Assembly: GCA_012026655.1 (NCBI GenBank)
Contig: JAAILG010000225.1
Coordinates: forward strand, 1-64,000
Direction: 5' to 3'
DNA from: Hydrolagus affinis
Taxonomy: Eukaryota
Length of the DNA: 64,000 nucleotides
Shown: in pieces, positions 1 to 64,000 of the stretch
Layout: each line of letters opens with the position of its first letter
How positions within the stretch are numbered: the stretch's first letter is position 1
Position numbers and translations under genes: made by a program
The notes under the pieces: generated by a model
Seen by the model: the letters and a program-made list of their open reading frames with translations, nothing else
Database searches by the model: none
Told to the model about the DNA's origin: nothing

Positions 1-105
1 TCCCTCCCACCCTTACTGATCCCAAGCCCAACTGCAAATCCTTGACTACCTGTCACCTCAAAACAATCTCCTGACGTGAAAGACGCTATACAAATGTAAT
101 CTGTT
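1..105 (+). mobile_element. L2 LINE 3' tail fragment
   Basis: ...tcctgacgtgaaagacgctatacaaatgtaatctgttg matches the L2 tail seen in longer copies such as 56489-57200. Confidence 0.65.
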
Positions 106-354
106 GTCGTCGAGCTGTGTGGAAGCATCTCCAGCTGCTTTGTAATTGTTCTTATTTGGTTTGTGCACCTGGTGTTCACAGACACAAAATAACTGAGTCA
201 GCCACGGGTTGTGCATATTGCGCAAGACCTGTGTTTTTGAAGCAAAGATCATTACTGCTGTGGGCTTTTGTTTTGAAAGCATGCATACATAAATCCTTTG
301 GCAAAGCCGGTCACTGCCATAAGTGTGTGACTAAGCCTTTCAACTCCAAACCCA

Positions 355-697
355 GGATCTGTGATGGCTTAATGTGTCTGGGCCAAGGTAGCCTTGGGTT
401 CAATTCCCAGGCAGGGTAAAATCTTATGTGAGTTTCCTCACTCCACATGACTTTACCTAGACTCAATCTGGTTGTTAATCGATTTGTGGATCGCTTTCCA
501 GGGGTAATAATTCCTCCCCCAAAAATTGAGCTGCTCAAACCATCACTGTTTATGGGACATTGCTGTGCGCAATCAGTTGCCATGTTTCGTCCACAACATA
601 CACAAGTCAGTCCTCTTAGCAATGTAAGTGAACAGTTTTGAGACGTTTCAACAATGTGATGAGACTCTGTATCAAATGAAGAATTCTTATTATTATC
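355..697 (+). mobile_element. tRNA-derived SINE, long subfamily, diverged
   Basis: B-box ggttcaattcc, tttcctcactccac, the internal gatcgctttccaggggtaataat segment, tgggacattgctgtgcgcaat and an (ATT)n-type tail. Confidence 0.8.
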
Positions 698-1390
698 TTA
701 ACACTTTTGCATGTGGGGAGGGAGGGAGGGGGGGAGGAGGGACAGATGCTATCCCTAAAGGTTAAAACAATGTTGGGTTTGAATGAGATGACCATTGAAG
801 GCTGAACATCCTGCAAACACTACCTTGCCTCAGATGAAAAATGGCCACTTTGGAAGAGAGATTGGTGGTGTGACTGGCAATAAAAGGACTCTGTTAATGT
901 TAGTCCTTAAAGAGGAAATCTGTATTTGTCAGTCAAGATTAATCGTGTATCTGGAAACCAATAAATATTTATAGGACTAAATGAAATGTCTCGCAGACAA
1001 ATTGGGCTTGACATGGGGCCAGTGTCTTGTATAATGAGCGCACTGCCTCTAATTAAGGTTAATGTTGACTTGTGCATCGCACCCACAACATTCGTTCCCC
1101 CCTATCTGGACGAGATGGAGAGCTACTAGCCACAGAGCTAGCTGTTACTGTCTTAAATTTCAAACAACACAATAGTAAATAACGTGGGACTCAGCGCAAG
1201 TTGAGCCCAGTGCTGCCATACTTCCTCAGATCACTGCAGTCCTTCAACTTAATTTCCATTCTTGATCTCGTTCTTGCTTTTCCCTACTTACAAAATGTCT
1301 TACAGCATATTGTTTCATCTCTTTCCCCACTCCCATCCGCCATCCCTTCTATCCCACTGTCAGTTTGCTCCTCACATTTTTTGTCCCACC

Positions 1391-1552
1391 ATTTTAAAAG
1401 AGAATTAGATCTTTATTTAGGGAGAACAGGTCTGTTAGGTTATGGGGGGAGAGCTGGGCAGTGGGATTGAGTTGCTCTTTTCAAAGAACTGGCACAGACT
1501 AGATGGGCCGAATGGCCTCCTTTTGTGCCATCAAATTCTATGATTCTATGAT
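1391..1552 (+). mobile_element. CR1 LINE 3' end
   Basis: Encodes FKRELDLYLGRTGLLGYG (CR1 ORF2 C-terminus), then gggccgaatggcctcct and an (attctatg)n tail; near-identical to the 3' end of the 31451-32007 copy. Confidence 0.9.
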
Positions 1553-1616
1553 CAGTGCCATGCTGCTATCCTGTCAAAATCCTTGTCCTCATTGAAAGCC
1601 ATGTTAACTCGTAAGA

Positions 1617-1800
1617 TCATAATAATACTAATAATCCTTGCATTTGATATAACACTTTTCACGTCTTCTAGACATCTAAAGTGCTTCACAGAATGTAAAG
1701 TGACTTGACTGTATATTTGTGGGCGAAAAGCAGCACCCAGTTGCACACGGCAATATCACACAAACAGTCGTGGATTGAAATGACCAATTTTATTAATTTT
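1617..1800 (-). mobile_element. SINE 3' half
   Basis: Reverse complement of the family tail (atccttgcatttgatat...gtggattgaaatgaccaattt). Confidence 0.9.
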
Positions 1801-2256
1801 ATTGTTGAATTCAAGCCATGAATTTTGCAGGTTTTAACACATCCTGTACTACGAGTTTATGAATGAGTCATATAATCGCATTTATTACCTGCAAAACTTG
1901 CAATGTAGTAATATAGGAGAGGCAAATACAAAATAAACATGGCCCTCCCATCTCCACAGGGGCCAGTTATGAACAAGGCACCCGACCACTATCTTCTCTT
2001 GTGTTCTATTAGTCAATCATTCAAGGTAATTGAGCAGCCTGAGTTGCGATCATGCAGCAAGATGAAGCGAAACTAACATTCTCCAATGTTGTAACATCCA
2101 ACCCCGAGCTAAGGCGCTATATCAAATTCAAGGATTATTATTAAGTTCTGAATTTCTAGATGACCAATTCTCTTGTCTGGCGTGACTGATACTGAGCCAT
2201 AAAAGCGCAGAGCAGCTAAATTTTGACACAGTTGAAAAGATTGCAGGTAAACATAC

Positions 2257-2440
2257 TAATAATAATAATAATCCTTGCATTTGATATCGAGCTTTCATGT
2301 CTTCTAGATGTCTCAAAGCGCTTCACAGAATATACTGTAAAGTGAATTGACTGCATATTTTTGGGCAAAACGTGGCAGCCAACTATACACAGCATTGTCC
2401 CACAAACAGTCATGGATTGAAATGACCAATTTATTTATGG
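2257..2440 (-). mobile_element. SINE 3' half
   Basis: Same family tail in reverse orientation. Confidence 0.9.
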
Positions 2441-3366
2441 TGTTCGGTTTTTACCTATTGTTTAAGTACACACCTATGTTTAGGACCACGTGTATGTGGA
2501 TTTTGTATTCAACTCTGTTAGCATGCCAGTCGCTATCTCCTTCAGTTGATCTAGTTCATGTGTGTGGTTTTTGTTTAAAAAAAACCAATGCCATATTCAA
2601 ATTAATTATACCGGTACTTTGTAAATTATACAGGTGAGGAGAGTGAAAGTCACTCAGCCTCCGAAGGGCTGACCTACATAAACTGCTGAAAACAGCATCT
2701 TTTCCTGTCAGTAAGCATTGTATGATGAGAACTGTAATTCATTATTAAAATGCATAAAATTTAATTTCCTTTCCACTGGTAACTGCGCTGTTTGTTTTCA
2801 GCCTAGGGACTTCTATTGGCACTTTATACCAGTACTAAATTAATGTTTTACACTTCGGTACAAATGTTTTTGATTAGTTGTCTTATTTGGGAGTGGGGGT
2901 TGGGGGAACCACACAATTCTCTCCACACTTCTCCTTAGATGAGTATTTAGTGAAGGACTTTTGCCTTCTGAACATAACATCATGTGAATACAATTGAAAC
3001 ATGGCTCAGCTGTGTGTTTGGAGGAGCAATAATCGACACAGCGAATGGGCATAGCGTAAACTTGGACCTCTCCTTTGGCATTATGGTCAGCTGTGTAACG
3101 TTGTACATTTTGTTGCTGAGGCATTATTGAAAATTAACATTTGTTTAGAGATTCCCATCTCTTTTTCTTCTTCCAATTGTTGCACTGAACATCATTATCT
3201 GCCATGAAAATGATGGCGCTCACACCTGTCCTCTGGACATCTTAATACAGTTAAACATTTGTCCCGCATACAATTAAGCACTTCTAAATACAGTCATTGT
3301 TCTTCCATGTGTGGCTGAGTGTGTTTATTTAACAAAAATGGTGACAGGTCTTTGTGGACACCCTGT

Positions 3367-3545
3367 AATTATAATAATTATTATTACTATAATAATCCTT
3401 GCATTTGATACAGCACCTTATTGCTGTCTCAAAGCGCTTCATAGGATATACTGTAAAATGAATTGACTATTTTGTGAGTGAAACGCGACAGCCAATTAAT
3501 TGTGCACAGCCGTATCCCATCGTGCAATGAGTGACCAATTTATGC
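3367..3545 (-). mobile_element. SINE 3' half
   Basis: Same family tail in reverse orientation. Confidence 0.85.
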
Positions 3546-4359
3546 TTATTTATTTAGTTATCCGGACCCCAAATGAAATGGAGTTGGGCTGAGCAGTCCT
3601 GTTGCACTGTTACCCCACACAATCCCCTCAGGGGTGGAAGGGAGATACAAAGGAGCAAACAACATAAATTGAATCCATGAGAATTCGTTTGCAGAAAATG
3701 TCCCAATTATTACTTACGTTTGCCAATCGGATATTATTTAGCAATTTGGGTGTGTTTTGTGTTGTGTGGTTATCCATACATGTCCTGACCTGTCAAACCT
3801 GGTGTAAAGCTAGTCATGCTGCTGGCGTAACTCTGGAAATACAGAATAACATTGCCCAATAGTTTTGATGTTTTTACTTTATTTTTCTCTTTCCCATCTT
3901 CCTTCCACCCTGTCGTTCGACATTTGGTGTGGCATTTACACAGCAGTGTCTTTTTTAGTCAACTCTTGTAGTTTACCACTCTACTATTCCACTATCACAA
4001 GCAAGTGAAACTCTTACCTGGTCCAAATTGTTTCGTTCGGGCTCAGTACTACAGCAGAACCTGTGAGTTTTGTTACTCTTGACAGACTGACACTGTCTTT
4101 TCTCTGAACGTGCCTTATACAGTACTAATTCCCTGAAGAGCATCCATATTGCCTCAGTGCGACATGTGTCAATGCCCCTGTTTTCTGGAGTTTTTACGAT
4201 AGGCAGTTTCCACTTCACAAGCAAACTGTGATCGGGCCATGTGCTTGGGCTTTTGGTCTGCTTTCTCATCTGGGGTTGTGCATATTGCGATGATGCATTA
4301 TAATTTGGGGATGTAATAAACATCCCCTCCCCCCCCGCCCCCCCAAAAGTGCAGCCTCC

Positions 4360-4520
4360 CAGTCCATGATTTTTTGTGGGACACTGCTATGCGCAATTGG
4401 CTGCTGCATTTCACCCGCAAAATACAATCGCTCCTCAATACAGTGTATTCTGTGAAGTGTTTTGAGACGTGTCAATGACACGGTGAGGCTCTATATCAAA
4501 TGCAAGGATTATTATTATTG
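4360..4520 (+). mobile_element. SINE 3' half
   Basis: tgtgggacactgctatgcgcaattggctgc...atatcaaatgcaaggattattatt. Confidence 0.9.
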
Positions 4521-5129
4521 CATGTAATGTGCAACTGGACAATGCGTTTGAATGTTTTATGTCGATGGAAACGTTGAACTACATTGACACAGCACAGCCA
4601 CAAAGCTGTAGTTAGGCCAGATAGATTGTTATTCTTTGGGAATCGCCTAACCTAAAAGCAAACCAAGGATCAAATGTGTCTCATAATAAAATGTATCCAC
4701 AGAAAACACTGTTGCATTGTGAGAGGCTTTTAATCACCATGACATCTAATACTGTACTACAGTGTTATAATATTCAACACCCACAGAAATGCAGGAAGCT
4801 ACACAATGTTGCTTGTGAAACCCTGCAGAATGAATACTCCCTGTCACTAAATTTGCCTCAGGTTTTATATTTGCTGGCAACAGTCTGATGGTGACCGTGC
4901 GTTTTGAATTCCAGCTTTGCTGGTCAGCGCTGTGTTAGCTTTGCTGCGTGCCAAAGATCACGCTTAGAACTGAAGCAACGATCGTAGAGAAACAGTAAAC
5001 CAGGAAGGTGAATGTTCCGAGGTACTGTCAAGTAAAGTGGTTGGATACAGGTTAGACGAGTTAATTTCAATGCAGATCATTCTAAATCTTTACCTTTTGG
5101 GGTAAAGATTGGGTGAAGTGGAAGAGAGT

Positions 5130-5357
5130 ACAACAACAACTTCGATTTATATAGAGCCCTACCCGGACTGCGTCTCAGAACACTTCACAATAGCGGGTCC
5201 CGGGACCGAGGCAGGGGTAGAAAAGTGACCAAAGCACCGGTTGAAGAGAAAGTAGAACAAGAAGTGCTGAGCAGAGAGCCAAGGGATTTCAGCGCTTTGG
5301 GACGTCCTCCCGATGTGAAAGGCGCTCTACCAATGTAATTTTGCTGCTGTTGTTGTT
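5130..5357. mobile_element. Two L2 3' tail fragments in opposite orientations
   Basis: Minus copy beginning with (caa)n at about 5130-5260; plus copy cagcgctttgggacgtcctcccgatgtgaaaggcgctc at about 5290-5357. Confidence 0.7.
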
Positions 5358-5559
5358 TTCTTAGGTGAGGACATCTTGGCTTTTTCTTCTGTTAATTGTA
5401 TTTGGCTGCAATATCTCCCATCATCAGGAGGCAGTCCTTCAAATGGTCATTGTGCTGCCTAGGTACTCAGTTCATCTCTACGCTCTATAGAATGCCTAAA
5501 ATAATCGCAAACTCCTCCCGTCGTGTGAAGGAGCTTGAATTTTTATACAGCCTCTTAAA

Positions 5560-5915
5560 AGTCTCAAATCACTTAACAATAATTACTGTGACTGTGCTGA
5601 AGGCAAATGTAGCAGCTATTTTTCCATTGATATCCACAGTGAATCGCCAATTAATCTGTAGCACCGTTGGCCCGGATCCCGGAAGAAAATCCTTTCTCTC
5701 TTGAATAATGCCATGACCTCCCATCTAACCAGGCAGACAGGACATTGGTTTAGCGGCTTTGAAGGACTACACTTTTGACAGTGCAGTGCTCGCCGAGCAC
5801 TGCCATAGTGTTAGCCCGGTCAGTAAGCTCAAAAAAAATCCCGACGTAAGACTTCAAATTCTCAACCTTGTGACCGGAGGTGAGTGTGCTACCAACTGAG
5901 CAAGGTTGACATTTG
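5560..5915 (-). mobile_element. Ancient DeuSINE (SacSINE1/AmnSINE-like)
   Basis: Deu-domain-like gccatg...caggcagacagg...ggttta...gacagtgcag, plus the reverse of the tRNA head (aaccttgtgaccggaggtgagtgtgctaccaactgagc). Confidence 0.75.
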
Positions 5916-6294
5916 TGCAATAATTATTCCGCAACTGTGCTTACAAGTGAGGACATAATTCGGCCTGCCTCCACTCTAAATGGTTGATTAAATAGTGCAA
6001 CACACTCCAGGAGGTGTAAGGAAAGCCATTGAGATTCAGCGGGGGAATGAATCGGAATACCTGGTGTCTTGGGAACCAGTAAAGCACAGCTTCCGCCAAA
6101 ACTGTTCGCAAAATACTGCAGGTACTGAGCGGGAAACTACAATACAATAGGACAAGTAAGTGAACTTACCCCCAGGGTTCAGGTAGCAATAAAACCCGCT
6201 GTGGTTGGATTCCCCCTTGGATGATTTTTATGAGAAGTCAGGTTTGCTGTCTTGTGGATGCAGATCTATCATTTTTACACTCCCGGGCAACTTA

Positions 6295-6435
6295 TATAAT
6301 ACAATAATAATAATCCTTGCATTTGAAATACCCCTCATCACATCGTTGAACAGAATATATTATTGAATGGATTGACTCTGATTTTGTGGGCAAAACGGGG
6401 CAGCCAATTATGCACTGCGGTGATCCACAATTAAT
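6295..6435 (-). mobile_element. SINE 3' fragment
   Basis: Family tail in reverse orientation. Confidence 0.8.
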
Positions 6436-7439
6436 ATGTGCAGGGCCTTTCATGTTGAGTAACATCTTAAAGCACTTTACACAGACTGTAGTGGACTCAT
6501 AGCAGGTGACCATAGAAACATTCAAAGAAATAGGAATTCAAGAGGCTTTTAAATGCTGATTGGCGAGGGCTCCTAGGGGCAAGGGGCAGAGTGGTTGAAA
6601 GCAGCCGATTTTACAAAGCAATTCAAAGAGATGCCTCTGCCTGTCCTCGCCTAATTCTCACCACTCGCCAGCCTAGGGAACTAATTGAAATCTACTTTGC
6701 TGCTTTTACACAGTGACTGTGCAAGCTGTTTTTCCGAGGTGTGTTGTGCTCTCTGTGTGAAGTAAGAGAAAAAGAAACAAAAACATAACTGCACCAGGGG
6801 CAACAGAGGCATTTTCTTATGCAAAAATGTTGCCAATTAAACAAATTGCAAAAAATTCTCTTCCATTTTTGTAAATTAAAATTGCCGGAATTGGAATGCA
6901 TTCCTATCCAATTCTTTTCTTCAAGGTCAACACAAATAAGGTGTTTCATAATTGATTATCTTATAAGAGATAAATTATATAAACAGATGGTAGTGCACTG
7001 GAAATTGTCTTATTGAACGGTTGCTATATTGTTGCTTGATTGTCATTTGTATTATCTTTGGGGGTTAAAATTGTGCACAAACATCCTATATCCTTTTGAA
7101 ATTAAATTACAGAAGAATGGTTCTGAAGGATATGTGTTGCCTTGAATACAAGGATTGTGGTGTTATTTTGATCTGTGTAAATTGAATAAAAAGGCTTAGA
7201 TGTTCACCACAATGAGAAGAGTTTGTGTTATCGGAATTGTCTTGGTTGTTGCACATTTCAGAGCTTTAGGTGGTTAAAGGCATTGCTGATGACAGACCAG
7301 CCAGATTGGCTAATTGGTAGGACTAGGACTGACAGACCAGTCATAGGGGCTCTTCCCATTCAGCACTGATTAACCCTACAATCCAAGCCCTAACAAGTAG
7401 GGTAGTCTGAGCTCGATCTACAGCAGGAAAGCTTCCCGG

Positions 7440-7680
7440 TCGGTCAGTGCTTTCAATTGCAATCTATGCAGTTTGAGCTGGTTAGACTCCCAACAGTGCC
7501 CCAGTGCACACTCTGGGTTCCCTAAGCCTTGGCTCTTGCCAGCCTGCACCTAATACTCCCTAGAATTGGGTAAGCAGAAAGCATCCCTCCAGGGATAGAG
7601 TGCATATTCCAACAAATATCTCAGGAATTTCCATTGTTGGTGAGGTGCATAGAATTGCTAATGGGTGTTTTCACATTTCC
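7440..7680 (+). repeat. Unclassified interspersed repeat, copy 1
   Basis: Aligns by eye with 44700-44935 (cactctggg...ccttgcca...gagtg...tattcca...atctc..ggaatttccat) and with the reverse complement of 37260-37470. Confidence 0.7.
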
Positions 7681-8409
7681 CTACTCACCAAAACAATTCC
7701 TCCAATGGTTTACCTTCTTTCCCGAAGGCAGTAAAGTTTCCTGGAACAATTCTTTCCCCCCATCCCCCGCCATTCTTCACATATGAAAACAGATAGTGCG
7801 CACTGTCAGACTATTTGATCAGTAGGGAGATTCTATCCTTATCTAATGTAGACCTATGTCAAGAGAACAATTGTACCTTATTCTATGCATCTTTTTCTCC
7901 ATCCTGTCTAATATATAGCATAGGTTCCACACTGGCAGTAAAGGGATACTTGGAGATGTTTTCCAGAATGAAATGTGTTAAAACGCTTATTGTTTTTTCA
8001 GGGACATGGAGACAATGAACCTTTATCCTTCCCAAGATCACACCTGAAACGTTTTGTGATTTTTATTCACACCATTAGCACCTAGTTCAGTTTTATAATC
8101 AAAATGAATTACTTAATGGCTTTGGCTTCTGAAACACTAACCAGTTTTGCTTCAGTAACATAGGACCTGTGAACTCTGGGATGTCCCTTAACAGTGTTTT
8201 TTGCCGTGGTCCTCTTCGGGGTGATCTCTGAGCTGGTACTGAGCTGAGAGGAGATGAGCCTGGGAGCCCTTTCAACAATTTGGTTAATGTCTTTTCCCCC
8301 CCAGGGAGCATTTTATTTTCACAAAGAAACCAAAGGTGCTAATGGTGTGAATTCAGTTCCAGGGAATTTGATCGGGCACCAAAGGCATGAGCTCATCCTG
8401 CAGTCCATA

Positions 8410-8431
8410 AAAGGTCAAAAACACAAGGTCA
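8410..8431 (+). promoter_or_regulatory. AGGTCA direct repeat (DR8) containing NBRE and SF1/ERR-type sites
   Basis: AAAGGTCA-aaaacaca-AGGTCA within a repeat-free stretch. Confidence 0.3.
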
Positions 8432-9176
8432 TTGAATGGGTTTAACAAGAAAAGGCTTCGCTTTCATGGGACCAGAGTAAAAGTAATCAAGCTTATTTCA
8501 TTGAAAATCCCTTTTTACCAAGTTAGCAGAAAGAGGACCCTAACCCTCTGTCTTTTTTTAACACACCGATTTTCTCTGCAGGCTAGGTATGGGCTGATTT
8601 CCAGCTTTGTGGGAAAGCCGTACTCATAAATTTATTTTCATCCTTTAATAACACAGGCTTGTGATTTATAATCTCTTAATACGTTTTCGGCTCATATTGA
8701 CCTAACTAGCAGTCCGTGTTCCTACAGTATATTATCGCTACTTTAAGTGTTTGAACTTGGCGTGGCATAAACTTTGGATCGTGAGAGCAATTTGCAAGTT
8801 AATGTTTTTTTGATTACAATTTTCCATCCATATGGTGTTCATCAAGATGGGCCAGCCAGCACTGGCAGCACTTCAGAACTCCCTAAATTCAGGTAATAAT
8901 TTTCCACGCACTGACACACCAGAGACGAGTGGAATTTCAACCCTCTGTCAGATATGGTAGAATGTAGTCTGCTCTACTTTAGGTGTGCGGGCAGCGCAGT
9001 AAATCGACGTGGCCTCCAAAATGATTACCGTAACACAGGATCCCGTGTGAGATGAGCCCCCATGGCTGCCAGCTTGTCACCTATGGCCCAGTCAATCTCT
9101 TCTGTATTGATACGATGTAACCTTTTCCTCTACAATATTTCTGAAGAGCAAGTTTATGATTGGATTGGACTCCTGT

Positions 9177-9800
9177 AATTTAGTGCTGAGCACACTTGGA
9201 GAGGTCCTGGCTTTGTTTCCCCAGCAGGGCAAAACCCTAGGCAAGTTTCCTTACTCCACATGGCTCTTCATACCTCACAGTAAGCAGGGACCTGATTGTT
9301 AGCTGATCGGCAGATTGCTCTCTGTGAGTAATAATACCCTTTTTAAAAAAAATGATTTTGTCCTGCAATCCACAACTGTTTTTAATAATAATGATAATAA
9401 TCCTTGCAATTGATATAGCACTTTTCACGTCTTCTAGAAGTCTCAAAAGCGCTTCACAGAACACACTGTAAATTGACTGCATATTTTGGGCTAAATGTAG
9501 CAGTCAATTCTGCACAGCAGTGTCCACCAACAGTCATGAATTGAAATGTCTGACTTATTATTGTTTTTCTGAGGGATTATTGTTAGGGATGTGGGGTAAG
9601 GTAGCAAGGTTTTGCACTGCCTGGAATCGAACACAGCTCTCTCCCTTGTTAGGCGAACCACTGAGCTACAGAACTTTTGGGACACTGCTGTGTGCAATTG
9701 ACATTCGCCTTTTGGAGATAATTCTCTTTACAGTATATTCTGTAAAGCACTTGGAGATGACGTGATGAGTTGCTGTATCAAATGCAAAGATTAGTAATAC
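9177..9800 (+). mobile_element. Long-subfamily SINE interrupted by an inverted SINE
   Basis: Head and middle at 9177-9380; tail resumes at about 9676 (tttgggacactgctgtg). Confidence 0.8.
9383..9675 (-). mobile_element. Near full-length short-subfamily SINE nested in another SINE
   Basis: Tail at 9383; head ends ...cctggaatcgaacacag...ccactgagctacaga. Confidence 0.85.
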
Positions 9801-9922
9801 GATTTGTCATTTCTGAAAAACTGGCAGCAAGACCACATCTTTATTGCCTCTGTGTTTTGAGAGATCTCTGTTCTTTCCTGCACTTTGCTGAGGGATTTTA
9901 TGAGATCTAGAGTTCAGCGTTG

Positions 9923-10292
9923 TTCAGCTTGACTCATTTGGTAGTTTTCTCACCAAAGATCAGAGGATTATGGGTTCAGGACCCACGGAACCTGAGATCA
10001 CAGTCAAAATTGACACTTTACCACCTGACACCTTGCATATGAGATTAAACTGAAACTATTGCCATTATTTAAACAGAGAGAGGTGTTTCTCTGATGTTCC
10101 AGCCAACAACCCTTCAGAGCAATGTGTCATTCAACTCGTGCTTGTTTGGAGACTCCTGATGATACAGTACACAAATGCTCCATTTGCCTTTTTTTTTAAA
10201 AAAACACACAGTTGTTACACTTTGACAGTAATTCACCTGTGAAGTGCCTTGAGACGTTTTGATGTAAGAAGGTGCTATCTATAAAAGGCAAC
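9923..10292 (+). mobile_element. Ancient DeuSINE, diverged
   Basis: tRNA-like head (cttgactcatttggtag...tcagagg...tgggttcagg), gagattaaactga, and the tail ctgtgaagtgccttgagacg...gtgctat. Confidence 0.65.
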
Positions 10293-11019
10293 ATCTCACT
10301 TTTCTGATACTTTTTGCAAATTAGTTTGAAAAGAGCTCTTGGCAGATTGCGAAAACAAGAGCCAGACTCCGATTCCATTATGTAGAGCGGCAATGCAGGA
10401 ATCGTCTGCCATCTGTTCTAGGATTCTCATACAAATTCGAATTCTATCTTCAAAAAAGGGAACCAGGGGTTTGAGATTCATCACGATTGAGGAGTAAATG
10501 TGAAACGTATTAGCTGTTTTCTGTGTGTGTTGCGCATGTGGGCGATATATGGTGTTGGACATAAAACCTCTTATCGTTTCAAGCTTTTGTTATGCAGCCC
10601 AGTGCAAGGGTTCTCTGTGGTGTGTGATTTCACATGTATAAGCACTCCATGGCCACATTAAATGCTCCCAGGTGGGATTTGCAGCATAGGTCATTTGTTC
10701 TGCCTTGACGAACACATTTTGACCCCAACTTCAGAAACCCTTTGGTGGTGTGAATTGCTACTTTAATGCCAGCTTGTGGGACATCCCAAGCATTTATGAT
10801 GTGGATCTAAAGTAGGGAATGTAGTTGGTATTGACAGCCTTTCAAGTGGAACTGACGGGTCTGGCAGAATGACGAAATTCTCCAGTGTTCAAACAATAGG
10901 CGTCGAGCAATTTTGCACCAAATATGCCCGACACAGTAAACTTTGCATAAGTCTTATCTTTATACATCGTGCAAACACTCAAGTTGTACATTCACCTGAG
11001 TTCCATTCAGTTTCATATC

Positions 11020-11135
11020 TTGAGCTCCTGTAGCTCAAGTGTGAGACCTGTGTTTCGAATCCAGCCAGATCAGGGCGAAACCTTGGGCAAGTTTCCTTAC
11101 TCCACACACCTAATAATAATCTGTTCAAAAAAAAA
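11020..11135 (+). mobile_element. SINE 5' head, internally deleted
   Basis: ctcctgtagctca...cgaaaccttgggcaagtttccttactccacacacctaataataat. Confidence 0.8.
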
Positions 11136-11216
11136 CCCACTTGGATTTCTTTACACTACTATTGTTACTTCTAACTTCTAACTCATAATGCAATTCCCCT
11201 ATCTTTCATTACTCCA

Positions 11217-11396
11217 GCGCTGATGACATTGTGACATCCTGCACTGATGTCATCAGCGCAGGATGTCGATGCCTGCGCACTTACTGGCTGCTATGTTGAA
11301 TTGCGGGAAACGTGGCCTTCATCCATTGGTACATGCGCAGAAAAACTTCATTCCCCGTGATTTTATGAGATTCCTAACGTTTGCCAGTAAGAGCGC
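11217..11396. repeat. Palindromic, MITE-like segment
   Basis: 35-nt near-perfect palindrome at 11233-11267; 13-bp inverted repeat 11217-11229/11247-11259; inverted repeat gcgcacttactgg (11275-11287) with ccagtaagagcgc (11384-11396). Confidence 0.6.
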
Positions 11397-11417
11397 GTGC
11401 AAGTGAAGATAATACAA

Positions 11418-11719
11418 ATAATAATCATTCCATTTGATATAGCGCTTTTCACTTCTTCTAGACGTCTCAATGCACGGAATATACTGTAAAGTGAATATTT
11501 GTGGGCGAAACACGGCAACCAATTGCGCACAGCAGTGTCCCACAAACAGTCGTGGATTGAAATGACCAATTTATCATTGTGCTTTTTTTGGAGGGATTAT
11601 TATTAAGCATGTGGAATAAGGAAACTTGCCCAGGGTTTTGCCCTGACCTGCCTGGAATCGAACACAGGTCTTACACTTGTATGGCAAGTGCTCTAATCAC
11701 TGAGCTACAGGACTCCACA
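11418..11719 (-). mobile_element. Full-length short-subfamily SINE
   Basis: Complete from tRNA head (reverse of gtggagtcctgtagctcagtg) to tail. Confidence 0.92.
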
Positions 11720-11837
11720 CATCCAAGATGCATTGAATCGTATGAAATGTAGTCTTAACCGATCACTGCATGTGCCATTATCAACCGCACTGACGAAGTA
11801 CCGCATGCATTATGTAGATTATTGATTAAATAGGTTT

Positions 11838-12138
11838 GTGGAGTCCTGTAGCTCAGTGATTAGAGCACCCGCCTTGCAAACAAGAGACCTTGGTTCAATT
11901 CCCAGCAGGGCAAATACCTTGAGCAAATTTCCTTACTTCACACGCCTGATAATAATGCCTCAAGAAAAATAACAATAATAATTTGGTCACTCAATCCACG
12001 ACTGTTTGTGAAACATTGCCCTGCGCAACTGTCTGGTGTGTTTCGCTCACAAATGTACAGTCGATTCACTTTACAGTCTACCCTGTGAAGTGTGTTGAGA
12101 CGTGAAAAGTACTATATCAAATGCAAGGATTTTTATTT
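11838..12138 (+). mobile_element. Full-length short-subfamily SINE
   Basis: A-box tagctcagtg, B-box ggttcaattcc, conserved body and tail. Confidence 0.92.
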
Positions 12139-12444
12139 TCGATGACTGCTACTGTTTGTCTGCAGCTCTGACGTTTCACGCAAGTCACATTAGATGTTAT
12201 GGTCCTGACTAGTACGCCTTGTGGGAGTTTTGTTGTATTACACTTGCCATGTGTAGGTACGCCAGCCCTTTTCCACCCATCCATCTACACAGTGACTCTT
12301 TCATCTCTCTCTGACATTAGTTAATGATTTCTCCCACTTGTGGTTAATAATCTCATCAGAGAATTGTTCCACAAATGCTCTACCCATTGGTGACCTTTTT
12401 GTGATCCCACACATGTAAACGACCCATTTACAGGTCACTTGCGT

Positions 12445-12895
12445 GTAGATTCCTGTAGCTCAGTGGGTGGAGCACTCGGCTCTCAAGCGAGAAGCCTGTG
12501 TTGGATTCCAGGCAGGGCCAACCCCTTGGGCAAGTTTCCTTACTCTACACACCTAATAATAATAATCCCTTGAGAAAAAAATATTAAGAATTTAATCCAC
12601 GACTGTTTGTAGGGCACTGCTGTGTGTATTTGGCTGCCGCGTTCAGCCCATAAATGTACAGTTAATTAACTTTACAGTATATCACCATCGGTCACCCCAA
12701 ATCCCCCTTTCTCTCCACCCTCCCCATCCACGACCCCAGCTCGGGTCTGAAACAATGACTGTCCATTGCCTTGGGACGTCCTCCTGATGTGTAAGGCACT
12801 ATGCAAGTGTAAATTTGTTGTTGTTGTTGTACTCTGAAGCGCTTTGAGATGTCTGGAAGATGTGAAAAATGCAAGGATTATGATTATGATTATAC
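12445..12895 (+). mobile_element. SINE with an L2 3' tail inserted at about 12683-12830
   Basis: SINE body breaks at ctttacagtatat, an L2 tail ending in (gtt)n follows, and the SINE resumes at ctgaagcgctttgag. Confidence 0.85.
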
Positions 12896-13754
12896 ATGTT
12901 GGATCACTGTCTCTATGCAACAGCCTCTGTACATGTTTTATGAAAGGTTTTCACTGGTATCAACAAAGAAAGCAAAGCAAAAGTTACCAAATCTAAAAGT
13001 TGTCTATTGCACTATTCAGACGCAATTCCTATTGCGCTAAAGCAGCTTCCACACACTACCAGGGTAACTAGGTTGTGCAAGGGAAAGTGATGGGTAGGTC
13101 ACTCAGTACAGCATCCTGTGGCCCTCTCGTGTTATGGAAAACTTTTAACTCCATTGTGACACCATGTCTCTGCGAGTTATTTTCCTTTGCCTGTCTTCTG
13201 AAGAAAGCCAATTGAAGCCCCACTGCTTGTCGCGTAGTGCTGTGATACAACCAGTGCCTTGGCTTATCCTTGCTTTATGCATGTCAACAGGTATGATGGG
13301 ATTGGTGTTTCATCAGCCTTCTAATACTCATTGCCCAGAGGAGCCAGGTTATTCTGACATTGCTTACCTTGCACTATGGCTCATGGGCTGTACGATGACA
13401 GGACAAGTTGTAACTGGTTCAAGTGGCGTATTGTTACCCAGCCACCGTGGGAAATTTGTGTAAAATCGCTCTGTCAGGGAGGTGTGCGTGTGGATTATAA
13501 ACAGATGTTGCCCAATAGCTCAGTGGTACCCATTCATTTCTTTAGCCACAATCGGGCAATCCTTGTTTTGAATGAACAGTACAGTAGTCTGCTGAGGCTC
13601 ATGATTAATCAGCACGTTTCCTTCTAAATTGAGTGGTGGCTTTTACACTGAGACCTCACTTGTGGCAGCAAAAGGAAGCCAGACATATGAAGGAATGATT
13701 TAGCTTCCGATTGTTGCTGTGTGTGTGTGTGTGTGTGTGCCAAGATACAGAGAA

Positions 13755-14135
13755 ACAACAACTTGAATTTCTCAGGGGCTTAACAATGGCAGAGCCCGAG
13801 GTCGAGCCAATGGGATGGGGAAGGTGACTGTAAGTGCAGTTGAAGTGAAAGATCTTCAGCTGTGATCTGAAGATGGGGAAGGAGGCAGTGAGGCGAAAAG
13901 GTTGAGGGAGGGAATTCCAAAGTTTCAGGGCAAAGTGGCTAAAAGCACAGCCGCCGACAGTGGAGCGGAGGATTCGGAGGACAAGGAAGAGGCTGGAACC
14001 AGTAGAGCGGACACAGCAGAGACTGCTGTGAGGAGAGAGGAGGTTAGAGAGGTAGGGGCGTGCAGAGGAGTGGAGAGATTTAAACACAAGAATGAGGATC
14101 TTGAAGTCAATGCTCTGTGATAGTGAGAGTGGAGT
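13755..14135 (-). mobile_element. L2 LINE 3' fragment (ORF2 C-terminus)
   Basis: Encodes IDFKILILVFKSLH..PYLSNLL..GGCAFSHFALKLWNSLP, typical of the L2 ORF2 end. Confidence 0.9.
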
Positions 14136-15119
14136 TTGGCAATGACTGGGGTAATCATGGTTCGCATACGTCAGGTGCAGTGGGGTGATGGTGGGGTGGG
14201 GGAGAGGAAATAATCTGTTATATATGATAGATTTGCTTCTGATCATTAACTAGTGTCTTCCACCCACCACCCCCAAACCCCCACCCAATAAATGCCACAT
14301 TTGTAATGTGATTAATTGTCTTGGGAAGAACCATTCGCAGGGGCAGAGTTGGATACACGAGAGAGAAATGACTATAGGCGCAGGCTAGGAAGAAGTGCAT
14401 TACCCTGCATTCCTAAACTAATTTGCTGACACCTACCCCCCCTCCCACACCCGCAAAATCTGTACGTGTTGATAATAATATTGACATAGCGCCTTTATCG
14501 AGTCATCGAGACGAGTGCCGTGACTGTGTGTTTGGTGGGTGAAAGCTGACTGTGATGTCCAGTGAAGAGCGAGGATTGGCTGGACTCTGCCATGGTGCTT
14601 TCCGAGTGATTAGCCGAGTGAGTGTCAGAGGAGATAACAGGCACTTTGGTAGGGGTTGGCGTGGATGTCTCGTCTCGCGAGTGAGTCACTGCCTGCAGGA
14701 ACGGGCGGGGAAATATAATGGTTGAGTTACCAGGGAAGAGGCTGAAATCGAATCGGCAGAAGCAGCTCACAGATTCAGTCTTAAATGTCAGCTTGAAGGT
14801 TTCTAAAAAAACATTATATTGAAAAGTGCTAAGAAGTATGTTGACCTTTAGAGAGATTTAGTTTCATTATGAAGTAACAATCTAATAAGCCTGTTAGGAC
14901 AAAGTACCTGATCAGTCAGAAGCAACTAATCCTTTTTTTCATTTACGAGCCAGAGCAATACACACGTATAAAGCAATAATTTATTCGCTAAAGAATCCTC
15001 GTGTAGTTTTCAACACAAAGGACGTTCTTGCAGTGGAGTAATGGTAGCTGGTTGGGTAAACTATGGAAAGTAATGTATCCTGGCCAACAATGCCCCTGAT
15101 AAAATGTGTCTTTCACTTC

Positions 15120-15430
15120 ATGGCTGTTTCTGCGACTTTGCTATGTGCAAATCGGCTGTGTTGTTGCCTCTATAATACAGACTTTCACTTTACAAGACAT
15201 CCTGTGAAGCAGTTTGATGCACCCCCTGAAGTGACGGATGATAATGAAATGCAAGGATTGTTATTAATTATTGTAATTATATGATAAATATTACAACAGT
15301 TATAATTAAATAACTATATTTTCACCCACAAATTATACAGATAATTCACTTCAAAATATATCCTACGAAGTGCTTTGAGACCCCTCAATGACATGGTGAC
15401 ATGATAAAGCGCTACATCAAATGCAAGGAA
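15120..15430 (+). mobile_element. Two tandem SINE tail fragments
   Basis: Two successive ...gaag..tttga...aaatgcaagga tails. Confidence 0.7.
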
Positions 15431-15588
15431 AAAAGTATATTGATATTTTGCTGTCAGTTGAGTAGCCTAGGATAACTGCCTCTTGTGCTGCTCTGCACTG
15501 ACCCTTTGACAAGACCTTATTGGGCAAGAAATTGGCACCTTAGTATTGGAAGCACAGTATTGGAGTATCAAAGGGCTCTGCTGGTACC

Positions 15589-15688
15589 NNNNNNNNNNNN
15601 NNNNNNNNNNNNNNNNNNNNNNNNNNNNNNNNNNNNNNNNNNNNNNNNNNNNNNNNNNNNNNNNNNNNNNNNNNNNNNNNNNNNNNNN
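15589..15688. other. Assembly gap (100 N)
   Basis: Run of N. Confidence 1.
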
Positions 15689-17010
15689 CTGCTGTTGGTG
15701 TATGCTTAACATGTGCAAGTTTTATTTCTTTGTAAGCACGTAGGTTTTGAACTGCACCGTAAAATGTTGAGAAGTCACAGTGTAAGTCCCATGGTGACCG
15801 AGGCACTGATTGCATTATAGCATAATTGCTTTGATGCCCCAAAGTGACCTTCCTCTCTCTTTCTCTCTCTCTCTCTCGCTCGTTCTCTTTCTTAACCTTC
15901 ACCTCCTCTTTTAACTGTTTGTATAAGGAATGTGTGGCATTCTGACCAGGCCACTGTTGAATATTTTTAGTGCATGATGTGATTGGGTTTTCCTGCCAGG
16001 TTTTGTTTTCAAGGGGCTAAAAATAAAACCAATCTCAAAAGTGCGGAATGGTGGAGACCGAGAGTTGTTGTGTGAAAAAAAACAGGCGATTTTTTTAAAA
16101 AAAAAGAACAATAAGGGAAAAAATAAAGTAAGATTTAAGGGCTGCTAGGTAGACGGGCGTGTGGAGTGAGGAAAGTTGCGTAAGGTTTTGTCCTGCCTGG
16201 GAATCGAATCATGCAAGTGCATTAACCACTACATAACAGCACTCCATTTTTTAGCAAACCTCTTTTGTGTTAAATATTTCCCATTGATTGTCTGTAGTTT
16301 GACCAGGGGTGGGGGGTGGGGTGGAATAGACTCTCGGAAAGACCTGAAAATTACCCTTTTTGTTTCATTTTTATTTTATAAATTTAAAAACTGTCTTTGA
16401 TGTTTCCCTGAAGATATTCCCACCGTTAATGGCCCGCTGGGAGCACATCCCTGCCATTGTTTTATTTTCCTTCTTTCTACTGTGACTGTCTGTGAACTTT
16501 TAGCTCCCGTCATAATTCACCTGCACTTTTCGTAGGAATCTGGTCTGCATCTGTAACAGTAGCTCTGTAAGATTGACAAGGAAAAATCCTGAATCAATTT
16601 TTTTTCCTCTGAATCCTACTAAAGTTCCCTTTGTCGTTCCTTTCTCTCCCCACACACCCACACACAACTGTCTCGAGTTTAATGCTTTTAAGTGCTTGTG
16701 GACTCGACAGCTACTATGTATGATGTATTCAGCCGAAAGGCACATCTTTTAATTCTCTTCCTCCCTCACCTATTCCTTTACTTTTCAAAATCCATGCCTG
16801 CATTTGGGCAGAATTGCTCATTGGCATAATTTTAAGAGAGCTCCCAGAAATTCTTTAGAGAAAGAAAATGATATTCATTTTGTGTGCTTTGGACAAACAC
16901 ACTTGAGAGGAATTGCAGCATCCAGTGAGTTGGAATGATTCCACACTGCCCAGATTACAGACTTTTTATGGTGTTTGGATAACTGCAATAATTGCTCCAA
17001 GATGTTATAT

Positions 17011-17322
17011 TGTGGAGTCCTGTAGCTCAGTGGTTGGAGCACTCGCCTTACAAGCGTGAGACCTGTGTTCGAATCCAAGCAGGTCAATACGAAACCTTGG
17101 GCAAGCTTCCTTACTCCACAGGCCTAATAATAATCACTCCCCCAAAAAATAAAACTGGTCATTTCAATCCACGGCTGTTTGTGGGACACTGCTGTGCATA
17201 ATTAGCTGCCGTGTTTTGCCCATAAACATACAGTCAATTCACTTTACAATAGATTCTGTGAAGCATTTTGAGTTGTTTAGAAGACGTGAAAAGCGCTATA
17301 TCAAATGCAGGGATTATTATTT
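17011..17322 (+). mobile_element. Full-length short-subfamily tRNA-derived SINE (best reference copy)
   Basis: gtggagtcctgtagctcagtggttggagcactcgccttacaagcgtgagacctgtgttcgaatcc head with A and B boxes; tail gacgtgaaaagcgctatatcaaatgcagggattattat. Confidence 0.95.
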
Positions 17323-17814
17323 TGCATTTCATGCCAATTAGCATACAACTCTTAAGCAAAATATATGTGTTGGTATTTATTTATTGCACGTGTGTGCATG
17401 TGTGTATACCTGCGCACATGTGTTTGTGTGTGCACGTGCGAGAATGTGTGTGGAGAAAAGAAGTGGGACACATGTTTGTTTCCCCCCACCCCGGCTTCTC
17501 GTGTAAAGAACAGCTCACAAATTAAGAGTACTGATTATGGTTTTCCTCTTGCTGTTATCGACGACCTTTATTTTTTAATGGGAAGGAGGCAAACAGGACA
17601 AACAGTGCTGCCTGCCCTGCATAATACTCACCAGCTGATGACCAGTGGCTCTGATGGCACCTCTGGAGTAGTCTATGTTTAACGTACTTTCCAGGCCTTT
17701 GAAAAGCGTTGCAGGTTTTGTGTCTGCATTGGATCACAGGGAGAAGAGAATGTGCATTATTGTTTGAGCCATTGATTTAGCAAATAAACATGAGTGATTT
17801 CTCAGTTGGTTCAT

Positions 17815-18075
17815 GTAGAATTACATAGAATGAAACGGCACGGAAAACAGCATTCCAATGGCAACTAATCCATGCTGGTGTTTATACTCCATGGGAACAT
17901 CCAGTCCTCCTAATCCCCTCTGTTCCCTTCTCCCTCATTTATGCATCAAGTCTCTACTGAAATATGTTCATGCTTTTCATTTCAACCACAACCCCTGGCA
18001 GTGGGTTCCACTTCCTCACCACCCTCTGCTTAAATGTGTTTATCCTAAACTCCCTTTCAGATCTCCTGCTAGCTA
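17815..18075 (-). mobile_element. CR1 LINE 3' fragment, diverged
   Basis: Start resembling the catagaat repeat; caaccac..ccctggcagtgggttccac...caccaccctctg is the reverse of CR1 ORF2 RVV..WN.LP. Confidence 0.75.
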
Positions 18076-18085
18076 TATTTTAGGA

Positions 18086-18205
18086 ATAATAAGCCTTGCA
18101 TTTGATATCGCGTTTTGTCATGTCTTCTAGACGTCTCAAAGTGCTTCACAAAATTTACTGTAAAGAGAACTGACTGTATTTTGTGAGTGAAATGTGGCCA
18201 ACAAA
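18086..18205 (-). mobile_element. SINE tail
   Basis: Family tail in reverse orientation. Confidence 0.8.
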
Positions 18206-19799
18206 TGGAAACAGTACATCAATGTGCGCAAACTTGTGCGTCCACACACCTGCAAAGTTTCACAGCAAAACTATTTTCGACGTACATGTACCGTTTTTAT
18301 AAACTGTAATGAGGTACTATATTGTAGACTCCACAGACTTTAAAATGGAATTTATAGTACAATGCCATGCTGCTAAATGTAATGCTCCACATTCATCAAG
18401 TTAGCTTGTTACCCAGATTAAATCTATTCAGCGCAATTCTGCAGTATTATACAGATTGCTTAATTTTATGACTGTCTGGCTGCCTTTGTTTGCATTTTAC
18501 ACTTCAGTGCTATTTGGCTTAAGGGTTTATTGCATGTGTAATACTGCCTTCCGGATAAGGTAGCGTTTTAGCGTTTTTTTTCAAATGGGAGAGTTGCGCA
18601 AGACTGACTTAGTCTGACTGCAGAAATTAAATAAGGTCCGTAATAAACAGGGCTGTTATTGACCAAGTAAAGAGGCTTTGGTAAATTAATGACTTGTTGC
18701 TATGTTGCTGGATCTTGCTGACTGGCAGTGTAGGTGGGGTCAGTGGGTCCTCTTGTTCAGAGGGGAACAAGGCCGCCCGCCCACACCAATGTGAGCGAGT
18801 GAAACCTGCGGTCAGGTCATCCTGGTGACATTTCTGTGCTTACACTGCAGTATTCCAGAGGTCACTCTACATCTGATTCATTTCACAAAGAGCGCTGCTT
18901 GTTTGTTCAAAGCCCACAAGGGGATGCCTTAATGGAAAGTACATATTTGAGAAAAGCCGGGATCAATGCTTGAGGCGCGGAAGAGGGAAGTTCCCTGAAG
19001 TGCAGTCTTGACAAGGAGGCAAGGAGAGAACCAGAGAGGCGCACGCTCATCCCACATCAATAAGTTTTGATCTATTCCTATGATAAATAAAATCTTTCTC
19101 AAGATGGGACGCTGACTGTGCGCGTTTAAACCTGGCAATTTGTGGCCCTTTCACACGGTGCAGTGGCTTCGCTAACTGACCCATTGAAAGAGCCTCGAGG
19201 AACGTCTCAAATGAAAACATGCATGGCGATGAGTGTTGTTAAGTCATTCACCTTTGGTGATGCAATAATAGATTATCCTTGCATTGGACCCGTTGTTGCG
19301 AGCCCCCACAACGCTTCTCACAACATATTGTAAAGTGGATTTTTTAAAAAAAAAACTGTTTTGTGGGTGAACGCGGCAGCCAATGTCTCACAAGCTCGCA
19401 AAGTAGTGATGTTTGGGAGGTTTTCAACTGGGTTCAGTCAGGCTGCTGAGCTTAAAAGGAATGATGAGTGAAAATAGATTACCCATTTGCTACATACTGT
19501 ATTTGGAAAAAGTTAGTCCCAAAACGTTCTGTTGATGGCACTGCTTTTCAGCAGTGCCTTCGTTCACCATCTGTGCTTTTATCATCGCTTTGAGAACAAA
19601 ATGTTTTGGACACTTTGTGATGTACTTTTGTAAACAGTTTGTTTGATGGTGAATGCTCGGAGTTGCTCTGCCCATCTGTTGAATACACAACTTGGTCAAC
19701 ATCCACAGGTGTTGCGTACATTCTCCCATCTGAAAAAGATTTATAGATTAAGGTAAACACGTTCCTTGAATGTGATGTTAAACTGAATTCCAGTTTGTC

Positions 19800-20112
19800 T
19801 GGTCTTCTGCCCGACCCCTCTGTTCAGCGGGCTACTGTCTGCTCATGTCTTCCACTCGACCCGCCGTACCATCGGTAGCCGGGCTTTCAGCCTCTCTGCC
19901 CCACGCTCTGAAACTCGATCCCACACAGTTGCTTCGCCTCGCTTCCTCCCTTGCCTCCTTCAAGGTCGGTCTCAAGACCCTCCTTTTCTATCATGCCTTC
20001 TGCCACCCTCCAACCTCCCTCGCTACTACTCTGCCCCTCCCCCATGCTCAGGTCCCAACACCTGACTGTTCAGCGCATCGGGACGTCCTCCCAACATAAA
20101 AGGCGCTCTATA
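19800..20112 (+). mobile_element. L2 LINE 3' fragment
   Basis: Similar to the reverse complement of 56489-56830; ccatcggtagccgggctttcagcc...ttcaaggtcggtctcaagacc. Confidence 0.85.
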
Positions 20113-20393
20113 CACAGAATCACAAGAGAATGAGCCCTGGTCTCAAATACCACCCATTTTAGTCATTAAATACTGACTAACCAAATGTTTCCTTTCTTTC
20201 ATAACCCTGACCCTGTGTAGTCTTGCTCTGCTACCTTATCACCTATGTTCTTCTGGGTGTACTTTCTTGATGGCATTTAGCATTTTGTGCACCTCCCATG
20301 GTCCCTTTTAAGACATCCGGTGAGAACACATGGAAAGCTTGAGAATAACCTTCAGGGGGAGTGTCCATGGTTCAAGGATACGTTAAAGATCTC

Positions 20394-20750
20394 ATGGAGT
20401 CCCATAGCATAGTAGTTAGCATGTTAGTCTTGCAAGTGAAAGGATCTGGGTTCGATTCCCCAGTGAAGCAAAGCCTTAGGCAAGTTTCCTTATTCCACAC
20501 GCCACTGTTTACCCAATAGTAAGTAAGAACATGTTGCTGGTTGATTGGTGGATCACTTTCCAGGGGTAATGGTCCCTAAAAAAAAACTCACTCAACCCAT
20601 GACTGTTTGTGGGTCATTGTTGTGTATAATTGGCTACTGCGTTTGGCCCACAAAATACGCAGTCAATCCAGTTTACAATAATATTCTGTGAAGTGCTTTG
20701 GGATGTCTCAACAAAGTGATAAGGAGCTCTATCAAATCCAAGGATTATTA
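20394..20750 (+). mobile_element. Full-length long-subfamily SINE
   Basis: tRNA head, the internal ctgtttacccaatagtaagtaagaac...gatcactttccaggggtaat segment, and the tail. Confidence 0.9.
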
Positions 20751-20859
20751 TGGTACTATATCGAAAACAAAAAACTGGGAGTTCTCACAAACTTTTCCCT
20801 TTCATCCACCAACAACCCCCCGCCCCCCCTACCCCATTTAAGTGGTTATATAACCTGAT

Positions 20860-20970
20860 TCGCCCACAAATATATATAGTCAATTCACTTTACAGTATAT
20901 TCTGTGAAGTGCTTTGGGACATCGATAAGATGTGAAAAGCACTATATCAAATGCAAGGATTATTATTATT
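20860..20970 (+). mobile_element. SINE tail
   Basis: Family tail. Confidence 0.85.
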
Positions 20971-21224
20971 TCTAATTGCATGAGTGCTTTAATTTCCAAG
21001 TACTCCAGGATCAAACAGAAATATTAATAGAGTAAATGGGGAGTACCATCGACTACAAGTAATGATTCTCCTTTTTCATTTTCACACGATAACCTATAAC
21101 CATTAAAGCCAGTTCTCCTCCTTGCTTATGTTCACAGTTATTTTGATTACAGGTTTTTTTTTAGACATGGTCAATAATTTCATTTTCTATCCTGAATCAA
21201 TATCCCTCCCCCCATCACCTGTGT

Positions 21225-21430
21225 AATAATAATAATAATCCTTACATTTGATATAGTGCTTTTCTTATCAATGTCTCAAAGTGCTTCACAGAATATACTG
21301 TAAAGTGAATTGAATCTGTATTTGTGGACTAAACGCGGCAGCCAATTGCACACAGCAGTGTCCCCACATACAGCGGTGGGTTGAAAATGACCAATTTTTA
21401 TTATTGTGGTTTTTTGGGCGACATATTATT
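21225..21430 (-). mobile_element. SINE 3' half
   Basis: Family body and tail in reverse orientation. Confidence 0.9.
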
Positions 21431-22212
21431 AGTCTAGAACAGTGGGTTGAAAACAACTTTGATCTGAAGATTATTTTTAATAGATAGCTTGAAGGGATTA
21501 TTCATTATGACCTGTGATTTGCCACAGGTTAGCTTGTGTCTTTAGGAAAGGGAAGGTGGGAAAATGTTCTATTTTAGATCTCTCTCTCTCTCTCTCCCTT
21601 TGTCTCTTGGAGGTATGCGAGAACATAAGGGGAACGCAATTTGCTGATGGTGAGTGTCCATAGTTCACAAGAAGCCATGTGTAAAACCTTTTTCATGTTA
21701 ATGGACATAGTGAAAGCTGACTGAACAATTACTGCCATTGAACAAGCCAGTACATTATCAAATATGCTAGGCTGCAGCTCTGAAGCCTGATTTGCAGTTT
21801 AATGGCAGTTTGTTGATTGCTTTATGTGCAAAAGATATTGCTAAATGGTCTATAATTTACTTAAAAATAAATGGCATCCATTCTATCGACCTATCGTACT
21901 ATGACACCAAGCCTGTAGACGAATGCAACATGAAGCAATACCAGCTTTATATTCTGTGAAGCGCTTTGAGATGTCTCAACGATGTGATAAGGCGCTTATA
22001 TCAAATGCAAGGGTTATTATTTTTAGAAGCACATTGAAAGGAGTTGTTGGATGATTCTAACCTAATGCTACGACTTCTTAAAAATGCTTTAACGAATCCT
22101 GTGTGTCTCTGATACATCTCAATGATCCATTCAAAGAGAGACCTCCAGGAACCTTTCATCCTTCCTTGTAAATCAATGCTCATCGATATGTAATGGAAAT
22201 CCCTTTCCTGGC

Positions 22213-22467
22213 ACCTCAATCCACCACTGTTTGTGGATCACTGCTGTGCTGCGTTTTGCCCACAAACTGCAGTCAATCCACTTTACAATATATATTCTGT
22301 AAAGCGCTTTGAGATGTTTCACCGATTGACTGCCATGTTTTGCCCACATATATACAGTCAATTCACTTTACAATATATTCTGTGAAGCACTTTGAGAAGT
22401 CTAGAAGATGTGAAAAGCGCTATATCAAATGCAAGGATTGGTATTATTACAATAATTATCATTATTA
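22213..22467 (+). mobile_element. Two tandem SINE 3' halves
   Basis: Body repeats twice (ttttgcccaca...cagtcaat.cactttacaatatattctgt). Confidence 0.85.
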
Positions 22468-23354
22468 TCTGTGACAGCCGGTTTGGGAGAGATTGGGCCC
22501 CTGCTGGGACTACCTGGACTATTGAATGATCTACTGACAATCATTTCCTAGGCTCACACATTAATAGTAACCTGAGGGCAAGGTTTCCTCAGGAGAGACA
22601 TACCTGAGCTGACAAGGCCAGACATGGAGCAGAGAGCCATATGCTAATGGGGGTAAAATTGGAAAAATAATTGGACATTTATATTTTTAAAATTATTTTA
22701 AAAAGCGTGAGTGATCTGTAACTTAATGGGATCAAGTCCTTATTAATCTCTCATAATGGAAATGAGAATGCAATCTTTGGGGTCATTTGTCTTAAGAGTG
22801 GTATATTGATTTGTTTTTAAGGCAGATTAATCTGGGAAGTGTGATCCAATTCTTTCTAGGCTACTTGGCATAACCAAATCATCTTTCTTCTGCTCTTTAT
22901 GGATTTGCTGCGACTCAATTTCTTTAGCATTGAGCTGTTGCTCGCATGGCAGGCCCACTGACCTTATGTCTGGTCCAGTTCCTCTCAGGTATGTCTCTCC
23001 TGAGGAAACTGTTAAAGAGCGGCCTCATACCTGCACTGGTGGATATGCTCCTGGCAATCAGCAAATCTTTTACTTCAAGGCAGTTAATACCAAATAGGGA
23101 TCCATTATATTCTGCTTTGTAATCACTTTGTCGCAATAAAGTAGGGGTATTAAGACGCTCTTTATTCATAGCCTGATCTATATTGGAGTCTTAAATTACT
23201 TTTGTTAGACGGCTTTGTGGTTATTTGTAGGCTTCTTTCCAATCTGCGATTAATGAATGAAAACGCAACATACAAGAATGGTTTTGATCGATCATTTCTG
23301 ATGCTCAATACCAGCATCAAACCTTAGTTTTGCTCTCAAAACATTATCGTAATG

Positions 23355-23600
23355 AAAATTCTTGCATTTGATATTGTGCCTTGTGTTGAAATTTTGGAAA
23401 GTGTTTTACACTAATTATTGATGGGTGTAGTGACTGTGTCCCCTTCGTGTTTCACCCCCGCCCAAACACTCCCCTCCCAGCTCGGGTCACACGCCTCCTG
23501 TGCAGCGCCTTGGGACATCCTCCCGACGTGAAAGGCGCTCTATAAATGTAATTTGTTGTTGTTGTTGTTGTGTCTTGTTGGCAAATGCAGCAGCTAATTT
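23355..23600. mobile_element. Minus-strand SINE tail interrupted by a plus-strand L2 tail (about 23441-23570)
   Basis: L2 tail ends in (gtt)n; tgtgtc occurs at both junctions and may be a target-site duplication. Confidence 0.7.
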
Positions 23601-23945
23601 ATAATAAGAATCCTTGCATTTGATGTAGTGCCTTATCACATCGTTGAGAGGTCTCAAAATGTTTCATACAATAAAGCTAATTGACTGTGTATTTTGTGGG
23701 TGAAACATGGCAGCCAAATTGTGAGCATCAATGACCTGTAAAGAATAATGAACCATTTAACTGAAGGATTGTTGACCAGGACACTGGGAGAAACTCAGTT
23801 TTCTCTGTGCAAAAACTTTCTCTGTTCAAATACTTTCACTGATTTTATTATCTACCTGACCAGATAGATGAAAACTCAGCTTACTATTTTATAGCATCAG
23901 TCTAGACCGTGATCTTAAAGTGCCCATGGCATTTAAACCTAAAAC
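23601..23945 (-). mobile_element. DeuSINE-like element, diverged
   Basis: SINE tail followed by Deu-like gttgaccaggacactgggagaaactc and atctacctgaccagataga. Confidence 0.65.
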
Positions 23946-24709
23946 CATTTGTATTTCATTCCAAAGATCGTCTATTCATTCCAATAATAAAAGATTGAAT
24001 GTCTAAAATGTAACACATCTCACTAAAAGTCATATTTTACTGTTCTTTAAGCTCTGTACATACTGAACTGAAGCTTGTTGTAAGTATAAGTAGTTACTCT
24101 TTTATTTGCCAATTTTTGCTGTTTGTTGATAGAATGCAATACAAATGGAATGCAATACAAATGGTTATGGAATATGCTTATGAAATGAATGGAATCATTT
24201 GTTTCTTTCTGCCTTGTTAAAAGCCTTGCCTCAAAGCGATTCACAGGAATGACCTGTCGAGTATAATGTTAGCTTTTCGTAGGCAACTCAGTGTCAAACA
24301 GGCAAAAGGTGAAAGTGGGGAATCCAGAAACATCAAATAATGTGGGAGCTGATTCTACTTGAGCCATTTGGAGGTTCAGCGGCTCATATCGTTCCAAGGC
24401 AACATATTTATTGAGCGCAGTTGAGTTGAGCATCATTGCAAAATAGATGTTCCTCAGCCCATTGGGTTCTTTAAAGTAGTCCCTGCCATCGATTCAATGT
24501 TCATCCACCCTTATTTTTTTTGACGTAACTAAGATGTTTTTCTGAAGGAATGAGGAACAAAGTCAGATTGCTTCTCTTCGATATGGTCTTTGAAGTCTGT
24601 TCTTAACAAAGATTGCAGAGTTCTCGCATGCCAGTGTACAAAATTCTAAAAGCAGGCAGTGTCTGGTGACTCTCTTAGTTTTTTCTCTCCTGGAAAGACA
24701 GAACAGGAG

Positions 24710-24825
24710 ACAGCTGTGCACAATTGGCTGCCCACAAATATACAGTCAATTCACTTTCCAGTATATTCTGTGAAGCGCTTTGAGACATCTAGAATATGTG
24801 AAAAATTCAAGGATTATTATTTATT
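24710..24825 (+). mobile_element. SINE tail
   Basis: Family tail. Confidence 0.85.
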
Positions 24826-24872
24826 ATAATAAGACCAATATCGCTTTTTATTGAACGTGGTAGAGCAGTAAT

Positions 24873-25176
24873 AATAATAATCATCCTTGCATTTGATATA
24901 GCGCTTTCCAGACGTCTTAAAACGCTTCACAAAATATACTGTAAAGTGCATTGACTGTATATTTGTGGACGAAACGCGGCTGCCAATTGTGCACAGCAGT
25001 GTCCCACAAATAGTCATGGGATGAAATGACCAATTTTATTATTGTTCTTTTTTGAGGGATTATTATTAGGCATGTAGAGCAAGGAAACTTGCCCAAGATT
25101 TCGCCCTGCCTCGATTCAAACACAGGTTTCATGCTTGTAAGGCGAGTGCTCTAACCACTGAGCTACAGGACTCCAC
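24873..25176 (-). mobile_element. Full-length short-subfamily SINE
   Basis: Complete from head to tail with low divergence. Confidence 0.95.
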
Positions 25177-25999
25177 ATTAAAAAAAACTGAAAAACATTA
25201 AAATGTTTATGCAACTGGTCATTTTAATTTCACACAACTATTTGTACCCAAAAAAAAAGTTTGACCATGAATTTATTGATGAGAACAAACCAAAAGGAAA
25301 TGACTCCAGTGTTGCATGTTTTCATTTCCTGCCAGCTTAGTGTTTGAATGTGGTGATTATAAACCGTCTATAGGTTCACACTTTAAGTAATTTTAGGATG
25401 AAATGTTTCCTCTCCCGAGGGGAAAGGGATCCAGGGTGGATTAATCCCTTCATTTGAATGTCAAGCTGTGACATCTGGATAATAAAACACTGAGTCAGTT
25501 TTCAAAAATCAAATTTCTAAGAGCTTGCCATAGTGACAATTTAATTACTTCTCATATCTGACCGTTTGTCAGCTCTTTCCTCAGTCAAACTATGCTGTCG
25601 TTTCAGGCCTCAATTTCTGCATCCGTGAAACTGATAATTCTTGTGTGTGTTCTAATGCTGTGAATCACTTGGCTGCCCACACCCTTCCTATTTGCAGGGA
25701 TTAGTTTCTCTGAGAGGATTGTATGCTTGCATTTCTCATCTTCCAAGCAGTATATGGTTGGGATTTAAACTCTGTTAAGTTTTTGTTGAGATTTTTTTCA
25801 CTGTGCTTTCCCCTAGTGTGTACTCACAATCTTTGTTTCTTTTTCTCTCTCCTTCCTCCTCTCCCCCCCACCCCCAATTCCTCCCAATTCCTCTGTGATT
25901 TTACCCAAGCGTCTACTCTTCACATGGCTCCCAGTGCCTTGAAGTCTACCTGGCAACCTGAAGCTTGTTGGTTCCTCTCTTACCTATTGGGACCTCTTG

Positions 26000-26670
26000 C
26001 TTGGGAGCACTGGCCTCGCAAGTGAGAGGACCCGGGTTCTATTCCTGAGTGGGGAGAAACCTTTGACAAGTTTCCTTGCTCCACACGCCTGTGTTTATCT
26101 AGCATTAAGTAGGAACCCAGTTGTTAGTTGGCGGATCGCTTTTCCGGGGATAATAATCCCTTCAGAAAAAAAATAATAATGAATTAGTCACTTCACTCTA
26201 CAACTGTTTGTGGCACACTGCTGGGCGCAATTCGCTGAGTATTTCTACAACAACAACAATAACTTGCATTGATATAGCGCTCTCCGTTCCAGATGGCATC
26301 TCAGAGCGCTTCACAATAGCGCAGCCAGGGCTTGGGGGAGGGGAAAGGTGACTGTAGGCATGGTCAAACAGAAAGGTCTTCAGGCATGACCTGAAAAAAG
26401 AGGGTGCTAGGGATTGAGGTAGGGAGTTTCAGAGTTTTGGGGCATAGTGGTTGAAAGCACGGCCGCCGATGGTGGAGTTGAGGATGGATTAGGGGGACAA
26501 GGAGGAGTCCAGACCCAGTAGAGTGGGTGCTGCTGTGAGGAGCGAAGAGGTTAGAGAGGGTGGGCACCGCAAAATATACAGTCAATTCACTTTATAGTAT
26601 ATTCTGCGAAGGTCTTCCAGATGTCTTGAAGATAAGACGCTGTATCAAATGCAAGGATTATTGTTGTATT
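26000..26670 (+). mobile_element. Long-subfamily SINE interrupted by an L2 fragment
   Basis: Head and body run to about 26246 and resume at about 26569 (gcaaaatatacagtcaattcac). Confidence 0.85.
26247..26568 (-). mobile_element. L2 LINE 3' fragment nested in a SINE
   Basis: (caa)n end; L2 ORF2 remnants such as LSNLFAPH..STGSGLLLVP. Confidence 0.85.
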
Positions 26671-28089
26671 AAAGTAGACCCAGCCTTCCCGAGGTGAGGG
26701 ACGAGAACAAACAGCCAGTGTTTATGCTTCAGCACCCTCTAGTGTGCGTGTGTGCTCGGCTGTGATACCCTCGGCAGTACAGTGACCCACCAAGGCTCAC
26801 TGCCAAGGCTCACATACAACCAGCAGCCACTTGGGTAGGGGAGCACATAAAATAGCCAGCAGCACTCGATGCAACCGTGTTCCAGCAAGAGGAGACCAGG
26901 AGCAGGGATGGCAGGTACCAGTGGGGAGAGAATCATTCAGAAAAATAGAACCCATTAAGTTTGTTTTTAAATTACAAAATAAATTGGCGTTGACATTGTG
27001 CCTATCACGACGGGAGGATTATTTTGAAAAAAAAACAGTTTATTCTGTGAAACGCTTCAAGACATCTAGAAGACGTGAAAAGCGTCATATCAAATGCGAG
27101 GATTATCATTATTATTATAAATCTTATCCACTTCCACCCATCGAAGGGGCTCACTCAGTTCCTAACTGCTTCCCGTGAATCAGAGCAGGGGCAAGGAGAT
27201 AAAGCAACAGGGGTTGGCATCTCTGAGAGATGATTAGTCTCAATACGAGCAACAGCTGAAAATTACACCACAGTGTATGTGGTGGCAAATATCGCCTGTC
27301 TCCAGTACTTAGAATCCATGTGCTGTATCTATCTGCAGAATATAAACTCTCCTGAAACAAAAAAAGGACCTGGGCGGTGGTGGGTGTGTGTGTTTGGGGG
27401 TTGTTGGTTTTGAAAGAGAAATCTACATTCACTTCAGTCCTACAATGCAGAACATTGACCCTAACATTAGTGGATTTGTCAAGCACGCACAAAAGAGACC
27501 ATCTGAGATAAATTGCTGACAAGATTTCCCCCTCCCTTATTGTGTCGTTTGGCTCCTCACCAATCTTTCCACAAGCAGCACAGTATCTTTTGGGCACCTC
27601 GCCATCACTCCCATAGCAACACCACCACAACATTTCCACTGAGGCCAGGATATCCTCGGCTTTTTCTGGTGTTTACACACGGATCCTATTGTTAGACAAG
27701 GACAATGAAATCTGTGGGCTTCAAAACGATGCACTTGACGATGTTGTTTATGACAAACAACCCATCGGTTGGTTCCACTTCCTGTTTAATTTAAAAGACT
27801 GTTTCCCTTTAGCTTTTTCTCTCTCTCTCTCTACCCCTGAACTCCCAACGTGGGCTTGTTACTAGCTGGCTTAAGAATGTAAGGTTCAAAAGAACAATCG
27901 GGTGGGACACAGCGACAGTAATTTATACCGCGGCTGCTGCTGCAGGCAGGCAGAACAGTGTGCCCTATGCTCTCAGGTGCGAGGAGGGAAGAGTTGAGGA
28001 GCTGGGCAATTTAGGCAAATAATAGTGATAATAATTCCATTAATTAATAACCAGACTCCTACTTGCTGCTTGGCAAACAGAGGTGTGTG

Positions 28090-28160
28090 GAGCGCTGCCC
28101 TGGAATCGAACCCGGGTCCTCTCATTTGCGAGGCGAGCGTTCTAACCAATGCGTTGGTTT
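28090..28160 (-). mobile_element. SINE tRNA-like head fragment
   Basis: ggaatcgaacccgggtcctctcatttgcgaggcgagcgttctaacca is the reverse of the A/B-box head. Confidence 0.75.
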
Positions 28161-28276
28161 ACCCTCGCCAAGCAATCCTGGTTGAGACCAGCAACCTCAG
28201 CGAGCTCCTGGTCTGTCATCTGCAGCTCTGTCCACTGCAACATGGGTCCTGTCTTGCACTGATCTCAACCCGGTTT

Positions 28277-28470
28277 AATAAAATAAATAATAACAATCCT
28301 TGCATTTGATATAGCACCTTATCAAGTCTTCAAGATGTCTCAATGCGCTTCACCGAGTCTATTGTGAAGTGAATTGACTGTATATTTTGTGGGCGAAACA
28401 CGGCAGCCAATTGCGCACAGCAGTGTCCCACAAAGAGTTGTGGATTGGAGTGACATTTTTTATTATTGTG
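28277..28470 (-). mobile_element. SINE 3' half
   Basis: Family body and tail in reverse orientation. Confidence 0.9.
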
Positions 28471-28834
28471 GTGAGGGAATGAAATAATTCATATTGCATA
28501 TAAAATGACGGTGGAAGCTTATGTGTGTAAGCACGTTGGGGGCTGCTATTATGAGTTTCTCTCCTGTGGTGTTGGCTGTTGCCTCCGTGCTGGAGTGGAG
28601 GCTGAAGGCTGCATAATTGGAAGTAACCTCCTCCAAACACAAAACATTTTATTCACTGCATCAGACTCTGGCGCTGTATTTTTCAAGTGATCCTACTGTG
28701 CAGCATAATACAAATTAGCATATGTTTTTGTCTTTTCATTTCGTAATGCAAAACATTTCTACCTTCCCTCCCCCTGTCAACCACCAAGCACTTCAACTGC
28801 TATATGTTTGCTGGTTCAGCATAATTTGCAGGAT

Positions 28835-28940
28835 GTGGAATAGGGACACGTGCCTAAGTTTTCACCCCACATGGGAATCGAACCCGGGTCCTCTCGTTTG
28901 CGAGGCGAGCGCTCTAATTGCCGATACGCTACAGGACTCT
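28835..28940 (-). mobile_element. SINE tRNA-like head
   Basis: gggaatcgaacccgggtcctctcgtttgcgaggcgagcgctcta...gctacaggactc. Confidence 0.8.
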
Positions 28941-29279
28941 TTTACAATTAGCGCAGGTTGGAGAAAGGGAAGTTGCAATTTGGAACACGAGTTTGGATTG
29001 CCGCTGATACTGTAGGATCTCCAGGGTAAATAGGGCAATTTCCCCAGCCTCAGTAAGAACTTTGGGTGTTGCACAGTGGAGGGTTTCAGAATGCCTGGAG
29101 GTTTGAGCCAGCTGGATTGCTATCAGCTCGCTGCCTAGACATATTTGTCTGTACAAAATCAAATTGCTACTTGGTTAATCCATTCTGAGATCATTATACC
29201 TGAATCTGTTGATTTTCCTCAGTTTTTTTTAATCCCTTGTTTTTGAGCCTCTCGCTGACGATGTTTGCTGACGTATTAA

Positions 29280-29696
29280 ACAATAATGTTTGCACTTGGC
29301 ATAGCGCTTTTTATATTCGGAGGATGTCCCAAAGCGCTGCGTGGGGTTTATTGTGAAATGGAATGGCTGATATCTGTGGGCGAATGTGCCCCGCAAACAG
29401 CTATACCGTGAGTGACCAATTTTACTTTGGAGAATTGTTGGTCAGGGCTGAGTGCAGAATCTCCCTTTTCTTATTGAATTGTACCATGGGATCTTTAAAC
29501 ACTTGCCTGAATAGGGAGACCAGACCTGTGTTTAATCTCTCATCTGAACAACGGCACCTCCAACAGTGCAGCACCACCCAGGCGCTAGATCAGAGTGTCA
29601 GTTTATTTACACTTGTTCTCCCAATCTGATCTTGAACCCACAACCTTCTGACTCAGAGGCAAGAGTTATATCAGTTGCCACTGATCCAGGCTGACG
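29280..29696 (-). mobile_element. Near full-length DeuSINE (SacSINE1-like)
   Basis: Deu domain ccatgggatcttt...tttaatctctcatctgaacaacggcacctccaacagtgcagcac; head cttgaacccacaaccttctgactcagaggcaagag; L2-like tail. Confidence 0.85.
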
Positions 29697-30614
29697 CACA
29701 AAGCTGAGTGACTGTGCAGAAGTGAAGAACAATTTCCACAAGTTCCAAATGAACTGAAAAATGTGTAAACTTATCAGATGGTGCCCTAAAGAGTTAATAA
29801 AGCTGGCTGCCACTGCTGACTGACTGCATGTGGTTAGCACTCCGCTTGATTTGTTTAATGACTACCTTGCTCTTCTTTTCTGTACAAGCTAATTTATACA
29901 GTCGATTCCACTTCAGTGAGTACTTGATAGCTGGGTAGCATTCGAAAAACAAACCCGAAAGCATTTTTCTGTCCAGATCTATTGTAGTCACTCCTGTTAA
30001 TGTGTGTGTGAGTAAAACTTTTGCAGACAGCTATGAGATAGGAATGCTGTTAAGAGCCCTCTCCCCTTCTTTCCTTTCCTTCGTGCCTATTTTTATTCTT
30101 TGAACTGTTCCAGTTCTCTCCAATGTAACGTCTCTGTCATACAGTATTACATATTTGCTGAACTCCAGTCACAGAAAGGATCATAAGACACAGGATTTGT
30201 TAGAGTAAAAACATTCCATTAGCAGAAATCCGTGCAGATAAAAGACTCTATTGCTTCTGTGTTTGTACATTAAGGTTTTTTTTCTGTGTCTTGCAGGTCA
30301 TAGTTAGAATGCACTGTTTGTGTTGGGTTGAGCGAGAGAGAGAGAAGCATTTCATCTTTGTTAGCTGGTTACATTTGTATTACTATGTAGAAAACCAACT
30401 GAGATTAGCTGGTTCTTCGTTATTTAATGATTGAAAGAGGTTTTGATTATGGATGCAAAGCATATTTTGTGGTATAATATTTTCAAAAGTATTATTGTCG
30501 ATGAAATGTTGCCCTGGTTTCTTCACCCAGCAGATACAATTGTAGAAATGTAACCACACAGGTGGTTGTTTAAAACCGAGTTATCATTAATACCTTTTAT
30601 TCTTTCTTTCTTAT

Positions 30615-30775
30615 TTGTGACTGTTTGTGGGATACTGCTGTGCGCAATTGACTGCCTCGTTTTGCCCACCAAATACAGGCAGTACACTTTACAATATATT
30701 CTGTGAAGCTCTTTCAGATGATTTAACGACGTGATGATGCCTATTATCAAATGCAAGTATTATTATCATTATTGT
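30615..30775 (+). mobile_element. SINE 3' half
   Basis: Family body and tail. Confidence 0.85.
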
Positions 30776-31450
30776 TGCATTGAATCGTAATGGGCTTTGT
30801 CCACACTCAACTAACCCGTCCCATACTACAGAATTGAAGATAGGAGATGTGATTGGTCTCAGCCATTCTTCCTACAAACTGCCTTCTGTTAACTTTGTGC
30901 AGCATGAGGAAGGAAGCTTCTTGTATTGAAATCGAAATGTGTTGCAGTCGTCTTTAATTTCTTTCCCACAGCCTCGAAGTGGATCGTTATCTCTCTTGAT
31001 CTCCCCAGCTGTCTACAGTCATCAGTTGACTTTCAAAGTTCAACAGTGGTATCATTAAGCCCTTCTTGACAGCTCTTTCTCCCATCCTTACTTTAAGCTG
31101 TGGTTACTCGGTGTTAAACCATCTTGCAGTCCCCAGCACAAACGTTAAGACTGCCTTTGCCTCTGACCCACAGATGGTTGATCCAGTTGCATTACTGTGA
31201 AGGTTAGGTCAGTGCACTTAGACGCTGAACTTGGGCAGCGTGACAACTTTTGATTTGTCGGTTTTGAGTCATTGTGGGAAGTCTTTATTTCCCATTTGGT
31301 TTGTACATGTAAATGACATAAATTACTACTGTTTATCTGCCCAGTTTGCTGAAGGTAGGAGTCAGTGGTTTGATTGTGAATGTTTTCTTTCCCTTTCCTA
31401 ATGCCTTGTGAAGCTGCCTGTACATTTGCAGATAGATCATTAAACCGAGG

Positions 31451-32007
31451 ATCATAGAATCATAGAATTATACGGCACAAAAGGAGGCCATTCAGCCCAT
31501 CTAGTCTGTGCCGGTTCTTTGAAAAGAGCAACTCAATCCCACTGCCCAGCTTTCTCCCCAGAACCTAACAGACCAGCTCTTCCTAAATAAAGATCTAGTT
31601 CCCTTTTAAAAGCTGTTATGGAATCTGCCTCCACCACCTTTTCAGGCAATGCATTCCAGATTCGAACAACCCGCTGAGTGAAAACATTTCTCCTCAGCTT
31701 CCCTCTGCTTCGTTTTGAAACTATTTTAATTCTGTGACCACGAGTCACTGATTCGCCCACTAATGGAAACAGTCTTTCCTATTCACCCTGTTGAAACCTC
31801 TCATAACCTTATAAACCTCTATTAGGTCTCCTCTCAATCTTCTTTGTTGTAGACAGAATAAGCCGAGCCTATCTAGCCTTTCCTCGTAGCTGAAGTCCCT
31901 CATTCCTGGTACCATCCTGGTAAATCTCCTCTGCACCCTTTCCAATGTCTTAATAACCTTCCTAAAGTGTGGTGACCAGAATTGTACACAGTACTCCAGC
32001 TGAGGCT
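31451..32007 (-). mobile_element. CR1 LINE 3' fragment (ORF2 C-terminus, frameshifted)
   Basis: ERVQRRFTRMVPGMRDFSYEERLDRLGLF..RRLRGDLIEVYK and TRGH..FTQRVVRIWNALP..FKRELD; (attctatg)n tail. Confidence 0.95.
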
Positions 32008-32200
32008 GCCTGCCTTTTATTTTCTCTGTCTATGATGGACATTAACAATCACGAGGCACTGTTTGAAAACAGTGGGGAGTTTTTCTAGATGTCCTGGCCA
32101 ACTAGCCGACAGATTAATTGATCATACACACCCCAGGGCTTTGCTGTCAGAATTGTCCATCAAGTTTGTTCACAAAAACCAATTTCCCCACTGAGCAATG
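32008..32200 (+). mobile_element. DeuSINE fragment; its other half lies left of the CR1 at about 31400-31450
   Basis: Left flank ttaaaccgagg and right flank ctgcc...tggacattaacaatcacgaggcactgtttgaa...gtcctggcca reconstruct the Deu domain. Confidence 0.6.
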
Positions 32201-33989
32201 ATTTACCACCACGACAACAGCAACTTGCATTTATATATCACCCCCCTCACGCAGCATGATGTGAGACAATACGGAGGGATTACCGATGTGAGACATTCCG
32301 GTGTGATGAGGCAATATAAACTCAAGAGTTTTGTTTCTTACACAAATTCCGAGTATTAAACAATTGGTTTAAAAGAGCCAACAGAGTTTGCCAAGATAAA
32401 CTGTTAGCATTTTGATAATGTCCTGCAACCGTTATGCAGTGGGTTTGCAATCCTGTTTCAACAAATCGTCTATATATTTGTGGAAATCAAGGGAGCTTGG
32501 TTGTCTTGAGTATTGTGACTCGCTGTCTGCTCTGTCCACTAATGTCTAGCTTTCTCTGCGAGCTCCATTACAAAGTGCAATGACGCTCTTCTGCATCTGA
32601 TACAGCGCATGCCCTGGAACCTTTTCCCAAGATGATGACACATTGGAGTTGTGTCAAATCTTTATCAACGTCTCATCTCGTCAGTCTTCAGTTAGCTCGG
32701 AGCTCAGTACAAAATGTGGCAGTTTATGTAAGATACAGCTCCATGATGATATCATCCCTTTTTAATATTTATTTTTGCTGGGGAAGAGGGTGAGGGTGTT
32801 GACACCTCTTCCTATTGTACTCAATGTGACATGCACCACAATTTACCCACTTGCTCAAGGCTAATCCTTGTGTGTTTTTTTTAGCCATGGAATACTTCCA
32901 TTCAATCATTAATGAACGCTATTTTGCAACAGAGCTAATTGTTCTCAATCCAAACAGTTACACCTAATGTGAGACTGTCTGGCTCTGATTATTTCTTATA
33001 AACTTTTATTATAATGTGGCCTGGCCCAAGGTGCTTTGGCCAAATCTTGCTAGTTAATTTTCACAATGTTTAGGTTTGCAGTACCTGACTCGCATGAATG
33101 CAGAAGTACTCCCACAGCGCTATTGGGAGTGCAGGTTGATATCCCACAGAAGCAAATAAAGACTGCTGGAACCTGCCCGTAATTTAACATGTTGCTGTCA
33201 TAAATAACATGTGTTTTTTTTCCCCCTGGTTTACACCTTGAAATCCAAACAACAGGCTATATTCCACCCAAGAAACTTTTCCTTCATCTCTACAAGTTGT
33301 TTTAACCACTCAATTTGATCACAATCTCGTAATCACTCCCTGGGATCCAACCTCCTGCAGGCGAGTGCATTTTTTGCATTTCGTGCAGCAATTTATAAGC
33401 CTTGCTTATTAAGTTTGCTAACTCGCGCAACTTTTGGTCTTTTGCACCGTTTGAAAATAACTGTAAATTTTTGAACGTGCAGCATGTGGAGGGTAACGTG
33501 GTATTTTCATGGTAAAATGTAAGAATTTGCTCGGCAAAAGATGACCAACATTCATCCGGTTCGCCTTCCACCACCCAGTATATGTCCCAAACTTTATACT
33601 GTGTCCTGAGATATTGTCTCCTAACAGAAATCTATTTAATGTGTTCTTGATAGAATCCACACTTTCTGCTTCCTCTGTCTCTCGAGGAAGCCTAATCCAT
33701 AGTTTATTACTCCCTCACTGTAGTAATGTTTCCACAAATTCATTCTGAATTTACCCCCCTTTCAATAGCAAGATGTGTCCTTTGCTTTTACTGCTCATTA
33801 CGGAGTTTTACGTTGTGGCTACTTTTATTTTTACTGGAATACAGCAAGGGAGACCAGATAAAGGTCTATCAAATTATTTTGGTTCTATAGGCTTTTGATA
33901 AGAGTTGATGGGGATAAATCACTTAATCAATCAGTGGTCGGTAAGTGATTGACAAGAGGGCATCAACTTGAGATCATTTCTAGAAGAGG

Positions 33990-34160
33990 AGCGTCTTGAG
34001 GCGACACTTTGAAGGAGGCCAGAGAGGGGGCGAGGTGGAGGGACTTCGGGATGGAGTTCCAGAGGTTGGGGGCAGAGTGACTGAAGGCTCTCCTGCCAAT
34101 GGTTGGGCGGGTGAGTTGTAGCAAAGGAGCAAAGGGAGAGAACGGGAGCATTGCTTTTAC
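33990..34160 (-). mobile_element. L2 LINE fragment
   Basis: Encodes TIGRRAFSHSAPNLWNSIP..SLASFK. Confidence 0.85.
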
Positions 34161-34419
34161 CATGAGAACGAGAATTATGGTCTGTGATAATCTCACTCAT
34201 GAGGTTGCTGCAAAAGGATCTCAAAAAGTTGCATCAGAAAGAATACTTCCAGGCTGCATTTAATACTTTAAAAGTACAAATTACTGTAAGGATGATTGGC
34301 TAGGAGCCATCACTGGACATGCAGTGCAGATCCCCAGACTTGCAAATTGTGTGGAAGGTTAGATGTGCCGGTTTCAACATCCATGTGCTCCACCATCGAT
34401 CATGGTGATGATGGTGATG

Positions 34420-34695
34420 ATGATAATCTTTGGATTTAATGTGGCGTCTCACCACATCATCGTAAACATCTCAAAAGTGTTTCATGCGGTTGACTCTAAA
34501 GTGTGCTGGTTGTATTTATAGCCAAACATAGCAGCCAATTAACACACAGCAATGTACCCAAAACAAGCATGAAATGCATGCCCAGTTTTATCTTTGGGAT
34601 TATCGGCCTGGACACTGGTAGAAACTCTTCTCGAATCGTGCCATCAGATCTCTAATGTCCACCTGCACAGGCAAGAGAGGAACTTGGCTTATCTG
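34420..34695 (-). mobile_element. DeuSINE-like element, diverged
   Basis: Tail plus ggcctggacactggtagaaactc...gtgccat..gatc...tgtccacctg. Confidence 0.65.
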
Positions 34696-34971
34696 GGAAG
34701 CCTAGACCTGGGACTGTTTCCAACTGATTGAATGCTGATTGCTGTGCATTTACTGAGGGAATCGACCAAAGTCCGGTTGGGATCTTGCTGATTATTGCTT
34801 GAAAAAGAGCAAAGTCTGCAGATATCCAAGTTGTTTCTAACCTGCTCATGAGCGATTTGTTTCAGGCAGGCCTCCCATCGGCTCAAAGGTCATTTGGTGG
34901 TTGGTTGTGGCTTCAATTTATTTAGCAAACCCTGCCACGGAGGGTACATCAACTGATAAATTGGCAGTGCA

Positions 34972-35165
34972 GTAATAATAATCATTAAATTTGATATATA
35001 TAGTGCATTATCACATCATCGTTGAGATATTTCAAAGCTCTTCACAGAATGTATTGTTAAGTGAATTGATTGCATTTTGCGGTCAAAAGTGCGGCAGCCA
35101 ATTGTGCACAGCAATGTCTCATGGACAGTTGTGGATTGAGAGACCAGTTTTTGGGAGGGATATTT
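34972..35165 (-). mobile_element. SINE 3' half
   Basis: Family body and tail in reverse orientation. Confidence 0.85.
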
Positions 35166-36303
35166 TTGTAAGGAGTTGGGACTGAAGTGTTTACTGGTAG
35201 TTTTGAAAGTTGTAAGGACTGTCAACAATTATTTCATCACATGAATTCTGCAAATTTGTGTTATGTACTGAAACCTTTCTTCTCCTAGCTTGTATTGAAA
35301 TCTGTCCTCTTCCACAGCTCCAGATGTTCTGATTTCATGAAGGCTGAGTCTTGTTGTTGAAACAGACAGTAAGAGCCCTGCAGCATTCACTAAAAACAAG
35401 TAAGGTCAGTTTGCAATACTCTTTTCTGTAAATCAGCGTGATTGACAGCCTAATAGCTGTGTTCCCAGTTTGAAAATTAATAGAAGTTTGCTAGAATCCA
35501 ATGTTCTAAAAATGTCCTTTGTGACGACAATTGTAACACAAAACGTCTCAGGAAACCTTGACTTTTGTGGGCACAACAGATGAATTTATGAGGAAACTCA
35601 GTAGCTGTAAGGTGTCAAATTAATGGTGAATAGGTGCAGCGTAAGTAGAATCCTGTAAGGAAGGAACGCTTCAAACCGCATTGTTTTGCAAAGAAAGCTT
35701 TTAACCTGTGTCAATATGACCCTCTTTAAAGGAAAAGCTTTTTCTGATCTCGGACTGTTTCTTCTCTCTGCACTTTGGCGTTTTCACCAAAGTGCAGTTG
35801 GGATCGGACTGGTTATTGCTCATATAAAGAAAAGCAATCTGCAGATAAACGTGTAACATGCATCTGAAAATTCTTAAACAATACCCACAATACAATCCTA
35901 TAATAATAATAATAATTCTTGTATATGATATAGTGCCTTATCACGTTGTTGAGACATCTCAATCCTTGGAAAGTAATAGCCGCATATTGTTCACAAAGAA
36001 TCATATCCAAAAGTATAATGATATGCTCAAAATATGACGACAACACATATATGTTAAATACAGTATATCAATGCATTTAAATGCAGCAGAGGGGTGGTGA
36101 TGGCTGAGCTGACAGACAGACTACATGACCAAATGCTGAATCCCCATATTAACAGTAACTAAACTAGTTTATAGTGTCTGATTGCATCGTTATTTGTTAA
36201 GAAATAAACACACAACCTGTTCAAACCTTTACCAGGGAATAGAATAAGCTCCCATTGATTCTCACAGAGGAAAGGTGGGAGGCAGTTCAAGTGAGGCATC
36301 CAA

Positions 36304-36535
36304 TACAACAACAACAACTTTGATTTATATAGCGCCCTCCATGCCGGACGGCATCCCAGAGCGCTTAAATACAATGCAAAGACAAGTTTGGAATTTACTG
36401 ATTTAATGCATCCACCCTCCCTACCTTCCACCCTTTCTGATCGCAATCTCCCTCCTTGGGTCCAAATCTCGACTGTCCAGCACCTTTGAACATCCTCCCG
36501 ACTTGAAAAGTGCTCTACATATGTAGTTCTGCATT
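36304..36535. mobile_element. Two L2 tail fragments in opposite orientations
   Basis: Minus tail at about 36304-36370; plus tail at about 36410-36535. Confidence 0.7.
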
Positions 36536-37259
36536 ACTATTGTATCTTCCTGAATCTCGTCTGGCCTCTTTTAAAGTGAATGAAAAGATCACCTGCCTTG
36601 TTGCGTTGTCTTGTTTCCAATGCTGCAAACAACATAGAAAATGTCACAGAGTCTGATTACAGGAGAAAGGAAAAGGCCAGCATGAATTTTAAAAAGGCCA
36701 ACTGACTAGTTTGCTTATTCACTTCTGTTTACCTCTTTCCTGGAGTCTCTCCACAGCAAGCGTTGCGTGTTGTTTGGATTTAGTTAGTGTATTTCAAAGA
36801 ACTGGCTAATGTCATGTTGGCCAACTGATCTATTACTTCACCAAACATTATTTTCTGTTTGACTAGTTTATCCAGAAGTAATGGCCTGATATTTGATGCC
36901 ATAAAACACTGTGTAAGAACTATTCTTTTCCTCTTATGATAGAACCCAATCGCTCCGTAATTGAATTTCTAGAGCATGTTCAAGTAAAACAATACATTGA
37001 AGTATTTAATGGGAGCAACGAGATGTAGGGAAATTTAGAGATGACTGAAAAAGCATTTGAGTATTTTTGGGCCATGTACGAAAACTGGGAGAAAAGTGGA
37101 AGGATAGAGTGATTATGGAGGAGTGTTCAGGAACACTGACGCATTGTAGCTTCCCATTGCTGTGGGACTTATGCAGGAAATTGGTTAGAGGAGCAAGGGG
37201 TGTGAGTTGATATATGAGGCTGGAGAAGACTACACTTTTTTTTGGTCAGACGGGTCTCT

Positions 37260-37470
37260 GACACACGGGCACCCATCACTGGGCTTAAGAGGATCAAAAA
37301 TCAAGCTGAGAATTCCATGCTTCCCACTTACACATGGACTTTCCAGATCTAGATTGTTGGAATGGAATGCTCACTCTTTTCCTGCTTGTCTACTTCCGGA
37401 AAGTATTAGATTAAGGTTGGCAAAGATGAGGCTTGGGTCCCCAAAGTGTGTTCATGCTGGAGTCTAACCA
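37260..37470 (-). repeat. Unclassified interspersed repeat, copy 2
   Basis: Reverse complement aligns with 44700-44935 (cccatcac..gcttaag.g.atc; tagatt.ttggaatggaat). Confidence 0.75.
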
Positions 37471-37964
37471 CATAGCTTACACAGATGGGGTGAAGAAAAG
37501 CTACAGATGGATATAGAAATGAGGGTGATGATCTCAAGGTGGACGGCTGCCATGTTGATAAGCTAAAAATAGCCATATTTTTTCTACATCTGGAACATGC
37601 GAGAACTTTCCACCTCATCACTTTTCCCTCTCAAGAGCAAACTTGCTTGGCACTTGAATGATTTTTGAAACTTCTCTTTCTCCCAGGCCCAAACCAAAGG
37701 TGCTCTCTTAAGCTGCGGTAAGCATTGTGGGATGCTGGTTGCCTTCTTATATGTTAAAGTGACCATTCCTCGTGTGTGTACCCAGGCACCGATTTTCATT
37801 GTGGGGTGGCGGGAGGGGTGGGGCTGAGGTGGGGTCTCCGCATATACTTTCTAACAGAATAATGGTTAGAAATTTCGATTTTGCTTTGTCTCTGAGTCTA
37901 TCCGTTTTTGTCCCACTTCCAAGTTCAGAGAAGCTGAGACTAATTGTAGCACTGAGAATGCAAT

Positions 37965-38170
37965 TCCCTGACTGTTCAGCGCCTTGGGACGTCTTTCCAA
38001 CGTGAAAGGACACTCTGCAAATGTAATTTTGTTTGTTGTTTGAATAGTGCCTTGGTATTTTTAACATTCACCTGAATAGGCAGACGGTACCTGGATTTAA
38101 TGTCATCTAAAGGACAGCACCTCCTAACATGCAACTCACCCCACCACTGCACTGGACTGTCAGTTTAGAT
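37965..38170. mobile_element. Plus-strand L2 tail abutting a minus-strand Deu-domain fragment
   Basis: ctgactgttcagcgccttgggacgtc..., then gaatagtgcc.tgg...cacctgaataggcagacgg...tttaatgtcatc. Confidence 0.7.
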
Positions 38171-38479
38171 TCAGTTTGGCCTCATGCAGGCTGCCATTTG
38201 TCTGGAGATCAGGAATTTCCATCCACTAAGCCAGCGGTCTCCAAACGGTCAATTCCTGCTAGGTGGCATCTCGTACATGCTCAATAAAAACGAGGCAAGA
38301 GGGATATATACTGCAGTTTTAACACAAAAGCATATATTTTATTTCCAGTTGCATGAAATACTACAGTTCTATCGCTCCTTCCTCTTGTCTGTTTGACTGC
38401 CTGCAACAATGCCACCTAGCCGTGATGGACGAGTTGGAGACCCCTTTTCTAAGCGTTATTTGACTTTTATTTTATTTAA

Positions 38480-38489
38480 AATATATATA

Positions 38490-38521
<32 letters not shown>
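38480..38521. repeat. (AT)n microsatellite
   Basis: Seen directly in the sequence. Confidence 0.95.
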
Positions 38522-39502
38522 TTGGCACTCGACATTTACTGAAAGCAAAGGAAAATCAGACTAAGATACCTGATACAGTTGATTTTTTTTCCATCAGACT
38601 TGGAAGGAATGCTTCAGTTGAAACAGTTTTGACAAGCGCATAGATCTTGTGTGCTCTGTTGCCAGTGCTGGGAGCACTGCTGAAATTTGGATTGAGAAAC
38701 CCTGGTTTGGGACCAGAGACGAGTGGGGGGAAGGCAGAGTGAGAAGCAAAGAGGGAGAGGGGCATTGAATTTTATGGTACAGGAGTGATTGATTGATAGT
38801 GCAAAATATGGTGACTGTACAGTTTCACTCCAATGTAATCCATCATTCCAGCTCGAAGTACAAAGGCTTTGACCTGATTGTGCTGATGTGGCACAAGAGC
38901 AAAGGAGGTCATTCAGTTCCCTACCCTTGGGATTGCATTGAATTGTACAAGTGGAGAGTATGGTTATGGTAAAACGATAGAAATAATATCAAATGGCTTT
39001 GACGAGCGTGACCTGACTAACAGTTTTTCAAATAAAATAGAAGTTGTACTCCCATGACTTTTCATGGGACTGGCCAGGTCTCGCATACCTCATCCCTTCA
39101 GCGCAACAATAACAACAACAAAATTACAGTTGTAGAGCATCTTTCACATTGAGAGGTGACATTAGGTAATTCATTTAATAATAACACCTTTTTATTTTGG
39201 TGGCAAGGTCAATTATTTCATTGCGCCATAACTGTTCTGGAAAAAGGTTACTGGAATCTTTAACAGCTTGTTGGATAAATGTATTTGCATGGAATGCACT
39301 ACCCAGAGGGACTTGGACAGTTGATGGGGAACTTCTGAATGGAAAGAAGCTTTAGTGCCAGAAATGACTTGAACAGTCAAGTTCAAAAGAATGGAATGGA
39401 AACATTAAACAAGTTGTTCTTTCACTTGTACATAAACTATAATGGAATGTTGCATCCCACCATCATTTATCAGCTGGGGCTGAAATTCTCATTCATTGTC
39501 CG

Positions 39503-39840
39503 TAATAATAATAATAATAATCCTTGCATTTGATATAGTGATTTTCACGTCTTCTAGAAGACTCAAAGTGCTTCACAGAATCTACTGTAAGTGAATTGAC
39601 TATTTTTGTGGGCAAAACACTGCAGCCAATTGCGTACAGCAGTGTCCCACAAACAATCATGGATTGAAATGACCAATTTGTGAATTGAGTGACTGAATTA
39701 TTGTTTTATTTGTTTTTCTTGAGGGATTATTATCAGGCGCGTGGAGTAAGAAAACTCAAGGTTTCGCCCTGCCGGGAATTCAAACCCAGGTCTCTTGCTT
39801 GTAAGGCGAGTGGTCTAATCACTGAGCTACAGGACTCCAT
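39503..39840 (-). mobile_element. Full-length short-subfamily SINE
   Basis: Complete from head to tail, with a small internal duplication near 39661-39705. Confidence 0.95.
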
Positions 39841-41339
39841 GTCCACATCAGAATTGGGCGCACACAATTTTATTGTTCCTGTTCATCCAGAAATTGGCTT
39901 TGGGTGGAGATGAACTTGTTTGTTTGCCGCCTTTCCCATCCTACTCCCTTTGTTTCCTCCATCATCTCTTACATGTGGCGACTCATATTAAGGATGCACT
40001 TGCCTGAGAGATTACTCTTTCTTCACGCGTGATTCAGGACAATGAGTGTCAGCTAGCTACTTGATTTAGAGCAAAGAGTCCAAGGCCTTTGTTGTCTAAT
40101 GGCTGCGCACATTTCATTCCAATATACATCACTGTACCTGCCTGCCTTGGGTGAGGTGACCTAACCCTGTCCAGACCAAATCCTGTAGCTCATGGGTCCT
40201 TGCGTCACACCCTTTTCTACTGTTCCAGCAGTACTGTTCCAGTGAAAGGCACTATACCCATGTAATTTTGTTATTGTTGTTTTACTGTGGGTTCACGCAG
40301 CCAACCTTGTTGCGTGTACATCAGCTAAGCCTGGTCACATCCGGCTCCGATTTGCAGCTTTTCCACTGTAATCTGCTTCCAATGTCATAACTTTAACTGA
40401 TTTGTGAGGATTGTTTGCAAATGTCACACACACTTTGCTGGACCAGCACGTTGCAAATGAGAACTGCCTCCCGTTTTGTCAGCTGCAGTTATTGCTGGCT
40501 TTTGTTGACCTTCTGCTGTTGCTGCGGCTGAATTAAAGGATAATGACTCAACAGCATCATCGGTTCAGTTTGTGTTCCTTACGTTGTTTGCTCCATGGAT
40601 CTCTCCCCCAACCTCCCCCTCCCCGCCCCTTCCCACACACACACACAGCCATGGCTTTGGAAATAAACTACAGCAAATCTCTTTTAGAATGTCCCAACGC
40701 TTCTTTTGGTGAGGTTTACCAGTGCTGTCACTGGAATTTCAGTGAAGTGTTCCCCACGGTATGTCTAGCCTGCCAGCACTCACAGTCAGGCTTCATACAT
40801 GACTAACAGTAGCAAAGAGTGATTGGAATCGGGGGAACTTCAACCCAGTAAGAACGAGGAAAGGAAAATAATCACCTTCTGGTTTGGGAAGAAAATTGAG
40901 CGTAGGATGGCGGGGGGATGTGTGGGCAGTAGGGTGGGGGGGAGGGGGAGGTGAGTGACTAGAATGGAAGAGGAGAGAGAAAAGGCGGGGCATGAAGACA
41001 AGTGACTGTGGTGAGAATGAGGGGAATGGAAGGAGAAAAGTTGAAGAGGTGGCAGATGTGTAATGCTTTCTCAGTGACTGTTTAGACATAATCGTGTGGA
41101 CTGGGTTGCCCCGCGTTTACTACTGAAGCCAGGCGAGATGGCAAAAATCCTCAGATCAGGACCAGAACATTGATGTTGAACGATGGGGTTGACTGGATGA
41201 ATTGCCTCATTCCTCGGGTGAAATCAGAATTAAAATCCCAAGAAAAATGGATTGCATAAGATATGTGATATGTAAATCACATATCTTTAAATAACAGTGA
41301 ACTTTACAGGGATGTGTGCAACATGTAAAGAACGTTTAT

Positions 41340-41800
41340 CGAATATGAAAAGCAATGCATTACCAACAAAGAGAAAACTGTCCTTATGAACTCTCCAATT
41401 CTAACACTGCTGCTTGCTACATAACCGGCACAGTCTGTTGCTTATCTTCAGCTGCGTGTGGTAAATTGCAGAAGGGAACAGCAAGCAGTTCAGTGAATAT
41501 GATGGCATGCTTTCTCTTAATTGCAATTCCTGTTTCAAATTGTGATAAGAATGAGATCTTTGATTGCGAGCAACAGTAAGCAGTACTGTATTCTGCTTTA
41601 GCAAAGGAGCCGTGCGTTGCTGCCTTTGCTCACTGATGGGTAATATTGTTATATTGTGTGGACTAATGATAGCCAGAGGCACTCAGCACAATATTAACAG
41701 AACTCGCACAATTTCCAAAGCTCTCATTATAATTACAAGGCTGAGAGGCAGTTTCATTACTCTGAGAAAACAAGCTTTTTTTTAAAAAAAGGCTGCTTTT
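41340..41800. promoter_or_regulatory. Candidate enhancer with a GATA/E-box/RUNX cluster
   Basis: TTATCT 41442-41447, CAGCTG 41449-41454, TGTGGT 41457-41462, TTCCTG 41527-41532 and TGATAA 41543-41548, in repeat-free DNA. Confidence 0.4.
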
Positions 41801-42480
41801 TGTTTTCAGCTGAAGTGCGCAGTTTGGGTTTGCGTGTCTGAACCTCCAAGCTTACTGTAGCTTATCAAGTCTACCAGGCATATCAGACAGATTTCAAACC
41901 TAGGAAGATGACAGTTCGTTTTTTCTCGCGTGCTCTCTTTTTCTCCTCTTCCTCTTCTCTCTTCTATTTCCTTACAACGCCCCTCGAAGGCTGAATAGAC
42001 CTACTGGGCTGTGGTTTCAAGGCCATCCGATCCTAAATCTAGTGTTTTAACAGAGTGAGCTCCCTGGGATGTTCCAAGCTATCCTCACCCCTTTGCCAAT
42101 CAAGTAAGTCATCATCAATGCCATTGAACAAAATAGTATTGGTAACAAATAATTAGCAGGTACGTTTTCGAAGACTTGAAGAGGAGATAAGTTTCTGTTG
42201 AGTTGGGAACATACATTCTCGTACGTGCATTCCATGTTGTGTGAACATGCATTCCAGTACACAGGATAGGGCAGGCTGTTTGCAGCGGCTGTTGTTTTGA
42301 TTCCTCTTCAAAAGCATCCGATTAATTCTGGTGGAAAGCTGGGTGTGAGCACTTATTTTTCCATCCTGACCAGTGTATGTGGGAGATGAGGTGTAACTCA
42401 CCAATTTGAAGTGATATGATTTTCAGTGACTCCTTTTTCATTGAGTCACGCACTGCTCAGTGAGCAAGGGATATATAAAT

Positions 42481-42836
42481 TAATAGTAATCCTAGCATTT
42501 GATATAGAGCTGTATTATGTAATTGAGATGTCTCAAAGCGCTTCACAGAATATATTGTGAAGTACATTGACTTGTTTATTTTGTGGGTGAAATTCAGTAG
42601 CCAATTGCGCACAGAGGTGTCCCACAAACAGTCCTGGATTGAGTTATTTAACTTGAGTTGTGGGGGAATATTACCCTGGTGAATAAGACGAACAGCCGGG
42701 TTCCTAGTTAGTGCTGGGTAAACAAAGGCGCGTGGAGTAAGGTAACTGGCCCAAGATTTCGCCCCGTCTGGGAATTAAACCCGGGTCCTCTCGTTTGTGA
42801 GGTGATTACGCTAGTCACCACACTGCAGGATTACAC
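42481..42836 (-). mobile_element. Full-length long-subfamily SINE
   Basis: Tail, the internal gttcctagttagtgctgggtaaaca segment, and the tRNA head. Confidence 0.9.
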
Positions 42837-43724
42837 TTATATATAGTTTCGGCGGCATTTGCCGGTTTTGTATAAATTCTAAAGAAAACCAAGGGCAGAA
42901 GAAGTGGATGAGAGTTCAATCATTGTACCTTCTCTACTATCCTGATCTTTGAGTAAACCTTTCCAGTTTGTCGTGGCTAGGCTAGAAGTGCCATGTCACT
43001 AGTCAGACCTTGCCCACTGTATTGAGTATTGGGTTGCAGACACATCACCGGGCTAATTATACAGCCAAGTCGTGTTTTGATGCAGTGACGTTTTAAAATC
43101 CAGTTTCACCAGCTCAGGCTCCAGTTTGTAGCATGTAATCAGTAAGTCAGTCGGTTGGACTGAATGAAGGAGGGAGCTTCCAATATCAGTTTCTAGGAGC
43201 TGCTCGCTGGTGAAGGGTCAGACCTTGGCTTGAAATTCTCGCTACACGGTCCAAGTTGATTTTCTTTTGAACGATTTTTAAATGCGAAATAGGCGCTTGC
43301 TCTCTCTGTTTGGTCTGTGCTGCTTTGTCTTATCTGCGTGACCCAAACGGACTGCTTTGGTGGAACATATTGTGATCCAGGGGCCTGGCTACAGGCCAGC
43401 AGATGCTTTTTTTTCTCGAAAAAAAACTTGCTCAGGGCCCAGACAGAGATTAAGTGCTTTATCACGGCAGGCTCTGGCTTTTCTAGTGATCTGTGAAGCA
43501 CATTCCATTACTCCTAATGGGCTAAACGGTGGAAGATTAGTCCTCGGAGTTTTGAATCTGACTAAATATAGGAGCAAGGTATGTGAACTGAGACGCAGGT
43601 TTTTTCAAAATATATATACTTACGGCTCTTTTATCAGCTTGGATTTAATTTATTTTTTAAAAAGTTTATTGTTTCTTCCGTACAGTGTATCTAGAAAGTG
43701 TATTTGAAAGTTATATACATACCT

Positions 43725-44132
43725 TGAAAAGAGGTAAAGCGTGACCTGATAGACGTCTTTAAAGTCAGGAAAGGTTTTAATAGAGTGGACATAGGGAAGA
43801 TGTCTCCACTTGTGGGGGAGACCAAAACCCAGGCCATCAATATAAAATTGTTACAAATAGATCAAATAGGAAAGTTAGATGAAATATCTTTCTGCAGAGA
43901 GTAGTGGGAATGTGGAACTTGATACTAAAAGGAGTTGTTAAGGCACATACCATAGATGTACTTAAAGGGGAAGGCTAGAAAGGTACATAAGGGAGAAAGG
44001 AATAGAAGGTTAGGCTTGTCGGCTTAGTTGAGGAAGGGCAGGAGGAGGCTCTTGTGCAATTATAAACCCCAGCATAGACCAGTTGGGATAAATGGCCTGT
44101 TTCTGTGCAGTATATTCTAATGTATTCTAATA
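43725..44132 (+). mobile_element. CR1 LINE 3' fragment
   Basis: gtgacctgataga.gtctttaaa (ORF2 RxDLIxVFK-like), agagagtagtgggaatgtggaac, aatggcctgtttctgtg and an (attcta)n tail. Confidence 0.85.
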
Positions 44133-44429
44133 CCTAGATAGTTCAATAGTTGGGAGAGATACACGCTAGTGTATAATGGTGATGGGCGCCTTGTTGCTGC
44201 TGCTGGGTGAGTTGTGTAGTGCAATAGAAAATCTGTTCTTTTTATTCACGCTTTTCGTTGAAATCCAGTCTGTGTTTCTTTCTGGACTCATTGCCTTTTC
44301 ATCGCCTCACAGTGCCTGCAGCTGAGTGAGCAGGTGTGAGGTCTTCCTCGCCAACTCTCCCTCTTTTCCTTCTCTTTTCCTCTTGCACCCTCACTATACC
44401 ATTGTACGCGACAAAACTCCAAAGCAAAA

Positions 44430-44560
44430 GGATTGGCTATCGCGTTCCATCCGCAAAATACACAGTCAATTCACCTTACAGTATATCGTGTGGCTTTGAG
44501 ACTTCTCAATCATATAAGGTGCAATATCAAATGTAAATATTATTATAATGATTATTATTA
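44430..44560 (+). mobile_element. SINE tail
   Basis: Family tail. Confidence 0.8.
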
Positions 44561-44699
44561 AAGTGATTGCACCGTGTTTATCATATTCCTGGGAGGGAGG
44601 TGGGGGAGATGCTTTTAACAAAGCCGTTTGTGTGTGCATGTAATGATAATAGTCCTTGGATTTGATGTAGCGCTTTTCACGTCTTCTAGTATAGTTGAT

Positions 44700-44935
44700 T
44701 AGAATCCAGCAGTTACCCCAATGGTCACTCTGGGACTCCCAAAGCTCAGCCCTTGCCAACTTGTGCTTAATGCGTTCTGGAGTTTAGTAAACAGAATGAG
44801 TTCCTCCAGTGGAAGAGAGTGTGTATTCCATTCCAATAATCTATCTCTGGAATTTCCATGTGAGGTGGGATGTATGAAATTCTCAGTTTGGTTTGGATAC
44901 CCTTAAGCATGGTGATGGGTTTCCGATTGTGTCAG
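44700..44935 (+). repeat. Unclassified interspersed repeat, copy 3
   Basis: Aligns with 7440-7680 and with the reverse complement of 37260-37470. Confidence 0.75.
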
Positions 44936-45496
44936 TCACAATGTGGTTAAAAACGAAGGAGTATGTAGTTTTATCATTGGTGCCGAATTAGATCGACAAT
45001 TGCACTTTTCTATGGGGTGAGGGATGAAGAGCTGTACATGGCTTTTGCTGAATGGGTGTGGCTGGATTTCATTGCCACATCTGGGACTTGTGGTGTACGG
45101 TTAACGGCTGGTGTGGGTTACAAGCGATATCAAAACATTGGTCAAATGTTAGCCCAGCAGCGTTTGCAAATGTTTGTGGTGCAGAATGACTGGCTCCCTG
45201 TGCTGTGACCGCCAATGTTTGTGCATTGAAGAAATGGCCTGTGTTCCTATGATCATATCTCCCACATATGTTGCACTGTACCAATAAATAAGGCATCAAA
45301 TCTGCTCCGATATCTGTCAACAGCAGCGTTTATCTGTTGTATATCATAAATCTCAGTTCCTGTTTGTTCATTATATGCTGGTGAGGTGGAATGACTCAAG
45401 AATTAAGATAGCTACAGTTACTTAACTGTATTTTGTGGCCTGTCTATCTGAACCATATTTATGGACAAAGGTGTGACAGGGTTTAAAGAACACTGG

Positions 45497-45625
45497 TGAT
45501 AATAATAATCTTTGCATTTGATATAGCGCCTTATCTTGTCGTTGAGACGTCTCACAGAACTTCACAGAATATGCTGTATAGTGAATTGACTGTGTATTTT
45601 GAGGGTGAAACACGGCAATCAATTG
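45497..45625 (-). mobile_element. SINE tail
   Basis: Family tail in reverse orientation. Confidence 0.85.
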
Positions 45626-45649
45626 CTGTCAACACCTGATTTAGACTGA

Positions 45650-46085
45650 TCTAGACTAGTGAATTGGCGGCATGGAGATAGGCATCAGTTTGGCTCAGAA
45701 GGTTGTAGATTGAAATCCCCATGTTGGGACATGAGCTCATAGTCAATACAAACACTCCAGTTTAGTCAAATGAGACAACGCTGTGTTATCTGAGGCACTG
45801 TCCTTCGGATTAGATATTAAACAGGTCCTGTCTGGTAGAGATTGAAAATCCTCTAATTTTTTTTAAAACAGAAGAGCATTTCTTCCGGTGTCCTGGATTA
45901 ATGAACCTGTTTTGCCCCCAAAACATACTAAATATACACTTTATGATTATACGATTCCGTGAAGTGCTTTGAAACTGCTCACGACATCCTACTAGGGTCC
46001 AAATGCCCCACTGTCCAGAGCCTTGGAATATCCTCACAACATGAAAGGTGCTGTATAAATCAAATGTTGTGATTGTTGTGATAAG
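45650..46085 (+). mobile_element. Diverged DeuSINE followed by an L2 tail
   Basis: tcagaaggttgtag..tgaaatcccca; gaggcactgtccttcggattagatattaaac; ccggtgtcctgg. Confidence 0.65.
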
Positions 46086-46804
46086 GTGCTATTATTATTA
46101 TTTGCTTTAATCTACGAGCCCTGGTTTGGAGGTGGTGTTGGGGGGTGGGGGGGTGGGTGCGTAAGTAGATTGAGGAGACAGACTTCAACCACTCGTTGGA
46201 CTGACCAGACTGGCACTGTGTTGCCTCCAGCTGTTTGTGCTGAATGTAATGTGGTCTCAATATACAGTTCCCTTTAATTAGAGAGCAGGACCATTACCAA
46301 TGGTGCTGGTGGTTGCATTAGATAGATTTATGGTGCGTTATGCCTCAGTCAATCTGGATCCAAACTGGTTGTTTAGCAGCAGATCTAGTTATTTTTGCAG
46401 CCATTGTTAAAAAAAAGAGCTGTGTATTCCAAAACAGTAATTATTGCAAACATTCAACTGTGCTATTTGCAAGCCTAGAATTTTAATATTCTTTCAGTGA
46501 TTTAAAAACTCAAATGAAGGGATAGGAAGTAACCAGAAAATTTAATGAGGAAAGTGTCAGTAAAATAAATTTAGAATAAGTTTTGTTATGTGACTATCGC
46601 AGGAGACTCCCATCAAACAATCAAAGACAACAGAATTTCTGCAAAACTCTAGCTGTTTTGTAAAGCTGGATTTACTCCTAGTAATCTCATATACTTAAGG
46701 CAAACCCTAATGTGATTTGTATGCAGAGCAGTGCAAATCTACAAGATGTCTCTCCAATAGTGAAATTGATCGAAGAGAGTCATGCAAACACTTGGTCAAA
46801 TGTT

Positions 46805-46965
46805 TAGGAATCAGGAGTAGGTCATTCAGCCCCTCGAACCTGTTCCACCATTCTGTTAGATCATGGCTCATCTGTACTTCAACTCCATTTGCCTGCTTTT
46901 GCTCCATATCCATTGATACCCTTACCTAACCAAAATCTATCCAACTCACTCTTGAACATTCAAAT
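46805..46965 (-). mobile_element. CR1-type LINE/SINE 3' tail
   Basis: aggagtaggtcattcagcccctcgaacctgttccaccattc...gatcatggct, the reverse of a CR1 3' UTR. Confidence 0.75.
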
Positions 46966-47367
46966 TGGTGGAATGGTGAGGTTGCTTTCAATTTTCTGGT
47001 TTTCGATGTGCTAAGGCTCTATATCAAATGTAAGGATTATTATTAGGATTATTACTATTATTCTGCAGTGCGTGATCAATCCTGTGGTTATGACACTATC
47101 TAACACTGACTGTTCCATACCTCACCAATCAAAGTTTGGAAGGATTATACAAAAGTACTCGCTGTTTGTGTTTCTAACTCTCTTCCTCCTGTGCTTTGCT
47201 CCTGGGTTATGCCAATTTACCACTGTCAATTTTCCAGGCAGCTTTTGGCCCAATGCAGATACAATACACCAGCACAACCTCGTGATTTAACACCAAGAGA
47301 AGGCACTGAGCTCTGCGAGATTAAACTGTTTAGTTCTGGAGATGTGTTAGAAGCAAGGAGGTCGATA

Positions 47368-47505
47368 GAATAATAATAATCCTTGCATTTGGTATAGCGC
47401 TTTTCACGTCTTCTAGACATCTCAAAGCGCTTCATACAATATACTATAAAGTGAATTGACTGTATATTTGTGGGCAATTGTCCCCAGCAGAATTCCACAA
47501 ACAGT
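47368..47505 (-). mobile_element. SINE tail
   Basis: Family tail in reverse orientation, low divergence. Confidence 0.9.
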
Positions 47506-49307
47506 CAACAGGCAACAAATAGATGTCCAGAAATCTCTTTCTGAAATAAGCATTTTGTAACCCAGAGCCAATCTGATAAAATGTGGAAGATGTTAGAACT
47601 TTTTTAATTCAATTTGTTTTCTGCCTCTTTGCCGCGGCTGCCATCATGAACATTTATAGGTCGAGAAGGCTCCATTCCAACTGTTTCAAGCCATCTATAG
47701 CCTGGTCCCCTTTGCCCAGGCTGTGTATGGTTGAGCGGTGTGTGTAATGACTCACATTTGTATCTCCAGTTAATCCAGACGGAGTTCAGGTGCGTTATAC
47801 TTGCCGTAGATTCTCAACACAATGTAGTTTATCAGAGTGATGCTTGCTCCTTTTGAATGCTTGGTTTCTTGTTGAATCTCACTCAGGGATGAAGGGGTGG
47901 GTGGGGTGGAGAATCGGGTGGGTTTATAAAAAGTTTCATCTATTTCTCCGCAGACCAAACTCTGGATTCAGGAACGGCAGCTTCAAAGTCTCAATATGTG
48001 GCTTCAGTTAAGAATTTGTATTCCCACATATGTTTAATCTCTCAAATCTCACTCTCTGTGCTCTCATATTTTAGTGCTCTGATGTGTTAAAGCAGAATTT
48101 CTATGTGAGCCTTCCCCTTCCCCCCAACCATCACCCATCACACACAAGAGTAGCTGGCTGTGTGTTCTATGCTCATACAGTAGTTGTATTTTTGTTATCT
48201 AATAGTGAAGTCGCAGTCTGATCTTAGTCTGCAGGCTTGCCTTCTGCTATGACGGCCTTTTGATGTGGACTGGAAATTGCCATATTTTATTTCCATCTTG
48301 TACCAATTGGATTTTGGAATTGATTGACTCGCAGAAGCCCGGGAGGATGGACCAGGATGTGTACATGCTGGAGACATTAGCTGCGAATGATCACTGCACT
48401 TGAAAGTGGATCCTGCAAAGTGCTTTGGGATGTTTTGATGATGTGATAAGTCGCTCTTAACAAATGCAGAGATTAATTTAAATTCAGCAGTAAATTTAGG
48501 AGTTTGAAAGTTTGCACAGGTGGCTGGTCTGGGTGACTGCAGATGCTCTATAGGACTCGCTTCTGACATGAAAGACACTTATAGAAATGTAAATTATAAT
48601 GCATCTGTGCAATAGGGAGAGCTCTACTTGGGTCTGAGGAACACTAAATAGCATTGCAACTGTGGACCACATGAGGAGAGTGTTCCATTCCTGACAGTTG
48701 AAACAACTATCTCACAAATATTCTTTCTGGCATTCTCTGCTGTTTTCCAGATATATCATATAGCGCAGCACCTCAAAGGGGATTTCTACCCAGGCTTGGT
48801 CAGCTTTTTCTGAACTGTTTGGTACATTGTCTTAAAAATGAAGGTCTGAGTTGTCCTGAATAATTCACAGCACATCATAATTCACAGGACACAAGAATAT
48901 GTTTTCATGCGTCGAGAGGATGTCAACAAAGAAATCTGTCCAGTCAGCAGCAAAGTCCGAATGACTGAATGTGAAGCTCTGCTTTGAGCAAAACTCTGTG
49001 CAGACAAACGCCAGCTTTGGATAAAGGGTAGAGTGAATGAATCATCAATCACATGTTGTTCTCACTGGGAGACCAAAGGTGCATGGCAGAAAAATGGTAA
49101 TGGTTGTCCTCAAACCAATACAACAGCAGCCTCGGGGAGCCTGAGATTTCACTGGAACAGAGACGATTAAGATGGCATCTTGTAGAGCTATTCAGAGATG
49201 TTTTTGTTAAGATTTTGAGTGGATCAGGAGCGGAAGATTATTCCTACTGTTTTGCTAAGCTGCCACAAATGCCATTCTCTGCACCCGTTTTATATAAGTA
49301 AGTTGTT

Positions 49308-49313
49308 TTTATT
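49308..49313 (-). promoter_or_regulatory. Candidate polyadenylation signal (AATAAA) of the minus-strand gene model
   Basis: tttatt on the plus strand, 240 nt downstream of the predicted stop at 49553. Confidence 0.35.
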
Positions 49314-49552
49314 GCACTAGGTTTTGGTTGGTGCCACATTCATTTTACCACCTTCTTGATGCCTGGCCCCCGAGACGTGAGAAAGCAAGCGTATGTTTCT
49401 TATTTTAACCTCTGCCGAGCTCAGTGTAGAGATCGGAATTGATCAACGGTCCATGAGAATAGCTGGATAACGAGCAAAGGATTCTTACCATTGCTTCAAA
49501 ACTGCCTGTGCTCCACCACCGGCCTCCTGGAGAGTTCTTTCGGCATGTGTGG

Positions 49553-49597
49553 TTAGTATTTAGCAGTGGTGGTCTGAATAGTGAACACCTCTGCTTG
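49553..49597 (-). CDS. Putative terminal coding exon of an unidentified gene (QAEVFTIQTTTAKY*)
   Basis: Acceptor atttcacctttAG|CAA; phase 0 matches the previous exon; TAA at 49555-49553; AATAAA downstream. Confidence 0.35.
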   Translation of the reverse strand, partial: QAEVFTIQTTTAKY

Positions 49598-49607
49598 CTA
49601 AAGGTGA

Positions 49608-49870
49608 AATAATATTCCTTCCATTTGATACAGTACCTTATCATATCACCGATGCGTCTCAATGCTCTTCATGGGATATACTGTGAAGTGGATCGACTGT
49701 GTATTTTGTGGACGAAACTCGATGTCCGACGCACGATCTTGGAATAAATGACCAAGATCATTTTTGGGTGGGTGGGTGGGGGGAATTATTACCTCCGGAA
49801 AGCAATTCACCAATCAAGCATAGAAAGACCAAGGACCATTACGGCAAACCGCCCAAATGTCCAAGCAGAC
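49608..49870 (-). mobile_element. Long-subfamily SINE, diverged
   Basis: Tail at 49608; middle ggaattattacctccggaaagcaattcaccaatcaa. Confidence 0.75.
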
Positions 49871-49914
49871 GAAGAGATCAAAAGCGCAGTGGAGCTGAGC
49901 CATCCTTACCCCTT

Positions 49915-50078
49915 CCAGTTTAGTCATTCAATCCATGGCTGTTTGTGAGTCATTGCCGTGCATAACTGCTGCGTTTTGCCCACAAAATACACAAGTCAAT
50001 CTATTTTACAATAGATCCTGTGAATCCCTTTAGAGACGTCTCAATGATGTGATAAGGCGCCGTGTTAAATGTAAGGTT
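49915..50078 (+). mobile_element. SINE 3' half
   Basis: Family body and tail. Confidence 0.85.
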
Positions 50079-50650
50079 TCACCTGCTCGGGTGACCCCGG
50101 CAAGAGTTCTTGGACGTGTAAGTGATTTTTTTTCACTGACAGTTTACAAGTCAGCTCATAAATCATGCAGAAAGGTTTTAACAAAACGCTGACACTTCCA
50201 GAGCTGCGAGCGAGTGCCCTGAGTGACTTTTATCTCTGCCCCTTTTTTTTTGTGTTCTTCTTTTATGCTTTTAATTAAAGTGTTTCTTTTATGAATTTAA
50301 ATTGCAAGAATCAGTGAAATATGCTTCTGATTTACTGTTTTAAGTTTCTAGCCTTCCTACTTTGCTATCACTGTGGGCTGATGCGTTGATGTTTGTTCAA
50401 TTCTTCCATCTCAGTCCTTAGGAATTTTTGATAAGAGAATCGATCATCCAGCTTAATATTGACAGCAGTATTTAAGAAGCACATTCCTCTTTGTGTTTCT
50501 TTATTGTCAATAAATATATTTATATATAAAAAGAATAGATGTTTATCCTGGGATTGCACCATCAATTTGGCAAATTCATGTGTTAATGACAAGCAAATAG
50601 CTTTTTGTTGCCGCACACTAGAGAGCTGGAGTGTTTGATGTCTGACTTAC

Positions 50651-50868
50651 CCTTGGCCGGGTGCCTTGGTCTCTGAAGGCGGCGACGTCTCGCAAGCTTA
50701 GGTTGAACCCCTCTCTCGTCCCGGCAGCCCGAGACAGATCTATTGACTGCTGTAGCACGCGAGACGGGGAGGCTGAACCGTTTGAGTGCACATCTGGAAT
50801 GATGGCAGAGGTGTTGTGTCCAAACCGGTTTGACTGAAATCTCCCCCGCAGGCGAGCCAAGACGTTTG
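50651..50868 (-). CDS. Putative 218-nt internal exon of an unidentified gene
   Basis: Acceptor ttttgtttgtaaAG|CAA and consensus donor AGG|GTAAGT; GC/CpG-rich relative to its flanks; open frame NVLARLRGRFQSNRF...DQGTRPR. Confidence 0.55.
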
Positions 50869-51189
50869 CTTTACAAACAAAAAGCTGGGGGAAAAAATCT
50901 TACGCGAAACCTGTGTGCAGGTTTGCCTCTGAGTGGCAAACCTGTGTGCCTCTGAGACCCTGCCCCATGTTAAAGTTGCTATATACATACAAGCTGTTGT
51001 TGTTGTCTTCCGAGGAACTGACGTGTCAAAGTGTGTCAAAGCTACCCTTGTAGCTCGGATGTCTCTTTGCCAGAATGTGAGGATTTTCCCCACACCTGTC
51101 CCATTTCAATTTCCAGTTTGAAGCCAACAACAGTGACAAAAGTTCCCTGCTGCTCCTCTGATTTCTCACCAATCCATTCATTCCTCGAT

Positions 51190-51370
51190 AATAATATTAT
51201 AAATAACCCTTGCATTTGATGGAGCGCCGTATCACATCGTTGAGCCGTCTCAAAGCGCCTCGCAGAATATACAGCAAAGTGAATGGACTGTGTATTTTGG
51301 GGGTGCAGCCCGGCAGCCAGTTAGTTGCCCATAAACAATGGTGCATTGAATAATCAAATTATTATTTTTG
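51190..51370 (-). mobile_element. SINE 3' half
   Basis: Family tail in reverse orientation. Confidence 0.8.
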
Positions 51371-51437
51371 ATCAAGCCCCTGTCCCACCATTGGTTGGCC
51401 ACCATTAACTTCAATAACGTGTATGTGCCTCACTTCC

Positions 51438-51442
<5 letters not shown>

Positions 51443-51473
<31 letters not shown>

Positions 51474-51480
51474 CTCTCTC
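51443..51480. repeat. (CT)n microsatellite
   Basis: Seen directly in the sequence. Confidence 0.9.
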
Positions 51481-51871
51481 ACCATCTTCAAGCAAGCTTT
51501 TTTGGGGTGTGCTTTTGTGCGCCATGCTTTCATTTTCCTTTTTTCCATGCTTGGCGGGTGCTCCCAGTTTGTCATTAAGCTCCAAGGCAGTGTGTAAGTG
51601 CTTGTTGTTGCACTGATGCAGAACTGCCCGTGTGTAACAATTTTTCGCCATAATTGTAGGGCTTTGATTGATGCCTGCGCCTGGACCACTTCCAAACTGA
51701 AGTACTTTGTTAGTGTTGTTGCGTTCTCTTTCCCATAAAGCTGTCCTCCTCTTCCCTTCCTCTTGCTTGAGTTGGCTTCTTTGGCCGAAAGCTATTCTGA
51801 CTGGACGTGGCTGTTCTCGACTCATGAGCCAGAACTGTGTGGGTCATCTCAGCTGGCTTCTTAATCACGTC

Positions 51872-52035
51872 AATAATAATCATAATAATAATCCTTGCAC
51901 TGGATATAGCGCCTTATCACGTCATTGAGACTTCTCAAAGCGCTTCACAGAATAAACTGTCGAGTGAATTGATAGTGTATTTTGTGGGGGAGAAGCGGCA
52001 GCCAATTGCGCACAGCAATGTCCCACAAACAATTG
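51872..52035 (-). mobile_element. SINE 3' half
   Basis: Family tail in reverse orientation. Confidence 0.9.
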
Positions 52036-53074
52036 ACGGGCAACAAGTGAATGTCCAGAAAGCTCTCCCTCAGACCACATCCTGCTTTAAATCAAGCCGC
52101 CTGCACCGAGTTTGATTTATAGCTGCAATATCCTGAAACCCATGTGATCCCTCCTGGAAAAATCAACAGAGGGTTCGTTTAGATAAACTGCAAAACCTTG
52201 ACAATGCACACAAACTCCACATCAAACATAGCTGCACTAACATTAATGTGTGTGCTGCGGGCAGCTGCAGTGATTGCACACGTCTTGCTGCTTTTTAAAC
52301 CGTGCGGCTGCTCGCGACTTTTCAAGGGTACAATTGAGATTAGTGGACTATCCCTCCAGAACACAGCTGCTTGAATGTTCTGGCTGATATGCTATTTTAT
52401 TGAAAAAAACATAGTATTTTTGCTGCATAAATGAGCAGTGCTGCATGGCACAAAAAAAGTGTGTGCTGCTTCGAATGTTTTCATTTGAAAGGCACTTTGA
52501 ACGTTGAATGTGGAACTGAACGAGTTATAAACAGAGCCAATTCCTCACGTCTGTGGCTTCTTTCCACTTTTTCACTAACCGTTTACCTTTCCTTTTTGAA
52601 ATGTGTTGGGCGTTGATGATTTTTTTTATTAACGATCGGATTTGTAACCATTTGCAACGCAATTTACGTTGGTAGAGTGCCTTTCCTCGCAGGAGGACGT
52701 CTCAATGCGCTTGTCAAAATGGGGTGGGTGCCTGGGTTGGGGTTGGAGCAGTGGGGAGCAATGAACGAGGAAAAGTGGGGACTGAAAGTGCAGTCAGTCA
52801 AAGAAGTACATTATTTTTTAGATGTTCCTTAAAGTTACAGTTTCAAGTTACGTGCGTCAACTGCACATTTAAGGTGACTGACTTCAGGCAAACAAAACTG
52901 AATGAGTCATTGGGAAGCCCCGAGGCTCTCTGTTGACGACTGAGCGTTCCTTCTCGGTGCTGAGTGGACAAGGAGAGGACAATTTGCTAGACATTCATTA
53001 AGTTCATCCCCGTGGCGCAAGGTTTAAAACTTGTGTAACAGACACCAGTCCCAGAATCCAGGAGCCGTCTGCTC

Positions 53075-53085
53075 ATGAGTCAGCA
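53075..53085 (+). promoter_or_regulatory. NF-E2/NRF2/BACH-type site (ATGAGTCAGCA)
   Basis: Exact match to RTGASTCAGCA; a second AP-1 site at 52903-52909. Confidence 0.35.
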
Positions 53086-53444
53086 CAGGTGAGACTTGAC
53101 TTGTAATGGGCTGTTCCCTTCCGTGGCAAGATGAGTTGGAACATATTTTCTCTACTGTTTTTTACCTTTTGAATCCAGACTGTGATGCAACACGAGCTTT
53201 GTCATTAAAATAATTTGTCTTGTGTTCAAGATTTTTCCCAAAGGTCATGAAGGTTAGGTTAGCTCAACCAGAACCTGCACTTAAATAGCACCCTCCACGC
53301 AAGGGTAGAGTTTTAGAGGTCAGGTCAGGTCTCAGTGCATAATATCCCACTCGTATACTTAACTGCATGAAGCCCCATTGTCTCATTGTCCCCAGCGCAT
53401 CGGCTGCAAGATCCTTGCTCTCACCTATACAAGGCTATTCTTAC

Positions 53445-53482
53445 CCTCGACCTCCCTGTAGTTGAGGGTTAGCTTCATTGTC
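53445..53482 (-). CDS. Putative 38-nt internal exon (TMKLTLNYREVE)
   Basis: Strong acceptor tttttttacttctttcccaAG|G and donor AGG|GTAAGA; phase 2 in and phase 1 out match both neighbours. Confidence 0.5.
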
Positions 53483-53651
53483 CTTGGGAAAGAAGTAAAA
53501 AAAACACAAGGTTCTGGCTCCTGGCTCCTTTCCAGTGGCTTCTGCGAAGCGCATAAGCATTGGCAGCTCCAACAAAGCCGGGAACACGTTTATAACTGTA
53601 AAACCTCCCCCCACTGTTGTGGACATTTGCCTGTTGATGGTTGTGGCTCAC

Positions 53652-53698
53652 CCATGGAGAATGGCCACTCGGATGAAATGCCAGAGAGTCCCGTGGAG
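53652..53698 (-). CDS. Putative 47-nt internal exon (LHGTLWHFIRVAILH)
   Basis: Donor TGG|GTGAGC; acceptor aacAG|C preceded by a long C-rich tract; phase-compatible with its neighbours. Confidence 0.45.
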
Positions 53699-53731
53699 CT
53701 GTTCATCAGCGTGTCATTCAGGCGATGTGAA

Positions 53732-53782
53732 GGTGGGGGGGTAGGGGGGTAGGGGGTGGGTGGGTGGGGGAGGGGAGGGGGC
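53732..53782 (+). repeat. G-run tract with G-quadruplex potential
   Basis: At least seven runs of three or more G separated by 1-2 nt loops. Confidence 0.75.
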
Positions 53783-54427
53783 AGAAGGTAGACTCGGGGA
53801 TTCTTTTCTTTCTGAACAAAAGTGACCACAGTTGGAAGTCCTCTGGAAAATCCAGGCAGAAGCCTGGGATTGCAGGTCTCCAGATGGACTCAGCGTGTGT
53901 GAAACTGCGGCTCGGGCCAGCCAGGGGCTCCTGTGTGCTGTGCGCTGATGGTGTTTCCAGGTAACTCAACAGAGTGGAATTGTAATCGCATGACAGTGTG
54001 ATTCAAGCAGTTATGGTGATACGGGAGGAGGGGGCATTACCATTAAAGCCTGCACATTACAATGCAGCTTTGTTTTATAAGGTATGTGAGGGTATGTTAA
54101 CTGTGCGAGTGCGTTGGACCATAGAATAATGTATTGTATTTGATTTTAATGGATTTAAAATTGAGCATATGTGACCATTGCTCTTTTTGGGATGAGGCAG
54201 GAGCAGCAGCTGGACACCAGAAGAACTCTCTGCTCTTTGAAATGGTGCAGTGGGTGTTCTAGGCATGCTGGGTGGGAGGCAGTGTGGGGTAAAAAAACAA
54301 TATGGTCGCTGGAAACCTTTCTGCTCATTGCACAAAAAACATTCTTCTCTCTCTACAGCTAATAGTTCTTATCCACACTCCATCCAAACCCCTTCTGGTA
54401 ACCAGGAAGAGTTAGTTTAACTCTTAA

Positions 54428-54570
54428 TAACAAGAACAATAAGAAGAATCATTCTTGCCTTTGATATAACGCCCGATCACATCGTTCAGATGTCTCAAAG
54501 CGCTTCACAGAATGTATTGTAAAGTGGATTGACTGTATTTTGTGGGTGAAACGCAGCATCCAATTGAGCT
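54428..54570 (-). mobile_element. SINE tail
   Basis: Family tail in reverse orientation. Confidence 0.85.
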
Positions 54571-55279
54571 CAATGACAATAGAAACTCCCATCTATATAT
54601 ATATATATGTATAAGCCTTAGGTGTGTGTATGTGTGTGTGTATATATATATATATATATGTAAATATATTTAAGCCTCAGCTTAAAAAAAATCCAACAAA
54701 GAAAAACAACCCAGTGATTAAAGCTCACCCTTTTTTTTGTAAACAACAAATACATTATTTTGAAAAAGTTTCAAAATATATGAATAAACTCAAAAACACT
54801 AGGCCGCGAATGTTATGCAGGGGTATAGCTAGTTACTGCATGAATTGTTTGCTTTAGCTACTGAAAAGTGGTGTCCAGGATGGGGGAGATCTAAAGAGAG
54901 GGAGAAAACCATTCTCTCTACTGAGTCTGGAGAGCCATTTCCTGCCCGCAGGGTCTTGTTTCCTTTTCTGCATTAGTCCTGTGGTTGTGAATGTGTACAG
55001 AGGCTCTGTGTTTGGAGGTAGCTGTGTGTGTGTGTGTGTGTGTGGAGGTGGGGTTACATCCGTTCCTGCAGGACACTTGGATTCTGAGGGTTTCCTTTAG
55101 TTCTGTTTGAATTTCTTTTGTCGGCAGTTTTTATTTATTCACCCAGCGGGAGACATTGGGTCTATTCCGCAATCCCTAACAATCCCGATCTTTTCATTGC
55201 ATACTTGCAATGGGATTTCCTGTTAAATCAATGGCCACATTTAGTAACCTGCATGTGTCAGATGCCTGTCAACCTAATC

Positions 55280-55565
55280 AACAAAAAGTTGCATTTGTAC
55301 AGCCTTTCATGCTAGAACGACATCTCAAAGTGCTTCATGGATGTATATTGTAAAATGATGGTGTTATTTGTAGACGTATGAGTCAGCGCATCTGCACACA
55401 GCAATATCCCACAAACAGCCATGTAGTGAATCTATTTTATTTGGGGGATTGTTGGCTAGGACACTCCCTGTTTATTGACTGGTGCCATGTGATCCTTCAT
55501 GTCCACCTGAACAGGCAGACAGGACTTCAGTTTAAGTTGGGGAGTGGGTTTGAACCCACCCTTTT
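55280..55565 (-). mobile_element. DeuSINE, diverged
   Basis: Tail, then ttggctaggacac, gtgccatgtgatcc.tcatgtccacctgaacaggcagacagg and the head gggtttgaacccac. Confidence 0.7.
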
Positions 55566-55696
55566 AATAAGATTATGCAAAACTGACCTGCTGTATTTCC
55601 AGTGTTTTGTAATGTCCTGGTCAGTGCAGTCACTACTACAGTATAACTGACTCAAATCACCAGAGGACAAAGTGCCTGGTAGCGTCTATTACTTAC

Positions 55697-55732
55697 AGCT
55701 CTGTAGGGCGAGTGTGAAACAAAATCCACCTT
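55697..55732 (-). CDS. Putative 36-nt exon (KVDFVSHSPYRA); 33 nt if the second AG is used
   Basis: Donor GCT|GTAAGT; tandem acceptor TAG/AAG with a branch-point-like GACTAAT about 30 nt upstream. Confidence 0.4.
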
Positions 55733-56009
55733 CTAATTCATTTGGGATGGATAAGGACCATTAGTCGGGTTTTATCCAAAACATAAATCCTGTTTTTTTT
55801 AAGTTGGGGGAGAAATATGATACTGCGCCCAGACTCCTTTCCGGGAAATTAAATTCTGGTACAATCAGGAATTAGTTTGAAACACTGAAAAATCTCAAGA
55901 ACTAAAGCCAGTTACTAACAAACCTCAAAACACAGTCCGTTGGTTACAGTATCCTGGGAAAACTAATCCATCAAAGGTAAGTATTATTATTATTATAAAT
56001 CATTAAAAT

Positions 56010-56109
56010 NNNNNNNNNNNNNNNNNNNNNNNNNNNNNNNNNNNNNNNNNNNNNNNNNNNNNNNNNNNNNNNNNNNNNNNNNNNNNNNNNNNNNNNNNNN
56101 NNNNNNNNN
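56010..56109. other. Assembly gap (100 N)
   Basis: Run of N. Confidence 1.
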
Positions 56110-56406
56110 GCAAATGGAATAAATGGACTAGAATTTTAGTGGCAAACGGGAACTGTTCTAGCTCTTTGGCTTCTGTTTGGCATCACAAACAGAGGATAAA
56201 ATGCTTTTTTTGTACAGATGTGTATTGTATTTTTAGACCCTTTATCAGCCCCACATTCTGTCACCAATTTCATACTTTCAAACTCCAGGGCTGCTTTCTT
56301 TAATAACCTCACTTAACTCGGTCTTCCCTTCATTCCTTATTTTTACTCTCTCTTCTATTCTTTTTCTCTTCTTTCACAAAAACGCATCCTCTTTCTCCCA
56401 TTCTCT

Positions 56407-56488
56407 TCATAGAATCATAGAATTTACAGCACAAAAGGAGGCCAGTCAGCCCATCGTGTCTTTTCCCAGCTCTTTGAAAAGAGCTATT
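56407..56488 (-). mobile_element. CR1 3' tail
   Basis: tcatagaatcatagaatttacagcacaaaaggaggcca..cagccca; same family as the 31451 copy. Confidence 0.9.
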
Positions 56489-57200
56489 CAACAGCAACAA
56501 CAAAATTGCACTTATATAGCGCTTTTCACGTCGGAAGGACGTCCCAAAGCGCTGAACAGTCAGGTTGGGACCTGCGAGGGGGTGAGGAGGGTTAGGGTTG
56601 GGGGAAGGAGAGTAGGAGAGGGGAAGAATTAGTGGGGGAGCTGAAGGCGCGGTCGAAGGGGAAGGTCTTGAGACCGGCCTTGAAGGAGGAAAGGCGGAGA
56701 GGCTGCGGGATGGAGTTCCACAGTGTGGGAGCAGAGCGGCTAAAAGCCCAGCCGCCGATGGTTGGGCGGTTAGGGCGGTGGACGCGGAGCAGGCCTGAGT
56801 CTGCTGAACAGAGGGGACGGGCGGGCTGATAGGGAGACAGTAGGTCAGAGAGATAGGTGGGGGCAAGGCCGTGAATGGTCTTGAAAGTGAGAACAAGGAT
56901 CTTAAATTCGATCCTTTGGGTGACGGGGAGCCAGCGGAGACGGGCGAGGGTGGGAGTGATGTGGTAGTGAAGCCTGGTGCGGGAGAGTACACGAGCTGCA
57001 GAGTTCTGAATGATCTGCAGCCTGTGAAGGGAGAAGCTGGGGGGGGCCGGCGAAGAGAGAGTTCCCGTAGTCGAACCTGGAAGTGATAAAGGCGTGGATG
57101 AGAGTTTCGGCAGCGTGGGGGGTGAGGTAGTGGCGGAGTCTGGCAATATTATGGAGATGATGGAAGACTGTGCCGGTCATGGAACGGATGTGGGAGAGGA
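56489..57200 (-). mobile_element. L2 LINE 3' fragment (longest copy, frameshifted ORF2 C-terminus)
   Basis: HLHNIARLRHYLTPHAAETLIHAFITSRFDYGNSL, then LQIIQNSAARVL..HITPTLARLRWLPVTQRIEFKIL..AFSRSAPTLWNSIP. Confidence 0.95.
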
Positions 57201-57289
57201 AGGATTGGCTTCGAGAGGTGGAGAAGCCAATCAGGAATCAGGATTCAAAGTCAATCCCACTTCCCGGCTCTCTCCCCATAACCCCACAA

Positions 57290-57600
57290 ACCTGTCCACC
57301 CCTCTTATTTGAAACTTCTTGCTCAACGGGCTCTAACCTGTTCCATATCCCTCACCGTGCACATCACACCATCGGTGGTCAGGCCTTCAGCTTTTCTGCA
57401 CCTGCCCCTTGGAACTCAATCCACAGGCCCTTTACCTCGCCCCCTTCCTTGTCTCCTTCAAGGCCAGTTTCAAGACGTTTCTTCGACCGTGTCTTCGGTC
57501 AACCTCCTTCCCCATCTTCCCTGCCTGCCAGCACTCCTGATCCCAACCCCTAGCTCAGGCCCAAATCCTTGACTGTCCAGTGCCTTGGGACATACTTTAT
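57290..57600 (+). mobile_element. L2 LINE 3' fragment
   Basis: Encodes TIGGQAFSFSAPAPWNSI; tail ctgtccagtgccttgggacat. Confidence 0.85.
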
Positions 57601-58304
57601 CACGATTATTCTTGTAGACATTTTTTTTTCTCTAATTTGTTCTTTGGAGCTGAATGTCTTCAGTGAGTTGCAACTCGCCCACACATACTTCCTGCATCCC
57701 AGCTCTTCTCCCTGTGCAATTTGTGCCCTATTACCCTATGCAAACCAAGCAAGAGACCTGATGATTGCTGTGCTGTGCACCCGACCTCTGTTAATGCATC
57801 TCTCAAGTCCCTTGGTACACCCCAGCTATGTCCAGAATGGACCACATTAAATGCACTTTTCACCACAAACACATACAGTACTTTGAAATGGTGCGCTGTC
57901 CTTTGGGTGAAACATACAACGGAATTTACATCTGCCTATTCATGTGGATAATAAGAATCCCATGATCACAATGACAATCGAAAAGAGAATGACGTACAAT
58001 GAGACATTCGCTTCATGGCTTTTTGTGGGACTTTGCTGCGTGTCAATTGCTGATGTGTTTGCCTACCAAAGCAGTACCTGTGTTTGAAAGCAATTCTCCG
58101 TGAAGGTGTTTAGGCGATTTATGTGCTGTATCAAATGCAAGGGTACATGCAAGGATATACTGTACATACTCATGGCTTAAATCTAGTGCTCTGTGCCATT
58201 CTCCTGCATGTTTCTAAAGTTCTGTGGGATTGTACCTGCTGGGAGCTTGGTTGGTTGCCCACCCCTCAGTCGGGAATGATAGTGAACATGAGGAGAAATG
58301 CGTT

Positions 58305-58540
58305 GCAGGGCAAACCCTTGGGCAAGTTTCCTTACTCCACACGCCTGATAATAATCCCTCAAAAAAAAATTGGTTGCGTCAATCCACGACTGTTTATGGG
58401 ACATTGCTGTGCGCAATTGGCTGCCGCGTTTCGTCCATAAATATACAGTTGATTCACTTTACAGTATATTCTGTGAAGCGCTTTGAGATTTCTGGAAAAC
58501 GTGAAAAGTGCTTTATTAAATGCAAGGATTATTACTATTG
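58305..58540 (+). mobile_element. Short-subfamily SINE lacking the tRNA head
   Basis: gcagggcaaacccttgggcaagtttccttactccacacgcc through the tail. Confidence 0.92.
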
Positions 58541-59085
58541 CAAGTAAGGCACTGTTTGCTGAACGCTTTGGTATAAAACCAAGCATCTGGATAATTAGCT
58601 GATTTTTTTTGTCTGATCTAGTCATTTCTGAATTTTAACTGCACGGATATTTAGAGTTCTTTGTTGAAACTCCTCTGTCTGTCTCCGCACTGTTTCCGGA
58701 CAGACAGCTGGAAGGCATCATTTAGCTTCCAGGCGTGCCTTGATGCTGTTCCCTGACAGATTGCTAGGAGCAGAGCTTGCTCAATATTCAGCAGTCGATG
58801 TAAAATCTGAGCAATGGTCGTCTCCCATTTATACGCATCCCACAATTTAGAGGCAGGGGGTGGTGGGTATGGAGGAGATGTAGGAGAGCAATTTGGGATT
58901 GAGTTGTCCCTTTCACGTACACACCCTTCCTGTGTGGAGAATGGTTTAGCTGCATTGCCGCTATGACCTGGATAGAGAGGAGTTGGTGTAATCACCCGCC
59001 CCCTCAGTCTGGCTCTAGACTGTGGCTCCAGCCCCGCATGCCTTACAGTGAGGCATCATCTGCCATCATTCATAAAACACCTTAC

Positions 59086-59127
59086 ACGGGATACAAGCCC
59101 TGACGCAGGAATCAGCTCCTTCCCCAT
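59086..59127 (-). CDS. Possible first coding exon (MGKELIPASGLVSR); exon may start at 59193
   Basis: ATG at 59127 with in-frame stops upstream; donor CGT|GTAAGG in phase 0; acceptor tttccAG at 59195-59194; separated from the other exons by an assembly gap. Confidence 0.25.
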
Positions 59128-60044
59128 TGATGGGACGTCTCTCTCTTCACAATATTGCAGGATTTACAATTATTTTAAAAGTCCCACAATGTGCTGGAAA
59201 TCATTTCATTATCGCAGTGCAAGTATTCAGGCAGCATTATTCAAAGCACGTTGAATGTTGGACTTCATTAACAACACACCCTTGGCATCTTCCCCACCCC
59301 ATTCCCTATTTTCTTTTTAAAAAAATACCAAACTAACATTCCAAACATTCTCCCTCATGTTGGTTGGAAAGGATAAGTATCTTAAAGTTAAGTTGGACAG
59401 GTTTTTTTTTTACTGGGGGTGAAGCAGAGAGTCTGAGCAACAGTGACTGTGAAGGTAATACATGGTCAAGGTTGTCTGTCTGTAGCCCACAAGACCAGTT
59501 TAAGTGGGAGGTGGGAGGGTCGAGAGGAGCTGATTAGAGTGGGAGATATACAGAAGGGAATAGTGAGAGATATTCCAGACTTGTATTTCCTTTTGTTTTC
59601 TCTCCCTCCCGCCCCCTCCTTTTCTTTATTGGGGGTCAATTGTTGGCCGGCTTTACTTTTGTTTGCATTATTCCTGTGGTGCTTTAGAAAAATAATAAGC
59701 GAGAAATACCTTGTTTGTTCAGAGCCTGTGGACTGTCGAAGCACTAAATCTCTTCCAAGTGCTAAAAACCAGCATTGTGCAGTTTAGAAAAATGCCTCTT
59801 GGGGCTCTTGACTATTGGGTCAAGAGTTTGCCTCGAATAACACGATAGTTTGGGTCTGATTCGTCCCTGGCTTGGCCTTGAGCTCTGAATCCAAGCCGAC
59901 CTGATCAAATCCCTTTCTTTTAATAAAAATTCTACCGAGTGCCGTGTTCAAATCAACTCCAGTCCCAAGAAGCTGAGGACATTTGAGAATATTTTATTCT
60001 TGATCAGGCATGCAAATTGTTACATTAAAGTGGGAAGGAGTGGA

Positions 60045-60195
60045 AATGACTGTTTGTGGGAAACTGCTGTGAGCAATTGGCTTCAGAGTTTTGGCCACAA
60101 AATATACACTTTATAGTATATCGTCAAAGCGTTTTGAGACGTCTTGATAACGTGATAAGGTGCTATATCAAACGCAAGGATTACTATTATTATTA
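60045..60195 (+). mobile_element. SINE 3' half
   Basis: Family body and tail. Confidence 0.85.
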
Positions 60196-61221
60196 AGAAA
60201 TATGATTCTGCACAACAGAAGCAACAACAGCTTGCATTCATATCAGCCCTTCACACAGGGTTGTGTCTTGGGAGTATTTAAAAATATAAAAAGATAGCAA
60301 ATGTTAAATTGGATTTTATTATACAGTATGTATACCTTGAGCACTGTGGGAATAATGTAACAAATAAATTAGTTCTATATACTGTATAGTGATGCCATTC
60401 AACTGATTGTACATATACTTTTTACTGTAAAGACCCATTACTTTGTGTGATAACTGCTGGTGTGTAGTGTTGAGTCTACCATATGGAAAAAATCAGGTTG
60501 CACGGGGTCAGGGATGCTTAGATACAGTGTTGGGAGTTTAGCCAGGTGGTTGGAAATTGAAATCCCAGCCTCGATGGACTTCACCTTCGTGGCTCCTCAT
60601 TCTCTCAGCAGGAGGAGGACGAAGATTAAAGCATCTGTAGAAATATGAGTGTTCATTCGAATGTGTTGAATGGTGAGCCTTTGAAAGGGGTGTGCACTCT
60701 GGGTCCCAAATTAGATACAACAACAACTTGCATTTATACAGAGACACTCATGCAGGCGAAAGTCCCAGAGTGCTTATGTTGTATCCATCCAAATAAAACT
60801 GGACCAACTACAACTGGATAGCAGTTGGCATGTTATTAATTACCAACAAGATAATGTGGACTGCTGCTAATATGAGGAAATGCGATAGTGCCGAGCAGAG
60901 TCGAGGCAAAGATTTGGGTGCGATACCAGGCCAGACGGTGAAAGTTACGTCTGCTTTGAAACTGAAACTAGCTGGAATCAAGCAAGTATCAGAAATTTTC
61001 AGTGTGATCTATCTCTGTTCTGGTATGGCCCCTCCCACCACAGAGTTAAATTTTATTTTACCCAAAAGTAGATTTGCTGAGTGCAGCTGGTGTTTGTGAC
61101 ACTGGCTGACCACGCTAAAAGACTGGGCTGCTTATCTTTTTTTTAACATGCAAAGCACGTGGTATAATGTCCCAATTGGTGAGGAAAGCAAGGGATGTTC
61201 CTCCAAAACAAAATGTGATCA

Positions 61222-61335
61222 AAATAACCCTTGCGTTTGATATAGCGCCTCATCACATCATTGAGACGTCTCACAGCGCTTCACAGAACACATTGTAAAG
61301 TGGATTTGACTGTGGATTTTGTGGATGAAAGTGTA
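61222..61335 (-). mobile_element. SINE tail
   Basis: Family tail in reverse orientation. Confidence 0.85.
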
Positions 61336-62254
61336 GAATAATTTCTATTGTATAACCAGAGAATGTCAAAGTCATGCATGGTCTTTGCTGAGGTAAGGGT
61401 AATTGGAGGAATAAATTATTCAAATCTTTCTTCTGCAAACCCACCTGAATGCACGAGGCGATGGGGGTCCCACATGCTGTCGTCATTCTACGAGGCCCAA
61501 GCAAATGGATGAATGTTGTTTCTTGCCACAAATCTGTTTCTCCCAACAGTGATGTGGGCAGAAGCCACAAGTCTTTTTTCTAAAGCTGTGATTAACACAT
61601 GCTTGAATTGAGTTTTACAAAAGGAAAAGAACTGGGGAAGGGATGGTTCCATGCCTTAATCCACAGCCGTGTTGAATTCTTTGACACATTTGTCAAAGTT
61701 GAGTTGTGCCACATGAGCCTAGGTAGGTGCAGGTGGGATTTGGGAAACCAATTTGGTTACTGTCGTCCCTTCCTCTCCTGAGCTGCCTCATCCAAGATGC
61801 TGTTATTCACATTATTGGGAGAGTCATAATAATAATAATAATTATTATTATTCTAGACGTCTCAAAGCGCTGCATGAAATATACTGTCATGTGGGGCATT
61901 CTCAGTCATCCCAGCCCGATCCACCTCTTATCTGATGCCTTTTCAGTCCCTGGTATATTGGCCTCCTTCAACTAGCTACTGTATTTCTAAACTCTGCTCT
62001 GGAGTAAGAATAAATTAATGTGACCGGACAACTTTTTTGTGAAGTGCACTATAAAATCCCCAATCAGGTCCGGAAATGGGCTGAAGACATTAGGCCTCGT
62101 CAGCGGGTTGAGCTTATTGAGTATTCTATTACATAACACACTGAAAGGAAAAAGACTGATCAGCGCATTGGGGCATGTTTAACCGGGTGACCTGTACAAG
62201 ACGAGTTTTCATTGCATGCCGGGATTTCTTTTTGTTGTTGTTGTTGTTGTTCAC

Positions 62255-62340
62255 ACTCCCCCTGTGCAGCGCCTTGGGACATCCTCCCGACGTGAAAGGC
62301 GCTCTATAAATGTAATTTGTTGTTGTTGTTGTTGTTGTTG
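62255..62340 (+). mobile_element. Young L2 3' tail
   Basis: Identical to 23497-23570 over 74 nt; (gtt)n on both sides. Confidence 0.9.
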
Positions 62341-63065
62341 GGAAATTCAACCGAAGAGCTGCAGTTTTGTGCTTCCAAAGGAGGAGGAGCTCAATGTGGA
62401 GCTTTTATGAATATTTAACTGGACCGAGTCTCTTGATGGATCGCGTTTAATGCTGTGACCCTAATTAGACACGGCATTGAAAGCCGTGAGCAGCTTCAGC
62501 CATCTGACAAGCCTGAATGATCCAGAAAAATAGCCCTGGAATTTCAGAACATTCCGATTGTGACTAGTGACAACTTAAGGCCGCATCCCCTCTGATTTAT
62601 TACTCGCACTGTTAAAAGTTTTCCATTCCCAATAAAACTCCGTGCCTGTACATCTCCTTTGAACCGACACATCGTATTTGTTTTCGTGGGATGAGCAGAG
62701 CGTGGGGTAGGAAATGGAAACAGAAAACGCCAGTTTATCACAATTGCCTTGGACTTGTCACTCGCCCGAGTGCTGACCAGATGTGGATGATTGTTTTTTT
62801 TCATGATTCCTTTTTTTGAAAAGTCTTTGTTTAGTATTGGCAGCGTCCAGCAGTTTTTGGAGCTTGTATTTCCTGCATGTGTTGCGCATCAGCCAGTACG
62901 GAATTTAATATGATAGAAGCTCTTTTCCAGAAGGCTTGTTGGTTGAGACATTCCAGGACAATGACATTGCTTTATAGCTAGATGTTAAAGTTGGGGGGTT
63001 TTATGTGTGTGTGTATGAGTTTCATTTGTCCTTTTGGCCTTCATTTGTCATTCTTTTCTTTGCAG

Positions 63066-63129
63066 GTGTTTTCATTGTGCTGCACGTTTCTGATTCTCGT
63101 CACCTGAATGCGCCAAGCTTCGTAGTCAG
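63066..63129 (+). other. Candidate 64-nt exon, probably 5' UTR, of an unidentified plus-strand host gene
   Basis: Very strong acceptor (long pyrimidine tract ...ttcttttctttgcAG|G) and donor CAG|GTCGGT. Confidence 0.4.
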
Positions 63130-63224
63130 GTCGGTGTTCTCTGTGTCTGTCCATTCTGATTTTGTGGGTGAGGTTATGTGCCCATCGAGGTGGGGCAATG
63201 GGCTAGTGCTGGAGGATGGAGAAT

Positions 63225-63290
63225 AGGAACATAGCAAACACAGGAAAAGGAGGCCATTCAGTCCATTAAGCCGGTTCCCCCATTTGATAG
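63225..63290 (-). mobile_element. CR1 3' tail fragment
   Basis: aggaacatag...aggaggccattcagtcca. Confidence 0.6.
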
Positions 63291-64000
63291 GCAGATATGG
63301 TATACACAGTGCCCTCGCTTTTGCCTTACCCCATTTATTTTTCTCTTTTCCAACCAGTGTCAGCATCACAGTCACATATAGTGTAGCCACGCACAGATCT
63401 CTAATCTGCTGTAAAAATCAGTCTTCACGCACACACATATCTGCCCTGCCTCATTTCAATAATGTGACCTCTCTCACCCCAGCCACTCTTATGCTGACTC
63501 TGTACAATGTAGATTGATTATTAGTGCTGAATGATGGACGGGTTTGTGTTGTGAGTCCCTGTCTGTCTGTCAGGCTAGTTTTAAAGTGCCTAAATTTGGT
63601 TAGCAATAAGAGCCTTACAGCTGACGAGAGACAGAACGAGCTGCCCCAGTGTTTTGGATTAGACTCTAGGCCATGACTTAGAGGTGAAAGTGCAATAAGT
63701 TTAAAATTCACTGTTACCCATTCTCATATTTCATTGGCTGCCTGTTAACCTTTCCTGATTTTCTTTTTTAAACTACTTCCAAGTAGAACAATTCATTCTT
63801 TTTAAATGCAACCAGCGACTATTTGTGAAGGAAAGATGGACTGACATTGCTATTTCTGCTATTTTAGAACCAGGATTAACAGCTTCAATGTGTCCCATAC
63901 ATTTTTGATACACAGTAGTGCAGTAAAAGTCACATAAGTCTGATCTGTATAAACTCCCAAGTCATACATCTGCCTGTCTCATTCATGTGTTTATATGTGT

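Follow-up and report, generated by a model that had tools for sequence, protein, structure and literature searches.

Does the minus strand of a Hydrolagus affinis contig (JAAILG010000225.1) carry a small spliced gene, or do splice-like signals there line up by chance? The question arises in a window of 64,000 nucleotides (positions 1 to 64,000 of the contig), where a six-exon gene encoding 141 residues had been predicted between 49290 and 59193. Re-reading of the sequence reproduced this structure exactly: the exons measure 42, 36, 47, 38, 218, and 45 nt with AG and GT on their 5' and 3' sides as described, the four named donors are GTAAGT, GTGAGC, GTAAGA, and GTAAGT, and that of the first exon is GTAAGG. 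The intron phases are mutually compatible and the joined coding sequence runs for 426 nt (141 aa) with no internal stop, so that in canonical GT-AG sites, phase, and open frame it has the form of a spliced protein-coding gene. The AATAAA hexamer at 49308–49313 (minus strand, where the background is 1.03 per kb) and the gap at 56010–56109 (100 N in the assembly) are also present as claimed.

The neighboring gene is SIPA1L1, which encodes a Rap GTPase-activating protein. It lies on the plus strand at 97.3–123 kb of the contig, and its first coding exon is 96% identical to Callorhinchus milii XP_007891444.2. The proposed exons are on the other strand, outside the SIPA1L1 coding sequence, in a region 38–48 kb upstream and separated from the coding start by an N gap. 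As the first coding exon begins at a strong acceptor, untranslated exons must lie upstream, and the four RefSeq accessions listed for SIPA1L1, which have one common protein, fit the existence of several 5' UTRs. The suggestion that the predicted gene is nested antisense in an intron of a larger gene is thus right as to strand, but SIPA1L1 exons flanking the region were not located. None of 120 SIPA1L1 protein queries matches contig 1–97.6 kb (one of the 120 has an N-terminal extension), and no CpG-island promoter was found in contig 1–96 kb. Pecanex, the neighbor expected from human synteny, is absent from the SIPA1L1 contig, all nine matches being on other contigs, and synteny therefore could not place the region. 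Literature searches found nothing on SIPA1L1-AS1, on SIPA1L1 untranslated exons or alternative promoters, or on lineage-specific genes of chimaeras or holocephalans.

The splice signals are of uneven quality. On a scale in bits, with approximate matrix values, all five donors fall within the range of real SIPA1L1 sites, but two of the five acceptors, at 55732 (−1.8) and 53698 (−0.8), are weaker than every one of the 14 real SIPA1L1 acceptors (3.3–12.7), so that as a set the splice sites fall outside the range of real sites in this genome; their tracts contain 7 and 8 purines, compared with 1–5 in the real acceptors. The 36-nt exon that depends on the first of these (55697–55732; codon score −0.01) is likely a decoy. 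The 47-nt exon (53652–53698) combines a good donor (7.4) with the other poor acceptor, is outscored by acceptors at 53842 and 53811 whose resulting exits break the predicted frame, and is overlapped by a strong plus-strand candidate exon at 53536–53732. The ATG exon (59086–59127; donor 6.0) has a codon score of 0.11, below the 0.37 of another frame, and is likely not real. Inside the first proposed intron, at 56592–57176 on the minus strand, lies an open reading frame of high repeat depth that we take, from its translation, to be a LINE-like reverse-transcriptase tail remnant; Pfam matched nothing in this translation. At the other end, the coding part of the stop exon (49553–49597) has a codon score of −0.24, and its acceptor (3.9), one of 23 downstream acceptors of comparable or higher strength, sits at the end of a copy (49596–49759) of the window's abundant SINE-like repeat, family D6.

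The two remaining exons form a more substantial core. Exon A (53445–53482, 38 nt) has an acceptor of 10.1 and a donor of 8.8 bits, a codon score of 0.34, and, at 53478, an ATG that could serve as a start and has A at −3. Exon B (50651–50868, 218 nt; codon score 0.31) is 59% GC with 16 CpG and has a donor of 10.3 bits; its acceptor at 50868 (3.5) is beaten by an inner one at 50793 (8.7), and both retain the frame.

Chains of this kind are nevertheless ubiquitous. With thresholds set at levels that the predicted exons barely clear, the candidate exons with an open frame in 49290–59193 number 175 on the minus and 182 on the plus strand. Six-exon chains from ATG to stop with an AATAAA occur in all 18 ten-kb strand-windows tested, at 2,982 to 16 million in each (stops created across junctions being left unchecked), and in 17 of the 18 the best chain exceeds the splice sum of the original prediction (53.1 bits), which removes the grounds for regarding that chain as more than chance. 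Decoy exons are reported to be about tenfold commoner than real ones in human introns (PMC3098058).

Codon usage separates the core from its surroundings to a modest degree. A blind model of splice sites and codons, from which terminal exons are excluded, picks exons A and B in the predicted frame with a score of 30.0 bits, where the 19 other strand-windows reach 20.5 at most, and does not select exons 1–3. Six of 44 further strand-windows exceed 30 bits, and these look by eye like real exons, LINE remnants, or simple repeats. For the joined coding sequence, the predicted frame scores 0.23 versus 0.07, above all five other frames, and this score is reached by 1–2 of 300 shuffles at first and second order but by 131 of 300 at third order, where the signal is gone. 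Exon B behaves similarly: it is mid-range among real exon pieces at the lower orders (24/43 and 19/43 score no higher), and at third order only 9/43 score no higher. The core thus exceeds background, with a signal that fades under the third-order model. The four outer exons jointly carry a weak codon signal (37, 30, and 81 of 300 dinucleotide shuffles score at least as high). With weak sites or little codon signal in exons 1, 2, 3, and 6, the six-exon, 141-aa gene is not supported; a spliced transcript on exons A and B, coding or not, is possible.

Homologs were sought with exon B (72 residues) alone as the query. Word searches found none among proteins of 127–2000 aa (0 of 97 candidates) or 39–126 aa (0 of 1), with holocephalan and shark proteins included; as a positive control, the same collection returned C. 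milii SIPA1L1 at 96% and eight shark and ray proteins at 78–80%. HMMER against 1.84 billion representative proteins gave seven matches and no genuine homolog, all seven being tandem-repeat proteins matched over 4–12 stretches at 26–40%, and were discarded. Five PDB matches to designed helical repeat proteins were likewise set aside, no stretch passing alone. Pfam returned nothing for both open frames and four other ORFs, the Atlas was blank for both open frames, and no Rfam covariance model reached its gathering score in 47000–64000. The Atlas recognition score was 1480, below the 2300 reached by 91% of known-family proteins, a score that is silent on whether the gene is real. The protein was called unrecognised from the start, and for exon B we agree.

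The RNA data comprise three runs of a single sample, each read to about 30% and without a positive control. Depth was 0–0.07 in all three on the bin covering 157 of the 218 nt of exon B, and no junction read for the proposed exons was seen among the 15 rows listed of a 12,560-row joint table dominated by repeats. No RNA holder was listed for 49200–56000, which is uninformative on expression. In run X3, about nine reads at 49.0–49.6 kb extend past the AATAAA; their first mates map to the minus strand, and the usual mate convention takes this as plus-strand RNA. A relative, X1, spans the exons and diverges little near exon B, with 14 changes over 1.4 kb; this was rejected as a sign of constraint, unique DNA at 47.8–48.4 kb being equally at 1%.

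We somewhat favor the interpretation that the six-exon model is a chain of mostly chance splice-like signals in non-coding DNA upstream of SIPA1L1. GT and AG sites of such strength would recur several times per kb, and short exons would nearly always be stop-free in some frame, so that any 10 kb would offer a phase-compatible path from ATG to stop. The predicted path was probably anchored on the GC- and CpG-rich exon B, with its excellent donor, and on the strong site pair of the 38-nt exon. On this interpretation the pieces would not be spliced into a stable transcript and no 141-aa protein would be made; the CpG-rich patch may serve the SIPA1L1 upstream region as a regulatory element, or be what remains of an old coding sequence. 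We count for this interpretation the ubiquity of equal or better chains, the two poor acceptors, the weak outer exons, the lack of an exon B homolog, the near-zero RNA depth, and the codon signal lost at third order; against it stand the blind pick of the core, a frame ahead of the five others, the shuffle ranks and mid-range position of exon B at lower orders, and the confinement of the RNA to one partly read sample and of the homolog search to exon B.

A spliced antisense lncRNA opposite SIPA1L1, built on the core exons and perhaps on donors 53652 and 55697 with other acceptors, is a less probable alternative. Three good donors are grouped with two strong acceptors on one strand within 3.2 kb, exon B is unusually CpG-rich (14 CpG is reached in only two other places among 1,916 windows, and both are repeats), and no protein homolog would be expected. 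All four internal exons are also open throughout in a second frame, as GC-rich DNA permits, and the open frame could be a by-product of high GC; such an RNA, if it acts, may do so by transcriptional interference with upstream SIPA1L1 promoters. The missing junction reads and near-zero depth speak against it, as do the X3 reads and the lack of a CpG-island promoter. We regard as rather unlikely a small holocephalan-restricted protein gene, antisense in the SIPA1L1 5' region and with no annotated shark, ray, or elephant-shark counterpart. It would most likely start at 53478 and comprise exons A, B, and a short last exon (about 97 residues, or 141 if upstream exons are coding), the product being predicted to be basic, rich in Arg, Ser, and Ala, and largely disordered, either arisen de novo or too diverged to be recognised, and perhaps confined to a narrow tissue such as testis. 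The blind pick in the matching frame, the frame-keeping acceptors, and the favorable ATG agree with such a gene, as do a core codon score within the range of held-out SIPA1L1 exons (0.03–0.58) and the finding that only three stop-free pieces, all LINE-derived, out of 287 in 96 kb score as high. Against it are the lack of an annotated relative even in C. milii, the low Atlas score, the third-order result, and the sole visible coding difference in X1, at 49582 (read by hand, X1 differences being listed up to 50305), which changes Thr to Ala. The idea that the exons are a piece of some known gene family or of an intron-bearing transposon is already disfavored and most improbable: exon B is coding-like in composition and the gap could conceal a recognisable part, but DNA and protein searches of the genome found exons A and B in a single copy (one match, itself; counts are lower bounds), and the Pfam, Rfam, PDB, and SIPA1L1 searches gave nothing to support it.

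Among known systems, decoy (pseudo) exons of vertebrate introns (PMC3098058) come close; the resemblance to our locus lies in abundant exon-length AG...GT pairs of plausible strength whose use is unsupported, and the difference in two of the six exons here, which have CpG enrichment or codon bias beyond local intron windows. The locus also resembles vertebrate opposite-strand nested or overlapping genes in its compact multi-exon layout opposite a large gene, but here the inner transcript and the position in a SIPA1L1 intron are putative; most such overlaps are reported as non-conserved between lineages (PMC2151771; PMC8467205; PMC4394429).

If the chain is a decoy, it shows only that gene models with compatible phases are easy to draw in large vertebrate introns. 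Chimaeras are the slowest-evolving lineage of jawed vertebrates, and if the core does code, the gene would be an orphan among proteins that change slowly (SIPA1L1 being 96% identical to that of C. milii), so that undetected homology would be a poor explanation and de novo origin a reasonable one. Orphan genes nested antisense in others are a known kind, and even then the core would be a new member of that kind and not a new system.

All six exons in the original prediction of a minus-strand gene at 49290–59193 (59127–59086, 55732–55697, 53698–53652, 53482–53445, 50868–50651 and 49597–49553) are present with their splice dinucleotides, join into a 426-nt frame of 141 aa, and are followed by AATAAA at 49313–49308, as had been proposed. 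Splice sites were scored with approximate vertebrate matrices calibrated on 14 real SIPA1L1 junctions located via protein alignment. The predicted donors score 5.8–10.3 bits, inside the real SIPA1L1 donor range of 4.2–12.5, and the acceptors at 55732 (−1.8) and 53698 (−0.8) fall below all 14 real SIPA1L1 acceptors (3.3–12.7). The proposed last acceptor (49597) lies at the end of one SINE-like repeat copy. In the 218-nt exon (50868–50651, exon B), an in-frame inner acceptor at 50793 is stronger than 50868. Translation starting in the 38-nt exon, at the ATG at 53478 (A in position −3), would give a 97-residue product.

With thresholds set where the predicted exons just pass, 49290–59193 holds 175 open-frame candidate exons on the minus strand and 182 on the plus strand. 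ATG-to-stop six-exon chains with AATAAA were present in 18/18 strand-windows, and the best chain exceeded the predicted splice sum in 17 of the 18, in a count where two windows overlap slightly and junction-spanning stops were left unchecked. Compatible phases and an uninterrupted frame therefore carry no evidential weight here. These counts agree with a published statement that decoy exons are about ten times as numerous as real ones (PMC3098058).

What stands out is exon B, with 16 CpG at 59% GC; among 1,916 sliding windows, only two other places, one a LINE-like remnant and the other an inverted-repeat element, have at least 14. A CpG-rich MITE-like element, its long inverted arms judged by eye, lies at 73450–74000 of the contig, beyond the window. 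Under a second-order codon model, with exons of SIPA1L paralogs and pecanex as the training set, exon B scores 0.31 bits per codon, within the 0.03–0.58 of 18 held-out SIPA1L1 pieces; of 287 stop-free pieces of background, three score as high, each derived from a LINE. Much of this codon signal is GC content, since a plus-strand frame of the patch reaches 0.27. In a leave-one-out test on 43 real pieces, exon B equalled or outscored 24, 19 and 9 of them at first, second and third order. A blind chain finder, with two LINE remnants masked and terminal exons outside the model, picked 53482–53445 and 50868–50651 in the predicted phases at 30.0 bits and left the first three exons unpicked; it reached at most 20.5 bits in the other 19 strand-windows and 63–101 on four SIPA1L1 controls. 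Six of 44 further strand-windows exceeded 30 bits, judged by eye to come from simple repeats, a LINE remnant, and real exons left unmasked together with their shadow; two more reached 29.1 and 25.8. Of 300 dinucleotide shuffles, 4, 9 and 131 reached the score of the two-exon core (53482–53445 and 50868–50651) at first, second and third order; for the four outer exons the counts were 37, 30 and 81. The coding signal of the core is modest and model-dependent, and it comes from a spot already chosen as the best among twelve strand-windows.

Repeats are plentiful in the window. A SINE-like repeat of ~150–200 nt has at least 22 copies in these 64 kb (22 in family D1), in both orientations (for example at 2302, 24906, 47411, 51924 and 58379), and in all three RNA runs its first mates were more often opposite the strand ending in the T-rich tail, by up to ~1.8 to 1. 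Two stop-free minus-strand remnants (13656–14249 and 56592–57176) have no Pfam match and presumably resemble a LINE reverse transcriptase ORF in its C-terminal part.

The window forms bases 1–64000 of a 123,272-base contig, C225, in a 1.11 Gb genome. Downstream on the plus strand, SIPA1L1 runs from ~97.3 kb to the contig end (97315–123272) and continues on contig C5314, with 14 junctions mapped against the Callorhinchus milii protein. The first SIPA1L1 coding exon shares 96% identity with that C. milii protein and 78–80% with eight proteins of sharks and rays, so the source is most likely a holocephalan. Because this exon opens at a strong acceptor (97315), and one protein is common to four listed RefSeq accessions of C. 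milii, untranslated SIPA1L1 exons are expected upstream. The region is likely nested within SIPA1L1. Three plus-strand candidate exons are flanked on either side by strong sites (47720–47789, 53536–53732 and 63066–63189), and some may belong to the 5′ UTR of SIPA1L1; the second overlaps the predicted 47-nt exon in antisense. No CpG island was found in 1–96 kb of the contig. A SIPA1L1 intron carries a duplicated GC-rich, purine-skewed repeat block (104000–104770), in which each strand holds long open frames. SIPA1L paralog exons lie on contigs C14859, C2036, C16539, C52865 and C39610, and Pecanex_C exons on five contigs (C2543, C6715, C111032, C118339 and C9344), none on C225.

A real antisense non-coding transcript built on the core exons, the pair picked blindly, is a tentative possibility. 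Contigs of a relative (X1) and three single-cell RNA runs from one sample (27–30% of each run covered) were mapped at 80% likeness; the RNA result is one of depth, not junctions, the joint table being filled by repeats. Across 50207–50807, a bin that covers 157 nt of exon B, the three runs gave depths of 0.03, 0 and 0.07, a weak negative from one sample without a positive control. Run X3 alone had a depth of 1.5 (~nine reads) on 49005–49605, first mate on the minus strand, and its reads continue past AATAAA, still present at 49096 and 48993. By the usual convention they are plus-strand RNA, although the library strand is not certain. At 48900–49600 these reads fall in unique sequence, in one orientation, and are absent from the other runs; they may derive from a single SIPA1L1 pre-mRNA molecule or from a few. 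X1 differs by 1–2% and spans the core exons; among differences listed to 50305, one lies in a proposed exon (49582, Thr to Ala).

A small lineage-restricted protein gene is unlikely, and among its possible forms the exact six-exon, 141-aa model is the least probable. The 72 codons of exon B in the predicted frame, single-copy in its own genome, had no match among proteins of 127–2000 aa or of 39–126 aa, and since the collection contains C. milii and shark proteins, a normally conserved, annotated ortholog should have surfaced; the blank may also reflect a tail that evolves fast, a gene missing from annotation, or conservation limited to the small exons. Seven matches in 1.84 billion representatives were repeat-protein artefacts, and PDB matches were designed repeats only. 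Neither open frame of exon B matched a Pfam family or the Atlas, and a known-family fragment is very improbable. We suggest that a chain of decoy sites, built around the CpG-rich patch upstream of SIPA1L1, is the most plausible reading, by a modest preference. The spliceosome would presumably not use these sites, whatever role the patch might have.
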